From a virus: a stretch of 64,000 bases of DNA. The stretch is from positions 32,001 through 96,000 of IMG/VR virus record IMGVR_UViG_3300050821_003619, one strand, 5' to 3'. The translations under genes were made by a program, and so were the position numbers. The notes below the pieces were generated by a model. It was not told the origin of the DNA. It saw only the letters and a list, made by a program, of their open reading frames with translations, and did no database searches. Below are positions 1 to 64,000 of this stretch, piece by piece (the stretch's first letter is position 1; every line of letters starts with the position of its first letter).

Positions 1-184
1 AACGTTTTGAGAGAGTTAAGAAGGCCTGCAAGCAAGCTGTGTACGCATGGGAGCAATGGGGCGCATGGCCCGACAATTGGCGTGTATGGGAATCTGCTCT
101 TGTAGATGCTAGCAATGCATACACGCGTGAGACTGGCGTATACGTTAACACTCCGTTATTAAGCAGATTGGAGGGTTTACTCTA

Positions 185-379
185 ATGCAGAAGTGCACAA
201 TCTGTAAGCAAGATATTGTCCTCGTGCCTAGTGCTGCTGAACGTGCCAAGCGTTACGGTGGCAAGGCTAGCGACTACACTAAGCTATTCACAGAGCATGC
301 GGCATGCGTGCTCAAGAAGCGTAATGATGAAACCCGTGCATTGATCGAGCGCACCAAAGGAGAATACGTCAATGGCTAA
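185..379 (+). CDS. hypothetical early protein
   Basis: ORF with GGAGG upstream and a CxxC near the N-terminus. Confidence 0.6.
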   Translation: MQKCTICKQDIVLVPSAAERAKRYGGKASDYTKLFTEHAACVLKKRNDETRALIERTKGEYVNG

Positions 380-719
380 ATTGAAAGCTACACCAAAGAA
401 CTATGCCGAAGCTGCTGAGGTTCTCGCAGGATGTGACAGCATTCGCCTAGGCAATAACACGTACCTTGAACGCGATATCATGAACAATATTACTGTGCGT
501 CTGCACAGTACAGACATTGTGGTGTTTCACAAAGAAGGCAAGACCACTCTGCACACTGGTGGATATCGTACGGTCACTACAAAAGAGAGATTAAACCAGT
601 TCATCAAGGGCCGTGTATACCAGAAGGATCATAACTGGTATTATGTTGTGAACCGTGGTGAGCTTGGCATCGATTGGAGCAAGCCTATTGACTTTGAAGA
701 AGGCATGGAGGTGCAATAG
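372..719 (+). CDS. conserved phage hypothetical protein
   Basis: AGGAG RBS; LHxTxI...TGGYxTxTTKxRLN...VYQK..WY pattern I recognise from phage early genes. Confidence 0.65.
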   Translation: MAKLKATPKNYAEAAEVLAGCDSIRLGNNTYLERDIMNNITVRLHSTDIVVFHKEGKTTLHTGGYRTVTTKERLNQFIKGRVYQKDHNWYYVVNRGELGIDWSKPIDFEEGMEVQ

Positions 720-723
720 CGCC

Positions 724-930
724 ATGCACAAGTCTGCATATGACTTTCGCATCGAAGACCACGGCACGATCTTCCTGCTATGCCCAATAACGCCCAAGGC
801 AGAGGCGTGGATTAGTGAGCATATACCCGAGGACGCGCAGCGTATGGGTACGGCAGTGGCAGTAGAGCACAGATATATCGAGGACATCGCTGCCGGTATC
901 CTTGAGGATGGCTTAAACTTCTATCTGTAG
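724..930 (+). CDS. hypothetical protein
   Basis: ATG at 724 after GGAGG; in frame with track ORF 655..930. Confidence 0.6.
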   Translation: MHKSAYDFRIEDHGTIFLLCPITPKAEAWISEHIPEDAQRMGTAVAVEHRYIEDIAAGILEDGLNFYL

Positions 931-1028
931 GAGGCACGTATGCACCACGCTCTAGCCTTATTGCAGCTATGGGTTCTGCTGTGCATAGCTGTTAGTCAGT
1001 TCGTGCAAACCACTACTGAGGTGAACTA

Positions 1029-1304
1029 ATGACGCCGGAAATGTTCGCAATGAATCTTGTAGGTACATCCAATACAGTCACAGCGCAAACCATGCGGGGC
1101 ATTGTTGTGGATGCCATCAAGCAATGGGACGCACAGAAAGCCGCAAACTGGCATGGCTGCTGTAATGCTGCTGGACGCTTGGCCGACTTGGTTTGCAATA
1201 TGTATCATCCCAAGGATGCAAAGGCACGCAAGACTTGGCCCACTGCTACATGGGCAGAGATTATTGCTAGTGAACTTGGCATAGAAGTACCGGAGACAGA
1301 CTAA
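1029..1304 (+). CDS. hypothetical protein
   Basis: GAGGTG RBS; co-oriented ORF. Confidence 0.6.
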   Translation: MTPEMFAMNLVGTSNTVTAQTMRGIVVDAIKQWDAQKAANWHGCCNAAGRLADLVCNMYHPKDAKARKTWPTATWAEIIASELGIEVPETD

Positions 1305-1469
1305 TGACTAGGTATGACGTGGCAAGATACGAGAATGCCCTGCAAGATATCCTTGACCAATTCATGGGTATAGCAGAGCAAGACCTGACTGTACTGGAGA
1401 AGCGTATTCGGCGCATCGCTGAAAGCACTCTTAGTTCTATCACTAAAGCACAAAGGAGCAGACAATAGC

Positions 1470-1724
1470 ATGCCCACCACGATTAACATCAAGCCTGATT
1501 ACAAGGCCATCCATGCTCGATTCAAAGAGGATGCTGTGCGAACCCTTGAAAGCTTTGCAAGCAAGGGCAGCAAGACTCTCACGCGTTCTGAGGTATACAG
1601 CTTTGTGGCAAGCCTCAGAGTCGCATTGGATACTATCACTGATGTAAGTGAACTTGAACAGTTGCGTTATGATTACGCCGAAGCCGCCAACAAAGTGTTC
1701 GAACGAGTACAGGAGGAGTACTAA
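1470..1724 (+). CDS. hypothetical protein
   Basis: AAGGAG RBS; co-oriented ORF. Confidence 0.6.
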   Translation: MPTTINIKPDYKAIHARFKEDAVRTLESFASKGSKTLTRSEVYSFVASLRVALDTITDVSELEQLRYDYAEAANKVFERVQEEY

Positions 1725-2069
1725 TGACTAATCGCGCACGTAAAGCCGCACGCAAACGCTTCCGTAAACTGGCACGCAATGAATATCCACTGACGCCTGA
1801 AGTCCTAGCAGTGTATTGAGTAATGGGGACTACCTGAGTGTGCAAACACAAAAAGGCTTCCCTAAAGAGTATCCCGAGCATAGACCGCATTACGAATAGG
1901 AGATTACGATGTGGATGAGCCAGTTCAATGATTTCGTACACGGGGACCTTGAACAGTTGCATGCGCTGCTTGAAGAAGAGTGTACGTTAGATGAACTTCG
2001 CGCAGCCCTGCAGAACGTTGTGTTCAAGCTGTTGTATCTCACAAAACAACTCAAGAGTAAGTAGGTAGG

Positions 2070-2160
2070 ACGCAAGGATTAAACGGTGCCTTGCGTGAGT
2101 CATCGGGCCGCACTAAGTGCGCTAGGTTGGGCCAACGTCCGATGACTCATGGAGGGCACC
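2070..2160 (+). promoter_or_regulatory. structured leader element, copy A (alternative anti-SD and anti-anti-SD stems)
   Basis: ACGCAAGG/CCTTGCGT stem (2070-2096) competes with GGTGCCTT/AGGGCACC pairing over the RBS; 11-bp TGAGTCATCGG/CCGATGACTCA stem with two small inner hairpins. Confidence 0.65.
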
Positions 2161-2352
2161 ATGCTTAATCAAGCTTATGACGTTGTTGGCAAAATCATGG
2201 AACACGAGGATGGAGTGCTTGACCAAGAAGAGACATTAGAGCTATTCCAGCATCTGGTAGACACCGGCATGGCTTGGCAGCTACAGGGTTCTTACGGTCG
2301 TATTGCTGTGGCTCTGATTCGTGCTGGTTATATCAAGCGAGGTACACGCTAA
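2161..2352 (+). CDS. conserved phage hypothetical protein
   Basis: GGAGG RBS then ATG 2161; LFQxLVDTGxAWxLQGxYGR motif. Confidence 0.7.
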   Translation: MLNQAYDVVGKIMEHEDGVLDQEETLELFQHLVDTGMAWQLQGSYGRIAVALIRAGYIKRGTR

Positions 2353-2440
2353 TGATATGGAGAATAGTGTGCGCGTTGTGGATATACGAGTTCTTCGTAA
2401 AACCCTTGTTCGAACGCTATAAACAGGAGAACAATACAAA

Positions 2441-2698
2441 ATGACAATCAAAGAAGCTGCACAGATGGCACTCGATGTTCAGGACGCTTGTAACCTATCT
2501 GGCGTGGTGCATAGCTTTGCTGAGGTAGTCACTGCTTTGCGTAACTCTCCTGAGTGTACAGGTACAGACTGGGTGAATGAGCACCCTATCGTTACTCTGT
2601 TCCTTGACAAGCTATCTTCGTTGAACAACTACACCAGCACGCTAGGCTACATAGCAGCGTACGAAAAAGTTGAGAAGCTGGCTAAAGGAGAACAATAA
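2441..2698 (+). CDS. hypothetical protein
   Basis: AGGAG RBS; AxxALxVQDACNLSGVVHSF motif. Confidence 0.65.
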   Translation: MTIKEAAQMALDVQDACNLSGVVHSFAEVVTALRNSPECTGTDWVNEHPIVTLFLDKLSSLNNYTSTLGYIAAYEKVEKLAKGEQ

Positions 2699-2699
2699 A

Positions 2700-3047
2700 A
2701 TGGGCAGGCCTCGCGGACTACGCAAGGGACCAGATGGTAAGTGGTATATGCCACAAGGAGGAAACAATGCATCGAAAGATAGCAATACTGGCAATGACAC
2801 TGTGCATAGGGTGGCTGCTGCTCCAGTTGTTAATACTGATCCTCAGCCTAGTGTACGGAGTAAGCGTACAGTAAGCATGGATTGGCAGCGCAATGATATA
2901 GTGACTGCCGAGGATGGTGCCGAGCGTAAAACAGCCTTGGTGCTGGGATGGAATGGCAGCAAGATCGTGGTGCAACTGTTGGATGGTGTAACACGCTTGA
3001 CGTTGGATGAGTCTCGCGTGCATTCTATCGGTGAGGTGGGAGTGTGA
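2700..3047 (+). CDS. hypothetical protein (possibly two genes)
   Basis: AAGGAG RBS then ATG 2700; low-complexity middle overlaps another ORF. Confidence 0.45.
   Translation: MGRPRGLRKGPDGKWYMPQGGNNASKDSNTGNDTVHRVAAAPVVNTDPQPSVRSKRTVSMDWQRNDIVTAEDGAERKTALVLGWNGSKIVVQLLDGVTRLTLDESRVHSIGEVGV
2767..2874 (+). CDS. 35-aa single-pass membrane peptide, overprinted
   Basis: AAGGAGG RBS; MHRKIAILAMTLCIGWLLLQLLILILSLVYGVSVQ. Confidence 0.5.
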   Translation: MHRKIAILAMTLCIGWLLLQLLILILSLVYGVSVQ

Positions 3048-3132
3048 CTGAGAAGCTAGCTATACGAGTGCTGTTCACATTCAACGTATTACTTGCTGTA
3101 TACATCTGCGTAATTAACTTGTGGAGGTACTA

Positions 3133-3417
3133 ATGGAATATAAGGACATGTACATGGAGCCCAGAGATCGATACGCGTTGCAGCTTGCACGTCAAAACTC
3201 TGGCTTGCCATGCTCAGATTGCGGTTCACATAAAGGTCACTTCTACTTCTGCACAGCATTGACTGGGTATTGGAACGCTGAGGTTTCACAGTCAGAAGAA
3301 GTAAGCATGGAAGATGTGCTTGGCAAGGCTAAGCCATACATGCAAGATGAGAACGCTGTGCCTGAGTTTGATGTGGCAGATACACGCTGGCTGAAAGCTA
3401 TGGGAGTCCTACTGTGA
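3133..3417 (+). CDS. hypothetical Zn-knuckle protein
   Basis: GGAGG RBS; CxxCxxxxxHxxxC. Confidence 0.55.
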   Translation: MEYKDMYMEPRDRYALQLARQNSGLPCSDCGSHKGHFYFCTALTGYWNAEVSQSEEVSMEDVLGKAKPYMQDENAVPEFDVADTRWLKAMGVLL

Positions 3418-3809
3418 GAAAGAAGGAAGCCCGTAAAGGACTGTGCTTCTATTGTGGCAAGCCAGCCAACACTGCAGATCATGTTATCCCACGAAGTATT
3501 GTAGGTTTCATGGAAGTAGAAGATACCTATCAAAACTATGTGGGAGCATGCCACTACTGCAACACAGACAAAGCCCAGATGACTATGGAAGAGTACAGAA
3601 CCTACAGAACGGTTCGTCATTTGTTAGCTATGTCCCCTGCAGTCTGCGTATCTAATATAGTTAGCCTTGTGATTGACCATAAGTTCTACGGGGAAATGCA
3701 CCCAGAGACACAAGGCAAGCAATACGAAACGTTGGTAAAGGAACATCTTGTAGTGGCACAACAGCGACCATCATCTTTGCAGTTCATTAAAAGGGGAAAC
3801 AACACTTAA
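3414..3809 (+). CDS. HNH endonuclease
   Basis: CFYCG...TADHVIPRS...NYVGACHYCNxxK. Confidence 0.85.
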   Translation: MRKKEARKGLCFYCGKPANTADHVIPRSIVGFMEVEDTYQNYVGACHYCNTDKAQMTMEEYRTYRTVRHLLAMSPAVCVSNIVSLVIDHKFYGEMHPETQGKQYETLVKEHLVVAQQRPSSLQFIKRGNNT

Positions 3810-3811
3810 AC

Positions 3812-4711
3812 ATGAAGCGCACACTTCTTCTACTCAGCTTCGTCTTTGCTCTATTCACTCTGCCTGCTTCAGCTTGGAACTGCCCTACCGGTCAGATACG
3901 ACAGCAAGCACCAGCAGGCACACCGACCACCACGCCTTACTATGACGTGGTAGAAGGGATAGCATTTATTTGCGTACCAGCGACACCGATAACTCCAACA
4001 CCGAAAGACCCAAACTCGTCCGCAAGTTCAAACTCGAATGCGGCTGCATCGTCAAACAGTACAGCGACGGCAGTTTCGAACACATCCTCTATCCAAAGCC
4101 AAGGGCAGAAGCAGAGCCAAGGCCAGAACCAAACAGCTAACGGAGGGAACGCTACAGCAAGCAATAGTAATGCTAACAACGGTAATAACCTAAGCACTGC
4201 ATATAGCAGCACATACAATCAAGTGCGACAGGCACCTATGGCGTATGCTCCTGAGGTATTTAGTACGGCTGCATGCCGCGTGGGAGCTTCGGCAGGCGTA
4301 TCTGCTCCTATCGGTGGCATTAGTTTAGGTGGATCAAAGAAGGACAAGGACTGTGAGCGTGCTATCCTTGCCAGTCAATTCATTGCCCGAGGCAACTTGG
4401 TTGCTGGGTGCAAACTGCTCATGCACGTAGGTGTAGTGAAGGAGGCTCTTTCATTCGATGAGTGTATGATTGCTGTGCAGTCTAAGCCCGTGGTTATCGA
4501 GGCTCCAGTTGCACCTGTTATGCCTACAATCACTGTGAATGTGCCTGCACCAGTCATTACGCCTGTAGTGACCGTGGATAGGCAGGTAGTGGCTGAGAAG
4601 CCTACAGTGGTTACAGTTATAGTTCCCAAACCAAAGAAGCACGTATCGCATACGTGCCCGGTGACCGTTGAGCATGGAGTGAAAGTCATTCACGAAAAAG
4701 GAGAGAAGTAA
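3812..4711 (+). CDS. secreted protein with Ser/Asn/Gln-rich linker and Cys-paired domain
   Basis: Sec signal ending ASA; CRVGASAGV...GISLGG...DxDCER; Pro/Val-rich tail. Confidence 0.7.
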   Translation: MKRTLLLLSFVFALFTLPASAWNCPTGQIRQQAPAGTPTTTPYYDVVEGIAFICVPATPITPTPKDPNSSASSNSNAAASSNSTATAVSNTSSIQSQGQKQSQGQNQTANGGNATASNSNANNGNNLSTAYSSTYNQVRQAPMAYAPEVFSTAACRVGASAGVSAPIGGISLGGSKKDKDCERAILASQFIARGNLVAGCKLLMHVGVVKEALSFDECMIAVQSKPVVIEAPVAPVMPTITVNVPAPVITPVVTVDRQVVAEKPTVVTVIVPKPKKHVSHTCPVTVEHGVKVIHEKGEK

Positions 4712-4713
4712 AC

Positions 4714-5166
4714 ATGTGCCTAAACAACATTACGAAACGATATGAACCGGCTGATCCAAAGGTTCGCAAAGCATGGAAGTATGTTAAAGTAGAAAGTGAT
4801 GGGACATTCGTGTCTATATTTCAAGGTTACTTTTATAGCACAGAGTGGAAAAAGTCGTATTGCAATTACACGATTAGTTGTACTAACGATAAGGCTAAAT
4901 CACACCATATGAGAGAGCAGTATATTCCCGGATTTCATGTGTTTCCTACTAGAGAGGAAGCACGTAAAGCAAAGAGTCTTATCGATAACAACGATGGTGG
5001 TTCCTTTTCTCATGCAGAAGGTATAAGGCTGGCACAGGTTGAAGTGCGAGGTGTTACTGTGGAAGGCACGGACGCAACCTCTAGTGAAAGTTCATACCTT
5101 GATGCCAATATTAAAACCTTGGTTGCTAAAGAGATGCGTATCATCAAGATTGTGAAGAAAGGATAA
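4714..5166 (+). CDS. hypothetical protein
   Basis: AGGAG RBS; YxPGFHVF motif. Confidence 0.6.
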   Translation: MCLNNITKRYEPADPKVRKAWKYVKVESDGTFVSIFQGYFYSTEWKKSYCNYTISCTNDKAKSHHMREQYIPGFHVFPTREEARKAKSLIDNNDGGSFSHAEGIRLAQVEVRGVTVEGTDATSSESSYLDANIKTLVAKEMRIIKIVKKG

Positions 5167-5169
5167 CTA

Positions 5170-5730
5170 ATGAAAAAGCTTAAAAAGAATACAATCAAAT
5201 TGCTGCGTAAGATTCAACAGCAGATCATGGCAGAACCCAAGCGGATAGATATGCATGATTTTGTTGAGGTGTTCGCACCTGAAGTCAAAATCAACTTGCA
5301 AGGGACCGAAGGTTCTCCCGAAGGTTTGCCTATTCCACCTTGTGGGACTCAGGCATGCGTTGCAGGTTGGGCTTGCCTGATTGGTGACCCCAATCTTGAA
5401 AAAGAATTAAAAAGAGTTCTAGTTGAAGATTCTATAACTTTCGTTAATGAACGTCACTTGGCCCTAGAGGAAACCATCCAAGACAAAGCTGTAAAGATTT
5501 TGGGAATCACTGAAGCACAAGGTGTACGCTTGTTCTTCTTCAAGGACTGGGGAAACTTCGAGGAAGACGAGTTTGGATACACGTTACACGATAAGAACTT
5601 TGAGCCCATTGAAGCAGGATGGCCCGAGAAGTTTTCGAAGCGTTACGAAAAATCTAAGACAGCTAAAGGCCGCGCCAAAGCAACATTTGATCGTATCGAG
5701 CACTTTATCGCTACGAATGGCGCTGAGTAA
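5170..5730 (+). CDS. hypothetical protein
   Basis: CGTQACVAGWA motif common in phage early proteins. Confidence 0.65.
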   Translation: MKKLKKNTIKLLRKIQQQIMAEPKRIDMHDFVEVFAPEVKINLQGTEGSPEGLPIPPCGTQACVAGWACLIGDPNLEKELKRVLVEDSITFVNERHLALEETIQDKAVKILGITEAQGVRLFFFKDWGNFEEDEFGYTLHDKNFEPIEAGWPEKFSKRYEKSKTAKGRAKATFDRIEHFIATNGAE

Positions 5731-5736
5731 TTACTA

Positions 5737-5840
5737 GCGCAGGATGTGGTGTCCTGCGTACGTCACAGCGAATAAGTATGCTTGCCGACCTAGGCGGCGA
5801 TACCGAGCAGAAGAAGTAACTGTGACGCATGGAGGACACC
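5737..5840 (+). promoter_or_regulatory. structured leader element, copy B; possible internal promoter
   Basis: GCGCAGGA/TCCTGCGT stem competes with GGTGTCCT/AGGACACC; CGTCACAG/CTGTGACG stem; CTGCGT-17-TATGCT inside. Confidence 0.65.
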
Positions 5841-5841
5841 A

Positions 5842-6131
5842 ATGAGACCACGCTACAAACCGCAGCCCGTCGATATTGCATGGGCCAGACAAGTGCTGGC
5901 TACTGTAGCCGATGGCGGGACAGTTGTTTACCCGAGAACCAATATGCACTATATGGTGTCTCACTCACCTTTAACAAAATGATCTTGCTCAACACAAACA
6001 TACTCGATGAACGCTTTGACAGCTTCGTAATACACTGTCAGACCATCGATACGTTTAAGGTCCTAGGCTACAAGGTGCTACCTGACCTTGATGATGACAC
6101 TAACGGAGAAGGAGGGCTGAAGACTCAATGA
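5842..6131 (+). pseudogene. probable frameshifted gene
   Basis: RBS and ATG 5842 give 46 aa ending at TGA 5980-5982; a plausible continuation (NKMILL...FKVLGYKV) lies in the -1 frame. Confidence 0.5.
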
Positions 6132-6370
6132 CTAAATATAGATCGTTAACAGAGATAGCCGTTGAGATACTGAACGACTGGAAGGAACCATACTTCGGTG
6201 CCGTGCCGTATATCTTAGCTATGATCCAATTAGATAGTATCGATGAGAACTTCGGCGCTGACTCTGGCTTAAGCATAGTGCTTTATTTTCTTTCCAACGC
6301 TAACACTTGGAAGGGTGAGACAGCACGTAGGATCAAAGCCGAGCTACGGGACATGGTGAAGGGTAAGTGA
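6128..6370 (+). CDS. conserved phage hypothetical protein
   Basis: YFGAVPY..AM..L.SI....GADS..SIVLYFLSNA.TW.GE.ARRIK.EL. Confidence 0.75.
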   Translation: MTKYRSLTEIAVEILNDWKEPYFGAVPYILAMIQLDSIDENFGADSGLSIVLYFLSNANTWKGETARRIKAELRDMVKGK

Positions 6371-6395
6371 CTATGGTACCTAATCCTAATGTCTA

Positions 6396-6451
6396 GTAAC
6401 GTTACGTCACCTGTTACCGGGGTCATGTTACGTTACCATGACCGGCGTTAC
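6396..6451. repeat. cluster of GTTAC-like pentamers (candidate operator)
   Basis: GTAAC, GTTAC, GTCAC, GTTAC, GTCAT, GTTAC, GTTAC, GTTAC within 56 bp, abutting a -35 box. Confidence 0.6.
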
Positions 6452-6480
6452 TTGCGTGGCTCTGCCTCTGCCTGTAGAAT
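6452..6480 (+). promoter_or_regulatory. sigma70-like promoter
   Basis: TTGCGT-17 bp-TAGAAT. Confidence 0.6.
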
Positions 6481-6523
6481 GTGTATGTAGGCTGAGGTTA
6501 AGGCCACACAAGGAGAGTCACAC

Positions 6524-6706
6524 ATGTTGCTAGACGTTGAACAGATAACGGTTTCGTTGGTGGGAGACACTTCGCGCACGCTGAACACGTACGCTCACGG
6601 CACCAACCAAACGTTGCAGGATGTGGTTAACGAGGCTCTGGCTGATTGGGCCGACACCGTTGCTGCGGCACGGCTGGAGTCCTTCAGCATACACCGTATT
6701 AAATAA
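6524..6706 (+). CDS. ribbon-helix-helix (CopG/Arc-like) regulator
   Basis: ITVSL strand followed by two helices ending LQDVVNEALADW; AAGGAG RBS. Confidence 0.55.
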   Translation: MLLDVEQITVSLVGDTSRTLNTYAHGTNQTLQDVVNEALADWADTVAAARLESFSIHRIK

Positions 6707-6777
6707 GTTAACATTCAGGTTCCGTGGTAGGTCCTGAATTTCTCCTATCTGATTGATTCTAAAGGTAACTTCTGTTG

Positions 6778-6806
6778 TTGACTTGGTAACCCATCCATGG
6801 TAGCAT
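6778..6806 (+). promoter_or_regulatory. sigma70-like promoter with extended -10
   Basis: TTGACT-17 bp-TAGCAT with TGn; GGTAAC at 6764 and 6785. Confidence 0.6.
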
Positions 6807-6857
6807 GGTCTTGTTGCTGGTACCGCCTAAGGTGCCATTGCACAAGGAGAAACTACC

Positions 6858-7673
6858 ATGCCGCGAGGTCAATACGTACGTAAGACTCGTATCCAACCCA
6901 CAGTTGTCGAGCAGCCAGTAGAAACTGATTTGCTGGTAGCTGATACCGATGACGTAAACGATCTAGTACCCGCTGAGGCATTCGTTAGTATGCCGGGGTG
7001 GGACAAACTAGATGAAACTGAACAGAGCACTGTGCTTTCTGAAGGTCATGGTCTAGCCCATGAGTTACTTGTTCATGGGACAAGCCGCATGGCGATTGGA
7101 GCACATCTCTACAAGCTTCGAAACGTGCTCACACCTCATGGTCTGTACGGTCGCTTCTTGAAGTATTTCCACTTCAGCAAGCGTACAGCAGACCGATATG
7201 TTGCAGGTTATGAGAACGCCAACAAGCTTTTGCCCGAGCCTATTGTGCGAGCAGCGATGGCACGAGGCATTAACATCATTGGAGACACAGCAATGAAGCC
7301 GCTAGGTATCTATACCGGTGCGGTTAAGAAGCTGCCGCCACCCAAGAACCCGGATACTGTCCAAGCCAATACGTGGTTGAATCAGATCGAGCAGGTACGC
7401 AAGGATGAGCGCCAAGCGGCACCTGCCGGGATCATATCTATAGAGCCTATCGATGCACAGATGGCCCTGAAGGAATGCTTCAGGTTCATCAACACTCGAT
7501 ACAAGAGGCTCCCCAACAACAGCAAGACGCGCAGTGCATTTGTGCGTAGCTTAGTTGGTATGATTCTGAGTGAGCTTGGGGTAGCTGGCCCACAGACCTT
7601 CACACCGACAGCGGTGCCTGAGGATTTCCGAGCGCAACGAGGCAGGCCTCGGGAGCAAGCAGCCATAGCCTAA
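6858..7673 (+). CDS. DUF3102-like DNA-binding protein
   Basis: IGxxLxxxRxxLxxHGxYxxFL...FSxRTAxRY. Confidence 0.6.
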   Translation: MPRGQYVRKTRIQPTVVEQPVETDLLVADTDDVNDLVPAEAFVSMPGWDKLDETEQSTVLSEGHGLAHELLVHGTSRMAIGAHLYKLRNVLTPHGLYGRFLKYFHFSKRTADRYVAGYENANKLLPEPIVRAAMARGINIIGDTAMKPLGIYTGAVKKLPPPKNPDTVQANTWLNQIEQVRKDERQAAPAGIISIEPIDAQMALKECFRFINTRYKRLPNNSKTRSAFVRSLVGMILSELGVAGPQTFTPTAVPEDFRAQRGRPREQAAIA

Positions 7674-7739
7674 TCTCTAAAGCCAAGTTGGAGGACTGCA
7701 ACCACAGTCCTCCTTTACTTGCGCCTGAAAGGAGAGCAT

Positions 7740-7922
7740 ATGTCGAAGGACGAAGTAGTCACTGCTGCTCAACTCTATGGTGAGCACCATGACAACTGTC
7801 CCATCTGCAAAAAGAACAGCATAAGTCTTTGCAAGGAAGGCCGTATACTCATGGAAAACTTCTATGCGACCTTGCAAAACACGCTGAATAAGGGTTCGCC
7901 CAGAAAGGAGAACCACAAATGA
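7740..7922 (+). CDS. small Cys/His protein
   Basis: AGGAG RBS; HxxxCxxC...LCxEG. Confidence 0.5.
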   Translation: MSKDEVVTAAQLYGEHHDNCPICKKNSISLCKEGRILMENFYATLQNTLNKGSPRKENHK

Positions 7923-8113
7923 ACATTCCTCCTCTGCCTAATGGAAAGGAGATCATCAAAAAGCGTATTCACAATTTGACAGGTACCATGACTAACATTC
8001 TCGGCTACCTTGAATTAGAAGAATACGAAAAGGTTGTCAAGTGGGTGAAAGAAGCCGTAAAGGAGCTTGACCAGTTAGCGAAGGCCATTGAAGTTCACAT
8101 CATCAAGCACTGA
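7919..8113 (+). CDS. stand-alone HisKA/Spo0B-helical-hairpin-like miniprotein
   Basis: RIHNLTGTMTNILGYLELEEYEKVVKWV resembles the H-box helix pattern HxLxxxLxxIxGYLEL. Confidence 0.45.
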   Translation: MNIPPLPNGKEIIKKRIHNLTGTMTNILGYLELEEYEKVVKWVKEAVKELDQLAKAIEVHIIKH

Positions 8114-8119
8114 AGGAGA

Positions 8120-8425
8120 CTTTCTGTGAACCCCAAGCACAGATTGACTGATTCATCAGTCTAACCTTGTATAGATGTTTATTAGCGATTCTGCTATACA
8201 AGGATTCCACCCCCGCTCAGAATCCTAACCATACCATTTGCCGAATGCAGACTACGGGCAAATGTTAATGGCTATATTCTCTGTAACCACACAGATGTCT
8301 GTTGAATTAAATAACCGCAGTAGAAAGTGGGCCATGTGGTAAGCAAAAGTAATTCCCAGTCAGTTCGTCTCGCATAGAGCGCGAGTTTGACCCTTTGGTT
8401 AGGCAATCAAACTCGCGCTTTATTG
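8120..8425 (+). ncRNA. candidate structured noncoding RNA
   Basis: at least six consecutive stems, ending in a 13-bp stem plus TTATT; no long ORF. Confidence 0.45.
8375..8424 (+). terminator. intrinsic terminator-like hairpin
   Basis: AGCGCGAGTTTGA/TCAAACTCGCGCT followed by TTATT. Confidence 0.55.
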
Positions 8426-8473
8426 TGTCTTGCGTACGGTATTGCTTCCCTCGTTGTTTCGTACGGAGGACAC
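8425..8473 (+). promoter_or_regulatory. structured leader element, copy C
   Basis: GTGTCTTGCGTACG...CGTACGGAGGACAC with the same G-G mismatch as copies A and B; covers the RBS of the 8480 gene. Confidence 0.6.
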
Positions 8474-8479
8474 TGAGTT

Positions 8480-8842
8480 ATGAAACATACGCCACAGTAT
8501 GTACACGATTATTACTTTACCAACATCAATCCTGAAACACTCAAAAAGAGAATCAAAAACGCACAACTAATACTCAAAGGTTTGAAGTTTGATGCCATTG
8601 CTTTCTCTGGCATGAGCGGGGCTCTGTTGGGTCCTCCATTGGCTCTCAAGATGGGCAAATCTTTGATTATGGTTAGAAAACCACACAGCGGTAGCCATTC
8701 CAGAAAGCGCGTAGAAGGAGACATGGCTGCTCATACGTATATCATCGTGGATGACTTTCAAGATACCGGCAAGACTGCACGCTACATTAAAGAATCAGTA
8801 GCTGAATTTTCATCTGAAGCAAAGCTGCTGGGAAGTATTTGA
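8480..8842 (+). CDS. type I phosphoribosyltransferase-like protein
   Basis: PRPP-binding motif IIVDDFQDTGKT; VRK motif. Confidence 0.8.
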   Translation: MKHTPQYVHDYYFTNINPETLKKRIKNAQLILKGLKFDAIAFSGMSGALLGPPLALKMGKSLIMVRKPHSGSHSRKRVEGDMAAHTYIIVDDFQDTGKTARYIKESVAEFSSEAKLLGSI

Positions 8843-8896
8843 AATGAATCGGATGCATCTGTATAGAGGTTCACCATTAAAGTTGTCGGAGGTAAA

Positions 8897-9310
8897 ATGA
8901 TCAATGAATCAGATGCTAGACGTACATGGAACGGCTGGACTGAAATCCAGCGACGGGCGTTTTTAGAAGGCTACGAATTCAACACCAGCATAGCGCGGTA
9001 TTCATGGCCTATGCTTCCCTACCCAGTTCAGCAGCTAATGATGCAGGATAAGCACTCTGTAACCCGTGGGCCGATCATCGGCAAATGCGCGAAGTGTGGC
9101 AACGTATACGCATTGGATACTGAGGAGATCGTATGCCCACAATGTGAATTCAAAGGTGTACTGTGGGCATATGAGGGTAACCCGGCTGACCCTGAGGATG
9201 AAACACTAGAGTACATGCGCGACCAGCTAGGTACACCAGAGCTTTCAGAAGGTGACAAACTAGATATAACCGAGCTTAAACGTATTTATGAATTAGAGGA
9301 CCCACGATGA
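8897..9310 (+). CDS. Zn-ribbon protein
   Basis: CxxC...CxxC. Confidence 0.6.
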   Translation: MINESDARRTWNGWTEIQRRAFLEGYEFNTSIARYSWPMLPYPVQQLMMQDKHSVTRGPIIGKCAKCGNVYALDTEEIVCPQCEFKGVLWAYEGNPADPEDETLEYMRDQLGTPELSEGDKLDITELKRIYELEDPR

Positions 9311-9395
9311 CACGAAGGAATGTGCATGTTTGGCTGTGGTGGTTAGGTAAATGCGTTTGCGGCAGATTCAATTGCAGAGAAAAAGGGAGGATCAA

Positions 9396-9779
9396 ATGAA
9401 ACTCGTTATTGACCGTAAAACATGGAGACGTGGCCCACAAGATGAGCAAATTAAGTTAGACGATCCTACAGCTTTGCTTTGCAAAGATGGGGCTAAATGT
9501 TGCTTGGGTTTCTATGCTCTTCAGTGCGGATTAACGAAAGAGCAAATATACGGCATAGGCGAACCTGGACAAATTCCTATGAACGAAGATGATGCAGATT
9601 CTTACTGGCTCAAATTGGTTAAATTCTATGATGATGATTATACTTCTGGTTTGGCTAACACTAGCCTAGCTGCTGAAGCTATGGACATCAACGATGATCC
9701 TAATCTCACAGAAGAAGAACGAGAACAAAAACTTATAAAGATATTCTCCAAGAAAGACATTGAGGTGAAATTCGTATGA
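9396..9779 (+). CDS. conserved phage hypothetical protein
   Basis: GGAGG RBS; IDRxxWxRG...CCLGF...IND. Confidence 0.65.
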   Translation: MKLVIDRKTWRRGPQDEQIKLDDPTALLCKDGAKCCLGFYALQCGLTKEQIYGIGEPGQIPMNEDDADSYWLKLVKFYDDDYTSGLANTSLAAEAMDINDDPNLTEEEREQKLIKIFSKKDIEVKFV

Positions 9780-9915
9780 AACCTGATGGAATCACAAAGA
9801 AGACCAAAGATAATTCTAAGAAGCGCCCATACGAACGCGAACAGTGGCAGAAGAAAAAGAGCGAGGGCCGTCCCAAGCAGCAATTCATTAATGGGCAGTG
9901 GGAGAAGATTCCACA

Positions 9916-10125
9916 ATGAGGTGGAGATGGCTAAAACAACTGGTCTGTCCGCATGAAGACGTAGCTATACGCACGGATGGATCGCGCCTATACGTTAGCT
10001 GTCTCAGGTGTGGCAAGCCGAGTCCCGGCATAACCACGGGGGGCTTCAAGTACGGCCACAAGGCAGTCAAAGACCGATCAATACTGGTAATGAAATCATT
10101 TAGACCTAGGAGAATTAAACGATGA
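9916..10125 (+). CDS. small Zn-binding protein
   Basis: CxH...CxxCG; ATGA overlap with an upstream 47-aa basic ORF (9776..9919). Confidence 0.5.
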   Translation: MRWRWLKQLVCPHEDVAIRTDGSRLYVSCLRCGKPSPGITTGGFKYGHKAVKDRSILVMKSFRPRRIKR

Positions 10126-10448
10126 TTATCTCAACACGTACGTTCTATTTGCGCGACAAGCGGAATTTCCCTATCGCCACAGTTGCCACTGAGTTGAGCG
10201 AGCTTGGTGGGGTTTTCTATGGTATTACATCTTGGAATCCCAAGGATGTATTCGACAAAGCATTGTCTCGGGAGATTGCTATTGGACGCCTTGAGGTAAA
10301 CCCGAGCTATCTGCCCGTGCATGAGAACTTCAAGCGTGCAGTTATTACGGACATTGCCAATCGCCGGGATTTGCCTAAGCGTACGCGTGAAGCGGCTCAA
10401 CGTTGGCTCGATGCTCCACGTACGGAATTCATGGAGGGACCTCTGTGA
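10122..10448 (+). CDS. hypothetical protein
   Basis: AGGAG RBS; PxDxFxKxxxRxIAxGRL motif. Confidence 0.65.
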   Translation: MIISTRTFYLRDKRNFPIATVATELSELGGVFYGITSWNPKDVFDKALSREIAIGRLEVNPSYLPVHENFKRAVITDIANRRDLPKRTREAAQRWLDAPRTEFMEGPL

Positions 10449-10522
10449 TTGAAAAGGAAGAGTACGATTTTGAAGATGATGATGAGGAAGACTTTGAAAG
10501 TGAAGACGAAGAAATCAATTGA
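10445..10522 (+). CDS. 25-aa hyperacidic peptide
   Basis: GGAGG RBS and GTGA overlap; MIEKEEYDFEDDDEEDFESEDEEIN. Confidence 0.55.
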   Translation: MIEKEEYDFEDDDEEDFESEDEEIN

Positions 10523-10524
10523 AT

Positions 10525-10553
10525 TTGACAAATTGACATATTCGTGATAGAAT
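10525..10553 (+). promoter_or_regulatory. strong sigma70-like promoter
   Basis: TTGACA-17 bp-TAGAAT with TGn extension. Confidence 0.75.
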
Positions 10554-10596
10554 GATTAATCATCTAAATTCAGGTCCGGTTCAGAAAGGACGCTTA

Positions 10597-10821
10597 TTGA
10601 AGTTCCTAAAAGTAGTAACTATATTTGCCACATTCCCAGAGTTTAAATCGGGAGCCATGTATCAACGCGGCAAGGGCAAAGCGTCTACATTACGCGCAGC
10701 CAGCGCAAGAGCCTTGGGCGATCTGCTCAAACAACCTAAAGTAAAAGGCAAGCGGTTTAGCACATTCACAGCGACGGTTTCCATCGGCAAGGAAGCTGTT
10801 GAGGAAGGAGGTGCCGAATGA
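10597..10821 (+). CDS. hypothetical basic protein
   Basis: GAAAGGA RBS then TTG 10597; the track start at 10552 lies in the -10 box. Confidence 0.55.
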   Translation: MKFLKVVTIFATFPEFKSGAMYQRGKGKASTLRAASARALGDLLKQPKVKGKRFSTFTATVSIGKEAVEEGGAE

Positions 10822-11312
10822 AAATGTACTTGATAGGCAGTGAGTTCGATGGGTACTGCAAGATTGGCAAATCAGAATACTCAGAGCTAAGAGCACAAGC
10901 CCTAGATCGACCTAAGCTTCCTTTCCCAATAAAAGTCTTAGCAGAGTTCGATGCTCAAGGAGAAGCCGATAGAGTTGAAAAAGAACTCCATGCCTATTTT
11001 GAGCATAAGACGGCCAGAGGCGAATGGTTCACGTACATACGACCAGAGATTTTTCTGAGGAAAGCTGAGCAATTCACAGGCCCAAATCCAAAACCGGGAC
11101 GAACAGAGTTTCCTTTGACTAGAAAGGGAGGCATAGGATTTGAAAAATGGGTAGAACAAATGGAAAAGGATTGGAAACTGAAATCTGCAGAAGAGAAAGA
11201 GCAAATATACAAGGGATTAGACGCTTTAGAACTGGAGCGTAAAACTCTGAAAGCGGAAAGGATAAGAAATGCGCGTCAAGCTAGAAAACATACTGCCCAA
11301 CCCGTTTCGTGA
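10818..11312 (+). CDS. GIY-YIG nuclease, T5orf172/MUG113-like
   Basis: YLIG...KIGxS...R...L...PF...ExxLHxxF...GEWF. Confidence 0.75.
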   Translation: MKMYLIGSEFDGYCKIGKSEYSELRAQALDRPKLPFPIKVLAEFDAQGEADRVEKELHAYFEHKTARGEWFTYIRPEIFLRKAEQFTGPNPKPGRTEFPLTRKGGIGFEKWVEQMEKDWKLKSAEEKEQIYKGLDALELERKTLKAERIRNARQARKHTAQPVS

Positions 11313-12759
11313 TCTTGAAAGAAATCCTTTGGTACCAATTAAAATCGAAGAATTACGAGCTTCTATTCGGCAGACTGGCTACTGGGACAACGTAGTTGTT
11401 CGTCAAAGAAAAGATGGAAAATTTGAACTGGCCTACGGTCACCACCGTTTAGAGGCTGCAAAATTGGAAGGTATAACAGAAGCCGATTTCATTGTGAAAG
11501 ATTTTGATGACGCCACCATGATTAAGGTCATGAGTGCCGAAAACAATGATGCATATGGTTATACAATTTTGTCTTTAATTGAAGTGGTGCGAGCAGCCGT
11601 AAATGCTCTGGCTGATGGACGTATTCCTACTTTTGAAATACCAAAAGACACCAAAAAAGAATACATTCGTTATGCTCCCTCATTCTCTTCAGGAGGTAAA
11701 GCACCTGCCGCAAACTTTGCGGCACGTCCTTATACTGCGGTTGCCTTGGCTGATTTTTTGGGGTACACTAGAAAAGATGGACGTGGAAGAATTCAGGCAG
11801 ACACCAACATTCAAGCTGCATTAAGAGCCTTAGAATTAATACAAGAAGGTGTCTACACAGAAAATACTTTGAAAGATTGGAAAGTAGCCCAGCTTTTAAA
11901 GAACACTCAAGACCGCTGGGACATGCTCCAGAGACAAAGGGAGCAGGCAGCAAAGAAAAAAGAAGACGAGGCTGAACGCCTGCGTATCGAGCAAAGACGT
12001 AAAGCAGAACAGGAGGAACGAGAGGCCATTATAGAGGAGTCTCGAAAAAAGAAAGCAGAAGCTGAGCGTAAACGACGCGAAGCCGAAGCTGCTGAGAATG
12101 CCAAGGCTGTGGCTCAAGCCGAAGAGCGTCGAGCAAAGCTTGAGGAAGAAGAAAAACTCCGCTTATTGAAAGCCCACAAAACTGCTGTAAGAAAAGCCCT
12201 CGATAAATACACCTCTGCCATATCTGTTACGGAAGGTGTAGCTATCGAGAAGGCAGTTAAACAGGCTGAGGAAATACTGGAGTCAAAAGACAGCACGGCT
12301 GCAGTTAAACTCACTGAACAACTCTCAACTCTCTCACGAAAAGTAACAGATAAATATCTTGAACAACAAAAAGTTGAGCAAGAGAGTGCCGAGCGTGAAC
12401 GCAAAGAACTAGCGGTACGCAACATGGTCAAAGCACTCTACCAAAAGATTGAACGCATAATGTCAGAAGAGGACCCATTGCGTGAAGTCATTAAGAGTGC
12501 GGCACGCAACCCTGAAGTTAACCTTAAGGAACGTGATCTACTCCATAGAGCCATGAAGGACGCTGCTGAAAGAGTGAATCAGTGGGCAGGTAAGTTTGCC
12601 AAAGCCGGTAAAGTGGATGTTCTGGCTGAAGCATACAAAAAAGAAGATGCCAAGCGTAAACTCGATGTCAAGGAAGAAGAGGTGCCGGTCATCGAGAAGG
12701 AAATAACCACCAAAAAAGCCTCCGCAGTCAAACCTAAAGAGAAGAAAGGAAAGAAATGA
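11269..12759 (+). CDS. ParB/Srx N-terminal domain protein with long charged coiled coil
   Basis: PNPFR...ELxxSIxxxG...VVR...LAYGHHRLxAA. Confidence 0.8.
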   Translation: MRVKLENILPNPFRDLERNPLVPIKIEELRASIRQTGYWDNVVVRQRKDGKFELAYGHHRLEAAKLEGITEADFIVKDFDDATMIKVMSAENNDAYGYTILSLIEVVRAAVNALADGRIPTFEIPKDTKKEYIRYAPSFSSGGKAPAANFAARPYTAVALADFLGYTRKDGRGRIQADTNIQAALRALELIQEGVYTENTLKDWKVAQLLKNTQDRWDMLQRQREQAAKKKEDEAERLRIEQRRKAEQEEREAIIEESRKKKAEAERKRREAEAAENAKAVAQAEERRAKLEEEEKLRLLKAHKTAVRKALDKYTSAISVTEGVAIEKAVKQAEEILESKDSTAAVKLTEQLSTLSRKVTDKYLEQQKVEQESAERERKELAVRNMVKALYQKIERIMSEEDPLREVIKSAARNPEVNLKERDLLHRAMKDAAERVNQWAGKFAKAGKVDVLAEAYKKEDAKRKLDVKEEEVPVIEKEITTKKASAVKPKEKKGKK

Positions 12760-13546
12760 AGCTTGACCTTTTAACTTTACATAACGACGATATGGGCTCA
12801 GTGGTGGGAGACTTCCATGGTACTCCCATCAAGGCCTACTATCCTGAAACTGCGGAGGCTCGTTCATATCTGTACCTGTACGAGATTACGCGACGTTCCA
12901 TGGAGAAAGAAAAGGAACGCCATGCACACAACGGATGACTCAGGATTGATAGTGCGAGTTGCTGATATGGCAGAAGGGCTAAAAGGCTTTGAAGCTTTGG
13001 ACCCAGACCTAGAATTAAGTGAAGTGAAAGCCATTAATGAAGCAAGAGACGCACGTTTATTGCAGTTGCTTGTAGACCGTCCTGATTTATATGAAGCACG
13101 TAGGGCTTACATTTTGAAGGAGGACACACCTTCGTAATGTACCCATATAGAGACGAACAACAGCAAGCAGCGTTAGAACACTTGGCACATGGACCGTATG
13201 CCAGCGACGATAAACCGTACCTTTCAACTCAAAGATATTCTTTGTCTGGCTACGAACCGCACAACATCGCGGATAAACAGGCAGTCGATGCTCAGGGTGT
13301 AATTGAAAATTGGATTTGGTATAATACTTTGTATCGTATGAAAGTTGGAGGTTAGGATTGCCTATTGAAAACCAGAAAGACCTTGTGACCCGTCAAAGGG
13401 AAATGAAAGCACGCATGAAAGAACTGAGAAAAGCTGATCCTGACAAATGGCGTAAACAGGAATTAGCTGATGCACGTATTCTAGATGCTAATTTTCCCAA
13501 AGACAATGCAGGCCACAGGAGAAGTGCCGACCGCCAATATGCCTAA
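12756..13546 (+). other. four small co-oriented hypothetical genes (12756..12938, ~12922..13137, 13137..13355, 13358..13546)
   Basis: tandem ORFs with RBSs and overlapping start/stop codons. Confidence 0.55.
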
Positions 13547-13991
13547 AGTACTTACTGCACCCGAGATGAAGGCACGCTTGTTCAAAAGATTTTGGAATAA
13601 GGTGCTTCTCGGGGATGAATGCTGGGAATGGCAAGGCTCCATAAACAACATGGGCTATGGAAAAATACAAGTACGTATGGACGACGGTTATCATGCAGTG
13701 TATGCTCATAGAGTATCTTGGTTTCTTGCTACAGGAGAATGGCCCACAGAACAAGTTTTGCATCGATGTGACAATACTAGATGTGTTCGCCATGGACATC
13801 ATTTTCAGGGAACACAAAAAGACAACATGCAGGATGCCTCAGAAAAAGGCAGAACCAGTGGAGGTGGAGCAAATAAAACTCACTGTAAACGTGGCCACAA
13901 TTTAGACAATGCCTATTTAAATGGAGGCAAAAGACACTGTAGAATATGTCGTAGAGATTATAAAAAGCTTAGGAGAATGAGTGAGTCTTGA
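13539..13991 (+). CDS. free-standing HNH homing endonuclease
   Basis: RFWxKV...CWEWxG...GYG...AHRVSW...VLHRCDNxxCV..H...GTQxDN; KTHCKRGH...CRIC. Confidence 0.85.
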   Translation: MPKVLTAPEMKARLFKRFWNKVLLGDECWEWQGSINNMGYGKIQVRMDDGYHAVYAHRVSWFLATGEWPTEQVLHRCDNTRCVRHGHHFQGTQKDNMQDASEKGRTSGGGANKTHCKRGHNLDNAYLNGGKRHCRICRRDYKKLRRMSES

Positions 13992-15369
13992 TGCATTTTT
14001 AGAAAAGTTTCATAAAGAAGAAACTTTTGATACAGAGCAGAACATGGCTTACTGTATGGCTGATGCTCCAAATGCATTAGCAACATTCATGTCTAAGTTT
14101 AGTCCAAACATGGAATCGATATGGTTCTATGAGGGTAAATGCGAGATCAGATTCGATAAAGAATCACATAGATATTACAGAGTTGAAGAACTAGGAAACC
14201 TAACTCTTCTACGTGGAGTAACAAACGTAGTCCACATCATAGATCGTTCCATGGCTCTTATGCCGTGGGCAGCTAAGAAGGTGGCCGAGAAGATGATTAG
14301 GTTGGTAGCCACTGAAACAAGAGATGGGCAAATTTATCTTGTACCGATGACTCTGGCGTACTTCACTCAGCTTGTTATGGAAGCTAAGAAGGCTCCTAAC
14401 GAAGAGAAGGAAGAAGCAGGCGACATTGGGCACATGGCCCATGCATGCTTGGAAGATTCAATCCGGCATGCATTGGATCACACCGAAGACCACATTGTTC
14501 GTGAACTAAAAAATCTCCCCACAGATGAGAAGGCTGCAACCGCAGCTAACTCAGCATTCAATTGGATGAAGGCGCATAATGTGCGCTGGATTGAAACAGA
14601 AGGGAAGATATATTCTAAACAGTATGGCTACGCGGGAACAATGGATGGCCTTGCTTACGTTGACTCTTGTACTGATCGTACATGTTGTCGTAGTAGTTTC
14701 ACTAATCATCTCAGCCTTATCGATTGGAAATCTTCGAACTATCTTTATATCGAGTTTCTTTTCCAGACTGCGAGCTATCAGCACGCGAAGCAAGAAGAAT
14801 CTGGTATCAAGATTGAGGATCGCTGGGTTCTAAGGCTAGGAAAGAATGAAGACGAAGCTGGTAAATTCGAACCATGGTATATGGGACCGGAGGACTTCCA
14901 GCAAGACTTAGACGGTTTCTTAGCTTGTTTACGTCTGGTAGAATTGGTTGACTCAGTTACAGATCGCATGAAGAACCAAAAAGCTCTTATTAAAGGAGTA
15001 AAGAAGGAAGTACGAGAGACTCAGAAAGCAATAGAGAAGGCAGAAGAAAAGCTGGAGAAAGCCCGAGCCAAAGCCTTTAAGAAGACTCAGAGAGAAGCCG
15101 AAAAGGAGTTGGCTAATAAGAAAGCCGAAGAGGATAAGAACGCTCTGCGTATTGCTCGTGCTGCTGAGAAGGCACGCGTTAAAGAAGAAGCCCGAGCACT
15201 CAGGGAAACAGTTAAGCAAACCAACGCGGTAGCAAGCAAAACTATCCCAGAGCCTAAACCTGTAGAGATACCAGCAATTGTTAGTGCACGTCCCAAATCG
15301 GGATGGGCAGAGTTTGAAGAAGAAACCGTAGTTAAACCAAGAGTATTTACTATACCGGAGGAAGATTGA
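13981..15369 (+). CDS. PD-(D/E)XK exonuclease (Cas4/RecE-like) with charged C-terminal helix
   Basis: GxxxH, E...YAGTxD...IDWKSS, QxxxY. Confidence 0.75.
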   Translation: MSLDAFLEKFHKEETFDTEQNMAYCMADAPNALATFMSKFSPNMESIWFYEGKCEIRFDKESHRYYRVEELGNLTLLRGVTNVVHIIDRSMALMPWAAKKVAEKMIRLVATETRDGQIYLVPMTLAYFTQLVMEAKKAPNEEKEEAGDIGHMAHACLEDSIRHALDHTEDHIVRELKNLPTDEKAATAANSAFNWMKAHNVRWIETEGKIYSKQYGYAGTMDGLAYVDSCTDRTCCRSSFTNHLSLIDWKSSNYLYIEFLFQTASYQHAKQEESGIKIEDRWVLRLGKNEDEAGKFEPWYMGPEDFQQDLDGFLACLRLVELVDSVTDRMKNQKALIKGVKKEVRETQKAIEKAEEKLEKARAKAFKKTQREAEKELANKKAEEDKNALRIARAAEKARVKEEARALRETVKQTNAVASKTIPEPKPVEIPAIVSARPKSGWAEFEEETVVKPRVFTIPEED

Positions 15370-16340
15370 GCGATAGCAACGAATCATTAACCGTTCTGAA
15401 CAATCAGAATGCGCTGGCTGTAGGTGGAGTAGGCCTCGGGTCAGCTTTGTTCAAGGCACGTCCTAGCACTATTCAGTTGGTTCCAAAGTCAACACGTCAA
15501 GAGGGAGCTATCCCCGGCACGTTCCGCAATATCACCACCGGCGAACGCCTAGGGGTTGCCGATGAAAACGGAAACATCGTTAAGGATGAAATCCGAGTAG
15601 TCATGCTGGCTGTGCCTCAAGAGAAGCGTGAGTATTACTTGAACGATGGCAAGACGTACAGCAAGGACATGAAGGAATGCTTCAGCGTAAACAACGTGAC
15701 ACCTCACGACCGCGCTAAGAATCCTCCTGCTATGTACTGCGCTACTTGCCCTATGGGGGATGTTAACTGGGAGAAGTGGCGTAAGGGTGGAAAGAATCCT
15801 AAGGACCTGCCACCTTGCCAGATGTATTACGGTTTGTTTCTGGCCGAACGCAATACGCAGACACCCTACAACATCGACGTGAAGGGCAAAAGCGTAGGGC
15901 CATTTAAGCAGGCCATGGAAACTCAGATGGCTGGTCTGTTGGCAAAGATTCAAACCAACGTAGTCATGCTGAACAAAAGCCGTGGTTATAAGCTGAATAA
16001 AACTTCAGGACAGTTTGAATTCGTTGGGTTACCTGAAGGTGTAACGGAGAAAGTTGCACCAGAACCAATGCCTAATATCTTTGACATCGTATTCACGATC
16101 TACTCTAACCGTAAGGACGGAGATATTGTGATGGGCTTCAAAGATTTTGCTCGCATGAAGGCAGAGGATCGTGCAGAGTTTGGCGACTTGTACAACGAAT
16201 TCCTACAGCGTAAGCAGCAGGCAGCACAGGTTGCACAAGCTGAGCCTGAGGAAAGTGAAGAAGCACAAGGCAACGCGGCAGTAACTGAAGCAGTAGATGG
16301 GGAATACGTAGACACTAACGACGAACCCATCACAATTTAA
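15366..16340 (+). CDS. putative ssDNA-binding/recombination protein
   Basis: follows the exonuclease; C...CxxC...C Zn ligands; acidic C-terminal tail; TTG start. Confidence 0.55.
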   Translation: MSDSNESLTVLNNQNALAVGGVGLGSALFKARPSTIQLVPKSTRQEGAIPGTFRNITTGERLGVADENGNIVKDEIRVVMLAVPQEKREYYLNDGKTYSKDMKECFSVNNVTPHDRAKNPPAMYCATCPMGDVNWEKWRKGGKNPKDLPPCQMYYGLFLAERNTQTPYNIDVKGKSVGPFKQAMETQMAGLLAKIQTNVVMLNKSRGYKLNKTSGQFEFVGLPEGVTEKVAPEPMPNIFDIVFTIYSNRKDGDIVMGFKDFARMKAEDRAEFGDLYNEFLQRKQQAAQVAQAEPEESEEAQGNAAVTEAVDGEYVDTNDEPITI

Positions 16341-16350
16341 AGGAGAATAC

Positions 16351-16692
16351 ATGAAAGCTTTGTTCACCACATTTGTACTTGCCCTCGCACTGCTGGCCTC
16401 GGCTCACACAGCCACGGCTAATGATGACGAGAACGTGTATGTTAACGGACAGTATCTCAGTAGCGACGGAGACAACTACGGAATGACCTTCTCCGTAAGC
16501 AGTTCTGTTCCTGAGCCTACATGCGTGTTTCCATATGTCACCAGCAGTGACAATGTGGTGGGCGGGGTTGGTAGCCCTTACCAACTCGGAGCTAATGAGC
16601 AGAACGTGCACATTGGTCAGTTTAACCGAGCCGATAGCTCTCGTGGCTGGTCGGTTCAAGTGAGTGCACGTTGGCATCGTGGAGGCTGCTAG
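16351..16692 (+). CDS. secreted beta-rich protein
   Basis: Sec signal ending ATA. Confidence 0.65.
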   Translation: MKALFTTFVLALALLASAHTATANDDENVYVNGQYLSSDGDNYGMTFSVSSSVPEPTCVFPYVTSSDNVVGGVGSPYQLGANEQNVHIGQFNRADSSRGWSVQVSARWHRGGC

Positions 16693-16856
16693 TGCTCAAG
16701 TGGATTCGTAGTTTAGGATTCTGGGGCATGTTCGTTGGGGCAATGGGAGCGCTGAATGCTCTCATTCAGAATGACTGGGGGATCGTAGGGTTAGGTATTG
16801 TTTTCGTTTTGTTGTCCTACGGTTGGTACTGGTTATTCGGCAAGTTCACCACGTAA
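16692..16856 (+). CDS. two-TM membrane protein
   Basis: GGAGG RBS then GTG 16692; two hydrophobic segments. Confidence 0.55.
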   Translation: MLKWIRSLGFWGMFVGAMGALNALIQNDWGIVGLGIVFVLLSYGWYWLFGKFTT

Positions 16857-17250
16857 AGTTACGCACGTATGAGGTAATCGCAAAGCCTATCGGACACGGG
16901 TTCGACTCCCGTCGCCTCCACCAAGCTACTCACGATGAATACCGGCTGACCCCAGCGTCTAGCGCGGAATCACGGCTAGGCCCGAGACGAATGCATCGTT
17001 ATCGGGAAAGTCGAGGATAATTCTCGTCTGGGTGAGTAGCTTAATGGGGGCGTCACGGCTTCGACGGTGGGAACTGAGGGATTTACTGACGTGCCGTTAT
17101 CGTACGCCGTTCGTTATACGGAGTGCAAAAACACAAATGCTAAGACTAACAAGTCTCGCAAGGCCTATGGCATGTTCTTCGGTGGAAACACTGTTGGACA
17201 GCTTTCTGTAGCTGCCTAAAAGGGTGGGAGCCTCACAAGGGCTCCCTTCC
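16857..17250 (+). ncRNA. ssrA: circularly permuted (two-piece) tmRNA
   Basis: acceptor piece with T-arm GGTTCGACTCC ending CGCCTCC-A-CCA (16923); coding piece starts GGGGGCG (17046), giving a G3-U70 pair; helix 2 pairs across the pieces; tag frame 17139..17219 ends VAA-stop; hairpin 17226-17246. Confidence 0.92.
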
Positions 17251-17279
17251 GATATCCTCCCCAACAAACAGGAGAAACC

Positions 17280-17738
17280 ATGAAGAAGCTTTTCGCTGCT
17301 GTACTGATGCTGGCGTCAGCATTTGCTGCTGCCCAAACCACAAACAATTTTACTTTTGGTCCGCGCCCTACCATCACTAACATTGCTCCGATGACTTCGG
17401 TTAACGGTGTTTCAGTCGATCCTGCTACCAATAGCACTGTAGATTTTCAGACTTCGGACTTCAGCACTGCTCCGGGGTTCGCGTTGTATTTCCCTTACAG
17501 CATCGACGGTACCAGTGGTATTCTTGAAGGAGGAACGATTCAGTATGGTGTACGCGTTATTACCGGCGTGAACACTGCTACTCAGTCTGATACGTTCTCT
17601 TTCTTCGGTGGAGAATTTACCGGCACTGTAATTGAAACCTTCACCTTCGCTACGCAGCGTGTGTGCGGTGGTCGTAGTTGCCACAACGTGACGGTGTATA
17701 CCAGCACGGGTGGAACGGGAACGTTGACAAAGAACTAA
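17280..17738 (+). CDS. secreted Thr-rich beta protein
   Basis: AGGAG RBS; signal peptide ending AAA. Confidence 0.65.
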   Translation: MKKLFAAVLMLASAFAAAQTTNNFTFGPRPTITNIAPMTSVNGVSVDPATNSTVDFQTSDFSTAPGFALYFPYSIDGTSGILEGGTIQYGVRVITGVNTATQSDTFSFFGGEFTGTVIETFTFATQRVCGGRSCHNVTVYTSTGGTGTLTKN

Positions 17739-17747
17739 GGGACAAAC

Positions 17748-18218
17748 ATGACAAAGCAGGCTCAGAGCACGGGGGCTTCAAATGAAGCCCCTTACGAAGG
17801 TTCGTTGGAAGAAGTATTTGATAATCCTCCTACTCAAGAAGAAATTGAAGAGAATTCGCGCCCTATTGAAGAGATCGCTGAGGAAGAAGCACCTGTAAAT
17901 GCAGGTACCATTACGTACGGTATCGATAGTCTAGCTCGCATAGAGATTACTAAGCTGGCTCTATTAGCGCAGAATATTCTTGCACGACAAGAAAATGCAC
18001 CGTCTACCACGACCGGCAGCTTGAACATTTTAGGGTTCGACTTTAACGTCCGTGTACTTCCTAAACAAGATGCTATGATTGGTGGAGAAAACAAAATTGG
18101 CCGACCGGGGCTGGTATTGGAAGTGAATGATGGTGACCGCACCTACGCTGTGGCTAAGCTGGAGTGGGATCACAACAAGCAAGTGTATGTACTATTCGCA
18201 GGCAAAGGAGTAAACTAA
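17748..18218 (+). CDS. hypothetical protein with acidic N-terminus
   Basis: co-oriented ORF. Confidence 0.55.
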   Translation: MTKQAQSTGASNEAPYEGSLEEVFDNPPTQEEIEENSRPIEEIAEEEAPVNAGTITYGIDSLARIEITKLALLAQNILARQENAPSTTTGSLNILGFDFNVRVLPKQDAMIGGENKIGRPGLVLEVNDGDRTYAVAKLEWDHNKQVYVLFAGKGVN

Positions 18219-18449
18219 ATGAACAAGTTTTTTGAAGCTATTGGATTGGGAATAGTGGCTTTTGTTGTAGTGATTGGCTTGTCTTTGTTGCTGGCTTTTC
18301 CTACCAAGTGGGCAATCAACTATGTGGTTAACCCAACGTTGTTGGCAACTGTTTTCACTACCGGCCACTTTAGTGTATGGCACGCATGGGCATTAAACTT
18401 CTTGGCAAGCTCGCTCGTTAAGTCTACAAACACAGGGAGCACGAAGTAG
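18219..18449 (+). CDS. membrane protein
   Basis: AGGAG RBS; two hydrophobic segments. Confidence 0.6.
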   Translation: MNKFFEAIGLGIVAFVVVIGLSLLLAFPTKWAINYVVNPTLLATVFTTGHFSVWHAWALNFLASSLVKSTNTGSTK

Positions 18450-18713
18450 ATGGTCACTGACACCGAATTTATCAATGCATTACGCAGCGCAAAAATGAGC
18501 ACAGTAGAACTGGCTGATGGATTAGGTGTCAGTCAACCTACCATCCGTAGATGGCGCAACGGTCGTAACCTGCCATATTCACCTATGAGACCGGCCATTA
18601 TGCTGTTTCTTGGCAAAGTTGATAAACGCAGGGCTGGAGTAGTAAACCAGATTCAACGTACAGCATTCGATGCTTACGAAGGATTAAACGGAAGGATGCC
18701 CACTAAGTTGTAG
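18450..18713 (+). CDS. XRE-family HTH regulator
   Basis: MSxxELADxLGVSQPTIRRWxNGxNxP. Confidence 0.8.
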   Translation: MVTDTEFINALRSAKMSTVELADGLGVSQPTIRRWRNGRNLPYSPMRPAIMLFLGKVDKRRAGVVNQIQRTAFDAYEGLNGRMPTKL

Positions 18714-18722
18714 GAGAGATAA

Positions 18723-19532
18723 GTGCAAGATGATCACAAGTATGGTCCCGGTGAATGGGTAGTTCACAAAGAAAGAAGTGCACCGGGTGGGTTGAAAGAC
18801 ATAGTACTTCAAGATTTAATACCAACAACAGCAATACATGGGGAGGTAGTAGCTGGCCGAGCTACTACAGTACGTAAGGACCTTCAACGCCTTACGGCAA
18901 ACATGCAACAAGATACATTTACGTTGGCAGACCTTTTCTATGAAGCCCAAGCGAACGCGTACTACCTACAGTGGGGGTTCGACAGCTTAGGTGACTACGC
19001 CACTAAGGAGCTAGGTATTAAGGAGCGCAAAGCCCAATACCTTGCTCGCATAGTTAAGGTCTGCCGTGATGTTGGAGTGACCCGTAAGAACTACGAACCG
19101 GCAGGCATATCGAAGTTGAGAGAGATCACCACACTTGATCCTGACGGCTTCTATTTCGACAAAGAGAAGAACCAGAATTTTCCTCTAGATGAGATCATAG
19201 TTGATCTTATTCTTGATGCTCCTGACATGACAATGCAGCAAGTCAAAGACAAGGTTGATCTGCTTAAAGGTCAAGTAGGGGAAGATAGGCAAGTCATCAG
19301 AAGCTTTGGTTGCACACAATCTTGCTGGACAAACGTCATCAGTAAAGCTTTAGAACTAGCAGCACGTAAGCTTGGCTCTGCTGGAAGAGATGAGTCAGGT
19401 AACGCAATAGAATTTTCTGAGGGTGCGAAGTGGGAGATAATTTGCGTTTCCTTCTTACAGGATCAGAACAACTATATAGAAGACCACGGAGAAACTAATG
19501 AAGACAATAGCGACCCTTCTATTACTGTGTAG
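18723..19532 (+). CDS. DUF3102-like/HTH DNA-binding protein
   Basis: LxxLxYE...YxxWGFxSxxxYxxxELGxxxRKAQYL. Confidence 0.55.
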   Translation: MQDDHKYGPGEWVVHKERSAPGGLKDIVLQDLIPTTAIHGEVVAGRATTVRKDLQRLTANMQQDTFTLADLFYEAQANAYYLQWGFDSLGDYATKELGIKERKAQYLARIVKVCRDVGVTRKNYEPAGISKLREITTLDPDGFYFDKEKNQNFPLDEIIVDLILDAPDMTMQQVKDKVDLLKGQVGEDRQVIRSFGCTQSCWTNVISKALELAARKLGSAGRDESGNAIEFSEGAKWEIICVSFLQDQNNYIEDHGETNEDNSDPSITV

Positions 19533-19737
19533 TCTGTACGGGCATGAGTCGCGCAACTCTAACCCTTGTGCTCAGATGTGTGGTTGCAAGAAGCAGCACT
19601 GGAATGAGTGCTCTGTGTATTGCTTCCAGATGTATAAGAGCGACGGTACACCACGCTGCATGACTCAAGAAGAAATGGATGGTTGTTCTAGGTTGTGCTT
19701 AGGTAAAGGTCCGGCGAAACATGAAGGTGGAAAATGA
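19498..19737 (+). CDS. small Cys-rich, probably exported protein
   Basis: hydrophobic N-terminus; many Cys. Confidence 0.5.
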   Translation: MKTIATLLLLCSLYGHESRNSNPCAQMCGCKKQHWNECSVYCFQMYKSDGTPRCMTQEEMDGCSRLCLGKGPAKHEGGK

Positions 19738-19937
19738 AGACAGACGTTAACAAAGCTTTATCACAGCTACAGAAACTCTACAATGATGCAGGGCTAGGTT
19801 CGTTAGATTTTATCTATCGTAACCACTCGTCATGGATTGCACTAAAATCGCGTCCCAACAGCTTCATGGACAACAAGAACATTCCGGCGATTGACTATCC
19901 TTCAAAGGTGAACATTGAGCCTGAGACTTCCGCCTGA
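19734..19937 (+). CDS. hypothetical protein
   Basis: ATGA overlap with the upstream gene. Confidence 0.45.
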   Translation: MKTDVNKALSQLQKLYNDAGLGSLDFIYRNHSSWIALKSRPNSFMDNKNIPAIDYPSKVNIEPETSA

Positions 19938-20202
19938 GGAGTACCATGCTCTGGTTCAGAGCGTACTTGTACGGGATAATTGGAAATGCCGACATTGCAA
20001 ATCTAGAAACAATCTTCACGCCCATCACATTGTGTTTAGGAGCGAGATGGGACCTGATGCTTCTGGGAATCTTGTAATACTTTGTTTATATTGCCATGAA
20101 GGTGTGCATCAGTATAAGCTGTTTATTGACGAAACGCAGCCGGGTAAAGGGGCCGACTCAGAGCTTATCTTTACCCGGCAAGATGGATGGAAACCAAAAT
20201 GA
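19915..20202 (+). CDS. HNH endonuclease
   Basis: VLxRDxWxCxxC...LxAHHIxxRSxxG.D...NLxxLCxxCH. Confidence 0.85.
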   Translation: MSLRLPPEEYHALVQSVLVRDNWKCRHCKSRNNLHAHHIVFRSEMGPDASGNLVILCLYCHEGVHQYKLFIDETQPGKGADSELIFTRQDGWKPK

Positions 20203-20486
20203 CTACAACATGGTATAGAGTTTCTACGTGGGGAAAACCAAAGATCACTACAGTAGAGGTAACCAAAGAAACTGATAAGTACATCACGTATTTACAGCCT
20301 AGCTGGGATAACAAACGAATGGACGAACGTAGATCGTCTAAAAGTAATGAGTTCTGGCCGACCTTCGCTGCAGCACGGCAGGAATTGCTTGTTCGATATA
20401 AGCGAGATATGAATCAGGCGCAGATTGAGTACGAAGAAGCCAAAGAGCGCTTCCACAAAGTATACTTGATGGAGAAGCCGGAATGA
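20199..20486 (+). CDS. hypothetical protein
   Basis: ATGA overlap; VxVxKET motif. Confidence 0.6.
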   Translation: MTTTWYRVSTWGKPKITTVEVTKETDKYITYLQPSWDNKRMDERRSSKSNEFWPTFAAARQELLVRYKRDMNQAQIEYEEAKERFHKVYLMEKPE

Positions 20487-20587
20487 GTGATGAGTTTGAA
20501 TTTCCCGAAGTAATAGGTGTTGGACATTTGGTGGCATGATATTCAGCTTAGGGCTTCTGTTAGAAAAAAGATAAAAAGGAGGATACC

Positions 20588-22420
20588 ATGTTTACTCTGT
20601 TTGACTACCAGCAAGAATGTGAACAGGCAGTCATAGACCATAGGAAACAGGGTATCCTGCAGCAACTGGTTGTGATGGCTACGGGCACAGGGAAGACCGT
20701 AGTCTTCTCCAGCATCATTAAGAGAATGCTACCCCTCCTAGGTGGCAAGGTGCTGGTATTTGCTCACCGTGAAGAGTTAGTTGATCAAGCTATTGACGCA
20801 ATAAGAGAAATGAATCCCGGCCTTAAGGTCGGCAAGGAGATGGCTAATGATTGGGCTGATATTGACTGCGACGTGGTTGTTAGTTGTGTTGCCTCTATTG
20901 GCAGGGCTGGGAGTACTAGGCTTACTCGTTTTGGAAGCTTCAATCTCGTTATCTGCGATGAAGCGCACCACTCCATCGCGCAAAGCTACCTCAACGTCTT
21001 CGAAACCACCGGAGTACTCAAACCGGATTCTAAGGCGTTACTGATTGGTTTCACCGCTACGCCTAAGCGCCGTAATCTTACGCGTGCCGAGAAGAAAACT
21101 GTAACTCTCGATGACGAGCAGATTCTGTCTCTCAAGAGCGTGTATAAAAAGATTGTATATAGCTTTGACCTTCGCACAGCGGTTAAGAAGGGATGGCTGG
21201 CCCCTCCGCGAGGCTTTCGCGTGAAAACGGAGACAAGCCTTGATAATGTCAAAGTTACTGCCGGGGACTTTCAGCAGGACCAGCTTTCTGAAGCAGTCAA
21301 CACCCCCGTGCGTAATGCACAAGTGGTCGATGCATGGGAACAATACGGTGAAGGCCGACAGACTGTGGGTTTTACCGTTGATATCAACCATGCAAAAGAC
21401 TTGGCAAAAGCTTTCCAGAACCGTGGGCACCGTTTTGAAGCTGTCTGGGGTAATGACCCTGACCGTTCTGAGAAGCTACGACAACACAAATCCAAACTAA
21501 TCACCGGCCTGCTAAATGCACAAGTACTAACAGAGGGCTATGACGATTGGCAAGTTTCGTGTGTAATTAGTGCGGCTCCAACACAAAGCCCTACTAAGTA
21601 TCCTCAAGAAATTGGGCGTGGCACTCGTCTACAGAAAGGAGCAGGCAACCTTCTTGAAGCAATTCAGAAAGGGTACGCTCTCTCTAAGGTAGATTGTATT
21701 GTGATTGATATCGTTGACAACTATAGGCGCAACACATTGTCCACTCTCCCGTCCCTTGTTGGGCTCAATCCAGAGTTCGACCTTGGGGGAGAGAGTGCAA
21801 TTAAAGCCGTAGAGAAACTGGAAGAGTTACAGGAGAAGTATCCCGGCGTAAACTTTACGCACCTGACTGATCTTAGCAAAGTCAAAGCATATGTAGAGTC
21901 TATCGACTTGTTTGCTGATCCATACACAGATGAGATTAAGCAGTTCTCTGAGTTCACATGGATGCCATTGCAGGACGGTTCGTTTGTTCTGTCTATCCCT
22001 GAGGACCAAGAGCTTGTAAAGCAAAAGAGATATTCTCAGTTCAAACACGAGAAACTTTTTATCCGGTCTAACGAACTGAGTGAATATGAAGTGTGGCACA
22101 AGAAGAGCCAGAATGAGAAGAAGCTGATTGAGTTCTCTACTCTGGAAGAGGCCTTCGCTGAAGCTGATGCTATAATGAAGCGTAGTCCTCGTGTAGCCAA
22201 CCGGCTAAAGCCGATTACACGTACAGCAGCGTGGCTTGAGTATGCTGCTACTCCTGCAGCCAAGAAGTATCTGTCTAAGCTGGCCCGTGGGAAATACGTT
22301 AACTGGTGCCTGTGTGATCGATTCGGTAACGCCGGGGAGACCTGCACAGTGTGCCAGAAACCTATGGGTGTGACGGCTGGGCAAGTAGCAACTGCAATTA
22401 ATAGATTAAAGGCCAAATAA
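20588..22420 (+). CDS. SF2 DEAH helicase (Irc3/YejH-like)
   Basis: MATGTGKT, DEAHH, GFTATP, LTEGYD, QxIGRGTR. Confidence 0.9.
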   Translation: MFTLFDYQQECEQAVIDHRKQGILQQLVVMATGTGKTVVFSSIIKRMLPLLGGKVLVFAHREELVDQAIDAIREMNPGLKVGKEMANDWADIDCDVVVSCVASIGRAGSTRLTRFGSFNLVICDEAHHSIAQSYLNVFETTGVLKPDSKALLIGFTATPKRRNLTRAEKKTVTLDDEQILSLKSVYKKIVYSFDLRTAVKKGWLAPPRGFRVKTETSLDNVKVTAGDFQQDQLSEAVNTPVRNAQVVDAWEQYGEGRQTVGFTVDINHAKDLAKAFQNRGHRFEAVWGNDPDRSEKLRQHKSKLITGLLNAQVLTEGYDDWQVSCVISAAPTQSPTKYPQEIGRGTRLQKGAGNLLEAIQKGYALSKVDCIVIDIVDNYRRNTLSTLPSLVGLNPEFDLGGESAIKAVEKLEELQEKYPGVNFTHLTDLSKVKAYVESIDLFADPYTDEIKQFSEFTWMPLQDGSFVLSIPEDQELVKQKRYSQFKHEKLFIRSNELSEYEVWHKKSQNEKKLIEFSTLEEAFAEADAIMKRSPRVANRLKPITRTAAWLEYAATPAAKKYLSKLARGKYVNWCLCDRFGNAGETCTVCQKPMGVTAGQVATAINRLKAK

Positions 22421-22428
22421 GGAGACCC

Positions 22429-23040
22429 GTGGAAATCCATGAGTTAAACGAAACTCAGCTAGCGTTGCTTATAAACATTGTGACTCAAAACAACACCTTT
22501 GCAGTGGCTTCAATCCCAGAAGGGCACGATGATTACGCAGAAAAAGGCGTACACTATGCAGAGGTTGCAAAGGATGTAGAGTACCTAGCCTTTATAGGGT
22601 TCATAGAGGACCTGTCAAATAAACCCGGCAGGCATCATGTGCTTAATGACATAGCCAGTAAGTCTACGGGCTACAACTATAAAGCGTACACAGCCACGGA
22701 AATGGCATTCTTGATGTTCCAAAGCTACCTTGATGAAACCGAAAAAGAAATGAAGTACAAGTACAGCATCAACTAAGTAGGAGAATACATGTTTTATGTG
22801 AGCATTTGCACAGTTTGTAACTGTGGACTTTCTGGGGATCGCTATGCTAGGGATCACTCCAATTCTCAATGCCGGGAGTTCATGAGACTTCGTGAACACT
22901 ACAACGTTCCAATGACTATGAGAATTGACCAAGAAGACTTCTCTCTGGCATTAGTTGTAGAAAAGGAATTGGGACATTTACCAAAACCAAAGAAGAAGCT
23001 GAACAGTACGCACAAAAGGAAAATTTATGAGCAAGATTGA
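22429..23040 (+). other. two hypothetical genes (22429..22776, 22789..23040)
   Basis: AGGAG RBSs; co-oriented ORFs. Confidence 0.55.
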
Positions 23041-23554
23041 AGACGAAATTTCAAGACTGCATAGTGACATAACTGACAACGATCTATCAGTGCAGCACAT
23101 TGAGTATGACCCTTATGGGCAACCCAACAGCCAAAACGCTATAAACCGTGCTCAGTTGGAAAACCTAACAGTAGTGTTCCCTCAACCTTACGAATTGTTT
23201 ATAGATTTGGATAATGAACACAGTTATCAAATGTTCATTCGTTTATTCCAGATTTTTCTGAAGTTTGTTGATGGAGATGCGTCGTTTACAGAACGTCCTT
23301 CAAAGAGTGGTTTACCTAAACGTCACGTTACTGTGTACATGAGTAGAGATGTAAAGGATGAAACTGAGCGCGTGATGTTTCAAGCGTTCCTTGGCTCAGA
23401 TCGTGTACGCGAGCTTCTTGGTTATGTGCAGGCAGCCAACGGTGATCCACACCCCACTCTGTTTTTAGAGAAAGGACAAGACGTTTTACCTGCTGCACCT
23501 GAGCGTGCTATGCTTACTGGTGAAATCCTGAGTGATTCAGATATTCCTTTTTAA
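23027..23554 (+). CDS. AEP (primase-polymerase)-like small protein with SSB-like tail
   Basis: FIDLD, SKSG..xH motifs; ends DSDIPF. Confidence 0.5.
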   Translation: MSKIEDEISRLHSDITDNDLSVQHIEYDPYGQPNSQNAINRAQLENLTVVFPQPYELFIDLDNEHSYQMFIRLFQIFLKFVDGDASFTERPSKSGLPKRHVTVYMSRDVKDETERVMFQAFLGSDRVRELLGYVQAANGDPHPTLFLEKGQDVLPAAPERAMLTGEILSDSDIPF

Positions 23555-23701
23555 CATGCACATCATACTATTCGTTTTACTCAGTGTGCCAAAGAAGGTA
23601 GCACATATGGTAAAAATGGGCGCAATCACAGTAGTGAAGGCCTACTCTCCTGATGGTGACCCTTATGCGGCTTCACAGAAAAAGAAAGATCATGGATACT
23701 A

Positions 23702-25762
23702 ATGTCAAGAGCGATACCCGAGGAATTACGCAATAGCGCAGGCTTACAGTATATTGTAAGCAAAGGATGGGACTGGGAAGGTCCTTCTTCTGGACAAGTA
23801 AAAGTGCGTGAGTGTCCCATCTGTCATAAAGGTGACTACAAATTCCTAATGAACGTCAGTAGTCCCGAGCAGGGTTCCAGAGACGGACTTTTTATGTGTT
23901 TCCATGGAAGCTGCGGAGCAACTGGGAACTTAGTAAAGTTAAAAGAACTGATGGGGGACCGTATAGCTGGTGTTCAATCCCGTGGAGATTGGGCCGGTAA
24001 GAAGGACAACAAACCTCCTGATCAACTACCAGATGTTGAAGTATGCCACGCTACCCTGCTAGGTGACGCCGAGGCTATGGATTACCTTATCCATGAGCGC
24101 GGGTTCACCGAAGAGATTATCAGGCAACAGAAACTAGGTATCAAAGAGAAGCAGTGGTTCAGAGAGGCCGGTGAAACCAGAGCGCTGGTGTACCCTTATT
24201 TGGTAAATGGTAACATCGTATACGCCAAGTATCGTACTCTGCCTCCTGATCCTAAAGATTTCAGTGCTCCATCGGGCTGGGAGGCCCCACTGTATAATGG
24301 ACAAATCCTCCAAGAAGGTCTTAAAGAAGTTATCTTCGTTGAAGGCGAAGCCAATGCAGTCGGAATGCTCTCGCATGGTATTAGCTGCGTTTGCGGAGTG
24401 CCGGGAGCCAATGTTAAGAAAGCTGCTTGGATTGAAGCCCTTGATCAAATAGCACCAGAGAGGATTTATATATTCTATGACCACGACAAAGCAGGCAACA
24501 AAGCGGCACAAGAAATCGCCTCGCGTATCGGCATCGACAAGTGCCTCAAAATCACGCTTCCTGCCTTTGAGGTGCAAGTACCCCTCGATGAGTGCAAGCT
24601 ATGTGGAGAAGATGGACTCGATGTTAAAACAGGGCAACCCTGCTCTCATAGAAGAAGCGGCAAAGATTTTAATGAGTGGTTCCAAAAGGGAAAAGGTACG
24701 CTTGAAGGTTTTGAAGAGCTTAAAGAAAAAGCGAAACTCTTCGATGTCACAGGCGTCACGTCCTCGAAAGACGCGTTAGAGCAATTAGAGGACGAACTTG
24801 CTGGTAAAGAGGACCTTGCCCCAAAGTACGTTACGCAGTATCCAGCACTAAACATGCTGGTAGGATTTGAAGATGGGGACATTGTAGATATCGTTGCACC
24901 GGGCAAGATTGGCAAAACTACTTTTGGTTTGAATTTAATTGACCATATGGTAGCTACATACGGTGAAGACGGGCTGGTCGTGTGCTTAGAAATGACTCAG
25001 GCACGACTGGCCCGTAAGTGGGTGAGCATTGTTACAGGGTTCGAAGAAGTGCCGCATCCACCCGGAAGCGATGAAGCCAAAGCTAAGCTTGCTGAATTGA
25101 AAGACTCAGTGATCAAAGCGAAGGAAATTCAACGTGAACGTGGAGCCGACCTATACTTCGCGTACCCTCAACTTGTGAAAGAGCCAGAGGATGTTTTCAA
25201 GCTTATTAGAGATTGTATCCGTCGCTACGGCGTTAAGTGGGTCATGTTTGATAACCTACAGCGTCTGTGTGATGATACTCTCAAGCATCAAGGTCACAGA
25301 ACCGTCCATCTCTCCCAAATAAGCAAAGGGTTCGCTAAGCTAGCCAAGGATTACAAAATAAAGCTGATCCGCATTGTGCAGCCTAAGCAAATCGATGCCG
25401 GTGAAGTGATCACCTCTCGCAGCGTAGATGGTTCATCACAAATTGAGAAAGATTGTGATGCTCAGATTCTATTGTGGAGAAAAAGCCTGAATAGCCCCAA
25501 AGCTAGTCAATATGATGATGAGCAAGAATCGGGAGAAGAAAAGCAGGAAATCTTCGATAAAGATATGAAGGTTACGGTGTCTCTATCCCGCTATAGTTCT
25601 GGGGGCTGGTGCTGGCTTGTATTTGATGGCGCACGCTCTACGGTAAAATCGAAAGTAACTACTAAGGACAAGCAAAACTTTAATGCTATCATAAACGGTG
25701 CCGTGCCTGTAGAGGCTAGCCCAACTCCGATAGCTATACCTCAGGAAGAAATAAATGTTTAA
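23702..25762 (+). CDS. primase-helicase (Zn finger, TOPRIM, DnaB-like; T7 gp4/Twinkle type)
   Basis: CPIC...C..xxC; VEGE; DHDKAG; GKIGKTT; LEM; FDNLQ; GSSQIEKDCD. Confidence 0.9.
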   Translation: MSRAIPEELRNSAGLQYIVSKGWDWEGPSSGQVKVRECPICHKGDYKFLMNVSSPEQGSRDGLFMCFHGSCGATGNLVKLKELMGDRIAGVQSRGDWAGKKDNKPPDQLPDVEVCHATLLGDAEAMDYLIHERGFTEEIIRQQKLGIKEKQWFREAGETRALVYPYLVNGNIVYAKYRTLPPDPKDFSAPSGWEAPLYNGQILQEGLKEVIFVEGEANAVGMLSHGISCVCGVPGANVKKAAWIEALDQIAPERIYIFYDHDKAGNKAAQEIASRIGIDKCLKITLPAFEVQVPLDECKLCGEDGLDVKTGQPCSHRRSGKDFNEWFQKGKGTLEGFEELKEKAKLFDVTGVTSSKDALEQLEDELAGKEDLAPKYVTQYPALNMLVGFEDGDIVDIVAPGKIGKTTFGLNLIDHMVATYGEDGLVVCLEMTQARLARKWVSIVTGFEEVPHPPGSDEAKAKLAELKDSVIKAKEIQRERGADLYFAYPQLVKEPEDVFKLIRDCIRRYGVKWVMFDNLQRLCDDTLKHQGHRTVHLSQISKGFAKLAKDYKIKLIRIVQPKQIDAGEVITSRSVDGSSQIEKDCDAQILLWRKSLNSPKASQYDDEQESGEEKQEIFDKDMKVTVSLSRYSSGGWCWLVFDGARSTVKSKVTTKDKQNFNAIINGAVPVEASPTPIAIPQEEINV

Positions 25763-26120
25763 CGAAATTGACCGTATTGCAGCCTTATCTGTGATTGTAG
25801 GTATAGGCGCAGCGTTCTCAGCAGCACTGTATTACACATTGAAACCACCAACACAACCAACACAAAGGACACAAGACGTGGATAAGAATCTGACTATTGC
25901 AACTTACATTAAGCAGTTCGTGAACGACCGTGCAACCTCAAATGAGCCTCACTTCTTTGCCAACGCATTGCGTGAGTTCGTCTCCACCAATTCGGGCACT
26001 ATTCCTGCACCCGGCACCACTGATCGTATCCTTCGTAAGCTTCGTCAGAAGGGCGAGATCGATTACGCAGTGGAAAACCGTAAGCTGTCCTATTACCTTG
26101 CTAAGCCGGTAGTGAAGTGA
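25755..26120 (+). CDS. putative winged-helix protein (true start may be GTG 25878)
   Basis: APGTTDRILRKLRQKGEIDYxV. Confidence 0.5.
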   Translation: MFNEIDRIAALSVIVGIGAAFSAALYYTLKPPTQPTQRTQDVDKNLTIATYIKQFVNDRATSNEPHFFANALREFVSTNSGTIPAPGTTDRILRKLRQKGEIDYAVENRKLSYYLAKPVVK

Positions 26121-26599
26121 TTTATATCGGCATTGATCCCGGTTTATCGGGAGCCGTTGCGATTATTGACGGCACAGATGTAAAGCTGTTTGATACACCC
26201 ACGGCTGAAACTGGAAAAGGCAGCAAGAGAGACTATCTGATTGCCAATATGTCTGACATCCTAAGGACTACTCAGCCCTTTTACATGTTTGCCGTATTAG
26301 AGGCTGTGCACTCCATGCCTAAACAAGGGGTAGCTTCTAGTTTTAGTTTTGGTCGTGGGTTGGGTATCTGGGAAGGCATCCTATCGGCGCATAGTATACC
26401 GTATGCTAAGGTAGCTCCTCAGACTTGGAAGAAAGCTATGTTAGGGGACATGCCGAGAGACAATAAAGACTCATCTCGCATAGCAGCCACCCGGCTGTTC
26501 CCTAATGCATCAGACATGCTGGCACGTAAGAAAGATGACGGAAGAGCCGAGGCACTTTTGATGGCAGAATATGGAAAGAGACTAAGAGGAAAAGCATGA
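26117..26599 (+). CDS. RuvC-like Holliday junction resolvase
   Basis: IGIDPG, E, SxFSFG, PQxWKK, DGxAEALL. Confidence 0.85.
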   Translation: MIYIGIDPGLSGAVAIIDGTDVKLFDTPTAETGKGSKRDYLIANMSDILRTTQPFYMFAVLEAVHSMPKQGVASSFSFGRGLGIWEGILSAHSIPYAKVAPQTWKKAMLGDMPRDNKDSSRIAATRLFPNASDMLARKKDDGRAEALLMAEYGKRLRGKA

Positions 26600-26759
26600 A
26601 AATTTATAAAATTGATATTAGCCACAAACAATGGGGCAACAACTGGGACTCACAAAAAATCGCGGCACGTAATTTTAATGAAGTTGTACGTAAGATTAAA
26701 AAGACACTTGGTCGCAATGAAAATATAGAGAGTGTACAGGTACTGGCCTCTACCAACTA

Positions 26760-28240
26760 ATGATTGATAAGTCCGAGAAGTATAAGCGCGTCTTCGAAGA
26801 CGTGCGAGCCCTCTACTTAGTTGTGCGCGAGGCCCAAGAGGAACGTGGTTTACCGCTACGTAGGGCAGCGATTCGTTCCAATGGGGAAGTAGCCGCTGAA
26901 GCAATTGATTTTCTATGCGATGTAGAACTTAAAGCCAAGCGGGTGCTTCCTCCGGTAGAATTCGATATGTTACAATTAGGTCTGGAAATTACTTCCGGGT
27001 CCAAATCGGCGCTAGGCGAAGTATTCCTAAAATGCAAACTGGGAGTAAGCGGTGATTATAAAAGCCTCTATTTCCACACAAAGCAAGTGATGGATGGACA
27101 GCCGTTAAACAGCATAGAGTTCGGCAAGGTGTCTGATCCTGCACCGTCACTGGAAGACTACGATAGGAGAACTGCGTAATGAGTTATGATTTAAAAGCAA
27201 CCGAGTTAGAATTTCTTCAATATTTCTATAGCGCAGCAGGAGAGTGCTTTGGTCCTGCCGACAATGAAATATACCAAGCAATAAAAGAAAATTTTAAGAA
27301 GTGGAAAGGTAAGGAATTACCTGATGGATACGCAATCGAACAGTGCTGAGGTGCACCTTACAGCAGAGAACGTAGAAAATACCGATTTAGAGCATTTGAA
27401 AGAAGTGCCAGAGAAACCAAAGCAATTAACCAGAGCCGAAATTGGTAAACTTCGTAGAGCATATATTACTGTGGTGCACGGCATCGTAAAAGCCTGTGGG
27501 CACAAGTTTGATCCCAAGGGTCAACCACGAATGTCAAATTGTCCATGGTGCTGGGAAGCGTATTTTATGGTGGCTGTAGATACGGCTGCTATCCACAACG
27601 ATCTAATGAAGGGCGGGAAGAAGGCTCTGGAGGCAAAATTCGGCAAGACGTTCGTTAAGCAGTTTGGACAATTCCTGATTGAGCAGATGACGAAGGAAAT
27701 GCATGAGAACAACAGTAGACCCACAAATAGTGATAGTGGAAGCACAGATCAACATACACACAGCGATCAATGCGATCATGGAGTTCGCGGTGAAGTACCC
27801 AGCGGAGAGACTCAGCCCATTGGAGGCTGAACAACTTGAATACGCTGCAGGACGAATAAGAGAACGTATAAGCAAACACTATGCTGAGGAGAGCAATGGG
27901 AGAGATACTGGAATTCAAACGACCGGAACCGAAGATGCCTTCAAAGAAGCCTATAGACGCATCAATCCCGATAGTCTCCTCGATCACCACGGAGGAGACG
28001 GCAGATAGTCTTCCACGTAAAGTACTAGAAGATGTGCTTGAGTTTGCCGATGACATAGCTGATATTCTGATTATGGTCAGAGGCACGGACGGTACGTTAG
28101 GGTTCGTTACAAGCACAGATGGGTTTGAATCAAGCTTAGCTTTAATTGAATCCGTAAAATTTGGAATGCTCTTAAACAACGCAGTTAATAGCGGGTATAA
28201 CCCCGGCACGGGGGACACTCCTCCGAAAGGATCAGCTTAA
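26760..28240 (+). other. five hypothetical genes (26760..27179, 27179..27349, 27324..27830, 27703..28008, 27896..28240)
   Basis: co-oriented ORFs; 27179..27349 has a phage FGPAD motif and 27324 has CxH...CxxC. Confidence 0.5.
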
Positions 28241-29637
28241 TGCTCAAAAAACTTTTATTGTTCTTGTTCGTCGTAGCTTGTACGGTAACCGGTGTAGCCC
28301 AGATGGGAACAGGCATTTCCCAATTTGCAACGGCTGTCACCGGAGATAACTTCGCACTATGCAGTGTATCCACGGGACGAAACTGCTTTAACCTTAGTGG
28401 TCCTGCATCTCCTGTGACCTTTACCAAGGTTGGGGCAGGTGTGGATAAATTCGCTCTTGCTTTGGATGTGAACGGAAACATCTACAAGTTTAACGAATAC
28501 CCGTCTGGAATCTGGACGGCTCTGCCTAATTTGGGAACTGGTTACAAAGGCATTGCTGTAGGAGACGCTAATCACGTCTACGTTCTAAAGAATGCCCGAG
28601 GAGCCGACTTTTACATCTACCAGCTAAACATGTCTACTGGAGCGCTGACAGCAGTCGCCGGAGGAGCAGGACAGCAGATTTCTGCCAAGGGCTCAACCGT
28701 AACAACCGCCATTAGCAACGGGGACGCTTTTGTAAGTCAAAACGGGGGAGAGTGGACTCTACTCCCGTGTGTCGGATGTTGGCGGTATGTTTCTCCGGCT
28801 TCTATTGGATACAGTGATTTTGTAGGTGCTAAAACCGATGAAAGTCTTTGGTACTACAACGGGAGCACTTTGAAACAAATTACTCCCGGTGGAGGATTGG
28901 CTATAGAAATGTCGCTCGAAGGCGATATCTATGTCATTGGCGGGGATAATCCTGATCACATCTATCACTTGATCCTGTACAACTTCCTTAGCGGGAAAAT
29001 AGCATGGGATGAGCTTGGTGGTGGACCTATGAGTGCCATCGCTACTGGCGGTACGATGTTCAACTGGTTCATTGGACCCCCGGTGAACGGATACACTATC
29101 TATCGCTTCGCAGACCAAGCTATCGGTGGACAAACAACTTTAACCGAAAATTCTGTACAATGCTCTGGTCCCGGCTGTCCGGCGACTCACGTAGGAAAAA
29201 CTTCGGCAGGACTGAACTTGTCTTCTAGTAATACTCCCAGTCCCAATACGGTTCCCGGCTCTCTTACTCAATGGACCGGTAATCCTACCAATCCGTTCAA
29301 CATTAAATCGATTGCATGGGATAGTAACCCTTTCGATTGTTTAGATGATTTTGGTTGCAACATGATTTTCGACAATTCCACAGTGAACTGCAGCGTGCTT
29401 GGAAACATCGACAATCAGACTCTGGCAGATGGTGGACCATTGCCCTTGTGCCCTCCAGACAATCAATGCTGTTCTCTGGCGGACCCCGGCAACAAGAGCC
29501 TGCATCAATGCAGTGCGTTTTGTCCGCAGTATTGTCCTCCTCCACCACCAAAGCCGCCTGTTCCACCAACTCCTCCGAAGCCGAAGCCTACACCGCTTCC
29601 TCTTCCGTATCCTTGTAAGATTCATTGCCGCAAGTAA
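28240..29637 (+). CDS. secreted tectonin/beta-propeller-like protein with Cys- and Pro-rich C-terminus
   Basis: signal peptide; repeated G.IY...W....G...IAVG blades; DGGPLPLC motif; poly-Pro. Confidence 0.65.
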   Translation: MLKKLLLFLFVVACTVTGVAQMGTGISQFATAVTGDNFALCSVSTGRNCFNLSGPASPVTFTKVGAGVDKFALALDVNGNIYKFNEYPSGIWTALPNLGTGYKGIAVGDANHVYVLKNARGADFYIYQLNMSTGALTAVAGGAGQQISAKGSTVTTAISNGDAFVSQNGGEWTLLPCVGCWRYVSPASIGYSDFVGAKTDESLWYYNGSTLKQITPGGGLAIEMSLEGDIYVIGGDNPDHIYHLILYNFLSGKIAWDELGGGPMSAIATGGTMFNWFIGPPVNGYTIYRFADQAIGGQTTLTENSVQCSGPGCPATHVGKTSAGLNLSSSNTPSPNTVPGSLTQWTGNPTNPFNIKSIAWDSNPFDCLDDFGCNMIFDNSTVNCSVLGNIDNQTLADGGPLPLCPPDNQCCSLADPGNKSLHQCSAFCPQYCPPPPPKPPVPPTPPKPKPTPLPLPYPCKIHCRK

Positions 29638-29645
29638 CCTAATGG

Positions 29646-29663
29646 GGAGCCCTACGGGGCTCC
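29646..29663 (+). promoter_or_regulatory. stable C(UACG)G hairpin upstream of recA
   Basis: GGAGCCC-TACG-GGGCTCC with no U-tract. Confidence 0.5.
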
Positions 29664-29684
29664 TCTAACTTAGAAAGGCATAGA

Positions 29685-30776
29685 TTGGCTTTTGGTAAAA
29701 AGAAAGAAAAAGAAGAGATTAAGAAAGAAAAAGTTGAAGCGCCCACAACTGAAGTAGAAAAGTTTAAGCGTCTCTTCGCCCTGTCTACCCAATTGGACAA
29801 GGACTTCAACACAGAAAATACATTGCAACGTATGGACAGCAAGGTTATAGTTGCTGTACCTAGCATTGCTACAGGTCTTCCAACTTTTGACTATACTGTA
29901 ATGCAAAGTGGTGGCATTCCTCGTGGTCGAATCATAGAAATATTCGGCCCAGAATCCGCTGGCAAAACCAGTATCACTTTGCACATTATTGCCGAAGAGC
30001 AGCGTAACGGAGGCATAGCAGCCTTCGTTGACGCCGAGCACGCCCTTGATCCGTCCTATGCCCGAAAGCTAGGGGTCAATGTCGATAAGCTGCTGATCAG
30101 TCAGCCCAGCTACGGCGAGCAGGCTCTAACCATTGTGGAGAGGCTGATTGAGTCTAAAGCCGTCAGCATAATCGTGGTGGATTCTGCCGCTGCTCTTACA
30201 CCCAAGGCCGAATTAGAAGGAGAGATGGGAGATAACCATGTAGGGCTGCAATCCCGTATGATGTCTCAGGCTATGCGTAAGCTGGCCGGTATCGCCTTCG
30301 ACAACAAGGTCACAGTAATATTCATTAACCAGATACGCGAGAAGATTGGCACCATGTACGGCAATCCAGAGACTACGCCCGGTGGACGTGCTCTAAAGCA
30401 CTATGCCAGCGTGCGTATCGATGTGCGTCGTAGAGAAGCCATCACTTTGTCTGGTAGCAAGGAAGACAAAAACATCCTTGGGCACGGTATTAAATTGAAA
30501 GCCGTGAAGAACAAAGTGGGTGTACCTTTCCGTGAAACAGAAGTAAAGCTGTTCTATGAGGATGGGTTTGACAAGATCGACAACTTGATTGAGTTTGCTT
30601 CTGACCTAAATCTGTTTGAGAGAGCAGGAGCATGGTACACATATGAGGAGCAGAGATTTCAGGGCTTAGCCGCTTTGAAAGAAGCTCTGAGTAATGACCC
30701 AAAGATCGTTGCATCTATTCAAAATAAAGTTAAAAAGATTGTAGATGCTCAGGTAGTGGTACCCACAGGAGTATAA
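29685..30776 (+). CDS. recA: RecA recombinase
   Basis: GGIPRGRIIEIFGPESAGKT, FVDAEHALDP, MSQAMRKL, FINQIR, GGRALK, VKNKV. Confidence 0.95.
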   Translation: MAFGKKKEKEEIKKEKVEAPTTEVEKFKRLFALSTQLDKDFNTENTLQRMDSKVIVAVPSIATGLPTFDYTVMQSGGIPRGRIIEIFGPESAGKTSITLHIIAEEQRNGGIAAFVDAEHALDPSYARKLGVNVDKLLISQPSYGEQALTIVERLIESKAVSIIVVDSAAALTPKAELEGEMGDNHVGLQSRMMSQAMRKLAGIAFDNKVTVIFINQIREKIGTMYGNPETTPGGRALKHYASVRIDVRRREAITLSGSKEDKNILGHGIKLKAVKNKVGVPFRETEVKLFYEDGFDKIDNLIEFASDLNLFERAGAWYTYEEQRFQGLAALKEALSNDPKIVASIQNKVKKIVDAQVVVPTGV

Positions 30777-31297
30777 TGAAGAAGAAGCTCTGGATACAAA
30801 CCTATTCGGGGCTGAGGTTTGATTATAGCAACATCAAGGGCAATAGAATCGTTATAGAGGATATTGCCCACTCTTTATCAAACATCGCCCGATTCACAGG
30901 CCACACAGATTTCTACTCAGTGGCTCAGCACTCGATATACGTATCACAAAACGTTCCACCAGAGGATGCTCTTTGGGGCCTGCTGCACGATGCTTCAGAA
31001 GCGTACGCCGGGGATGTCAATAAACCGCTAAAGAATAAGCTGGGGGACAGCTATAGGGATATAGAAGGTAAGATTCACCGATTAGTAGCCAAGACCTTTA
31101 AACTTAAGGGCAGCATACCTATGTCAGTTCATCTTGCTGACCTTAGGCTGCTGCTTACAGAGAAAAGAGACCTGTTTCGAGATCAGATACCGTGGGATGG
31201 ATATGTAGGACTAGAGCCGTTCGCATTCAAGATTAAACCGTGGTCTCCAAAAGTGGCAAAGAAGAAATTCTTAGAAAAATTCAAATACCTGTACTAG
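30776..31297 (+). CDS. HD-domain nucleotidase (YfdR-like)
   Basis: DIAHSLS...RFxGH...YSVAQHS...LLHDASEAYxGD. Confidence 0.85.
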   Translation: MKKKLWIQTYSGLRFDYSNIKGNRIVIEDIAHSLSNIARFTGHTDFYSVAQHSIYVSQNVPPEDALWGLLHDASEAYAGDVNKPLKNKLGDSYRDIEGKIHRLVAKTFKLKGSIPMSVHLADLRLLLTEKRDLFRDQIPWDGYVGLEPFAFKIKPWSPKVAKKKFLEKFKYLY

Positions 31298-31310
31298 GAG
31301 AAAGTAATGT

Positions 31311-31697
31311 ATGCCGGACAATTCGAACCAGAGTGGGAAGAGCAATACAACTCAGCAGAGCCAATTGACGCACTCAAATACCTTTTCTACCTCATCACAA
31401 GGAAAGCGGAAGAGAAAGCGCAACCGAGGAAAAAGAAATCCGGCACTGGCACCAAAAAAGTTTCAAGCTCCAGTAAAAGAGTACGTAAGCAAGTGCTGCT
31501 CAGTAGCAGCGAAGAAACCGAGAACAGGAACTTCGACTGGAACGCGCTCCGAAGGATCAGGAAAGAAAGTAACTATTGACCCTACGCAAGTGAAAGGTCT
31601 TAGTGGCTGGCGTTGTGGTGCTTGCGGGAAAGCGTGTAAGGTGACGCCTCAGGCTCCAAAGCCAAAGGAGGATGCACCGGTTGAAACACACGTTTAG
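31311..31697 (+). CDS. basic Zn-ribbon protein
   Basis: SKCC...WRCGACGKAC; alternative frame 31307..31579 is also open. Confidence 0.5.
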   Translation: MPDNSNQSGKSNTTQQSQLTHSNTFSTSSQGKRKRKRNRGKRNPALAPKKFQAPVKEYVSKCCSVAAKKPRTGTSTGTRSEGSGKKVTIDPTQVKGLSGWRCGACGKACKVTPQAPKPKEDAPVETHV

Positions 31698-31835
31698 GGG
31701 CTACATACTGTTTGTTTTTGGTTACATTTTCTTAGCCATTGCACATCGGTCCCCCAAACCGGAGTTATTTGCCGTTGCCATGTTTCTCTTTATTGTCGCT
31801 CTGGTTATGTTTGTTTACAGCATAGTGAGGAATCA

Positions 31836-32246
31836 ATGAAAAAGTTTTTATTGCTAACCGTGCTTCTGTTAACGGGACTTACGGAGGCTGCTATACCGAA
31901 GCACGGTTCGAATTCATTGGGGGTAGTGATATCACAAGAGAACCCGTTTACCTACCGTGCAGGATCAGTCATAACCGTATTTGATGTAGAAGAAGGTAAA
32001 GGGTACGTCATACGTATTCAGCCTTACAAAACCTATCTGTCATTCTTTGAAGACATTTTGGTTTGTGGGGAACATATTGATGCTGGTGGGCAGATCAGTG
32101 ACGCCATAGATATGTTCGATCAGAAGCAGAACCCTCTTATGCTGGTGTACCGTATCCGAGCATCACGCACCGTTGAAGGTGTAGGTTGCCACGAGTTGGT
32201 TGGGGTCAACGAGATTAAGGTTAAAAAGGACGACAAATGGAAGTAA
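31836..32246 (+). CDS. secreted hypothetical protein
   Basis: signal peptide ending TEA. Confidence 0.6.
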   Translation: MKKFLLLTVLLLTGLTEAAIPKHGSNSLGVVISQENPFTYRAGSVITVFDVEEGKGYVIRIQPYKTYLSFFEDILVCGEHIDAGGQISDAIDMFDQKQNPLMLVYRIRASRTVEGVGCHELVGVNEIKVKKDDKWK

Positions 32247-32641
32247 AGATTAAAGTACAGAGAAGTAAACCCACAGGCAAAAGTACTCCCGGCACCATGT
32301 CTCTCAATGGAGTTTTCGAATGCTTTACCATGGAGCCTGATCCGGTTACACCAGCTATTGCCGGTCACCCTTCAATTCCTGCCGGTGTATATCCTGTGCA
32401 GCTAACCAAATCCCCGCATTTAGGTTACATTACTCCAGAACTACTGGCTGTTCCGGGGCGCTCAGCTATTCGCATTCATATCGCAAACTACCCTACTGAG
32501 CTTGAAGGATGCACAGCGGTAGGACAATCACAGGAGCAGGATTTTGTTGGGTTCAGCAAGAACGCATTCGAGGCGTTGATGCAAAAACTAACGAGCCTGC
32601 AGGTAACCACAATTACGGCAGAGTATGTGGATGCTGAGTAA
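32237..32641 (+). CDS. DUF5675-type putative peptidoglycan peptidase (endolysin)
   Basis: STxG...CFTxE...IPAGxY...VPGRSxIRIHxAN...EGCxxVG. Confidence 0.75.
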   Translation: MEVKIKVQRSKPTGKSTPGTMSLNGVFECFTMEPDPVTPAIAGHPSIPAGVYPVQLTKSPHLGYITPELLAVPGRSAIRIHIANYPTELEGCTAVGQSQEQDFVGFSKNAFEALMQKLTSLQVTTITAEYVDAE

Positions 32642-32656
32642 AATAAACTACGGAGA

Positions 32657-33043
32657 ATGGCTAGGATGGGCTGGTGCATTTTTGTCTCTAGGGTCATCAA
32701 TTGGATACGCGGTGGTTGGAGACAAACGGCGAGCGATATACTACGCTCTGGCTTTTGGAATCAGCGCTACCGTCCTGTGGAGGTAGGTGGAACATTGAAG
32801 ATAGTCTCAATGAACGATGTTGGAACACGAATGCAGCATCTTGCCGATTTGCATGAGCTTTGGACAGACGGCGTAGGTATACTATCTCAGTCAGCATATA
32901 AGACTGAATTCAACGATAACCTTGTGGAAGAGTTACACATCTGCATCAAGCATCTAGAAAACCACATGACAAAAGATTACATACAGAGCGATTACGCTGC
33001 GGAGATTAACAAGATCGGAACTACACCACCACCAGAAGAATAA
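32657..33043 (+). CDS. hypothetical protein
   Basis: GGAG RBS; co-oriented ORF. Confidence 0.5.
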   Translation: MARMGWCIFVSRVINWIRGGWRQTASDILRSGFWNQRYRPVEVGGTLKIVSMNDVGTRMQHLADLHELWTDGVGILSQSAYKTEFNDNLVEELHICIKHLENHMTKDYIQSDYAAEINKIGTTPPPEE

Positions 33044-33099
33044 AAATAGCAGTAAAACAAGTGCGCCTTGCTAGCGTACAAAAACACGAAGGAGAATAC

Positions 33100-33699
33100 A
33101 TGAAAAGCTTAGTAAAAATGATTGTGCTTGCTGCAATCATCTCATTAAGTGGTTCGTGCTTTGCCCAGTGCAATGTACGGTGTCAGGCCGCTTTTAAATT
33201 TGTTGTGTCCCATGAAGATCGTAACTTAACCGGCGTAGTTAGCCCAGAACCATTCGGGGGAGTAGCCCGTTTTGGTGTCAATAGCCACGCGCACCCAGAA
33301 GCAATCCGTGCAGGGTTTTACCGTATGAGCAAATTGCGAGCCCTGCGCTATGCACAGAACCTGTTCTATAAGCAGTACTGGTCAAAGATGGATTGCGATC
33401 AGATTCAGGATTACCACTTGGCATATCGTGTAGCAGACCTTGCTTATAATCTTGGACCAATACGTGCTACAATACTTCTACAGCGTGCACTGAATGAGCT
33501 AGGATCAAACCTTGTCACTAAAGGATACCTTGGACAAGACACTATAGACGCTCTGTCAAATCAGCCCTCTTCAGCGGTGAATGTGTTGTTAAAGGTGCAA
33601 GCTGTGGGATTCTATTCAAGATTGGCCCGTAAACATACAGTAATGCGTGCATGGAAAGCAGTATGGATGGCTAGATTAGCAGAGACTGAGGAGGTATAA
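33100..33699 (+). CDS. GH108-like N-acetylmuramidase with signal peptide
   Basis: HE...GG...FGV..AHP...YW...D.AYNLG..RA..LLQRAL...G.LG..T; AAGGAG RBS. Confidence 0.75.
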   Translation: MKSLVKMIVLAAIISLSGSCFAQCNVRCQAAFKFVVSHEDRNLTGVVSPEPFGGVARFGVNSHAHPEAIRAGFYRMSKLRALRYAQNLFYKQYWSKMDCDQIQDYHLAYRVADLAYNLGPIRATILLQRALNELGSNLVTKGYLGQDTIDALSNQPSSAVNVLLKVQAVGFYSRLARKHTVMRAWKAVWMARLAETEEV

Positions 33700-33703
33700 A
33701 ACT

Positions 33704-34306
33704 ATGACTGACACGGCGGAGTATTACCGCATAGAGGCTCTCAAGAAACAGTTGGCCGAGGGGCACACTCTCCCGCCTCAGGCTCCGCCAGCGCCGAGCC
33801 AATATGAGGTAGACCTTTGTTTGCGTGAGGGACACGCTGCCCATGAAGGCGTGTGTCGAAATGAAGGCTGCTATTGCACTGGACACGAACCCGCCGCCAC
33901 GCCAGCAGTTCCTCGGAGCGCCGAGCCTGAGGCTGAGCCAGTTAAATCATTCCACAATACGCCGGATTACATTAATGGTCAGAGGTCTATTTTCAGGTTC
34001 ACAGCGCGATGTTTACAAGAAATTCCACAACAAAATTCCGAAGGCTGGAATCGCTACGATACCGATACGGAGCACGTGTTACACGTATGGGCTGCTGGAA
34101 AATCCTATGATATTCGCGCTCCAAGGGTAGAATTTTTGCCGTTTGTTGAACTTCGCTATGGCGTCTTGTGGGACATAAAAGACGAACCCGCCGCTACGCC
34201 AGCAGTTCCTCGGTCCTCACGTTTGGAACTCGCGGAGCAGAAGTTGGCCGAACAAGGAATCATTTGGGAGGAAGGGAAAGGGTATGTATTCAATGGAAAA
34301 GACTGA
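33704..34306 (+). CDS. modular hypothetical protein
   Basis: GGAGG RBS; two EPAATPAVPRS linkers. Confidence 0.6.
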   Translation: MTDTAEYYRIEALKKQLAEGHTLPPQAPPAPSQYEVDLCLREGHAAHEGVCRNEGCYCTGHEPAATPAVPRSAEPEAEPVKSFHNTPDYINGQRSIFRFTARCLQEIPQQNSEGWNRYDTDTEHVLHVWAAGKSYDIRAPRVEFLPFVELRYGVLWDIKDEPAATPAVPRSSRLELAEQKLAEQGIIWEEGKGYVFNGKD

Positions 34307-34328
34307 GCGAGCGCCAGCAGTTCCTCGG
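33885..34328 (+). repeat. three dispersed direct repeats encoding PAVPR
   Basis: 32-nt copies at 33885-33916 and 34182-34213 (one mismatch); 17-nt core CGCCAGCAGTTCCTCGG again at 34312-34328. Confidence 0.85.
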
Positions 34329-34673
34329 GACGCCGCGCGTTGGGAATTTAACGGCTGCGGTGAGATATTTCGTAACGGGCAGAAGGTGGCGGTATGTTCT
34401 CGATCGATTGGCGGAAATCAGGAAGTATGCAGATTTATCGTGCGGGCCTGTAGCGATGACGCCACACTCCGCGAGCAGCTTGTCGCCGCACAGAAAGAGA
34501 TCGAGCGGAAAGGAATTGCGTTGCGGCAACTAGTTGAAAAGCTCGACCAGATGGAAAAGCCATTAATGGACCTGTGCATATTGAATCACACGCACGGAAG
34601 GCCATACACGGGGCCAAACTGGGCCGAAGAAATGAAGCTGGCCCGCGTCGCTCTCGCTCAGGAGAAGAAATGA
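34293..34673 (+). CDS. modular hypothetical protein
   Basis: starts MEKTERAPAVPR; coiled-coil segment. Confidence 0.55.
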   Translation: MEKTERAPAVPRDAARWEFNGCGEIFRNGQKVAVCSRSIGGNQEVCRFIVRACSDDATLREQLVAAQKEIERKGIALRQLVEKLDQMEKPLMDLCILNHTHGRPYTGPNWAEEMKLARVALAQEKK

Positions 34674-35080
34674 AACTATTTAAACGTATGAGAGACGGGG
34701 GACCTGAATCCCCTGTCATTGGTTACTTCCTAATAGAAATTAAATCTCTGTTCTCAATTGTTCTGCTGCACTTCGGCGGGACCAGAGAGAACTTCCACAG
34801 CCACGCTTTCAATGCTGTAACGTTCTGGCTCAAAGGGCGTGTGCAAGAAAAAATAGTCTCCGCTTTGGGTAAAGAATATGGGCACGCTTGGACAGCAGGA
34901 AACTTGAAGTACACACCTCGTGGACTAATGCACAAGGTGGTTCCTATAACCGACGCTTGGGCTATTTCATTTCGAGGGCCTTGGTCTAAGACGTGGCAGG
35001 AGTTCTCACCTACAGAGAATAAAACCACCACTCTTACGCATGGCCGTAAGGTGGTAGAGATTGAATATTTCGTAAAATAA
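34670..35080 (+). CDS. cupin-like conserved phage protein
   Basis: DGGPESxV...RExFHSHAF...G.xxE...HKV; AGGAG RBS. Confidence 0.65.
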   Translation: MKLFKRMRDGGPESPVIGYFLIEIKSLFSIVLLHFGGTRENFHSHAFNAVTFWLKGRVQEKIVSALGKEYGHAWTAGNLKYTPRGLMHKVVPITDAWAISFRGPWSKTWQEFSPTENKTTTLTHGRKVVEIEYFVK

Positions 35081-35082
35081 AC

Positions 35083-35140
35083 AAAAAAAATAGCCCCTGT
35101 AGACCTCCGATTTGGAGAAATCTACAGGGGCTTTTCTTAT
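35083..35140. terminator. bidirectional intrinsic terminator at the arm convergence
   Basis: A-tract, AGCCCCTGTAGA/TCTACAGGGGCT stem, T-tract. Confidence 0.8.
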
Positions 35141-35277
35141 TTGGTATGTGCAACGTCTGCTGCTTTGAAAGGACCGCAACCCTTTGTACGACAAAGAGGC
35201 ATTGGATCACTTCCATCAGCAAACATATTCATTGGCACCATAGCCAACATTAACAACAGGATTAAACGTACTTTCAT
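35137..35277 (-). CDS. 46-aa secreted Cys peptide (DGSDPMPLC)
   Basis: GGAGG RBS; MKVRLILLLMLAMVPMNMFA-DGSDPMPLCRTKGCGPFKAADVAHTK. Confidence 0.75.
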   Translation of the reverse strand: MKVRLILLLMLAMVPMNMFADGSDPMPLCRTKGCGPFKAADVAHTK

Positions 35278-35448
35278 TTAGCTTCCTCCACAATGTACTG
35301 GACCAGTTAAACTGCAGCACTTTTTAGAAGGCTCACAAAGAGGCAACGGGCCACCATCTTTGCGAACGTGAGAAGCACTGATTGCAGCCTGAGCGATACC
35401 GCAGCCTAGGACGCCGAACAGCACGTACAACATCAGTTCTTTCTTCAT
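35278..35448 (-). CDS. 56-aa secreted Cys peptide (DGGPLPLC)
   Basis: MKKELMLYVLFGVLGCGIAQA-AISASHVRK-DGGPLPLCEPSKKCCSLTGPVHCGGS; stop abuts the next start. Confidence 0.75.
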   Translation of the reverse strand: MKKELMLYVLFGVLGCGIAQAAISASHVRKDGGPLPLCEPSKKCCSLTGPVHCGGS

Positions 35449-35489
35449 GTTTTACTTCTTTCTCTCTGCATCGTTACCACAGAGGCCGT

Positions 35490-36248
35490 CTACAATACAC
35501 CAGAACCGATCAAAATGCCAATAGCTAATACTGGGGGAGCAATTTTAGCCACAGTCTTCGCCCCGGATATAAAGCGTTGCCATCTGGACGGCTTGACCAC
35601 CCGCTTGTAATCAGCAATAGTCTTGTTGGCACCGGTTAAAGTGTCCTTGCATTGATTTAAGTCGTTGGTAAGACTAGAGATATTGCCATTTTGTAGGTCA
35701 ACGATCTGCTTCTCATCCTGAAAATTGGCCGTTTCGGTGTCTAACTGTACCTTTGTAATAGCCACTTTTTGGGCCTGAGGCGTTGTCAGAGCGATAGTTG
35801 AGTCAGGGGAGGCAGTTACTGGCCCAAAGGCTGGGTCAGAGGCGTATAACGCATCTAATGCGTTTTTGACCTGAATAACCGAAGCATTGGGCTGTAAACC
35901 GGTCTGAACTACCGGTGGAGGGGGAGCCGTAGCTCTACGGGCCACCTGAGCTTCAAGGTCGGCTATTTTAGCGTTAGCCTGCTGACGCTCTGCTGAATCC
36001 TGAGCTAGCTGCTGCCTAAAGGCGTCTAGTTGTGCCGTATATGCGGCTTGTTGAGTCTGTGCCTTGTCGAGCAAGGTGTTGAAGCCTTTGAGGGCCATGT
36101 AGCCACCGGCACATGCCATGCCGATGACCAGAACAAGAACTGCGAGCACGCCATAGGACAAAGTTAAAGTTCTATGAGCCAAGCTCGCAAATTCTCCGTG
36201 AAGGTCACTCAGTAGTTGGCTACTGCTTACTTGTGTTGGTTCCGCCAT
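35490..36248 (-). CDS. membrane-anchored coiled-coil protein (spanin-like?)
   Basis: N-terminal TM, coiled coils, C-terminal TM. Confidence 0.5.
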   Translation of the reverse strand: MAEPTQVSSSQLLSDLHGEFASLAHRTLTLSYGVLAVLVLVIGMACAGGYMALKGFNTLLDKAQTQQAAYTAQLDAFRQQLAQDSAERQQANAKIADLEAQVARRATAPPPPVVQTGLQPNASVIQVKNALDALYASDPAFGPVTASPDSTIALTTPQAQKVAITKVQLDTETANFQDEKQIVDLQNGNISSLTNDLNQCKDTLTGANKTIADYKRVVKPSRWQRFISGAKTVAKIAPPVLAIGILIGSGVL

Positions 36249-36942
36249 CTTGAGTCTCCGATGGATTAAAAGTACGTGCTACGTCTAAAGTTTTTTGTGT
36301 GAAATTAAGAATAAACCCTGCGGACTGGTGAACATTACGATGCCAGAACCATAGAAACTTTTCTACTGATTCGGTTCTGTACGTCATCACAGCTACAATC
36401 TGATTTTGAGAGTTGTATACCGCCGAACCACTGTCACCTGCTATTGATAGAATAGTGTAGTAGCCAAGATGGGCATCCTGATCAACATCACTTACTGGGT
36501 CACCCTCTAGAAATTTTCCTTGCTTTAATGTGCAGGGAAAACCTCCTCCACCACAACCGTAAATATACACTGCTTCTCCAGCAGATAAATCTTTGGGGTC
36601 AGCCTGTACAACAGCTAGGTTTCTAAACGGTGCTTCTGCTAGAACAACGATCATATGGTCTCGACCGTCGCCTGTAGCAGCGATTACTTGGTATTTATGA
36701 ACTGAAAAATCAATAGTAATATGATCAGCTATACGGTCATCTTCTGCACAATGGCTGGCTGTGAGAAAAGCAGCCGGTCCAATAGCGGTTGCTGTACAGG
36801 AGTCTACTGGTTCACCGTCTTTATCTAAAAATGAAATAAGATGTGAGGCTCTTTGCTGAGCGGTTACGGGCGTATTCTTGGTACATCCGAGGGAGAAGAG
36901 AAGGGCCACCGACAATAACGCAGTGGCGATGCGCTGGTGCAT
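36220..36942 (-). CDS. trypsin-fold serine protease lipoprotein
   Basis: lipobox SLGC; CTAT, LTASHC, D, GDSGS. Confidence 0.85.
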   Translation of the reverse strand: MHQRIATALLSVALLFSLGCTKNTPVTAQQRASHLISFLDKDGEPVDSCTATAIGPAAFLTASHCAEDDRIADHITIDFSVHKYQVIAATGDGRDHMIVVLAEAPFRNLAVVQADPKDLSAGEAVYIYGCGGGGFPCTLKQGKFLEGDPVSDVDQDAHLGYYTILSIAGDSGSAVYNSQNQIVAVMTYRTESVEKFLWFWHRNVHQSAGFILNFTQKTLDVARTFNPSETQDGGTNTSKQ

Positions 36943-37008
36943 TGGAGTTTCCTACAGGGCACATATTAAACTGGTACTCATTTTGAGCACCCCTGTTCCA
37001 GTTTGCAA

Positions 37009-37047
37009 CAAAAATGCCCACCCAGTTTCCTGAACTGTGGGTGGGCG
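37009..37047 (-). terminator. intrinsic terminator after dNMP kinase
   Basis: GCCCACCC/GGGTGGGC stem, then a T-run on the minus strand. Confidence 0.55.
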
Positions 37048-37078
37048 TATTGGCAGGCTATTTTTTTATGGACGTTTC

Positions 37079-37801
37079 TCAGGATGCCAAGCTATCAAAT
37101 AACTTTACAGCTTTTGCTTTGAATTCTTCCAACGTAGAGTAGTTCTTCAAAATAGCTCCCCAGTCCCAATCGGGAACATCGGCCAGAGCTAATTCTGAAG
37201 CATGGACTCCAGCACTACCACTAAGAGAAGGCAGATTATTGCGATCCACCCTGATAGAGTACCCATGTTTTTCTACGAACTCCTTCTCATTGGGAAAACG
37301 CATATCAGAAATCAGAGCTACTTGCGGTTGCTCTTTAGAGATAATCTCAGCCAAACGATCTACCCAATAATTTGGATTAACATTGCGGCGGAATTCTGTG
37401 CCCCACCATTGCAAGAGTGTACGTTGTTTACCTAGAGGACACAATGGGTCATCCATCGGTGCATCCGGTTCAAATACCACCCACTCTGGCAGCTTAATGA
37501 AGTTGCCGTTCTCTTGGTAGAATTCCATCTCTGGATTACACAAGCGATCCATACCACCAGCATTAAGCGCAGCAGCAGTGACTTCTTCTTTGAGTGCGCG
37601 AGCGAATGAGTATGCTCGCGCATCGTAGAATGGACCTTTGTAATCACTTGAGAGATGGCCGGGATATTGACTTCCCCTGCGTTCAACTATAGTAGCTACG
37701 GCAGTGTCTTTACCTGAGCGAGCCCTATGTCCGAACCCGAGGATCAATGACTTAATCTCTGGTTCAACCTTGGCTTTGGGGCGAAGGGGTTCAGGAAGCA
37801 T
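37079..37801 (-). CDS. deoxynucleoside monophosphate kinase
   Basis: GxxRSGKDT, FAxxLK, RxLLQxxGTE, SDMRFxNE, HxSE. Confidence 0.9.
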   Translation of the reverse strand: MLPEPLRPKAKVEPEIKSLILGFGHRARSGKDTAVATIVERRGSQYPGHLSSDYKGPFYDARAYSFARALKEEVTAAALNAGGMDRLCNPEMEFYQENGNFIKLPEWVVFEPDAPMDDPLCPLGKQRTLLQWWGTEFRRNVNPNYWVDRLAEIISKEQPQVALISDMRFPNEKEFVEKHGYSIRVDRNNLPSLSGSAGVHASELALADVPDWDWGAILKNYSTLEEFKAKAVKLFDSLAS

Positions 37802-37961
37802 TATTGCTTTCTCCCTGAGCGTTGTTTACGCAGTGACACCTCAGCTTCTTCTTTGGTCAATCCATGGTTACCGGCACGAAACAACGTTACGCCGGGGATA
37901 ACAACTTCTCCGACACCGTAGGTACCGTCTGCATACTGACGAAAAACCAGTTCTACCTGAG

Positions 37962-38384
37962 TCATTTGGTCTCCTGTCTATCTACTGTTACAAGATTGTC
38001 CCATGCATAATTACTAAGCATTTTACGGATGACTTCTCCCTCAGCTTGCGTGAAGGTTGCTACATCCTTATGCGCTCCCACACGAGCGCTGCCCTTTTCG
38101 GTCTTAAGCGCGTATTGATGCGCCAACAAGGAACCGGCGAGGGTAAAAGCTGTGTAGAAGATTCCGGCACCAATGGCAGGCAGTACACCTAATTTACCTG
38201 ACAGGATGCCCATAAAGGCTCCTACAGCGAAAATCTGGGATACGAACCATACGCCATTGGAAAAGAAACCAGCGACGAGGTGCTTTGATAATGAGCCACT
38301 ATTACGTGCGCGAGACACGAACGTAAAAGCAAAGTTTTGGGCGATCAAAATGACCGCCCACATGAACCACATTTTTTCTGACAT
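37962..38384 (-). CDS. three-TM membrane protein
   Basis: QNxAFTxVSRARNS...SNGVWF; hydrophobic segments. Confidence 0.65.
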   Translation of the reverse strand: MSEKMWFMWAVILIAQNFAFTFVSRARNSGSLSKHLVAGFFSNGVWFVSQIFAVGAFMGILSGKLGVLPAIGAGIFYTAFTLAGSLLAHQYALKTEKGSARVGAHKDVATFTQAEGEVIRKMLSNYAWDNLVTVDRQETK

Positions 38385-38404
38385 GAGTCTGAGTCAATCT
38401 CCTG

Positions 38405-39853
38405 TTAAATGCGACCGAACTTCTCTTCATACTCAACTGCGAACTGAGCATATCCATTGGGTTCCTCACGTTGAACGTGTGTACAATCAATGAAGTATTG
38501 CCAAGTCTGAATCTGCTTGTCCGATACACCGAATAACCACTGACCGGCTGGAATTACTTCTAGCCCCCAGTTAACGCCTAGTTCGTTCTGCCCATTGAGA
38601 CTTCCGTTAGATAGAAGCCGAGGGAAAGAGACGGGGACGTGTATGTCACCGATGACGAAGCGGTCAAAGGTAGCTCCCTCCAATCCCGCATGGGCACGAT
38701 AGGTTGGAGAATCAAACAAGGCTCGTGTGTGATTGATGAACGACGAGATACTCTTTGCTTGAGCTTCTGGGCTGTTTTTGTAGCCCACTTCCATACCGTG
38801 GTTAAATCCATAACGATGTCCTCTGATGTTCTCAAATATGAACGGGCTCATTGTGTCATGGACTGTGATTCCCTTGTGCCCTTTGAATTTATCAATGAGC
38901 ATCTGGTAGATCAGCCAGTCAAACGTGCGCTGAGCTTGCAGCTTCGTAGGCATTTTGTGATCTTCCATCATTCGCATATGGTTTCCCACGCTGAACAACA
39001 GAACGATCTCTTCGATGACCCCTTCGTCAATCAAGGTCAAAAGGTCCTCGATAACGAAGCGAAGCATGTGATACGAGAAGTGAATCTGAGGAGCAATGAA
39101 AAGCGCGTTGCTCTTTGGGGCATCGTGCAAATCCCCGTTACCAATGTCTCCCAGAATAGGCACATATAGACGCTTAATCGGGTACATTGCACGGTGAAGA
39201 GCCAGAATCTTCTTGGCCTTCTGCACTGTGTATCCCATACGGTTCCCAGCAATCTGCAAATCAAATTCAGGAAACCCGCTGGTATCGGCAGTTCTGATTA
39301 CGTCACCGAAGTGGGTGTCAGAGATAACAAATACCGCATCTTCTGAGTGGGTAGACTTCACTGGAGGCTGAGCCTGAGGTTTCTGTGCTCTTACCAATGT
39401 GACCGGGGACTTAAAATCTCCCATGGCCTGTGTAAAGTCCTTAATGTTCTTTAGCAGGTCTTCCCATCCAGCATGGTTAGCGGAAAGATGCTCACGCATT
39501 GCTTTCTCAGCTTCCAACTGTTTACGAAGTCTAGCGATCTGGCGAGTCAGGGTAGCGTTTTGCTGCAAAACATAGCTCTGCAGGTTACCTGACGTATCGC
39601 CTATGGCAAACTGCGTTACTGCCTTGTCTTCTGCTTTGTCAGGTGCCGCTTGTAGTCTGTTTGCGACCTTTACTAATTTTTGTTCTTGAATGTAGCGTTG
39701 AATCTTTGTGGCACTTGTCGATCCGCATGAGAGATGTTCACGTAATCCATCTCTGGTCAGTTCTTCTCCCTCAGCTTCTATCGACTGGGCGTACGGTAGG
39801 GCTTTTTTAAGCAACTCTAACTCGTGCGCCGATAGCTCAACTTTCGGCATCAT
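38405..39853 (-). CDS. calcineurin-like metallophosphoesterase with N-terminal HTH/coiled coil
   Basis: ISDxH, LGD, GNH, HG, GDxH. Confidence 0.8.
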   Translation of the reverse strand: MMPKVELSAHELELLKKALPYAQSIEAEGEELTRDGLREHLSCGSTSATKIQRYIQEQKLVKVANRLQAAPDKAEDKAVTQFAIGDTSGNLQSYVLQQNATLTRQIARLRKQLEAEKAMREHLSANHAGWEDLLKNIKDFTQAMGDFKSPVTLVRAQKPQAQPPVKSTHSEDAVFVISDTHFGDVIRTADTSGFPEFDLQIAGNRMGYTVQKAKKILALHRAMYPIKRLYVPILGDIGNGDLHDAPKSNALFIAPQIHFSYHMLRFVIEDLLTLIDEGVIEEIVLLFSVGNHMRMMEDHKMPTKLQAQRTFDWLIYQMLIDKFKGHKGITVHDTMSPFIFENIRGHRYGFNHGMEVGYKNSPEAQAKSISSFINHTRALFDSPTYRAHAGLEGATFDRFVIGDIHVPVSFPRLLSNGSLNGQNELGVNWGLEVIPAGQWLFGVSDKQIQTWQYFIDCTHVQREEPNGYAQFAVEYEEKFGRI

Positions 39854-39925
39854 TCACCTTTTTTGGAAATCCTCTAAGAATTTAGAGGTAAAATTATGGT
39901 AACACGGGTTCGCTGAAAAGTCAAG

Positions 39926-40126
39926 CTAATTCTTAGGCGCAGGGCAGGTTGTACCTGAGTACGGCTGTCCATCATAGGTATATGTGCAGTGCTTTACTCG
40001 CATTTCATATCCTATAACGGCACCTGCTGCCGCACCTACCACTAAACCGGTAACTACCGGGTGGCGTCTGATTGTCGCGCATCCTGTCAAGGAGAGACAA
40101 AGGATGGCTACTAGTATCTTTTTCAT
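39926..40126 (-). CDS. small glycine-zipper lipoprotein
   Basis: lipobox LTGC; GxxxGxxxGxxxG. Confidence 0.65.
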   Translation of the reverse strand: MKKILVAILCLSLTGCATIRRHPVVTGLVVGAAAGAVIGYEMRVKHCTYTYDGQPYSGTTCPAPKN

Positions 40127-40440
40127 TGTTGATCCTGAGGAGGCACCGGAGCAGCGGCGTCTCGGGTTGGGGCTCCCTTAATTGCTGAGGCCACTTTCTT
40201 AGCTTGGTTTGCAGCGTATGCAGATTGGCCGGTAGCCACCCACGTAGCGGCTCCACCAAGATCAGGAAGGTGCCCTGTGCGAATAACGAGGTAGGTTATC
40301 CAGAAAGAAGCGATTACGATGCTAAAAGCTCCGGCATAGCGGCTGTAGGAACCTACACCATCTTCTGACAGAGCTTCTTTTATGTGCTGCGGTAAAATAG
40401 AGAAGAGCTTGCTTAGCAGCAACTTAAACTTGTTGATCAT
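40123..40440 (-). CDS. holin-like membrane protein
   Basis: S.SR followed by TM segments; downstream of the tail fibres. Confidence 0.5.
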   Translation of the reverse strand: MINKFKLLLSKLFSILPQHIKEALSEDGVGSYSRYAGAFSIVIASFWITYLVIRTGHLPDLGGAATWVATGQSAYAANQAKKVASAIKGAPTRDAAAPVPPQDQQ

Positions 40441-40441
40441 T

Positions 40442-40741
40442 TTACTTTTCCAGTCGTCCCATCAACGTACGCTGGTCGAGGTGCATATCACTGAGGGTTT
40501 TTGCTACGTCTTGTAGCACTGTCACTGTTGCTTGTGTATTTGCTTCAATGTGGGTGAGATGGTTAGTTCTTTGTGTTTGTAGTTCATCTTTCAAAACTAA
40601 TAATTGATTCTTAGCTTCAACCCATTCTTTCTTAACTTTTCTAAAAGGCCACAATAGGGCACCTCCTACTACGCCCACGACAGCGGACACAATAAGTTTA
40701 TCCGCTATCACCTCCACAAACGATGCTGGCATAAAAAACAT
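40442..40741 (-). CDS. holin/antiholin-like single-TM protein
   Basis: TM, coiled coil, NHLxH. Confidence 0.5.
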   Translation of the reverse strand: MFFMPASFVEVIADKLIVSAVVGVVGGALLWPFRKVKKEWVEAKNQLLVLKDELQTQRTNHLTHIEANTQATVTVLQDVAKTLSDMHLDQRTLMGRLEK

Positions 40742-40751
40742 CTTTCTTTTA

Positions 40752-42320
40752 TTAATTTTGAAACACTAGCAAATAATTTACTTTGTTTGTACCTGTACCA
40801 GTTACAGTTAAGGTAGTGTTAGTCACTACAAAACTCACACCGGCACCGGTTGGGTCTTGTACAAAAGCTATCGGAGGAGATGTGTTGGATGTGTTCTTAA
40901 ACGTGTACGTTGCTGTACCGCCTGATAAAGTCAGTTGTCCAACAAAATCAGTGTTACCCGGAGCAGAAGCTGCTGTATGTGTTAGTCGTAAAGCCTGCCC
41001 CAAAATCAGTGGTCCCTGTAATTCTGTATAAGAACTGTCTTGAGCTACTGATTGAACAAAAATAGCACGGTCTCTATGGTCGGTTCCGTAGTCATTTATG
41101 TAGACACCAGCTATCCCATCAGGATACCGCGCAGCATTCTGCACACCTTCTACGTATATGTTAGCTCCAGATATACCAGATGTTGCCGAGCTATCATTAT
41201 GTGATTTAAAATACGCTCCCACTAACCAACTTGCCGGTGAAGTAGTAGAGTTTGCCATTTCACAACGCAAAACAGATGCTGTGTACGGTCCTCCAACTAC
41301 TGAACCAGAACTTGCTCTAAATGTCGTTAATCGTAGGGCATTTACTCCATATTGATTAGGATATGTGAGTTGATTAGTGTTCCCAAGATATAGCTCAAAT
41401 GAAGCAGTGCTTATTTCAGAGTCAGGGGAACCAAACATAGTAGGTGCCCCATATAAATCTAGCTCGCCTTGTATACCCGCTATGCCCTTATGACTAGAAG
41501 TATCGGCAGAGGGAGTTTGCGTGGTAAAATACATCGCTCTGTCTTGGTTATTCTGGTCTGTGCCACTCCCTGTGGTATGAAAAATTGTAAATGCAGCATT
41601 CTTACCGTATAAAGGAGTTTGACCGGTATCATTGATGCCGACTTTGTTATAAAACACTACAGTAGCATTTTGTGTTCCAGCTACTAGGGTCTCTATACCC
41701 ATCAACGCACGCCAAGCATTGTTCTGATCCTGAAACCACCAAAATGGATTGTTTCCATTCCCTGTTGGTGCTGCACTTACTGCGCCGGGTGGAGCAGTTT
41801 GAGCAGTATTAGGAGAAAGTATTCTATTGCTAGTTGCCCCTGAGGTAATCTGGCTTTGAACCCAAGCCGTAGTAGCTATGGACGTAGAATTGTCAGATGA
41901 CAACACCGTAGGTGCCGTGGGCGTACCAGTCAACGCAGGTGAAGCAAGAGTTGCAAAATTCTGTCCTTTAACAAATGCTGTAGTAGCAATAAGTGTTGAA
42001 GAGTCAGACAGTGTAGGGGTAGGTGCAGTAGGTGTACCAGTTAGTGCCGGTGAAGCTAAGGGAGCCGCCCCTGTAATCTGAGCAACTACATAGTCTCCGG
42101 CAGAAGATACAACTGTACCAAAACGACCAAATACGCTATTAACTGCTCCTGTGCCTGCTCCTCCAGAATATCCTTGTCCTTTTACCCAAGCTGTGGTGGC
42201 AACTTGTGTAGAGTTGTCGGATAAAGGGGGAGACTGTGGTAAAGCTGTGCTGCTCAAGTCTGAAATAGTTTGTGGTATAGTTACAACAGTTACGTCACCA
42301 TTGCGAAAAACTTGGCTCAC
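40752..42320 (-). CDS. tail fibre/receptor-binding protein
   Basis: repeated LASPALTGTPTAPT...DxSTxxATTAxV; VNSVFGRxGxV. Confidence 0.8.
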   Translation of the reverse strand: MSQVFRNGDVTVVTIPQTISDLSSTALPQSPPLSDNSTQVATTAWVKGQGYSGGAGTGAVNSVFGRFGTVVSSAGDYVVAQITGAAPLASPALTGTPTAPTPTLSDSSTLIATTAFVKGQNFATLASPALTGTPTAPTVLSSDNSTSIATTAWVQSQITSGATSNRILSPNTAQTAPPGAVSAAPTGNGNNPFWWFQDQNNAWRALMGIETLVAGTQNATVVFYNKVGINDTGQTPLYGKNAAFTIFHTTGSGTDQNNQDRAMYFTTQTPSADTSSHKGIAGIQGELDLYGAPTMFGSPDSEISTASFELYLGNTNQLTYPNQYGVNALRLTTFRASSGSVVGGPYTASVLRCEMANSTTSPASWLVGAYFKSHNDSSATSGISGANIYVEGVQNAARYPDGIAGVYINDYGTDHRDRAIFVQSVAQDSSYTELQGPLILGQALRLTHTAASAPGNTDFVGQLTLSGGTATYTFKNTSNTSPPIAFVQDPTGAGVSFVVTNTTLTVTGTGTNKVNYLLVFQN

Positions 42321-42404
42321 AAAGATTTCTTTCCGAATCTAAAAATGTGTAACTAGACCTAACCCAATGAAGTTTCCACTGGGTTAGGACTTGAAAATAG
42401 AGGA

Positions 42405-44873
42405 CTATAGTGCCTCTAATTTTATATGCAGTTCATACACCATTTGTCCGGGCGTATTTGAAGTGTAGCCATACTGATATTGAATAGCTGTCCCTGTTTT
42501 AGCATAAACAATAATAGACCCACCAAGAGCGGTGCCCGTTGTGTTTGCTGCCGATGTAATAGAGTTCCCAGCTACCGTAGTCTTGACCACAGAATCTGTA
42601 GGAGAGGTAAATACTACTTGGAATCCATTTGCTCCACCAAGAGTTGAGGATGACCCATCAGCGGTAGTAATGTCCGCTGACCATGAAATTCTGTACATAC
42701 CTGATCTTGGTGCTGAAGCAATTAGGTTAGTAGCAGAAATTGCCGCAGATTGAGCAGTCAAATCAACAGTAACAATCTCTGAAGGTACACCTTGAGATAC
42801 TGTAGCTGTACCTCCATAAGAGGTAATTGTGCCCAACTGAAGGTTACCGGTAATGTTCCCGGCACTTCCATTGCCTATACCTACCACTCCAGCAGAGATT
42901 CTTGATAAACCAGTATCACTGTTCCATGCAATAGTTGTTGCTGATGGAAGAGCTAAACTAGTAGAACCAGATGATCCAGAGTGAACAAAAGTAAGTGCAC
43001 TAGCACCGTTTGTTCCGTTGGATATTATGTTCTGTATAGCCCATGAATCTGTAGACGAAACTGTTCCATTCCAGTAATTGCCCTGAAGAGACAAATTAGG
43101 GCTACTTTGAGAAGTAGCAGCATTTGCCAAAGTAAGACTCATAACAGTTACAGCAGAAGAGATGGATGGTATGGATAAAGTAGCATTTCCGGTTGATCCG
43201 TTGTGAGATACAGTTAATGTGCTATTAGAATTGTCTACTCCATTCGTTCCTACAACGTTTTGTATAGTCCACGAGTCAGTGGCCGAAGCTGTTCCGTTCC
43301 AATATGTACCATTTAAATTAAACACTGGGGAACTGCTATTTGTTTGAGTTCCTCCAATTAAAAACGCTGCAATAGGAGAACCAACAGTTTTTCCGTTGTT
43401 AGTAATAGTCCATGTTGGATTATAGGTTGTTCCAGAAATTCCAGTTAGCAAGTAAGACGCTGATCCACACTCAGAGGTTGTGACTGCTTGTGTATCTGGT
43501 GTGCTAAATCCTTCATTTATGGTTGATACCATACCGTTAGTGGCATTATCACAACCAAAACCTGATACAATTACCGCTGCTCCTGTAGGAACAACCGATG
43601 CACTAACAAACCCTGTATTTGCTTGAGTATTAAGGCCGGTTGAAGCGTTAAGTACCGTAGCGTCTGTTACCATTCCAGAAAATGCGTACACTATACCAAA
43701 AGGGGCCGTTCCTCCTGTCAATGTAAAAGTATGGCCTGACCCTACCGTAGCATTAAATGCATAAGCAATTCTAGTAAGACTTGAGTTTGCTCCAGAAAAA
43801 TTAGGTAAAAAATTCCAAGTATTTCCTTTAGAATCTGATATAGATGTCCCAGAAATAGCGCAGATAACAGCAACTAGTAAATTAGCACCAGTAGTATTTA
43901 TGGCACTAGAAGCAGAAGTTCCGGTCCATACTCTACTAGCTACAAAACCAGCCGTACCAGAAAAAGTGGCTGGCGTAGTATTCGCCCAAGTCCAATTCAC
44001 TGGGGAAGTCTGATTAAACGTAGTTGCGTTCCCTGCATTTGCAAGGGTTAATGCTCCGCTTGCGTTTCCAATTTGATTCCACAACACTGCGCCAGAAGGT
44101 ATATCTGCGCTTACTAGTGCTCTGAACGTAGGTGCCGCTGCGCCACCAGAGGTTGGTCCAGCAAAAACAGTATTTGCTGTTTGATTCTGAGGCGTAGGAA
44201 TAGTTAAAGTCCCTGCTGCCGATGCTAATTGTAGGGAGCTTGCATAAATTACGCCATCTCCAGCTAGTTGTCCAGCCAAAACATTTGAAGTAGTTGGCAA
44301 AGTCAACGTAGGGGTGGCAGCATTAGCGGGTGCCGTAAGAGTATACTTACCAGAAGCTGTAGAACTAGCTAAGGCAATGGTTCCTGTTGATGTTCCGGGT
44401 ATGCCCAACACAGGAGCGATTGTATAAGAAGGCGCAGCCGCTGATGTGGTGTTGTTTCCAAATACTGTACCCCCACCGGCATTGCTAAGTGTAAACGTTA
44501 GTGCAGGTGTAGTTGTAGGGGTGGCTACGCTGGTAGTAAATAGTGGAGACAAATTACCAGAAGAGAATGAGCTAACTGTACCAGAACTTAAAGGTACATA
44601 GGCAGATACGCTTGAACCTGATACTTGCCACGTAACATTGACATTACCACCCGGAGCGGCTGGAGTTGTGCCATTGAAGTTAGGGTTAGTAACTTGGCTA
44701 CCGTTTACGTTTACCGAGCCACCCCCACCTCCACCTGCAGCGAACACATCAATTAACCAAAAATTCTCTGCAACTGTAGGGTCCATGCCTGCTAAAGATA
44801 GACCTAAATTTGGCGTTAGAGGGCTTCCTTTCCCTATGTAACTTGGCGGTAAACCATCATATCCGATTGGCAT
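42405..44873 (-). CDS. tail fibre/spike-like structural protein
   Basis: Ser/Thr/Gly-rich; ANTVFAGPTSGxAAAPTFRALV; repeated GxYWNGTxSxTDSW. Confidence 0.7.
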   Translation of the reverse strand: MPIGYDGLPPSYIGKGSPLTPNLGLSLAGMDPTVAENFWLIDVFAAGGGGGGSVNVNGSQVTNPNFNGTTPAAPGGNVNVTWQVSGSSVSAYVPLSSGTVSSFSSGNLSPLFTTSVATPTTTPALTFTLSNAGGGTVFGNNTTSAAAPSYTIAPVLGIPGTSTGTIALASSTASGKYTLTAPANAATPTLTLPTTSNVLAGQLAGDGVIYASSLQLASAAGTLTIPTPQNQTANTVFAGPTSGGAAAPTFRALVSADIPSGAVLWNQIGNASGALTLANAGNATTFNQTSPVNWTWANTTPATFSGTAGFVASRVWTGTSASSAINTTGANLLVAVICAISGTSISDSKGNTWNFLPNFSGANSSLTRIAYAFNATVGSGHTFTLTGGTAPFGIVYAFSGMVTDATVLNASTGLNTQANTGFVSASVVPTGAAVIVSGFGCDNATNGMVSTINEGFSTPDTQAVTTSECGSASYLLTGISGTTYNPTWTITNNGKTVGSPIAAFLIGGTQTNSSSPVFNLNGTYWNGTASATDSWTIQNVVGTNGVDNSNSTLTVSHNGSTGNATLSIPSISSAVTVMSLTLANAATSQSSPNLSLQGNYWNGTVSSTDSWAIQNIISNGTNGASALTFVHSGSSGSTSLALPSATTIAWNSDTGLSRISAGVVGIGNGSAGNITGNLQLGTITSYGGTATVSQGVPSEIVTVDLTAQSAAISATNLIASAPRSGMYRISWSADITTADGSSSTLGGANGFQVVFTSPTDSVVKTTVAGNSITSAANTTGTALGGSIIVYAKTGTAIQYQYGYTSNTPGQMVYELHIKLEAL

Positions 44874-44887
44874 GTCATTCTCCTACC

Positions 44888-45409
44888 TTAAGTGTTGTTG
44901 CTTTGTACAAAGCGTCGTAGTGGGTTCTTATTTCCATCTGTGTTATTTACTACTTCTTTTGGGGACGAACCATCTAGAACTAATTGTTCTTCGGTTTGAA
45001 GATTGTCCTTGGATTTTCTTAAGGTTTCAGCAACCGCTAAGCTATCCTGTGCAGCTTTTAAAGCTTGCTCGTGCATAAATTGCAGTTCAGAAATTTTCTG
45101 CTTTAATTCAGCCGCTAGCTTTTCATCATGTTGTTTTTTGGACAATGAAGAGTTTAACTTCTGTTCTTCTAAAATACGTCTTTCAGTTTCTTGTTTCTCT
45201 ATGCTCTTTGCTAAGGCAATGGCTTCTCGTTCTTTTTGTCGATGAGCTTCTTCTGCTTTTCTGTATACTTCCTCGGCAGCTATGCGACTACGTTCTTTTT
45301 CTAATTTAGCCTGTTCCAGCTTAGCAGTGGCTTGAGCTATCAAATCTTGTTCTTCTTTTATTTGTTCTGAAACTGCCTGCTCAATTTGCTGTTGTATCTT
45401 ATCTAGCAT
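44888..45409 (-). CDS. charged coiled-coil protein
   Basis: E/K/Q-rich; AGGAG RBS. Confidence 0.6.
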   Translation of the reverse strand: MLDKIQQQIEQAVSEQIKEEQDLIAQATAKLEQAKLEKERSRIAAEEVYRKAEEAHRQKEREAIALAKSIEKQETERRILEEQKLNSSLSKKQHDEKLAAELKQKISELQFMHEQALKAAQDSLAVAETLRKSKDNLQTEEQLVLDGSSPKEVVNNTDGNKNPLRRFVQSNNT

Positions 45410-45426
45410 TGTTTCTCTCCTGAGTC

Positions 45427-45451
45427 AAAAAGAAAGGCCCCGAAGGGCCTT
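45427..45451 (-). terminator. intrinsic terminator with UUCG loop
   Basis: AAGGCCC-TTCG-GGGCCTT-TCTTTTT on the minus strand. Confidence 0.75.
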
Positions 45452-45454
45452 ATC

Positions 45455-46165
45455 TTAGCAAGTGATCTTTGCTACAACTTTATTGTTAACTCCACCTGTT
45501 ACGTTTGCATAACGTACACGGTAGAATCTATAGGCCGAATCAGCAACTTCCAAAGTTGGTCCCGTTCCCGGTGAACCAGAATTGGTAATAACTCCAATAT
45601 CTTCGTATTCACTGTCAATGTCGAAGATTGAACCTTGCAGATACGCAGTAGCTGTAGTTGGGCTGCCTGTAAAACGTACTGTAGCATTTACAGTCTTGCT
45701 TTGATTAGCCATCAACTGGGTTGATGGGACAGCGACTGGAACAGTGGCTGTGTTATTAACCAAAGCTTCACCAATTTCAGAACGAGGTATTATTACCTGT
45801 CCCGCATCTGCTGTGCCTGAGGCAACTGTTCCAGATGTCTTAGTGAATGTAACAGTTACTACTCCATTTTGTACACCCGAAGCATCTACACCAGCAGAGA
45901 CGGTCAGAATAGACGCATTAGTTACGTTAAAGTGTCCGCTATCGTTGCTGGTACCGACTACGGTAATCAAGTCTCCAACCAAAGGCACGTTGCCTTGAGT
46001 GGTCATATAGGTTAGTGTACCTGTAGTGGTCACAGATGAATCAGAAATAACAAACCCCTGAGTAGGGGCCGATTTGTCATCAAACGAGCCTGAAACATAG
46101 TATGGAATACCCGCAATCAATAGCGCGGGTACAGGCTTAAACGGCGATGTAACATATGCTGGCAT
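45455..46165 (-). CDS. virion structural protein (beta-rich)
   Basis: Thr/Val/Gly-rich; structural context. Confidence 0.55.
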   Translation of the reverse strand: MPAYVTSPFKPVPALLIAGIPYYVSGSFDDKSAPTQGFVISDSSVTTTGTLTYMTTQGNVPLVGDLITVVGTSNDSGHFNVTNASILTVSAGVDASGVQNGVVTVTFTKTSGTVASGTADAGQVIIPRSEIGEALVNNTATVPVAVPSTQLMANQSKTVNATVRFTGSPTTATAYLQGSIFDIDSEYEDIGVITNSGSPGTGPTLEVADSAYRFYRVRYANVTGGVNNKVVAKITC

Positions 46166-46206
46166 AAATTAATTCACTCCGACCGGATATACGGTCTCCT
46201 TCACGG

Positions 46207-46566
46207 TTATTGTTGGCTTGTAGAACGGCAGGCACCGGCACTTACTGTCACCGAGGTACCATCATTAATTGTAACTGTTAACTGTGCAGTATTGCCGTTT
46301 CCTGACACAGCCGTAACTACACCCGGCAACGTAAACTGTCCGTTACCGATTGCACCCACCAAGTCTCCTGTTGGTTGACTAGTTACCGTCACAGAAGACG
46401 GTTCTGGTGCTAATACGTTGGCAGATTTGCATGAGATGCTGTCATTGAACAACGAGGTAAACGTAACAGTGGCAGTTGCACCTGTGCCTGATACGGTTCC
46501 GCTACCAACAATGGTTACGGAATCTCCTACTGCTACCACTTTCCCATCGGCTGAAAACGCGCTCAT
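46207..46566 (-). CDS. small beta-rich structural protein with internal repeat
   Basis: VSGxGxTAxxTxT twice; DGKxVxVGD motif resembling 62154..62369. Confidence 0.5.
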   Translation of the reverse strand: MSAFSADGKVVAVGDSVTIVGSGTVSGTGATATVTFTSLFNDSISCKSANVLAPEPSSVTVTSQPTGDLVGAIGNGQFTLPGVVTAVSGNGNTAQLTVTINDGTSVTVSAGACRSTSQQ

Positions 46567-46568
46567 AG

Positions 46569-47450
46569 TTATTTTCCTTTATCAGCAACGGTGTCATTGA
46601 TCTTGTTTGCCTTGCTGTCTTTAAATATAATCTTGTATTCTAGGTCCCCGTGATCTTGGCTTAGCATTATGATTCCACCCGGCTCAACAGAATCGGGAGA
46701 ATCATTGGTGCTTTCCAAGGTATTGGAATCTTGAGTTTTTTGTTCTTGCACGTATCTCTGTAGCTGCTTAATATTGGAATTGTGCATTACCAATAGCAAC
46801 GCACCGGTATTACGAGCTTTGCAGATGAAGTGTTCAAGAGCTTCATCACAACGGTTCTCAAACTGGTAGTGGCTTTCGCCCTCCGGCACTTTACGGTGTG
46901 GATGCTCTTTAAACCAGTTTAGCTTTTCTTTGTTTTCTTCAGTTTTCTCTTGTCCGTTGTATACACCTTTGTTCCACGTACGCATACGAACATCTGTTAC
47001 GATTTCATTATTGCTTAACCCGAGAGCTTTAGCTAGAATTTTAGCCGTCTCCATCGTGCGCTTCATATCCGAAGCTATAATGTATCGTATACCCTTATTC
47101 TTCAGCTTATCGGCGGCTTCTTCTGCATCTTTAATACCGGCTGGGTCAATCTCAGCGTTCTCCCAACCCCCAATTAAATGGTCAGCCGCGTCTTCTCCGT
47201 GACGCACAGCGTACAGAAGAACGCGCTTAGGAGAACGGAAATATCCACAACACCAGTTGTCTCTAACTGGTTTGGGCTCCCCGTGTGGTCCCACCACCTC
47301 TGGATCAATTTGAACCACAGGATGGTGGCAATGGTCGTGTTTGTACCAAATGCAGTTGTGGCATTCTCGTGGTGGCTGGTTCTCTTCATTCGTAACCAAT
47401 CCACTCATCTTTGTGCCATCAATCTGCACTAATTTCCAATCTTCGGCCAT
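46569..47450 (-). CDS. histidine phosphatase with N-terminal Cys-rich (HiPIP-like) domain
   Basis: VRHGE, SDxxRxxET, PxGES, H; N-terminal CxxC..Y...C...WC. Confidence 0.75.
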   Translation of the reverse strand: MAEDWKLVQIDGTKMSGLVTNEENQPPRECHNCIWYKHDHCHHPVVQIDPEVVGPHGEPKPVRDNWCCGYFRSPKRVLLYAVRHGEDAADHLIGGWENAEIDPAGIKDAEEAADKLKNKGIRYIIASDMKRTMETAKILAKALGLSNNEIVTDVRMRTWNKGVYNGQEKTEENKEKLNWFKEHPHRKVPEGESHYQFENRCDEALEHFICKARNTGALLLVMHNSNIKQLQRYVQEQKTQDSNTLESTNDSPDSVEPGGIIMLSQDHGDLEYKIIFKDSKANKINDTVADKGK

Positions 47451-47460
47451 TGCCTTCTCC

Positions 47461-50400
47461 TTAACGCTTCATTCTTGCTTTCTTTATGATCGGTTCATTC
47501 GCACCGAAGTCAAAGCTTGTGTCTTCGGTTTCTCTTGGCTTGAAGAAGCTTTCTCTTTCGTCGGTTTTAACTCTGTCGAAGGGTCCGCTGTCTTTTGTCT
47601 GGGGGAGCTTGCCTCTTTGTTTTTCGAGACGCTTAGCAAGTTTCCCAATACTGTTTTCAGTAGTAGGGCGCTCTCCTGCTGAGACTTCGGGTTTGCGCTC
47701 AATCTGTCTGAGGTGTTCATCAAGTTCTCCTAGATCAATTCCAAGGTCTGATAATTGCTGGCGTACATGAGGATCGTGGGCCATCAAATCAGCAAAGTCC
47801 TCAGAATAATCTCGTACTCTTTCTGGAGACTTCTCACCATGTTCAGTTAACGTCTTTGTAAAAGCCCAGATTGCAGCCTGAGCTTCGGCAGGTTCCCAAC
47901 CTAATTCTTTAGCGGCTGCTCGTGTAAGAACCGACAAAGGATGGTATGAATGGGATTTTCCTATAACCGTGCTAGCATCAGCAAAGGCTGCTTGCCAACC
48001 ATCGTTGGTTACAGCATCCATGAATCCTTTCAAATTCTTAGCAAAGCTAGGAACTTTAAAGTTTTCATTCTTGCTAATATCAGGCCATAGTTCTTCGCCT
48101 TTAAGGGCACGCACTGCGTTGCCTACCTTGGCTTTTGGAAGCGCCAACTCTTGGTTAAGCATGGTCTCCAGAGGTTTACCCTCGGGACGGCCCATATCAA
48201 CGTATTTAGACCAAGCATGCAGAGCTTCTTGCAGATTCATCTTCACAGATTGCTGTGGAGACAAAGCAGCTACGAAGTCTGTAAACTTTTGGCGGTCACC
48301 CTCTTGGAAATAACGAGGAGCCGCTTTTACCAGTGAGTCAAAAGCTGCTTGACTACGCTGGTACCATTTACGTCCGCTTTCACCGGCCTTAGCAATATCA
48401 GCAAATTCTTGCACTGATGGAGCACTCATGATGTTCTTAATGAACTTATCACGACTGTTCTCAGTCTTAAACTGCTCGCCTTCTTTCAGATGCTCTTTAG
48501 CTAAAGCCTCAGCTTCAGCTTTGGTGGTCTTTCCACCAGCTACAGAAGGTAGGTGTTCGCCGTTCTCAATCTGCTCAGGGGTAAACCCGGCAGACTTAAG
48601 TTCAGCGTCACTCATACGGGATGTCTGCATTGAAGCTTTAGGTGTACTCTTAGTCTCTCCAGAGAAATCGACTGGAATACTGAATGCCTCTCCACCAATC
48701 TTCGAGAAGTAGTCTTGGTTTTCTGCATCTTTGCCCGTGACAATTTTTGAATCATCAATAGGTATAGTAGTGTCATTCTTTAGGTCATATAGACCCTTGG
48801 AAGTCATCACCGATGCTTGACCGTACTTCTCTCCTAAGGCTTTAATGTCCTTAGGGCTGATGTCAGGGATAAAGAACGAGTGCTCATGCTGGCCGGGAAC
48901 GTCTTTTACGTGTCCCTCAACCGGCACCGGCTTGTAACCTTTATCTCTAAGTTCCTTTAAGAACTCCTGATTACGAGCTAGGTTGTCTTCATCAGACAGG
49001 CGCTCGTTGCCGGGGTTTTCAGCCGTTAACAATGCGTAGTTTTTGCCAGACTTAATGTGATCGAATACTTTCTTGGCATCCGATGCATCACTCATAGCAT
49101 AATCTGGAGGAATAGTCGCTTTCTGTTCAGGGAACGTATTGCTGTTCTTGAAGAACGATGAAGTTTGAGAACGAGTCTCATTCGTCATAGCGGGAACAGC
49201 TTCTGGACTCAAGGTTTGACGATGGGTTTTCCATGCGCCTTCTTCTCCCAATTGAGAGAAGTCGTTGTCTCCAGATAGATGTCCAAAGATGTCGTGTACG
49301 GCCCTAAACATGGTATTATATGTTTCACCTGTCTTAGGGTCCACCTTAGCCATAGGATGGTCTTCAGGCAAAGAGTTACCGCCAGTGAACACCTTCAGTC
49401 TATGATTTTTCTCTACATCCTGCTTCATCTCTTCAAAGCTGCTATATGGGTCTTCCTCTTGAGGTTCAATACTGATTCCCATTTTCTTTTGGATGTAATT
49501 CCACTGCTTCTTTACATCATCAACCAAAGAATTATAGGATTTCTTAACCTCTGGGTTATCAGGTTCATGCTTGGCTTGGTCATAGGCATCAGCAATTCTG
49601 CTAGTATCCTTGCCTAGCTCTTGAGGCTTGGACCAATCTACGGGCTCTCGGCCTTCCTTCTTGTTGGCAGCTTCCACTAGCTTTGTTAAATCAGTTTGTG
49701 GCGGCTTAGGCATATTCTTGTCTGACTCTATAGTCTTAGATGCACCTTCAGTCACGTCAAACGGCGTAGCAACGGTTTTACGCTGCTTAATAGCCTCTTC
49801 AAGCTCCTTAGCTCCCAGAGGTGCCGTTCTTGGCGTAGCTCTACGCTCAGACCCAACCGGTCTGGTTAAAGGTCTAGCACTAGCTCCAGAGTCGAGTATT
49901 GTCTCTTCTCCGTTTGGTCCAACTTGAACTATATGATCAAACTTGCCTGCAGTAGCATCTACAGCATCAGGTCCAATTAAAGGAACGGCGTTACCGGTTC
50001 TTGAATCTACTCTATAACGCTTAATTCCTTGGTTCTTCTCTGATGCTTGTCGATTAATGGCTTCTTGGCTGGCTGCGCTCTCTCCTGAAGCATTGTTGTT
50101 CACATTCTTCAGTTCATCCTTCATAGCCTGTGCAGTCTTGGCTACGTCAGATAAAGATGCATCAGGTCCAAGAGCTTCTTTAGCCCTACGGAACAAATCT
50201 GTATCTAAATCAGCAGCTTCCTTAGTAAAAGGAGCGACTGCTGCACCTTGGCTACCGCCAGATACTGGAGGAAGGTGCTTGCCATCATCCACCATCTGAG
50301 CTAACTCTTCAGGAGTATGATTATTCAACAAGCGCTGGAACACTTCTTGACGAGGGGTCTTGCCGCTCGCCTTAGGATTCTTGCCGCTTCCAATGGCTTC

Positions 50401-52539
50401 CTGACCCATGTCTTCACCAGCTGATATAGCCAGTTGACGTAGCTCAACTTGAGTAAGATTCAGAAGCTTCTCCATTGTCTCTGGACCGGCTCCTGCCTTC
50501 TGTAGTTCAGCTTTGTCTGGGCGGGATGAAAGCTTTGGTTCTCCTTCAATAGTCTTCTCTTCCCCTGTTTCGTCTTGACCCATATCTCTCAGCGCGGTCT
50601 CCCATGCTTTTTGAGATTGTGTCTGTTCTTTTTCAGGAGGAAGTATTTCACCTTCTGGTTTAGCAGGAATCTGCTCACGTAAAGGTTTGTTGCGTTCTAA
50701 TTCTTGTCCTCCAAGACCCTCTCTGGTTAAATCACCAATCTTATTTACGGTCTTGGATACTGGAGCCTCGATAGGAGCATCATAGGCACCGGCAGCTTCT
50801 TTAGCCGGTACCATACGTGATCGGATATCTTCCACATTGTCGAATGCGGACGAATCACCAACCTGACCGGGTAGCTGTAGAGGCTTACCCATGGTTCCAC
50901 CATGAGGCAACTCATGTTGTCCTCCACGGATGGTAGGTATAGGTTCAGTATCGAACCCTTTGTTCATTCTCACAGGAGCAATGCGCTCTGGGGCAACTTC
51001 ACCGGATTTCTTGACGTTCTCTGGAACCTTTTCAGTTTCAGGTTGGTAAGCACCGGCAGCTTCTTTAGCCGGTACTAGCTTTTCTCTTATATCTTGCGCT
51101 TGTTCTGGGGCTTCCTTGCCATTCAGCGCTGTTTCATAATGAAACTGGGCTTCTTCTAAAGCTTTTTCAGCCTTTTCAAACGCCTTTTGTACGGCAGCAG
51201 GAGGTTGTACTCCTTGGTCCATAGATGCACGATAAGCTTCACGAGCATCAAACGCCTTCTGATAAGCAGAATTAGCTTTATCATAAGCGTCTTGCAGAAC
51301 CTTCAACCCTTTATCTTCTTGTGGAACTGGTGCTTGCTCTTTAGGCTCAGTATATTCACCGGCAGCTTGCTTAGCAGGAACCAAATTCTGTCTTATCTGT
51401 TCCGCCGTAGCAGGGCTAGATGCCTGTGCTGTAGGCTCTGGAGCGGCCTGTGGAGTATGTATTGAATCACTCCACTGCGCTTTATCTATTGGAGCCTCTG
51501 GTTTAAAGTTGGTCATCTTAGGCACGCGTACTATAGGCTCAAATGGGCTCTTACCCATTGATTGAGCTATACCACTAGCAACGGTACCACCTGCGACTTC
51601 AGACGCTCCATGTGGTAATCCAATTTTTGGACCTAAGAAAGCTCCTGCTGCTCCACCTGCCACTGCCGGGGTGGACATACCCTCTACGGTGTGTCCCAGC
51701 ATACGTACGGTCGGTGCTGCGGTTGTTTTTAATTTGTCTCTCACTACTTCAGGCACACCAGTGTGTCCCAGAGCCTTAGCTCCAAAGTATCCACTCAGAC
51801 CTGCATCAGTAATCATTTGAGCACGCTGTTCAGGAGTGTACTTTCCCCAATTATGTGCTAGATCGGCTGCTACGCCAATTGCGTGTGCGCCCATCTGTAA
51901 GCCAAACCCACCGGAAGCGATCTTGCTTAATACTGGGGCTACATCTCCTGCTCCACCACTAGCGATAGCGAGTATTGCCATTCTAGGATCAGCAAACCCT
52001 CCGGCAAATTCTCCTACGGCTCTGCCTGCTCCCCGGCTGATGCCCATAGCAAGAGGGTGTTCCTCTTCGGCTATTTGCTCAGGAGTCTGTGTAACAGGTT
52101 GAGGTTGAAACTGCGAACGCATAGGGTTAGAAAAATCTGTGCCAGTTGCTTTCTCAAAAGAGCGAATAGGATGACTTAGGATATCGGCACCAGTTACGGC
52201 TGCCTCTCCTACGTTAGCTCCTACTTCTCCTAAAGCTTGTGCGCCTTTTTGGCCTAATTCCTCAGACATGCGAATAGGGGCAGAGTCAGTTATAGACTTC
52301 ATGAACCCTGTTGCACCCTGAGGCACAAGCTTACCAACCCAATGGTTCTCTTCTTGTGCTTCTTGGTGAGGGTACTTCGCAACGTTGGCTTTAGCTGTTT
52401 CCAACGCTGGATTATTAGGGGCAGGGAGAGCCTCCTCGGTCAGACCTTCAGGCACACCTTGCACGGATTGTGTATTTTGTTGAGGAATTTCTTCCTCTAC
52501 CAAACCTTGTGGTACGCCTTGTACTTGTGTGCCTGCCAT
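47461..52539 (-). CDS. large polyvalent ejection/internal virion protein
   Basis: Gly/Ala helical N-terminus; PAKxAAGxY repeats; FRAVHDxFGH domain; DUF3293-like TAENP domain; C-terminal AALSP..D.W..QAAIW domain. Confidence 0.7.
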   Translation of the reverse strand: MAGTQVQGVPQGLVEEEIPQQNTQSVQGVPEGLTEEALPAPNNPALETAKANVAKYPHQEAQEENHWVGKLVPQGATGFMKSITDSAPIRMSEELGQKGAQALGEVGANVGEAAVTGADILSHPIRSFEKATGTDFSNPMRSQFQPQPVTQTPEQIAEEEHPLAMGISRGAGRAVGEFAGGFADPRMAILAIASGGAGDVAPVLSKIASGGFGLQMGAHAIGVAADLAHNWGKYTPEQRAQMITDAGLSGYFGAKALGHTGVPEVVRDKLKTTAAPTVRMLGHTVEGMSTPAVAGGAAGAFLGPKIGLPHGASEVAGGTVASGIAQSMGKSPFEPIVRVPKMTNFKPEAPIDKAQWSDSIHTPQAAPEPTAQASSPATAEQIRQNLVPAKQAAGEYTEPKEQAPVPQEDKGLKVLQDAYDKANSAYQKAFDAREAYRASMDQGVQPPAAVQKAFEKAEKALEEAQFHYETALNGKEAPEQAQDIREKLVPAKEAAGAYQPETEKVPENVKKSGEVAPERIAPVRMNKGFDTEPIPTIRGGQHELPHGGTMGKPLQLPGQVGDSSAFDNVEDIRSRMVPAKEAAGAYDAPIEAPVSKTVNKIGDLTREGLGGQELERNKPLREQIPAKPEGEILPPEKEQTQSQKAWETALRDMGQDETGEEKTIEGEPKLSSRPDKAELQKAGAGPETMEKLLNLTQVELRQLAISAGEDMGQEAIGSGKNPKASGKTPRQEVFQRLLNNHTPEELAQMVDDGKHLPPVSGGSQGAAVAPFTKEAADLDTDLFRRAKEALGPDASLSDVAKTAQAMKDELKNVNNNASGESAASQEAINRQASEKNQGIKRYRVDSRTGNAVPLIGPDAVDATAGKFDHIVQVGPNGEETILDSGASARPLTRPVGSERRATPRTAPLGAKELEEAIKQRKTVATPFDVTEGASKTIESDKNMPKPPQTDLTKLVEAANKKEGREPVDWSKPQELGKDTSRIADAYDQAKHEPDNPEVKKSYNSLVDDVKKQWNYIQKKMGISIEPQEEDPYSSFEEMKQDVEKNHRLKVFTGGNSLPEDHPMAKVDPKTGETYNTMFRAVHDIFGHLSGDNDFSQLGEEGAWKTHRQTLSPEAVPAMTNETRSQTSSFFKNSNTFPEQKATIPPDYAMSDASDAKKVFDHIKSGKNYALLTAENPGNERLSDEDNLARNQEFLKELRDKGYKPVPVEGHVKDVPGQHEHSFFIPDISPKDIKALGEKYGQASVMTSKGLYDLKNDTTIPIDDSKIVTGKDAENQDYFSKIGGEAFSIPVDFSGETKSTPKASMQTSRMSDAELKSAGFTPEQIENGEHLPSVAGGKTTKAEAEALAKEHLKEGEQFKTENSRDKFIKNIMSAPSVQEFADIAKAGESGRKWYQRSQAAFDSLVKAAPRYFQEGDRQKFTDFVAALSPQQSVKMNLQEALHAWSKYVDMGRPEGKPLETMLNQELALPKAKVGNAVRALKGEELWPDISKNENFKVPSFAKNLKGFMDAVTNDGWQAAFADASTVIGKSHSYHPLSVLTRAAAKELGWEPAEAQAAIWAFTKTLTEHGEKSPERVRDYSEDFADLMAHDPHVRQQLSDLGIDLGELDEHLRQIERKPEVSAGERPTTENSIGKLAKRLEKQRGKLPQTKDSGPFDRVKTDERESFFKPRETEDTSFDFGANEPIIKKARMKR

Positions 52540-52550
52540 GATCTCTCCCA

Positions 52551-55211
52551 TTACTTAGTTGTTAATGCGTGATACTGTCCGTTTAAAGCGTAACCCTTTA
52601 CGTTGCCTTTATCATCTTTATAGATGTGCGTTGCCCCGGCTGGAACTCCAGCGGGTACATTAGGTGGAGAATTAGGAGTTGCCTTTTTAGGCGTAACCGT
52701 TGTGCCACCCTTAGGGTTATTCTTTACTTCGGTGTTTTGTGCGTGCGTGCCAAAGTTCTTATCGATAGATTGGGTAGAAGTCTTCCAAACATCGTTTTGT
52801 TCTTTGATCATTTGATCCAGCAATCCACCAACTTCCTGCTTATAACCATCAGGCAATTGACCAGCGGAAAGTTTATCAGCATGCGCTGCTGCCCAACGAT
52901 ACATTGATCCTTGTGCAGGAGACAAAGCCTGAATTTCAATCGGGCTAAGTCTTCTTACTTTACCTTCTGTACTGATCATACCTAATGTGGTAAGCATAGG
53001 AATTACGTTGGCAGCAACGGTACTATCGTCTGCTGTTGCCAGAATATTCTTAATAGACTGGAACTGTGCGATAGCATTATTGTGCTCAGCATCAGCTTTT
53101 TGCTGAAGTTCGGCACCTTTTAGGCCGTACTCGCTGGCTTTAGCACTGTTCTGTACCAGCAATGCACGCTGTGTAGCATAGCCATTCTGAATTGCTTCTT
53201 TGGTTTTCCAAACAGGCAATCCACCTTGAGCTTTAGAAGCAACCTTCTTGCTCTCGTAATCCTGCATAGCCTTATCGTACTGTGTAGGATCATCTGGATC
53301 GAGACCCATGGTTTTAGCATGGTCAATAATTTCTCTACGTCTATCCGTAAGCTTCTGACCCTGTTGCGCCTGTTTTTGCATAAAGGCCAAGTCAGCCTCT
53401 GCTTGAGCACGCTCAGGTGAACCTTCTGGTAAGCTAAGAACCTTCTTAGTTTGAGCGTCGATTTGCTCAGGAAGCTTCTCGCGCTTTCCTCCAAGCTTAG
53501 CGTTTTCCAAATCTTGATTCTGTTTCTGGTATTCCGCTAAGTTTTGTTTTGCAGATTCATACTCTGGTGTACCCGGAGCGCTATGGTTCATACGGAAGGT
53601 CTCAAAGGCGATACCTTGCTTTGGGTCCTTAGGACGCCCAGCCATTGTAGCCTGAGCATTTTTCAAGCTAGTCTCAGCTTCTGATGCCTTTCCTGCTAAG
53701 CCTTGGGTGACTTGTTGTTGTCCACCCGCCTCTTGAGCATTCAAGTTCTCACGGGTGCCGGGAATACGTTCAGTAATCGCGGGTCCAAGAACTACATCTG
53801 AAGCAATTTCTCCAGCTTGAGCTAGCCCATGACCTAGCTTACCGAAAAAACCTTCGTGATTGCCGGGTTGTCCCCACGGATGCGCTTTATTAAGGTCAGC
53901 CAAGGCCATCTTAGCTTCACCGTACGCAACGTGATCGAACTTACCGTTATTAAACTTTCCTTCAGCCGCGTCAACCATTTTCTGTTTTAACGCTGCTCTT
54001 TCACCTTCTAGCTTTTCACGCTCATTAGGTAGAGGTTGTGCCGAAGCAGTTGTGGCCATAGAGTTATGCTCTGGTTGAACTGGTTGTGCAGCGGCATTTG
54101 GGTCCTGTGGATTAGGCTGATCCTGTGGTTGTCCCATAGGAGCCATTTTTGGTGCAACAGGAGGAACTTTATTGCTTGCCGCACTCATCATAGCTGGCTG
54201 TTGTTCAGCAGATGCCTGTGTAGGTTCTGGTGAAACTCCACCTTTGCCGTCTGGCTGCGCTACGTCACCGTGCGCTCCTGCAGTAAACTGCTCAGTCGAA
54301 GGGTGCTCTGTGTCCATAGTAGGACGTACTGGAGGATTAGGCTGTTGTAGAATTGGTCCACCAAAATCTGCCGGTGCACCATGCTCAGTTTCATACTGTG
54401 CATTCTGTTCTGGAGTTAACACTCTCTCGCCTTCTTCCAATACCGCTAGCTGATGGTGTCCATCTTCTGGGTCATTCTTTACTGGCCCACCGTCATCGTA
54501 AATTGGAGCCATACGGGGCGAACCCAAAGGCTTCAAGTAAGATGACACATCAATTCTCTTTTCACCGGGCTTATCACCATACTTAGCACTAGGATTAATC
54601 TTGTCAGATTCCGTGGATTCGTGGTGTACAGCCGTTTCTTGTTTAGGAGCAGTAGCGTTCTCGTACTCCTGAATGTTCTGATTCTTAGCCGCAATTCCAG
54701 CAGCGCTATCGTCATCTGGAACAACTACTTTTGATCCTACCTTACTAACCACTCCACCATCATCCATAATAGGTGCAGTATTAGATAGACCAGACACTGG
54801 ATACATACGTGTCTGTGCTCCTTGACCGGGCATAGAATTAGGATCAATATCCCCTCCATCCTGCTGGGTAACTGGCTGCTTAGATGCAGGAGCCAAAGGA
54901 GTAGACATCATAGATGCTTCTAATGCTGAATCCGGTCTTTGCAGAGTAAGGTTAGACGTATCAGGTACGCCACCATCATCATACACTGGCAAACTCTTCA
55001 TCTGAGTTGGTGCCAAATGAATATGAATCTGAGGCATACCCGATTCTTGTTCTTGTGGTGCTACATTGAACTTATTAGCACCTGTTTGAGTCATCTGGGT
55101 TGGTTCATCTTCAGATGGCTGAACTAAGTAACGTGGCGATGGCTGTTGAGGCTTCTTCTGCTCCTCTTCGGAGTCATCTTGGCCTATACTACGTAATTTT
55201 GGTACTGCCAT
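52551..55211 (-). CDS. ejection (DNA transfer) protein
   Basis: position between the gp7-like and the giant protein; helical C-terminus; repeated DDGG. Confidence 0.6.
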   Translation of the reverse strand: MAVPKLRSIGQDDSEEEQKKPQQPSPRYLVQPSEDEPTQMTQTGANKFNVAPQEQESGMPQIHIHLAPTQMKSLPVYDDGGVPDTSNLTLQRPDSALEASMMSTPLAPASKQPVTQQDGGDIDPNSMPGQGAQTRMYPVSGLSNTAPIMDDGGVVSKVGSKVVVPDDDSAAGIAAKNQNIQEYENATAPKQETAVHHESTESDKINPSAKYGDKPGEKRIDVSSYLKPLGSPRMAPIYDDGGPVKNDPEDGHHQLAVLEEGERVLTPEQNAQYETEHGAPADFGGPILQQPNPPVRPTMDTEHPSTEQFTAGAHGDVAQPDGKGGVSPEPTQASAEQQPAMMSAASNKVPPVAPKMAPMGQPQDQPNPQDPNAAAQPVQPEHNSMATTASAQPLPNEREKLEGERAALKQKMVDAAEGKFNNGKFDHVAYGEAKMALADLNKAHPWGQPGNHEGFFGKLGHGLAQAGEIASDVVLGPAITERIPGTRENLNAQEAGGQQQVTQGLAGKASEAETSLKNAQATMAGRPKDPKQGIAFETFRMNHSAPGTPEYESAKQNLAEYQKQNQDLENAKLGGKREKLPEQIDAQTKKVLSLPEGSPERAQAEADLAFMQKQAQQGQKLTDRRREIIDHAKTMGLDPDDPTQYDKAMQDYESKKVASKAQGGLPVWKTKEAIQNGYATQRALLVQNSAKASEYGLKGAELQQKADAEHNNAIAQFQSIKNILATADDSTVAANVIPMLTTLGMISTEGKVRRLSPIEIQALSPAQGSMYRWAAAHADKLSAGQLPDGYKQEVGGLLDQMIKEQNDVWKTSTQSIDKNFGTHAQNTEVKNNPKGGTTVTPKKATPNSPPNVPAGVPAGATHIYKDDKGNVKGYALNGQYHALTTK

Positions 55212-55226
55212 GAATTCTCCTTAGAC

Positions 55227-55883
55227 CTACTGCATTGCACCTTTGGCGTTCTTAGCGCCTTGTGTTAGAGCCGTAATAGTTGCGTTCATATTCTGCAACC
55301 AACCGCTCTTTCCAGCTTCAATCTCTGTATTAATGTCGTTAGTCTGTAGACCCATTGCCTTAAGAGCAGCATCGGTATTAGTACCAAACAACGATTGCTC
55401 ACCAGCCGCACCTTCTTGGTTAAGCTGCTTGGCCCCCATAACGTCTTGAGCCGCAATATTCTCGGACGTACCAGCGGCGTTCTTCATCTTGTCACGGGCT
55501 GCTTCTTGCAGACTCTTGGTTAGCGCGGTAGCGTTGTGGGTGGTCGCCGCATTACGATTTAGAGCAGCTTGCTCTTCCCCGGCAACTCCACCTGCACCGG
55601 CACCGGCTGCTGTTAGTAGCTCATCGGTTTGTCCGGGTGTAAATAGATGCTCCGCTCCCATTTCTTGTTTAAAGAACGGGTTAAGAGTTTGTTGTCCTTG
55701 GTTAGCTAGGTTCTGATCATTAGCTGCCGTATTACCTGCTGTTGCTGCGGCATTTTTGGCTGCTGCTTGTGCAGCACGGTCGCACAAAGCCAAGGGTCCT
55801 TGATAATCAAAACCCTCTTCGTGTACTAGGGCGTATTTCTCTCCGTCCCAAATATACTCTAATTTAGTGTGTATTCTTGTCAT
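55227..55883 (-). CDS. P22 gp7-like ejection protein
   Basis: N-terminal leader ending YxGPxAxC; Ala/Gln-rich body. Confidence 0.6.
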   Translation of the reverse strand: MTRIHTKLEYIWDGEKYALVHEEGFDYQGPLALCDRAAQAAAKNAAATAGNTAANDQNLANQGQQTLNPFFKQEMGAEHLFTPGQTDELLTAAGAGAGGVAGEEQAALNRNAATTHNATALTKSLQEAARDKMKNAAGTSENIAAQDVMGAKQLNQEGAAGEQSLFGTNTDAALKAMGLQTNDINTEIEAGKSGWLQNMNATITALTQGAKNAKGAMQ

Positions 55884-56305
55884 ATCCCTTTATCCCTAGT
55901 GTGTCTCGACCAAGAGTGCCAGCCGTCACGGTCCTTGGACCACCCTAGCTGTGTCATTCTCTTTGCAAAAAACTTATCAATATTCTCTGGTACCCAGCAG
56001 ACACAAGTATCTATGCCTCTCGTCATGAGATCATGCATTGATTCTGCTTGTAGTGCTTGCAGGCCCAAAAACTTTTCTTCTGGTAGAGCCCAGTCTGAAG
56101 CGTCAGACCACAAATATGTTTCTACCTCTAATCTAAATCCCACAGCCTGTCTTACAACCCCGTCTACTTCTAATACTTTTTTGACTATGAAGAGGCGTGA
56201 ATCAATGCATGGCATTTTGTAATCAATATTGGTAGACTCGTGTATCTTGGCTATTTGATCGAAATCTGAAGGCTTATATTCGCGTACAATGGCACCTTGG
56301 CTCAT
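55880..56305 (-). CDS. GNAT-fold virion assembly protein (P22 gp14-like)
   Basis: IVREYxxxD start, LGW near the end; position before the ejection genes. Confidence 0.5.
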   Translation of the reverse strand: MSQGAIVREYKPSDFDQIAKIHESTNIDYKMPCIDSRLFIVKKVLEVDGVVRQAVGFRLEVETYLWSDASDWALPEEKFLGLQALQAESMHDLMTRGIDTCVCWVPENIDKFFAKRMTQLGWSKDRDGWHSWSRHTRDKGI

Positions 56306-56943
56306 TAGTGTTGTACCACGTTTCTTTTTGGTGCAGGTGCAGGACGAGTTAAAACGTCGCCTAAACCTTTTCCACCTTGTTGACCTGTTGTAGACGCTGT
56401 ACCGCTACCAGTTGATGGTAGAAGAGACATTTTGCTGGTACCGGTCAATTGAATTCCTGTTGGATTGCTTAGTCCACCTAGCACTGTTGGTTCTGATGGA
56501 TCGCTTCCTTGTGTCTGCGGGTAGCTACGCATATAGTACGTTACCGGCGCACCGTTATTGTCCAGTGCTGGCAAATGCAAAAATCCTGATCTAGAACCGT
56601 TGTGTGGGACTACGTGTGGCTGAGTAAAATTTGGAGAAGTATCGATTTCGGTGAAATATTGTGTACCCTTGTGCACTTGTTGGTTATGTTCCAACGTCCA
56701 ATGCAAATGCTCAGACGTAGTAGTTATAATGTTGGTGTTAGAACTAAATGTTCCTGCTACATTAATGGAATCTACTTTTGGAGGGGTAGGAAATAGTCCC
56801 ACCGATGACACAGCCGCATTGTTGGCAGTAGTGTTTACAGCTTCAATTATTCGGCGTAATATCTTGCCCAAGAATGCATCTTTTTGAGAAAGATATGTTA
56901 GTTCCGATCCACCTTCTAATTGCTGGTTTTTACCTTGCGCCAT
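56305..56943 (-). CDS. tail-associated structural protein
   Basis: GAGG RBS then ATG 56943; FN3-like YxxxxxxxxxF...YYxRxY. Confidence 0.55.
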   Translation of the reverse strand: MAQGKNQQLEGGSELTYLSQKDAFLGKILRRIIEAVNTTANNAAVSSVGLFPTPPKVDSINVAGTFSSNTNIITTTSEHLHWTLEHNQQVHKGTQYFTEIDTSPNFTQPHVVPHNGSRSGFLHLPALDNNGAPVTYYMRSYPQTQGSDPSEPTVLGGLSNPTGIQLTGTSKMSLLPSTGSGTASTTGQQGGKGLGDVLTRPAPAPKRNVVQH

Positions 56944-56958
56944 GAGTCCTCTCAAATT

Positions 56959-56988
56959 AAATAACAAAGGGACGCCGAAGCGCCCCTC
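56959..56988 (-). terminator. intrinsic terminator with UUCG loop
   Basis: GGGGCGC-TTCG-GCGTCCC-TTTGTTATTT on the minus strand. Confidence 0.65.
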
Positions 56989-56995
56989 TGTAAAG

Positions 56996-59900
56996 TTACG
57001 ACGATGGGAACCCTATGTTTCCACCACCTGTAGCCGGTAGTGTAGACCATGGAGACCCTCTGCCTGTTAACAATGACTTATCCATCTGGAACCATGCTCC
57101 AACAGCATTCGTTGAGAATTCTAAGAAAGCTCGTTGAGCCTGTACATTGATTGGACGGAAGTAATCGTTTTGTGCAGGGTAGTTAAGCGTGATGCCAACC
57201 GGCACCTGATACGGATAACGTGCGTCAAGCGTATTAGGCAAAATACGCAAAGACATCAGACCTGCACCGTGACCTGTGATTTGCAGCACAGTATACGATT
57301 TGTTGTGGAAACCAAATATAGGTAACGTTGCAGCCTTAGCTGCATTAACGTGCCCATAAGTAGTGTACACACTGTGAATTGCTGCTCCATCATCACTTAA
57401 CTGGTCGGGGTCTAACTGGTAGACCTTTGAAGATGCTATGCCGTTGCATATGAACAGCGGTTGATCTATACCGTTTTGTCTAGTGATGAAATCCATATAT
57501 GGAGAAGGAATCTGCCATATGGTCCATTTTCTCTTCATATCCACTGCAGCTAACGTACCAAACATCGTTGTATGCATTTCAGCTTGACTTACCAGTTCCT
57601 CGAAAGTACCGAGACCCTGATAGTTCAAACAAAGCATAACGTTCGGGCTAGTAGGTGTAGGGTTGTATACAGAGTTAGGAAGCCACTTTACAGATGTTGT
57701 TTTCTCTCCAGTGATAGGATTGGTGCCTGTAGGCAACGGAATCGCGCAAAGAATACGCTTATTGATAATGTCGTTACGAAGTACAATCGTGTTACCGGCA
57801 TTCCAATTGATTGCGTCCCATACCTGATAGATTTCCTGCATCATCTTCTGTGGTTGCCCACCATTGAAACCAAATATACCCGCACGGCACGCCATCACAG
57901 CCCATTCTTCACCAACATCATAAGCGTGGATACCAATGGCACCCACCTTGTTACTCACCTCGTGTAGGCCCCAGCCTCCGGGTTCGGAGTTAGGATTGTT
58001 TTCGGTTGAGTACATGCTTTGTGTCTTCATCAAGAATAGCTGATCATGCATTACGAACCCTCCCATAACTGATTGAGAGTTCTCAGGCGTAGTATCTATG
58101 ATGCCTCCTTGATCGGCAGAGGCGTCAACAGACTCAGGTCGATTAATATACGAACCGTAGACTTGAGCCAAGATGTTTGGTGTCTTGGTAGGATAAACTT
58201 CCACACGATCTATTTCGACTCCTGCACCTGATGCCAGATTGCTGGCGTAGATGCGTAAAAGTAGAGTAGAAGGTACGGAACCCACGATGCTGGCTGCTCC
58301 ACCTTGGTTTACCGAATTGGTAAACGGAGTGGTTAACAGTGCACCAGAGAATACTGCAGTAGAAGTTGTCATGCTTGAGAAAGGCACTACGAACGATCCG
58401 TACTGTGTGCTTCCGTCTGACAAATCTACCACCAGATTACCATTAGTGTTAGCAGAGGTTATACGAGCAGCTATACGCACAGAATAGGTTGTATTCTGAG
58501 CAATAATAGGAGTACCAAAACTGTCTTGGTATGCCGTCTGCTGTATCAATCCTGCCCCGCTTAAGGTGCTGGCTGATGTGTTATTAATTGCGTACGCAAA
58601 TCCAGTAACTGTGCTGTTAACCAGTGACCCGGTGAAATCTGGAGCACTCCAACCAGATGGTTGGTTAGGAACAATGTAGCTATCAAATGACATAGCAACA
58701 AAGTTTTGAACCTTGTTAAGCTGCAATCCGTAGAACATACGATTAGCGTATGGAACGGCCCAAGCTGAGCTTCCCAGTTCAATAAGGTTAAACAGGTTGT
58801 CACCCTGCACGTCAATTTCTCGTGAATTAAGAAGAACTGCATCTGTGAACGAGAAAGTAGCACTTTGCGTAGTGTTGTCTCTAATAATGGTTGACTGAGC
58901 TAGAGTAGTTGTAACCGTACCAATGGTCTGCGTTACGGGGTTTTCGATAACGTAGAAGTTAGCTCCGGGTACACCATTTTGTCCTGCTTCAGTGAACGCT
59001 ATAGCTCTAGCAATTACATACGAAGGACCAATAGGAATGTTGCTAACCTGAATGGAGTTGGTTCCTGCTGCCACATTAAACACAATAGGTGTATTTGGGG
59101 CGCTTTCGTAACCTGTCTCTGTAATGAAGTAGCACACTGCTTGTCGCGTACCAGCGGCAATTTGTGTTGTGCCACCGGGTGTAGTACCGATTACGTTTAA
59201 GGTTCCTGTGGTTCCATTTCCATAGATTGGGTTAGTTGTGGTTCCTGTAGCGTTTGCACCGGGATCGATCAAAAACTGTGTACCATAAACTACGGCTTGA
59301 CCGTTTTGGGTTACGCTAGAATTTGGCGTAGCTCCAGCAGGTGCAACAACAGTAAATGTACCGCTCGATCCAAGAGGCAATGCGCCAGAAGGGGCCACAC
59401 TCTGTACTACATAGGTTCCATTCAGATCGGTACCAGTGTCTACCAGAGTATTTGTGACCTTAACAATTTCTCCTGCCGTAGGTCCTACTCCGGTTGCTAC
59501 CGTAAACGTGAATGTAACAGTGCTGCCTGATACGTCAACTGCTGAGTTAGTTATACTCATAGTGCCGCTATTTAAAGGCTGCACAACAGTGAAAGTTTGA
59601 TTCCATCCTGCTGGAGATTCTCCAGTGATAGTTATCTGGCTTCCTGCAGTTATATTTGGCACACCGGTTGTAGTGGTTACTACTGCTAGTGAGCGCTCGT
59701 ATGTCATACCAGCCGTTGAATTGGTCTGGAAGTGTCCCGAAGAGGTAAAGTTGAACGTAAAATAGTAACGCTCTCCTGATCCACCGGGAGGAATACCGAT
59801 ACCCACGCTGGTTACCTGCCATGTGCCATTAAAGGTACCTGTGCCAGTTATATACACATACGTTGGTATGCCTAACTTCATTTGCTCAACCAAGTTGTCG

Positions 59901-62056
59901 TCACCCGGTATACCGCTTCCGCCAATTGAGGCGTTTGCGTAGTATACGGTAACAACGCTACCCGGTTGTGTGTTTCCTACACCTGCACTTTGCAATAGAG
60001 TTATCCAAGGTCCTTTAGGATTAGGCCCGTCTGGATTGTTGTAGTGTCCCGCACTGCCGCCGTTTGTTGGGGTGGGTAGAACTGTGAATGAATTAGGCTG
60101 TTTAATGCTTGATATGCCAAAATTTGGTGCCAAAGTAGCAGTTGCAGTAGACACCAAGTTAGTAGAAATTAGATTAGCATGAGAAGGCACTGAGATTTCA
60201 AATTGAGTAGGTGATAGTCCAGCGGACAAAATCACAAACGGCAGATTATTAAGCTGCGTATCAGTTACGCTGCCGGGTGCCGATGGAATAATATTGCTCA
60301 GAACATATACTGTTCCTGCTGCGGGTTCTGTGCCTGTGTACTGAAAAGTAGCTACTCCACCTGACACTGCATAAGAAGTCAATGAGAGGTTAGTAGCAGT
60401 AGAACTAGATGTAGCAGTTACGCTAAGCTGACCACCGGGAGCATACATAGACAATGGAAGGAACTGAGTGCCATCATAAATGCGAGGACGATCTGTTCCT
60501 ACGGTAAGATTAGAGAACATAATGTACTCTTGATCTAAAGCCGTAACACTCTTTGCATATGAGCCGGGTAAAATACCTGTCAAAGCAACAGAAAGTGCAC
60601 CGGGGTTACCCGTTACATCCTCCTGCCACAAAATACCTGCGGCGTCCAGTGCCAGCGTGTCTATCTGTCCATCATCTTGCACAAAAGACTTGATGTAGTT
60701 AAAGTTCTCTAAGGCAGGGGTGATATACGTCAACATGTCCAAATCATTGATGAATGTTGTGCCTGTGCCAGTAGAAACTACCTGAACTCCAAATGCGTTA
60801 GCGTTTACATCAGATGCCAGCCATGTGCTGCCCCATAGATCATTAGATGTGCCTAAAGAATATATCGTAGGAGTCGTAGTCAAAAGCTGCGTCTTTGGCG
60901 TGCCGACCGTTAGGCCGTTTTTTAACAACTGCAAAGACACCGTAGTTGCTTGGCTTGAATACGCTTGGAATGTTACACCAAAACCAGATATACCAGAAGT
61001 AGCAGGTACCGTAAATGTAAAATTCTGCACATTCAAAGAATTAGAGCTACCGGAAGTGGTGTAATACAAAGTCACCGACAACTGATCTATAGAAAATGAT
61101 CCTGTACCGCTGTTCTGCTGTGCATCGATCAGTATGCCGAATGGCGTACCATTAACTATCTCAGGAGTTAAAGTTGTACCCCATTGATAGGCCGATGAAC
61201 CTTTTGTGTACACCGCTAACGAAGGTCCAATAGGCACATTAACTGCCGTACCAATTGGGAATCCGTTCTGTGCTAATTGCAGGTTGATAGAAGAACTTCC
61301 TGCTGATCCAGTAGAACTGGCCCTAAACGTAATTGAGATGCCAGTAACCGTAGCATTATTAGTGATCGCATACCCAACATTATTTGCTAGAATAGGAGAA
61401 GACGTTGCGCCTGTTAACGTGATCGTAGCAAACTGTGTTGACGATAAAATATTAGCAGGATTAGTAAATGTTAGGGTAGTTCCAGAATTAGCAGCAGAAC
61501 CGGGAACAGCAGGCTGAGTCACTGTACTGCCCGTACTTACTGTTGCATACGCTGTGTTACCTAGAATATTGTTAGGAGATACCCATGAACTGCTGCCGCC
61601 TGTTTGTTCTGTGGCTGAGGACGGTACGTTGGGTCCTACAAACAGACCGGTCAAAGAAATAGCGGTTGCACCGGGAGAAGCTGTGGTTATGATGTCATGT
61701 ACTCCCACAAGTATAGCAGTAAATGTTGTGGGGTTGCTGGCCTCAACTACTACCTGTAAACCATTCAAAAATGTTAATGCTCCAGTGAAACCCTGAAGCA
61801 ATAAAAGCTCATTCACTACAGGCTGTGTTCCTGTGTACGTGAATAGCGCTGTGCCGTAAGTAATGCTTACGGAAGAAATCTTAATTGTAGTGCTGTATGT
61901 GTAGACAGATGATAGACCGTCTCGTGTGAATACGCTACCTACGATAAAATCCACGTCTTGGCAACGTGGGCTGGCTCCTTCTGGTACGTTCTCAGGAGAA
62001 GCTAAGGTAACCATACCCCCAAAAGTGTCTAAAGAGGCGGTTCCTAGTGCTTGCAA
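56996..62056 (-). CDS. tail nozzle/stabilisation-like protein (P22 gp10/T7 gp12 type) with inserted beta-sandwich domains
   Basis: N-terminal FGG...SPxCxDVDF...TRxG; C-terminal propeller-like VGA...GIFxFNG; position upstream of the ejection genes. Confidence 0.65.
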   Translation of the reverse strand: MQALGTASLDTFGGMVTLASPENVPEGASPRCQDVDFIVGSVFTRDGLSSVYTYSTTIKISSVSITYGTALFTYTGTQPVVNELLLLQGFTGALTFLNGLQVVVEASNPTTFTAILVGVHDIITTASPGATAISLTGLFVGPNVPSSATEQTGGSSSWVSPNNILGNTAYATVSTGSTVTQPAVPGSAANSGTTLTFTNPANILSSTQFATITLTGATSSPILANNVGYAITNNATVTGISITFRASSTGSAGSSSINLQLAQNGFPIGTAVNVPIGPSLAVYTKGSSAYQWGTTLTPEIVNGTPFGILIDAQQNSGTGSFSIDQLSVTLYYTTSGSSNSLNVQNFTFTVPATSGISGFGVTFQAYSSQATTVSLQLLKNGLTVGTPKTQLLTTTPTIYSLGTSNDLWGSTWLASDVNANAFGVQVVSTGTGTTFINDLDMLTYITPALENFNYIKSFVQDDGQIDTLALDAAGILWQEDVTGNPGALSVALTGILPGSYAKSVTALDQEYIMFSNLTVGTDRPRIYDGTQFLPLSMYAPGGQLSVTATSSSTATNLSLTSYAVSGGVATFQYTGTEPAAGTVYVLSNIIPSAPGSVTDTQLNNLPFVILSAGLSPTQFEISVPSHANLISTNLVSTATATLAPNFGISSIKQPNSFTVLPTPTNGGSAGHYNNPDGPNPKGPWITLLQSAGVGNTQPGSVVTVYYANASIGGSGIPGDDNLVEQMKLGIPTYVYITGTGTFNGTWQVTSVGIGIPPGGSGERYYFTFNFTSSGHFQTNSTAGMTYERSLAVVTTTTGVPNITAGSQITITGESPAGWNQTFTVVQPLNSGTMSITNSAVDVSGSTVTFTFTVATGVGPTAGEIVKVTNTLVDTGTDLNGTYVVQSVAPSGALPLGSSGTFTVVAPAGATPNSSVTQNGQAVVYGTQFLIDPGANATGTTTNPIYGNGTTGTLNVIGTTPGGTTQIAAGTRQAVCYFITETGYESAPNTPIVFNVAAGTNSIQVSNIPIGPSYVIARAIAFTEAGQNGVPGANFYVIENPVTQTIGTVTTTLAQSTIIRDNTTQSATFSFTDAVLLNSREIDVQGDNLFNLIELGSSAWAVPYANRMFYGLQLNKVQNFVAMSFDSYIVPNQPSGWSAPDFTGSLVNSTVTGFAYAINNTSASTLSGAGLIQQTAYQDSFGTPIIAQNTTYSVRIAARITSANTNGNLVVDLSDGSTQYGSFVVPFSSMTTSTAVFSGALLTTPFTNSVNQGGAASIVGSVPSTLLLRIYASNLASGAGVEIDRVEVYPTKTPNILAQVYGSYINRPESVDASADQGGIIDTTPENSQSVMGGFVMHDQLFLMKTQSMYSTENNPNSEPGGWGLHEVSNKVGAIGIHAYDVGEEWAVMACRAGIFGFNGGQPQKMMQEIYQVWDAINWNAGNTIVLRNDIINKRILCAIPLPTGTNPITGEKTTSVKWLPNSVYNPTPTSPNVMLCLNYQGLGTFEELVSQAEMHTTMFGTLAAVDMKRKWTIWQIPSPYMDFITRQNGIDQPLFICNGIASSKVYQLDPDQLSDDGAAIHSVYTTYGHVNAAKAATLPIFGFHNKSYTVLQITGHGAGLMSLRILPNTLDARYPYQVPVGITLNYPAQNDYFRPINVQAQRAFLEFSTNAVGAWFQMDKSLLTGRGSPWSTLPATGGGNIGFPSS

Positions 62057-62153
62057 ATTGTGGCCGATATAGGTACCCTCGATTCTTTTATAAAGGGGAA
62101 GGCTACCTAAACGTCTTCCCCTAGCCCGATATTTTCTCAGGATGTTCTTTTTA

Positions 62154-62369
62154 CTACTCTGTTATAGAGCCTTCTTTTAATGCATAGCAAGGCACATTAT
62201 TAACGGTAATACGTTGTGCAGTAGTGGTCGCGTACTGATCATTAAGTAGAATGCTTGCAAGCCCATTGGACACTGACAAGATTTTACATGAAATAGAACG
62301 GCCATCCCCCACAACCACTAATCTACCGTTAGAATCTGTATTAGTTGTAGGTGCTCCGGGTACAGACAT
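62154..62369 (-). CDS. small structural/hypothetical protein
   Basis: AGGAG RBS; DxNGRxVxVGD. Confidence 0.55.
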   Translation of the reverse strand: MSVPGAPTTNTDSNGRLVVVGDGRSISCKILSVSNGLASILLNDQYATTTAQRITVNNVPCYALKEGSITE

Positions 62370-62381
62370 ATGGTGTTCTCC

Positions 62382-62735
62382 TTATAATCTGTTGTAGATG
62401 AATTCACCAACGATGATATCATTAAGGACCTGAGCAGGGATGATAGCTGATGCTGATAGCTCAGTGCCATTCAAGAAGATCATAAGTTCATCGACAGCAG
62501 GGATATACTTGTAGGTATACCCATTAGAGGTTTCTCCAACTACTGTAGCCTGCAAAAACTGCTTGGTGTCAATGGTCTGTGCGTTAGCATAGGCAACCAT
62601 TCCGACAGGAATTCCACCAACGTTATACACGCCTGCTCCAATAGAAAGCTGAACCCACAAAGTAGATGTCTTAGCATCAAATGAAGGTCCCGCAACTAGA
62701 GCGGCTATAGTAACTGAAGGTAACAAACTAGACAT
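62382..62735 (-). CDS. putative virion structural protein
   Basis: YxxGG...GYxYxY...GxEL pattern; GGAG RBS. Confidence 0.5.
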   Translation of the reverse strand: MSSLLPSVTIAALVAGPSFDAKTSTLWVQLSIGAGVYNVGGIPVGMVAYANAQTIDTKQFLQATVVGETSNGYTYKYIPAVDELMIFLNGTELSASAIIPAQVLNDIIVGEFIYNRL

Positions 62736-62820
62736 ATTATTTTCTCCCACGATTCACCAGAGTGTATCTGGCTTACGTATACTAAGGCTTATAGCCTCGG
62801 TTTAATTTAATTGTACAACT

Positions 62821-63534
62821 TTACGTCTTTCCATTTAGCTTGTTAAACAAACGATGGAACTCCGCAATCTTTTTTTCAACGGGAATAGAGTTACCACTAT
62901 CGGCCTCAAGGAATACCGTCCAACTAAAAGTATCTTTGGTAGACACGTCTTTAGGCTTTGGTGGTCTTAAGGGCCTATGAAATGGGTAATCCTCTCGTAG
63001 ATCGATGCAATCCCCTATGTAAATCTCGTAGCGATGGTCATTAACTATGTGTATACCGTGTTGATGCAAAGTTTCTGCTACCCATTTCTCATCGTCATTG
63101 TTATCGGGTAACGGAGAACCGACCATGATTTCCATGCATTGTCTGGAAACCCACCAATTAAATCCTACTGGAACATTGTACCCCTGATTAAGGTATCTAT
63201 TAATCTTTCCTGAGTACTGGTGCTTTTCGTAGCCTGACAGCAGCAACTCTACAGGTCTTAGAACGACATCATCATCACACTTCAACATGTAGTCGTAGCC
63301 GTGATCCAATGCCCACTTCATGATCTGTCTTACCTTCTCTGGAAGGTCTTTATACAAGTCACCGCAATTTAACGGTACAACATTGGGTTCATCTGAAGTA
63401 TCTGCCCCTATAAAGAATCTTACATCGGCTTTTCCTTCCGGTACCATAGCCAGCCATGTACTTCTTATAGCATCTCTCCAGTTTTTTCTATGCTGTGCTG
63501 AGACCACCGCTATCAATGTTTTAGTCTGAGCCAT
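62821..63534 (-). CDS. GT31-like glycosyltransferase
   Basis: RxAIRxTW, FFIG, DxYxxLxxK, YMLKCDDD, DDxWV. Confidence 0.8.
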   Translation of the reverse strand: MAQTKTLIAVVSAQHRKNWRDAIRSTWLAMVPEGKADVRFFIGADTSDEPNVVPLNCGDLYKDLPEKVRQIMKWALDHGYDYMLKCDDDVVLRPVELLLSGYEKHQYSGKINRYLNQGYNVPVGFNWWVSRQCMEIMVGSPLPDNNDDEKWVAETLHQHGIHIVNDHRYEIYIGDCIDLREDYPFHRPLRPPKPKDVSTKDTFSWTVFLEADSGNSIPVEKKIAEFHRLFNKLNGKT

Positions 63535-63542
63535 TGATGTTG

Positions 63543-63998
63543 CTACTCCAAAAGGTTTCTGTTCTTCTCTACAAAATATTCGTTAGTGAACACTTTGAAA
63601 CGCTCTTTATTTTGAAGAAAGTATGATGGTAGCCTAGGATCGTCTGTTTCCCATCTCTGAGCGTCACCTATACCAGATCGATGGTACAAATCTCTTCCGT
63701 TCACCACATCGTCTGCTATTTGTCTGTCCGTGCGGGACTTTATGTAGGGGTGAAGATCATCATGAGAAATAGCGTACACTTTTCTTCTTAATCTATCTAG
63801 GTTGTCTGAGAAATAAGAACAGTGCCAGCCGCCGTTTTCTATAGACGGCCAGTTGGGGTCCATATCTCCCGGACCACCTCTAAAACTACAGATGCCTTCC
63901 CTGCGCTTAATGTCTCCTACAACTCCTATACGGGCACGAGACCATGCTCGCTGGCCGTAGTTAAACATGTGGTTAAAATTGTAGTAAAAGGTGTACTG
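63543..63998 (-). CDS. GT17-like glycosyltransferase (5' partial)
   Basis: frame open to the window edge; FYYNFN, GGWHCSYF, KxxAxSH, LPxY. Confidence 0.7.
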   Translation of the reverse strand, partial: QYTFYYNFNHMFNYGQRAWSRARIGVVGDIKRREGICSFRGGPGDMDPNWPSIENGGWHCSYFSDNLDRLRRKVYAISHDDLHPYIKSRTDRQIADDVVNGRDLYHRSGIGDAQRWETDDPRLPSYFLQNKERFKVFTNEYFVEKNRNLLE

Positions 63999-64000
63999 TA

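Follow-up and report, generated by a model that had tools for sequence, protein, structure and literature searches.

Three copies of an RNA element in the window

The stretch analyzed here (the window) comprises 64,000 nt of an uncultured soil-type phage with a 109-kb genome (positions 32,001 to 96,000 of IMG/VR record IMGVR_UViG_3300050821_003619). Its + strand carries three copies of an element in which an anti-SD left arm (L) and an SD-containing right arm (R), separated by a variable insert, form a hairpin just before a start codon; in two of the copies a further arm (U) lies upstream of L.

Copy A (2070-2163) follows a TAG stop codon (2062..2064) that closes a 51-aa ORF 5 nt before the U arm. 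This arm, ACGCAAGG (2070..2077), is a putative decoy that can pair with CCTTGCGT of the L arm GGTGCCTTGCGT (2085..2096), the anti-SD strand in which G2093 is the 5' partner of a G·G mismatch. The outermost 12 nt on each side of the variable insert (2097..2148) lengthen the helix to a total span of 24 bp, and the R arm ATGGAGGGCACC (2149..2160) holds the SD, GGAGG. The helix is directly adjoined by ATG 2161 of a gene encoding a 63-aa protein assigned to DUF7417/phrog_3908 (2161..2352).

Copy B (5737-5844) is arranged in the same way: a TAA stop codon (5728..5730) closing a 186-aa ORF 6 nt before the U arm, the U arm GCGCAGGA (5737..5744) with two compensatory changes relative to copy A, the anti-SD L arm GGTGTCCTGCGT (5748..5759), an insert (5760..5828) with one additional A·C mismatch in the upper stem, and the SD-containing R arm ATGGAGGACACC (5829..5840). 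The gene that follows (5842..5982, ATG 5842, 46 aa) heads a chain of small ORFs linked by ATGA overlaps. Copy C (8424-8482) lacks a U arm; in its place a 17-bp, terminator-like hairpin (8374..8423) directly adjoins the L arm TGTGTCTTGCGT (8424..8435), which is followed by a short insert of 26-27 nt (8436..8462), the R arm ACGGAGGACACT with the SD (8463..8474), and a gene for a phosphoribosyltransferase-like protein (8480..8842, ATG 8480, 120 aa).

Re-inspection of the sequence thus bears out the preliminary description, which had reported three copies of a pattern burying GGAGG, with a constant G·G mismatch, a C-G/U-A swap, U-G/C-G variation, unrelated enclosed sequences, and, in copies A and B, an upstream arm with two compensatory changes located just after a stop codon. 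The swap lies at offset -4 and the U-G/C-G variation at offset -2. The three occurrences of the 11-mer GTGYCYTGCGT in the window, all on the + strand, are these three copies; the whole genome has four on the + strand and none on the - strand, and a control with the motif read backwards gave none. In RNA folding, the long hairpins are the minimum free energy structures (z-scores -5.1, -3.8 and -2.7 for the three window copies).

Members beyond the window

The same genome contains two more copies just left of the window, Z (genome 31586-31730) and Y (genome 30872-30962), giving five in total. Ten further members were found in four related IMG/VR phages, four metagenome contigs and the cultured Tunturiibacter phage Tunturi_3, where the element lies between gp101 and gp100. 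The family set comprises 15 members in nine records, and L:R covariation was counted on 13 core members. Four of the members (D, E, F and H) were found without use of the U arm, which is nevertheless present in all of them.

The searches differed in their yield. A U-L-R pattern search gave four true new members among 15 metagenome matches; ten other metagenome matches and two extra IMG/VR matches were rejected as GC-rich coding DNA without upper stems. A loose scan for 14-of-16 pairing was noisy, yet uncovered F, H, Y and D2. The covariance-model search of relatives that had been proposed in the preliminary description succeeded in part: model R1 recovered the core members only, missing the register variant represented by Y and D2 as well as Tunturi_3. 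Among the matches listed for a loose IMG/VR pattern (TGCGT..AYGGAGGRCAC) were chance matches, and the single match to a strict pattern, inside a coding region, was also due to chance. A general three-part scan was discarded, since its hits were equally frequent in shuffled DNA. Protein searches with the 299-aa and 77-aa neighbors returned only one unrelated locus and one already known locus, and megablast of the region against GenBank phages gave no match. Positions 1-10000 of the window and the flank carrying copy Z had no Rfam match at E<=1; the RNA family is therefore new, although its type of regulation is known.

Conservation of two mutually exclusive helices

All 15 members have an anti-SD arm L and an SD arm R, the latter with an invariant GGAGG and ending 0-6 nt before the start codon. 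Beside the SD lies the G·G mismatch, 7-11 bp from the helix base. The upper stem is unrelated in sequence between members (29% identity of its strands), and insert length varies from 26 to 102 nt; counting the mismatch, the helix nevertheless extends over 20-24 bp in 11 of the 15. The outliers are copy B (13+1+8, with a second mismatch), copy C (15 bp) and D2 (32 bp). In seven of the 15 members an upstream stop codon precedes U or L by 4-10 nt, the check having covered the copies in the IMG/VR phages and Tunturi_3.

Among the 13 core members, 98.4% of L:R positions are paired, and 15 of 19 pairs have changed on both sides. The covariation score of 0.885, as compared with 0.287 in shuffles, was reached in 0 of 1000 shuffles, and slid-register controls were 37-49% paired. 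The alternative helix is conserved in the same manner: U can pair perfectly with L, including the mismatch G of L, and U:L is 98.2% paired with four of eight pairs changed on both sides. Twelve of the 15 members have a clear potential for U:L pairing (7-11 bp), which is less pronounced in Y and Tunturi_3 and missing from C. With homologues and covariation both found, the earlier proposal of a conserved structured element stands: it is a sense-strand structure that buries the SD, with L:R and U:L both kept by compensatory changes across nine records.

This mode of conservation bears on whether the element might be a protein operator, with a phage or host RNA-binding protein, acting as a repressor or as a helicase or activator, reading the lower stem and the G·G mismatch. 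The mismatch and its neighbors are unchanged in 15/15 members, and the lower stem is near-identical between copies of one genome, as would be expected of an operator. However, the lower stem varies freely across phages while pairing is kept (GTGY/RCAC, GACA/TGTC, ATGC/GCAT, CTAAGC/GCTTAG), the letters that do not vary are dictated by the SD and its complements, no protein is needed for the helix to be fully closed, and no candidate protein was identified. We therefore regard an operator as quite unlikely.

The inserts, in turn, bear on a scheme of the kind established in T4 for e, soc, 49 and I-TevI, where SD-sequestering hairpins are bypassed by internal late promoters (PMC3014915). Under such a scheme, read-through early RNA would be silent, and a later promoter within the insert would give a translated RNA without L. 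A motif search found none shared between the inserts, that of copy C is too short for a promoter, and no sigma-70-like site was called within any window copy, a scan for sigma-70 promoters and terminators having given nothing consistent at the copies. This explanation is hardly probable at all, although promoters of an unfamiliar type could have escaped the scan.

The repeats could also be a feature of the DNA, namely cassette-exchange junctions comparable to T4-type PeSLs (PMC2839356, PMC4122927) or integron attC sites, with the RNA structure being incidental; the preliminary description had named a single-stranded DNA cassette-junction hairpin as an alternative. The downstream genes are unrelated in 14/15 members, members of the same gene families are found in relatives both with the element and without it, and homology between the related contigs L193 and L200 (73% over 553 nt) ends 4 nt past the L arm. 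Against this, two RNA helices are kept by compensatory changes, and they rely on G·U pairs and are strand-asymmetric, folding being better for the sense strand than for the complement in 15/15 members (mean -45.6 versus -34.6 kcal/mol). The geometry of SD and start is fixed, and the genome has no match to PF00589 (tyrosine recombinase). Identity with an integron attC or other single-stranded DNA site is thus rejected, and a junction as the mechanism is very unlikely. Recombination at the repeats is more plausibly a by-product; since one homology breakpoint falls exactly at the L arm, the repeats may act secondarily as recombination junctions.

Energetics and the delayed-folding alternative

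The locked form is favored by 7.6-15.3 kcal/mol over the U:L open state, with P(open) of 1e-6 to 1e-11. When the SD is forced open in folding, U:L is the best alternative state. The idea of a translational switch, put forward in the preliminary description, accordingly holds insofar as U:L is the best state with the SD open, but not as a reversible two-state device, and an RNA thermometer or equilibrium riboswitch platform is rejected because the two states are not close in energy. Taken together, sequence comparison and folding models make it likely that this RNA sequesters the SD to control translation and carries a competing U:L helix. As the locked state is 8-15 kcal/mol ahead, opening would need cleavage, kinetics or a factor; and with the RBS locked in a two-turn helix that has a built-in competing arm, translation of the downstream genes probably depends on a prior step of RNA cutting or timing. 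The coordination of several genes suggested earlier is not supported, and Pfam and PHROGs searches with the downstream proteins revealed no common function.

A timing step could be provided by delayed folding, of the type seen in the MS2 maturation gene. U:L would form first, co-transcriptionally, leaving the SD free on nascent or young RNA; branch migration would then swap U for R and shut the gene permanently, allowing few initiations per mRNA. The parts match the MS2 scheme one to one (PMC4615214), the closed state dominates at equilibrium, and both the covariation of U:L and its top rank among structures with the SD forced open are in line with a timer. However, such a timer leaves the two-turn helix length with its unrelated upper stems unexplained, and copy C has no U arm. 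Findpath barriers from the open to the closed state are mostly 4-8 kcal/mol (range 4-16, median near 6.5), which suggests sub-second traps, although this estimate is crude, scattered and unreliable. An MS2-like co-transcriptional window is a real if doubtful possibility, and it is the main rival to RNase III-type cleavage.

RNase III-type cleavage as a possible trigger

The mechanism that we favor, tentatively, is cleavage by an RNase III-type enzyme followed by capture of L by U, which would make the element an irreversible ON switch. The two-turn helix would be a substrate for a host RNase III-type double-strand endonuclease. After the cut, L and R would belong to different RNA molecules linked by nothing more than a short duplex, and U could then capture L, forming a hairpin at the new 3' end of the upstream RNA. 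This capture would stabilize the upstream message, block re-annealing and leave the SD arm single-stranded, turning on translation of the downstream gene irreversibly. No RNase III gene was found in the phage, so the enzyme would have to come from the host; the one basis for a host assignment, a primase with 45% identity in Tunturi phages, suggests Acidobacteriota. A search for a RegB gene in the phage gave no match and is uninformative, as the control gave none either.

An RNase III-type site had been listed as an alternative in the preliminary description, and it gains support from the constant two-turn length, which is held in 11/15 members despite unrelated upper stems and widely differing inserts. 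The position of the mismatch within the helix and the apparent intercistronic location of seven copies, as in T7 early RNase III sites, point the same way, and the dominance of the locked state means that a trigger is required. A two-turn helix is, however, necessary and not sufficient for RNase III, and the helix is shorter or less continuous in copies B (13+8 bp with the second mismatch) and C (15 bp). The post-cleavage role of U is our inference, and the kinetic model accounts for U at least as naturally; copy C is wholly without U here too.

A broader reading, which we consider unlikely in its full extent, is that of a nuclease-triggered ON switch that locks itself and at the same time serves as a cassette junction, with a separate processing signal brought by each cassette. 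For most copies this signal would be the two-turn RNase III helix, and in copy Z an acceptor/T-arm minihelix suited to tRNA-processing enzymes; ARAGORN found no tRNA in the copy Z insert at normal thresholds. The cut would part L from R and U would clamp L, so that activation would be irreversible, while the common U-L and R sequences would let phages exchange small early genes with control retained. To our knowledge, a modular, 'plug-and-play' system of post-transcriptional control is undescribed for DNA phages.

If the proposed control operates, a clade of large soil phages runs a shifting set of small early genes via one reusable RNA module, which would offer a compact natural blueprint for switching translation irreversibly. 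Such small early genes often include host-takeover and anti-defense functions. The two covarying, mutually exclusive helices, the fixed two-turn length and the invariant mismatch make the element a clean new candidate RNA family, and its presence in cultured Tunturi_3 means that the competing mechanisms are directly testable at the bench.

Comparison with known systems

The early RNase III sites of T7 (R0.3 to R1.3) are hairpins between early cistrons, of about two turns and with internal irregularity; once cut, they leave the upstream RNA with a 3' hairpin, and translation downstream can improve. The element resembles them in comprising several similar, apparently intercistronic hairpins, each with roughly two turns of helix that are internally irregular. 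It differs in having the SD within the lower stem, a dedicated competing arm U and upper stems of unrelated sequence, its sequence is not similar to those of T7, and its cleavage is our inference. The lambda cIII mRNA likewise adopts two alternative conformations, one of which exposes the SD, with RNase III involved in the choice. However, lambda cIII is a single site with two states of similar energy in equilibrium, whereas here there are several sites and a gap of 8-15 kcal/mol.

In the MS2 maturation gene, an upstream complementary sequence pairs with the SD over a long distance, and a metastable hairpin contains that sequence (PMC4615214). The element shares with this Levivirus 5' UTR an SD paired upstream, a competing metastable hairpin and a dominant closed state (PMC4615214); homology to the Levivirus 5' UTR family was not detected (no Rfam match at E<=1). 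Unlike MS2, it belongs to a DNA phage, with several copies per genome before unrelated genes, a two-turn helix and a variable insert. The inhibitory helices at the translation initiation regions of T4 e, soc, 49 and I-TevI have a late promoter inside the hairpin that bypasses them (PMC3014915); no internal late promoter is evident here, and the T4 cases lack a repeated module or decoy arm.

Repeated motifs in other phages offer a second set of parallels. Cluster K mycobacteriophages carry the SAS, with the 13-bp consensus GGGATAGGAGCCC, and the ESAS, 17-bp inverted repeats with a 4-13 bp spacer lying wholly upstream of the SAS, both presumed to function in translation (PMC3203893). As with the element, these are SD-containing motifs repeated just before the starts of unrelated genes, some of them with upstream inverted repeats. 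In our case, however, the SD is part of the inverted repeat, 26-102 nt are enclosed, and a third arm competes for pairing; with consensus and geometry both different, identity with SAS/ESAS is rejected (PMC3203893). Finally, whereas T4-type PeSLs are composites of promoter and terminator, and the element contains the SD and has no evident promoter, both are repeated intergenic motifs that border variable small early genes, with one breakpoint here falling at the motif (PMC2839356, PMC4122927).

Copies of the element in the phage genome

The IMG/VR phage record is a complete genome of 109,250 bp with terminal repeats, the window being its bases 32001–96000. Its plus-strand genes run from ~30.9 kb to 67 kb, with small ORFs followed by replication genes, while the structural genes are on the minus strand. 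Judged by primase/helicase, the closest cultured relatives are Tunturi_3 and Tunturi_4 (45% and 42% identity), Tunturiibacter phages from Finnish soil; relatives in IMG/VR are present at 57–75% identity. The RNA repertoire of the phage is unusually rich, with 26 tRNA genes upstream, in a single minus-strand array (genome 12571–19460), and a permuted tmRNA called by ARAGORN at about 16831–17310 of the window.

On sequence check, copies A (2070–2163), B (5737–5844) and C (8424–8482) match the preliminary description, which had reported a stem burying the ribosome-binding site (SD) before three early genes. The fold of each copy is a long hairpin with GGAGG on the 3' strand. The 11-mer GTGYCYTGCGT has exactly three matches in the window and four in the genome, always on the plus strand, against none for the motif read backwards. 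Just left of the window lie a fourth copy, Z (genome 31586–31730), and a register variant, Y (genome 30872–30962), making five copies in this genome.

Some copies have peculiarities of their own. Copy C has no upstream decoy arm (U); it adjoins a 17-bp GC-rich hairpin at 8374–8423, which has a U-rich 3' side, is preceded by 260 nt of non-coding DNA and looks like a terminator. The 5' arm of this hairpin (GCGCGAG) is similar to U in the other copies. Behind copy B are three small ORFs (5842–5982, 5979–6131 and 6128–6370; region 5842–6370) linked by ATGA stop/start overlaps, and the 100-aa ORF listed at 5829 onwards probably arises artefactually, by reading through the SD-bearing R arm. The 102-nt insert of copy Z (L001:1513–1614, genome 31611–31712) contains a 7-bp acceptor-like stem, GGCCCAT/ATGGGCC, joined directly to a T-arm with the loop TTCGACT; neither ARAGORN nor Rfam calls a tRNA in this insert at normal thresholds. 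Because an acceptor/T-arm minihelix is a classic minimal substrate of RNase P, copy Z might, by analogy, be opened by tRNA-processing enzymes.

Members in other phages

The homologues that the preliminary description had asked for exist: pairing, pattern and architecture scans together yielded ten more members outside the window's genome. These are D2 and D in the related phage G001, E in G003 (with an identical sequence in G007), F in G004, H in G005, one in each of four metagenome contigs (L191, L193, L196 and L200) and one in Tunturi_3, which occupies all 93 nt from gp101 to gp100 and whose ATG is the annotated gp100 start; this junction is at about 69,650–69,775 of PP885686.1, on the minus strand. 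Two strict scans of ~0.9 Mb, both strands included, were specific, returning the known members and a few marginal matches; one accepted helices of 16–17 bp or more that contained a single mismatch at most and ended within 9 nt of a following SD-led start, and the other took a G·G mismatch next to the SD as its anchor. Among the scanned genomes, G002, G006 and Tunturi_4 contain no copy.

In G005 (L177:12183–12318), ~103 nt are flanked by the arms of a perfect inverted repeat of 16 bp (TCTGCTCTACTCTCTT / AGGAGAGTAGAGCAGA) whose end coincides with a start codon; this repeat is detected on the other strand too, and was ruled out as a family member, having no G·G mismatch. In G001, a TTATAAT -10-like box precedes U of D2 by ~45 nt (L171:16150–16200), and so the first early transcript may carry D2 and Y in its 5' leader.

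Two mutually exclusive helices

In the locked form, the anti-SD arm (L) pairs with R. G is opposite G in all 15 members, the sequences having been anchored on this mismatch. Pairing holds at 98.4% over the 19 flanking pairs of the 13 core members, 15 of these pairs being altered on both sides; covariation is 0.885 versus 0.287 in shuffles (0/1000 reach it), but the alignments are small and pairing was among the discovery criteria for several members, so that the shuffle tests overstate independence for the lower stem. A slid-register control gave 37–49% paired. Neither U nor the upper stems entered into the search criteria, nor did the inner pairs of the metagenome members. Lower-stem sequence differs among phages with pairing kept (GTGY/RCAC, GACA/TGTC, ATGC/GCAT, and CTAAGC/GCTTAG in Y); the letters that never vary are limited to GGAGG (R arm), C.TGC (L arm) and GCA.G (U arm). 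Although upper-stem strands are near random (29% pairwise identity), the helix spans 20–24 bp in 11 of 15 members, and it ends 0–6 nt before the ATG. In every one of the 15 the sense strand outfolds its complement; the structure therefore belongs to the mRNA. Insert length ranges from 26 to 102 nt, and a T4-type internal promoter (PMC3014915) is very improbable, given that the inserts have no common motif and one is only 26–27 nt long.

In the open form, U pairs with L over 7–11 bp (12 of 15 members), taking in the mismatch G of L, which finds a C in U. The seven alignable core copies are 98.2% paired here, with four of eight pairs altered on both sides, and thus the covariation check proposed in the preliminary description reveals compensatory change in both helices. 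The presence of U in D, E, F and H constitutes independent support, as U had no role in finding those copies. U is similar to R except that a C takes the place of one G, which suggests that it could form a perfect duplex with L and yet not be an SD. An upstream ORF stops 4–10 nt before U in copies Z, A, B, D, F and H, and gp101 of Tunturi_3 stops 7 nt short of L. Non-coding DNA precedes Y, D2, E and C.

How the SD might be freed

When the SD is forced open, the best fold in every U-bearing copy is U:L plus the upper hairpin, 7.6–15.3 kcal/mol above the locked fold. With such a gap, on the modelled energies, an equilibrium switch is ruled out, and the locked fold must be opened by something or outpaced in folding. 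Findpath barriers from open to closed, a crude estimate, are 4–16 kcal/mol with a median near 6.5.

As a candidate trigger we tentatively favour RNase III-type cleavage, a reading we put at somewhat under an even chance, because a constant-length two-turn helix of unrelated sequences suits a double-strand-specific enzyme, while a plain SD clamp has no such need. The phage encodes no RNase III gene, so a host enzyme would act. Once it had cut the helix, nothing but a short duplex would join L and R, now on separate RNAs; U could then take L within the upstream RNA, which would free the SD and give the upstream message a 3' hairpin like those that cleavage leaves at the early sites of T7. Outpacing is the essence of the main rival, the delayed-folding scheme of MS2, whose parts correspond one to one to those of the element (PMC4615214); it leaves the fixed helix length unexplained, and we regard it as possible but rather doubtful. 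That the leader is a protein operator seems unlikely.

Downstream genes and recombination

The genes behind the element code for 19–120 aa and are mutually unrelated, the orthologous pair behind Y and D2 being the sole exception. Annotations include DUF7417, phosphoribosyltransferase-like, Kyano_Gp96-like and unknowns, with none common to the family members compared. In other relatives, orthologues of the genes behind A and D are found that lack the element. The sequences preceding the element in L193 (minus strand) and L200 are 73% identical along 553 nt; the similarity extends 4 nt beyond the L arm and no further, the upper stem and gene being different and the sequence unrelated from there on. 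From this homology break, one clear case, the repeats probably double as recombination junctions; that the element is primarily a DNA-level junction is a good deal less probable, and we give it little credence.

Comparison with known elements

In T4-type phages, PeSLs are recombination junctions (PMC2839356, PMC4122927), a role like that proposed here for the repeats. The SAS/ESAS of Cluster K mycobacteriophages have a consensus and geometry unlike those of the element (PMC3203893). Rfam gives no match in window 1–10000 or in the flank with copy Z, and the element is thus a member of none of the known SD-sequestering phage leaders compared, which it resembles in the way it works.

Follow-up and report, generated by a model that had tools for sequence, protein, structure and literature searches.

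The locus examined here raised the question of why a peptide motif near the C-terminus of a large secreted phage protein should recur in a very small protein encoded on the other strand, and whether the two products are functionally connected. The virus record (109,250 bp, with direct terminal repeats) is estimated to be complete, and an exact terminal repeat of 25 bp was seen at its ends. The window, i.e., the whole stretch of 64,000 nucleotides that was analysed, corresponds to bases 32001-96000 of this record.

The motif was located exactly at the predicted position (29428..29478, plus strand), where it encodes residues 397-413 of a 465-aa ORF (28240..29637). Thirteen of the 17 residues are identical to residues 31-47 of a 56-aa ORF on the minus strand (35278..35448). 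The original prediction also stated that the codons differ and that conservation is at the protein level, and this was borne out: 30 of 51 bases are the same, only four of the 13 conserved residues share a codon, and 12 of the 21 base differences fall at third positions. BLASTP of the two ORFs against each other gave an E value of 3e-9, and a six-frame search of the whole 109-kb genome recovered the 56-aa ORF at E 3.1e-5. When 21 random substitutions were placed on 51 bases, at least 13 residues were kept in none of 100,000 trials (maximum, 11). This outcome argues that both stretches are translated and under purifying selection; taken together with the alignments, the shared copies are homologous.

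A six-frame scan of the genome with a regular expression found the motif in the 465-aa and 56-aa ORFs only, plus a diverged copy (DG-x2-P-x-P-L-C) in the adjoining 46-aa ORF. Scans of IMG/VR and the JGI metagenomes with a degenerate DNA pattern for the module gave zero matches, so that it is not a common low-complexity Cys/Pro module. Judged by these scans, it is all but confined to this phage lineage.

Gapped alignment carried the similarity beyond the 17 residues to a fourth conserved Cys. According to this alignment the 17-residue match is not a linear motif; it is the core of a Cys/Pro-rich module of 27-36 residues with four to six Cys, which follows the pattern D-G-G-P-L-P-[LM]-C-x-P-x3-C-C and then has one to three more Cys. 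The 56-aa peptide could be aligned with P0002, a homologue of the large protein encoded on a 6.7-kb Logan contig, from D-G-G up to the final Cys that precedes the prolines (E 2e-8). In a four-way alignment of the phage protein's tail, P0002 and the two micro-proteins the residues D, G, P, P, C, C and P do not vary. Similarity of the 46-aa copy is weak (E 0.02), and the modules of the 465-aa, 56-aa and 46-aa products have six, four and two Cys, respectively. One phage genome thus carries three paralogous copies, and what the lectin-fold protein and the two micro-proteins have in common is, on the evidence of the alignments, an undescribed mini-module. The features of the locus are listed in the table.

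Table. Coordinates (window numbering) of the features of the large protein, the two micro-proteins and their neighbours.
Feature	Coordinates	Strand	Basis or remarks
Gene for 465-aa exported tectonin-fold protein	28240..29637	+	ORF, sequence, AF2 model (mean pLDDT 79.5), one close homologue (P0002)
Signal peptide, residues 1-20	28240..28299	+	Read by eye; predicted signal-peptidase-I (SPI) site V-A↓Q-M
Six-bladed tectonin-type beta-propeller, residues ~21-292	28300..29115	+	Profile, Foldseek, Pfam on homologues, model strands
Second beta-rich domain with conserved Cys, residues ~293-396	29116..29427	+	AF2 model, alignments; common to distant homologues
Cys/Pro module with six Cys, residues 397-432	29428..29535	+	56% identical to P0002; 29428..29478 is the N-terminal core
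Polyproline/Lys spacer, residues 433-458	29536..29613	+	Sequence; 65% identical to P0002
C-x2-H-C-R-K end, residues 459-465	29614..29634	+	5/7 residues identical in P0002
Strong intrinsic terminator, 17-bp stem and T run	35092..35132	-	Directly after the 46-aa ORF; closes the minus arm at the convergence point
46-aa exported micro-protein (predicted)	35137..35277	-	Diverged module copy at 35176..35217
56-aa exported micro-protein (predicted)	35278..35448	-	Signal peptide, short pro-region ending R-K, module at 35290..35358
252-aa membrane protein: N-terminal TM, coiled coil, C-terminal tail-anchor TM	35490..36248	-	Just upstream of the micro-ORFs
Exported trypsin-like serine protease, probable lipobox S-L-G-C	36220..36942	-	Pfam Trypsin_2, E 2.1e-9

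The start of the 465-aa ORF shares one base with the stop of the ORF before it, and the sequence AAAGGA lies ~10 nt upstream. The product had been described as secreted and as built of tectonin-like blades, and both features were recovered. Secretion is predicted from the signal peptide, cleavage of which at the SPI site would leave an N-terminal Gln on the mature protein. An [AG]↓Q cut, usually followed by M, is common to P0002 and nearly all members of the family, which favours SPI cleavage over lipidation at the variable Cys of the hydrophobic core. As for the blades, the family profile matched PDB entry 5fsb (E 1.5e-13), and Foldseek retrieved 5fsc_B with the AF2 model (E 4.7e-11, TM 0.81 on target, rmsd 3.2). 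Over 5fsc/5fsb and carp fishelectin, TM scores on target ranged from 0.76 to 0.81. In the model, pLDDT exceeds 90 through most of residues 60-300, and 24 strands form six groups. The 465-aa protein alone gave no Pfam match at E 0.1 and no PHROG match; the Pfam family Tectonin (PF19193) was matched by eight of 25 homologues (best E 3.7e-8).

Tectonin 2 of Laccaria bicolor (5fsb/5fsc, PF19193) and the fish-egg lectins (4ruq) have the same six-bladed, four-stranded propeller, and the repeat signature ending in I-Y-[RH] can be recognised. Unlike these lectins, the 465-aa protein is encoded by a phage, starts with a Sec signal peptide and continues beyond the propeller with a further beta domain and the Cys/Pro tail. 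The inter-blade sugar site of Tectonin 2 is formed by Ser200, Asn216, Tyr222 and Trp3 (PMC6359319). In the HMM alignment the Tyr of this site is kept, and the Asn of W-G-V-N faces the Gly of the family's Y-V-I-G (aligned blades, inspected by eye). Given the Gly opposite this Asn in the family consensus, a role of the propeller as a sugar binder is unproven. A literature search for phage tectonins or lectins returned nothing relevant.

The stalk of prolines which had been noticed behind the motif, ending in a pair of Cys, was evident from the sequence. Between the 465-aa protein and P0002 the tail (residues 397-465) is 61% identical and the body 42%, and so the tail is the most constrained part of the large protein. 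In the AF2 model of the whole protein, residues 396-465 have pLDDT values below 50 and the tail is not docked on the propeller. No fold was obtained when a tail construct of 73 residues was modelled alone from a four-row alignment (mean pLDDT 47.5), and look-alikes of the tail in the ESM Atlas yielded nothing usable. When the mature 56-aa peptide was modelled in complex with the propeller (residues 23-395; 25-row alignment), the prediction scored 0.00, which is uninformative either way.

An exhaustive HMMER search of 1.84 billion representatives identified 33 homologous proteins. P0002 is the only close one (43-47% identical), and ~30 others are distant (24-30%; alignment A1). P0002 keeps the whole tail, i.e., module, polyproline/Lys spacer and C-x2-HCRK end. 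In nearly all distant homologues the match breaks off immediately ahead of the motif (query residues 392-400), and P0004-P0034 are devoid of the DGGPLP[LM]C module. The assumption that the motif accompanies the propeller in its homologues therefore held for one close relative and failed for the ~30 distant ones, which makes the motif an add-on of one lineage and not a feature of the family. P0004-P0034 resemble the 465-aa protein in the [AG]↓Q cut, the propeller, the second domain and the conserved Cys, and differ from it in C-terminal modules that are unrelated to the phage tail; these are either Cys-rich domains ending in C-[TS]-x-N-P or ends containing HExxH. Such differences indicate that the C-terminus of the carrier family is a slot for exchangeable modules. 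The set thereby defines an unnamed family of secreted tectonin-propeller proteins with interchangeable C-terminal modules. No relatives of the 465-aa protein were found by tblastn in 50,697 phage records or by direct searches of IMG/VR and the JGI metagenomes, and megablast of 20 kb against phage records gave no match.

In both micro-proteins, which are encoded in tandem at the end of the opposite arm, 6 kb from the motif of the large protein, the module makes up nearly the whole mature part. All three products have an n-region with K/R, a hydrophobic core and a small-x-small cleavage site, and they are predicted to be exported; the number of Cys after the cleavage site is even in both micro-proteins. 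In the 56-aa ORF the sequence V-L-G-C fits a relaxed lipobox, and an SPI site four residues later (I-A↓Q), which mirrors that of the propeller protein, fits equally. Among 5.8 billion proteins, those of about the same length or longer included no homologue of this ORF other than itself. In the 46-aa ORF the module copy starts right after the predicted signal-peptide cut F-A↓D-G, and GGAGG is located 8 nt before the ATG. Shine-Dalgarno (SD)-like sequences ahead of the ORFs and the strong terminator behind the 46-aa ORF indicate that these are real genes. Thus, ORFs of 46-56 aa, under the usual annotation cut-off, are real and selected in this phage.

Genes on the plus strand extend to ~35080 and those on the minus strand start at 35137. 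A helicase, a primase/helicase, RecA and a dNMP phosphatase are encoded around the finding, and a GH108 + PG_binding_3 endolysin with a signal peptide forms the end of the plus arm. On the minus strand near the finding are genes for an exonuclease, a dNMP kinase, the trypsin-like protease and the 252-aa membrane coiled-coil protein, in addition to the two micro-ORFs; a cupin-like protein is also among the neighbours. The C-terminal TM segment of the 252-aa protein is flanked by a K/R-rich, strongly basic stretch. The original prediction had proposed that copies in both arms give early and late versions of a signal. This idea found no support because the endolysin lies in the plus arm, and the exonuclease and dNMP kinase near the end of the minus arm; the arms are not cleanly early and late. 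It may be added that nothing ties the 252-aa protein to the module, and that the same applies to the protease.

Related loci (17 in IMG/VR, 49-75% identity) were reached via the primase/helicase; single-protein patterns for the 252-aa protein and the protease retrieved no relatives in IMG/VR. Neither a relative of the 465-aa protein nor a DGGPLPLC-type peptide was present in five related phage records, three of which are 93-98% complete. In relatives recA directly follows the conserved upstream genes, and in the closest one a 157-aa HNH-like ORF occupies the slot, which is bounded there by recA and the homologue of the upstream 119-aa ORF; the 465-aa gene is thus accessory cargo in a variable slot. 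The 252-aa-type membrane protein has a homologue in relative G003 and counterparts of analogous architecture in G002, G004 and G005. Homologues of the trypsin-like protease are encoded in G003 and G004, both of which are devoid of module peptides. Tail and peptides are hence present together in this phage and absent together from its relatives, a pattern compatible with a functional link and provided by a single positive genome.

The explanation that we tentatively prefer is that the three products are accessory proteins destined for export and have in common one module that is locked by disulfides. All three would enter the envelope of a diderm host, and the oxidising conditions there would let the disulfides form. 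The module would then dock on one target in the envelope or work on it as an effector. The large protein may present it on a rigid polyproline spacer from a head of the glycan-recognition type, and the micro-proteins would supply the same element in free form, the 56-aa one possibly being lipid-anchored. The likeliest functional class would be accessory envelope remodelling by the phage or superinfection exclusion.

A simpler account is that the copies are paralogous leftovers: a piece of the tail, or a micro-ORF, would have been copied once in the lineage, and each copy would have been kept for an unrelated role of its own, e.g., as a structural tail cap. Saturated synonymous sites imply that the duplication is old, the two loci are separate variable slots, and no shared partner is known, all of which suits this account. 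However, the same residues are strongly conserved in three contexts, the tail is the best conserved part of the large protein, and every copy is predicted to be exported to the same compartment, so that we consider it unlikely, if a serious contender. Quite unlikely is a processed peptide signal, in which peptides of ~26 residues starting at D-G would be freed by signal peptidase or the trypsin-like protease to serve as a diffusible cue, the propeller tail being a third precursor, a tethered ligand or a decoy. The position of D-G directly after the predicted cut in the 46-aa ORF and after R-K in the 56-aa ORF would fit such processing, and the exported protease is encoded two genes upstream. 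Moreover, the same arm of G002 ends in a 48-aa ORF, its last gene, whose predicted mature part starts with D-G-G and has six Cys. This peptide has no echo in any larger G002 protein, though, and the protease homologues of G003 and G004 come without such peptides. The neighbourhood has no evident gene for a receptor or regulator, the sequences do not resemble arbitrium-type systems, a diderm host would hold the peptides in the periplasm until lysis, and the undocked tail of the AF2 model does not speak for a tethered ligand. A bolder reading, which we regard as improbable, is that the phage directs a single type of disulfide-locked peptide at one target in the envelope or on the host surface in two ways: tethered via a polyproline rod to a glycan-recognising propeller, and as two free micro-peptides encoded in the other arm. 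The forms would compete or cooperate, as a built-in agonist and antagonist or as a timing device. If true, phages would have a type of peptide effector or signal system that has not been described so far. In a sub-variant of this reading, by analogy with Braun's lipoprotein, the conserved C-terminal R-K end could be cross-linked to peptidoglycan.

Two further alternatives start from the neighbouring genes. The 56-aa product might be an o-spanin-like lipoprotein of the outer membrane and cooperate in lysis with the 252-aa protein encoded upstream, with the propeller tail mimicking the 56-aa product. Its ORF begins 41 nt downstream of that for the membrane coiled-coil protein and ~1.4 kb from the GH108 endolysin, L-G-C could serve as a lipobox, and the mature product of ~40 residues resembles Rz1-type o-spanins in being rich in Pro and Cys. 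In the Rz/Rz1 spanins of lambda, too, the gene for a membrane coiled-coil protein lies close to that for the endolysin and is followed by one for a short exported product rich in Pro and Cys, but the features that define spanins either do not hold here or are not conserved in relatives. Matches of the 252-aa protein to PHROG spanins were non-significant (E 0.05-0.1), its second, C-terminal TM segment with the basic flank is unlike i-spanins, and G002-G005 keep a protein of this type but encode no small lipoprotein behind or inside its gene. On these three points the spanin reading breaks down, the I-A↓Q site that mirrors the one of the propeller protein also tells against it, and we take it to be very improbable. 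The least probable alternative in our view is that the disulfide loops are canonical inhibitors or substrate mimics of a protease, be it the co-encoded trypsin-like enzyme or one of the host periplasm. The first Cys-Cys loops of the micro-proteins are indeed basic (R-T-K and S-K-K), and the micro-ORFs lie in one apparent operon with the exported protease. Yet basic residues are missing from the loop of the propeller tail, none of the Pfam inhibitor families shows similarity, and relatives have the protease without the peptides.

Among known systems, Llp of T5 and Cor of phi80 and N15 are small, exported, Cys-containing superinfection-exclusion proteins from variable regions that have their target in the envelope. 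The phage micro-proteins likewise are small, contain Cys, lie in variable regions and are predicted to be exported, but they have no sequence similarity to Llp or Cor, and lipidation of the 56-aa product is uncertain. We know of no system of this type that repeats its module on a large lectin-type protein. The arbitrium pair AimP/AimR offers another comparison in that a small ORF with a signal peptide has a C-terminal part that may be releasable; here, the mature peptide is far longer and rich in Cys, a diderm host is probable and there is no homology. No AimR-type TPR/HTH receptor was detected among the neighbours of the micro-ORFs by Pfam or PHROGs. Whether superinfection is excluded, whether receptors are masked and what the host surface is like often depends on phage 'moron' genes for exported proteins, and to our knowledge very few of these genes are understood outside model phages. 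The shared module provides a ready hypothesis of one target, together with small reagents that can be synthesised.

Some observations concern the host and the history of the 465-aa gene. A diderm envelope of the host is inferred from the GH108-type endolysin and the lipobox-bearing phage proteins. A Bacteroidota host was considered on account of the N-terminal Gln left by the signal-peptide cuts; SD-like motifs upstream of 68% of the ORFs of at least 150 aa (background, 18%) argue against this assignment and make it unlikely. RecA is ~50% identical to sequences from many phyla and thus uninformative on the host, and a search for the distant homologues P0004 and P0016 in genome contigs gave no match. 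Finally, recent horizontal transfer of the 465-aa gene was considered; its GC and GC3 values are typical of the arm, which argues against a recent acquisition, and mild deviations are confined to the strand skews (z ~-1.7 to -1.9).

The 252-aa protein encoded next to the two G000 micro-proteins has two transmembrane segments, one at the N-terminus and the other, a tail anchor with a K/R-rich flank, at the C-terminus. Between them lies a long coiled coil and then a proline linker. As all four related phages examined (G002-G005) possess a counterpart, either a homologue (G003) or a look-alike of 246-250 aa, the protein is the product of a core gene. A 48-aa ORF of phage G002, preceded by AAGAGGAA, encodes a signal peptide and a 24-residue mature part that begins with D-G-G and contains six Cys. 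The location and layout of this ORF resemble those of the G000 micro-proteins, yet there is hardly any likeness at sequence level.

Features of the phage genome (window coordinates) and of related phages.
Feature	Position	Strand	Remark
Permuted (two-piece) tmRNA gene	16831-17310	+	ARAGORN call
Small exported Cys-rich ORF, 79 aa	19498-19737	+	About 9 Cys after signal peptide
Weak similarity pair	28303-28404 vs 35299-35409	+ vs -	Besides shared module
GC-rich hairpin, 7 bp	29646-29663	+	Directly 3' of 465-aa gene stop codon
55-aa ORF	31672-31839	+	Two hydrophobic segments; upstream of endolysin
53-aa ORF	32625-32786	+	Two hydrophobic segments; upstream of endolysin
252-aa protein	35490-36248	-	Upstream neighbour of micro-ORFs
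66-aa ORF	39926-40126	-	Lipobox L-T-G-C
48-aa ORF	L106:4983-5129 = G002:C1:16982-17128	-	Last gene of corresponding arm in related phage G002
HNH-like ORF, 157 aa	L083:14356-14829	+	Closest relative

Residues 14-50 of the 56-aa micro-protein resemble residues 22-55 of the 465-aa tectonin-fold protein, i.e. its mature N-terminus (E 0.008), and the same N-terminal similarity was seen with the only close homologue of the latter, P0002 (E 0.036). It could be due to chance or represent the remnant of an older relationship. In some distant metagenomic homologues (P0009, P0017, P0029 and P0033) the slot held by the Cys/Pro tail in the phage protein is taken by a C-terminal domain with the motif H-E-E-G-H-D-N-F, which by its sequence is of the metalloprotease-like HExxH type.

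The exact position of the tectonin-fold gene is occupied in the closest relative by the HNH-like ORF, which has recA on one side and the 119-aa ORF homologue on the other. The hairpin located ahead of recA in G000 has no T run and may function as a transcript-stabilising or attenuating element.

The window contains further small ORFs. The 79-aa ORF has a similarly designed counterpart in the closest relative (G001 53572..53808). Downstream of its textbook lipobox, the 66-aa ORF, probably a small outer-membrane lipoprotein, has a hydrophobic stretch resembling a Gly zipper as well as two Cys. The 55-aa and 53-aa ORFs are holin-like candidates, and the second of this pair is kept in relatives. 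Finally, the tag predicted by ARAGORN for the tmRNA comprises 26 residues and ends with V-A-A.
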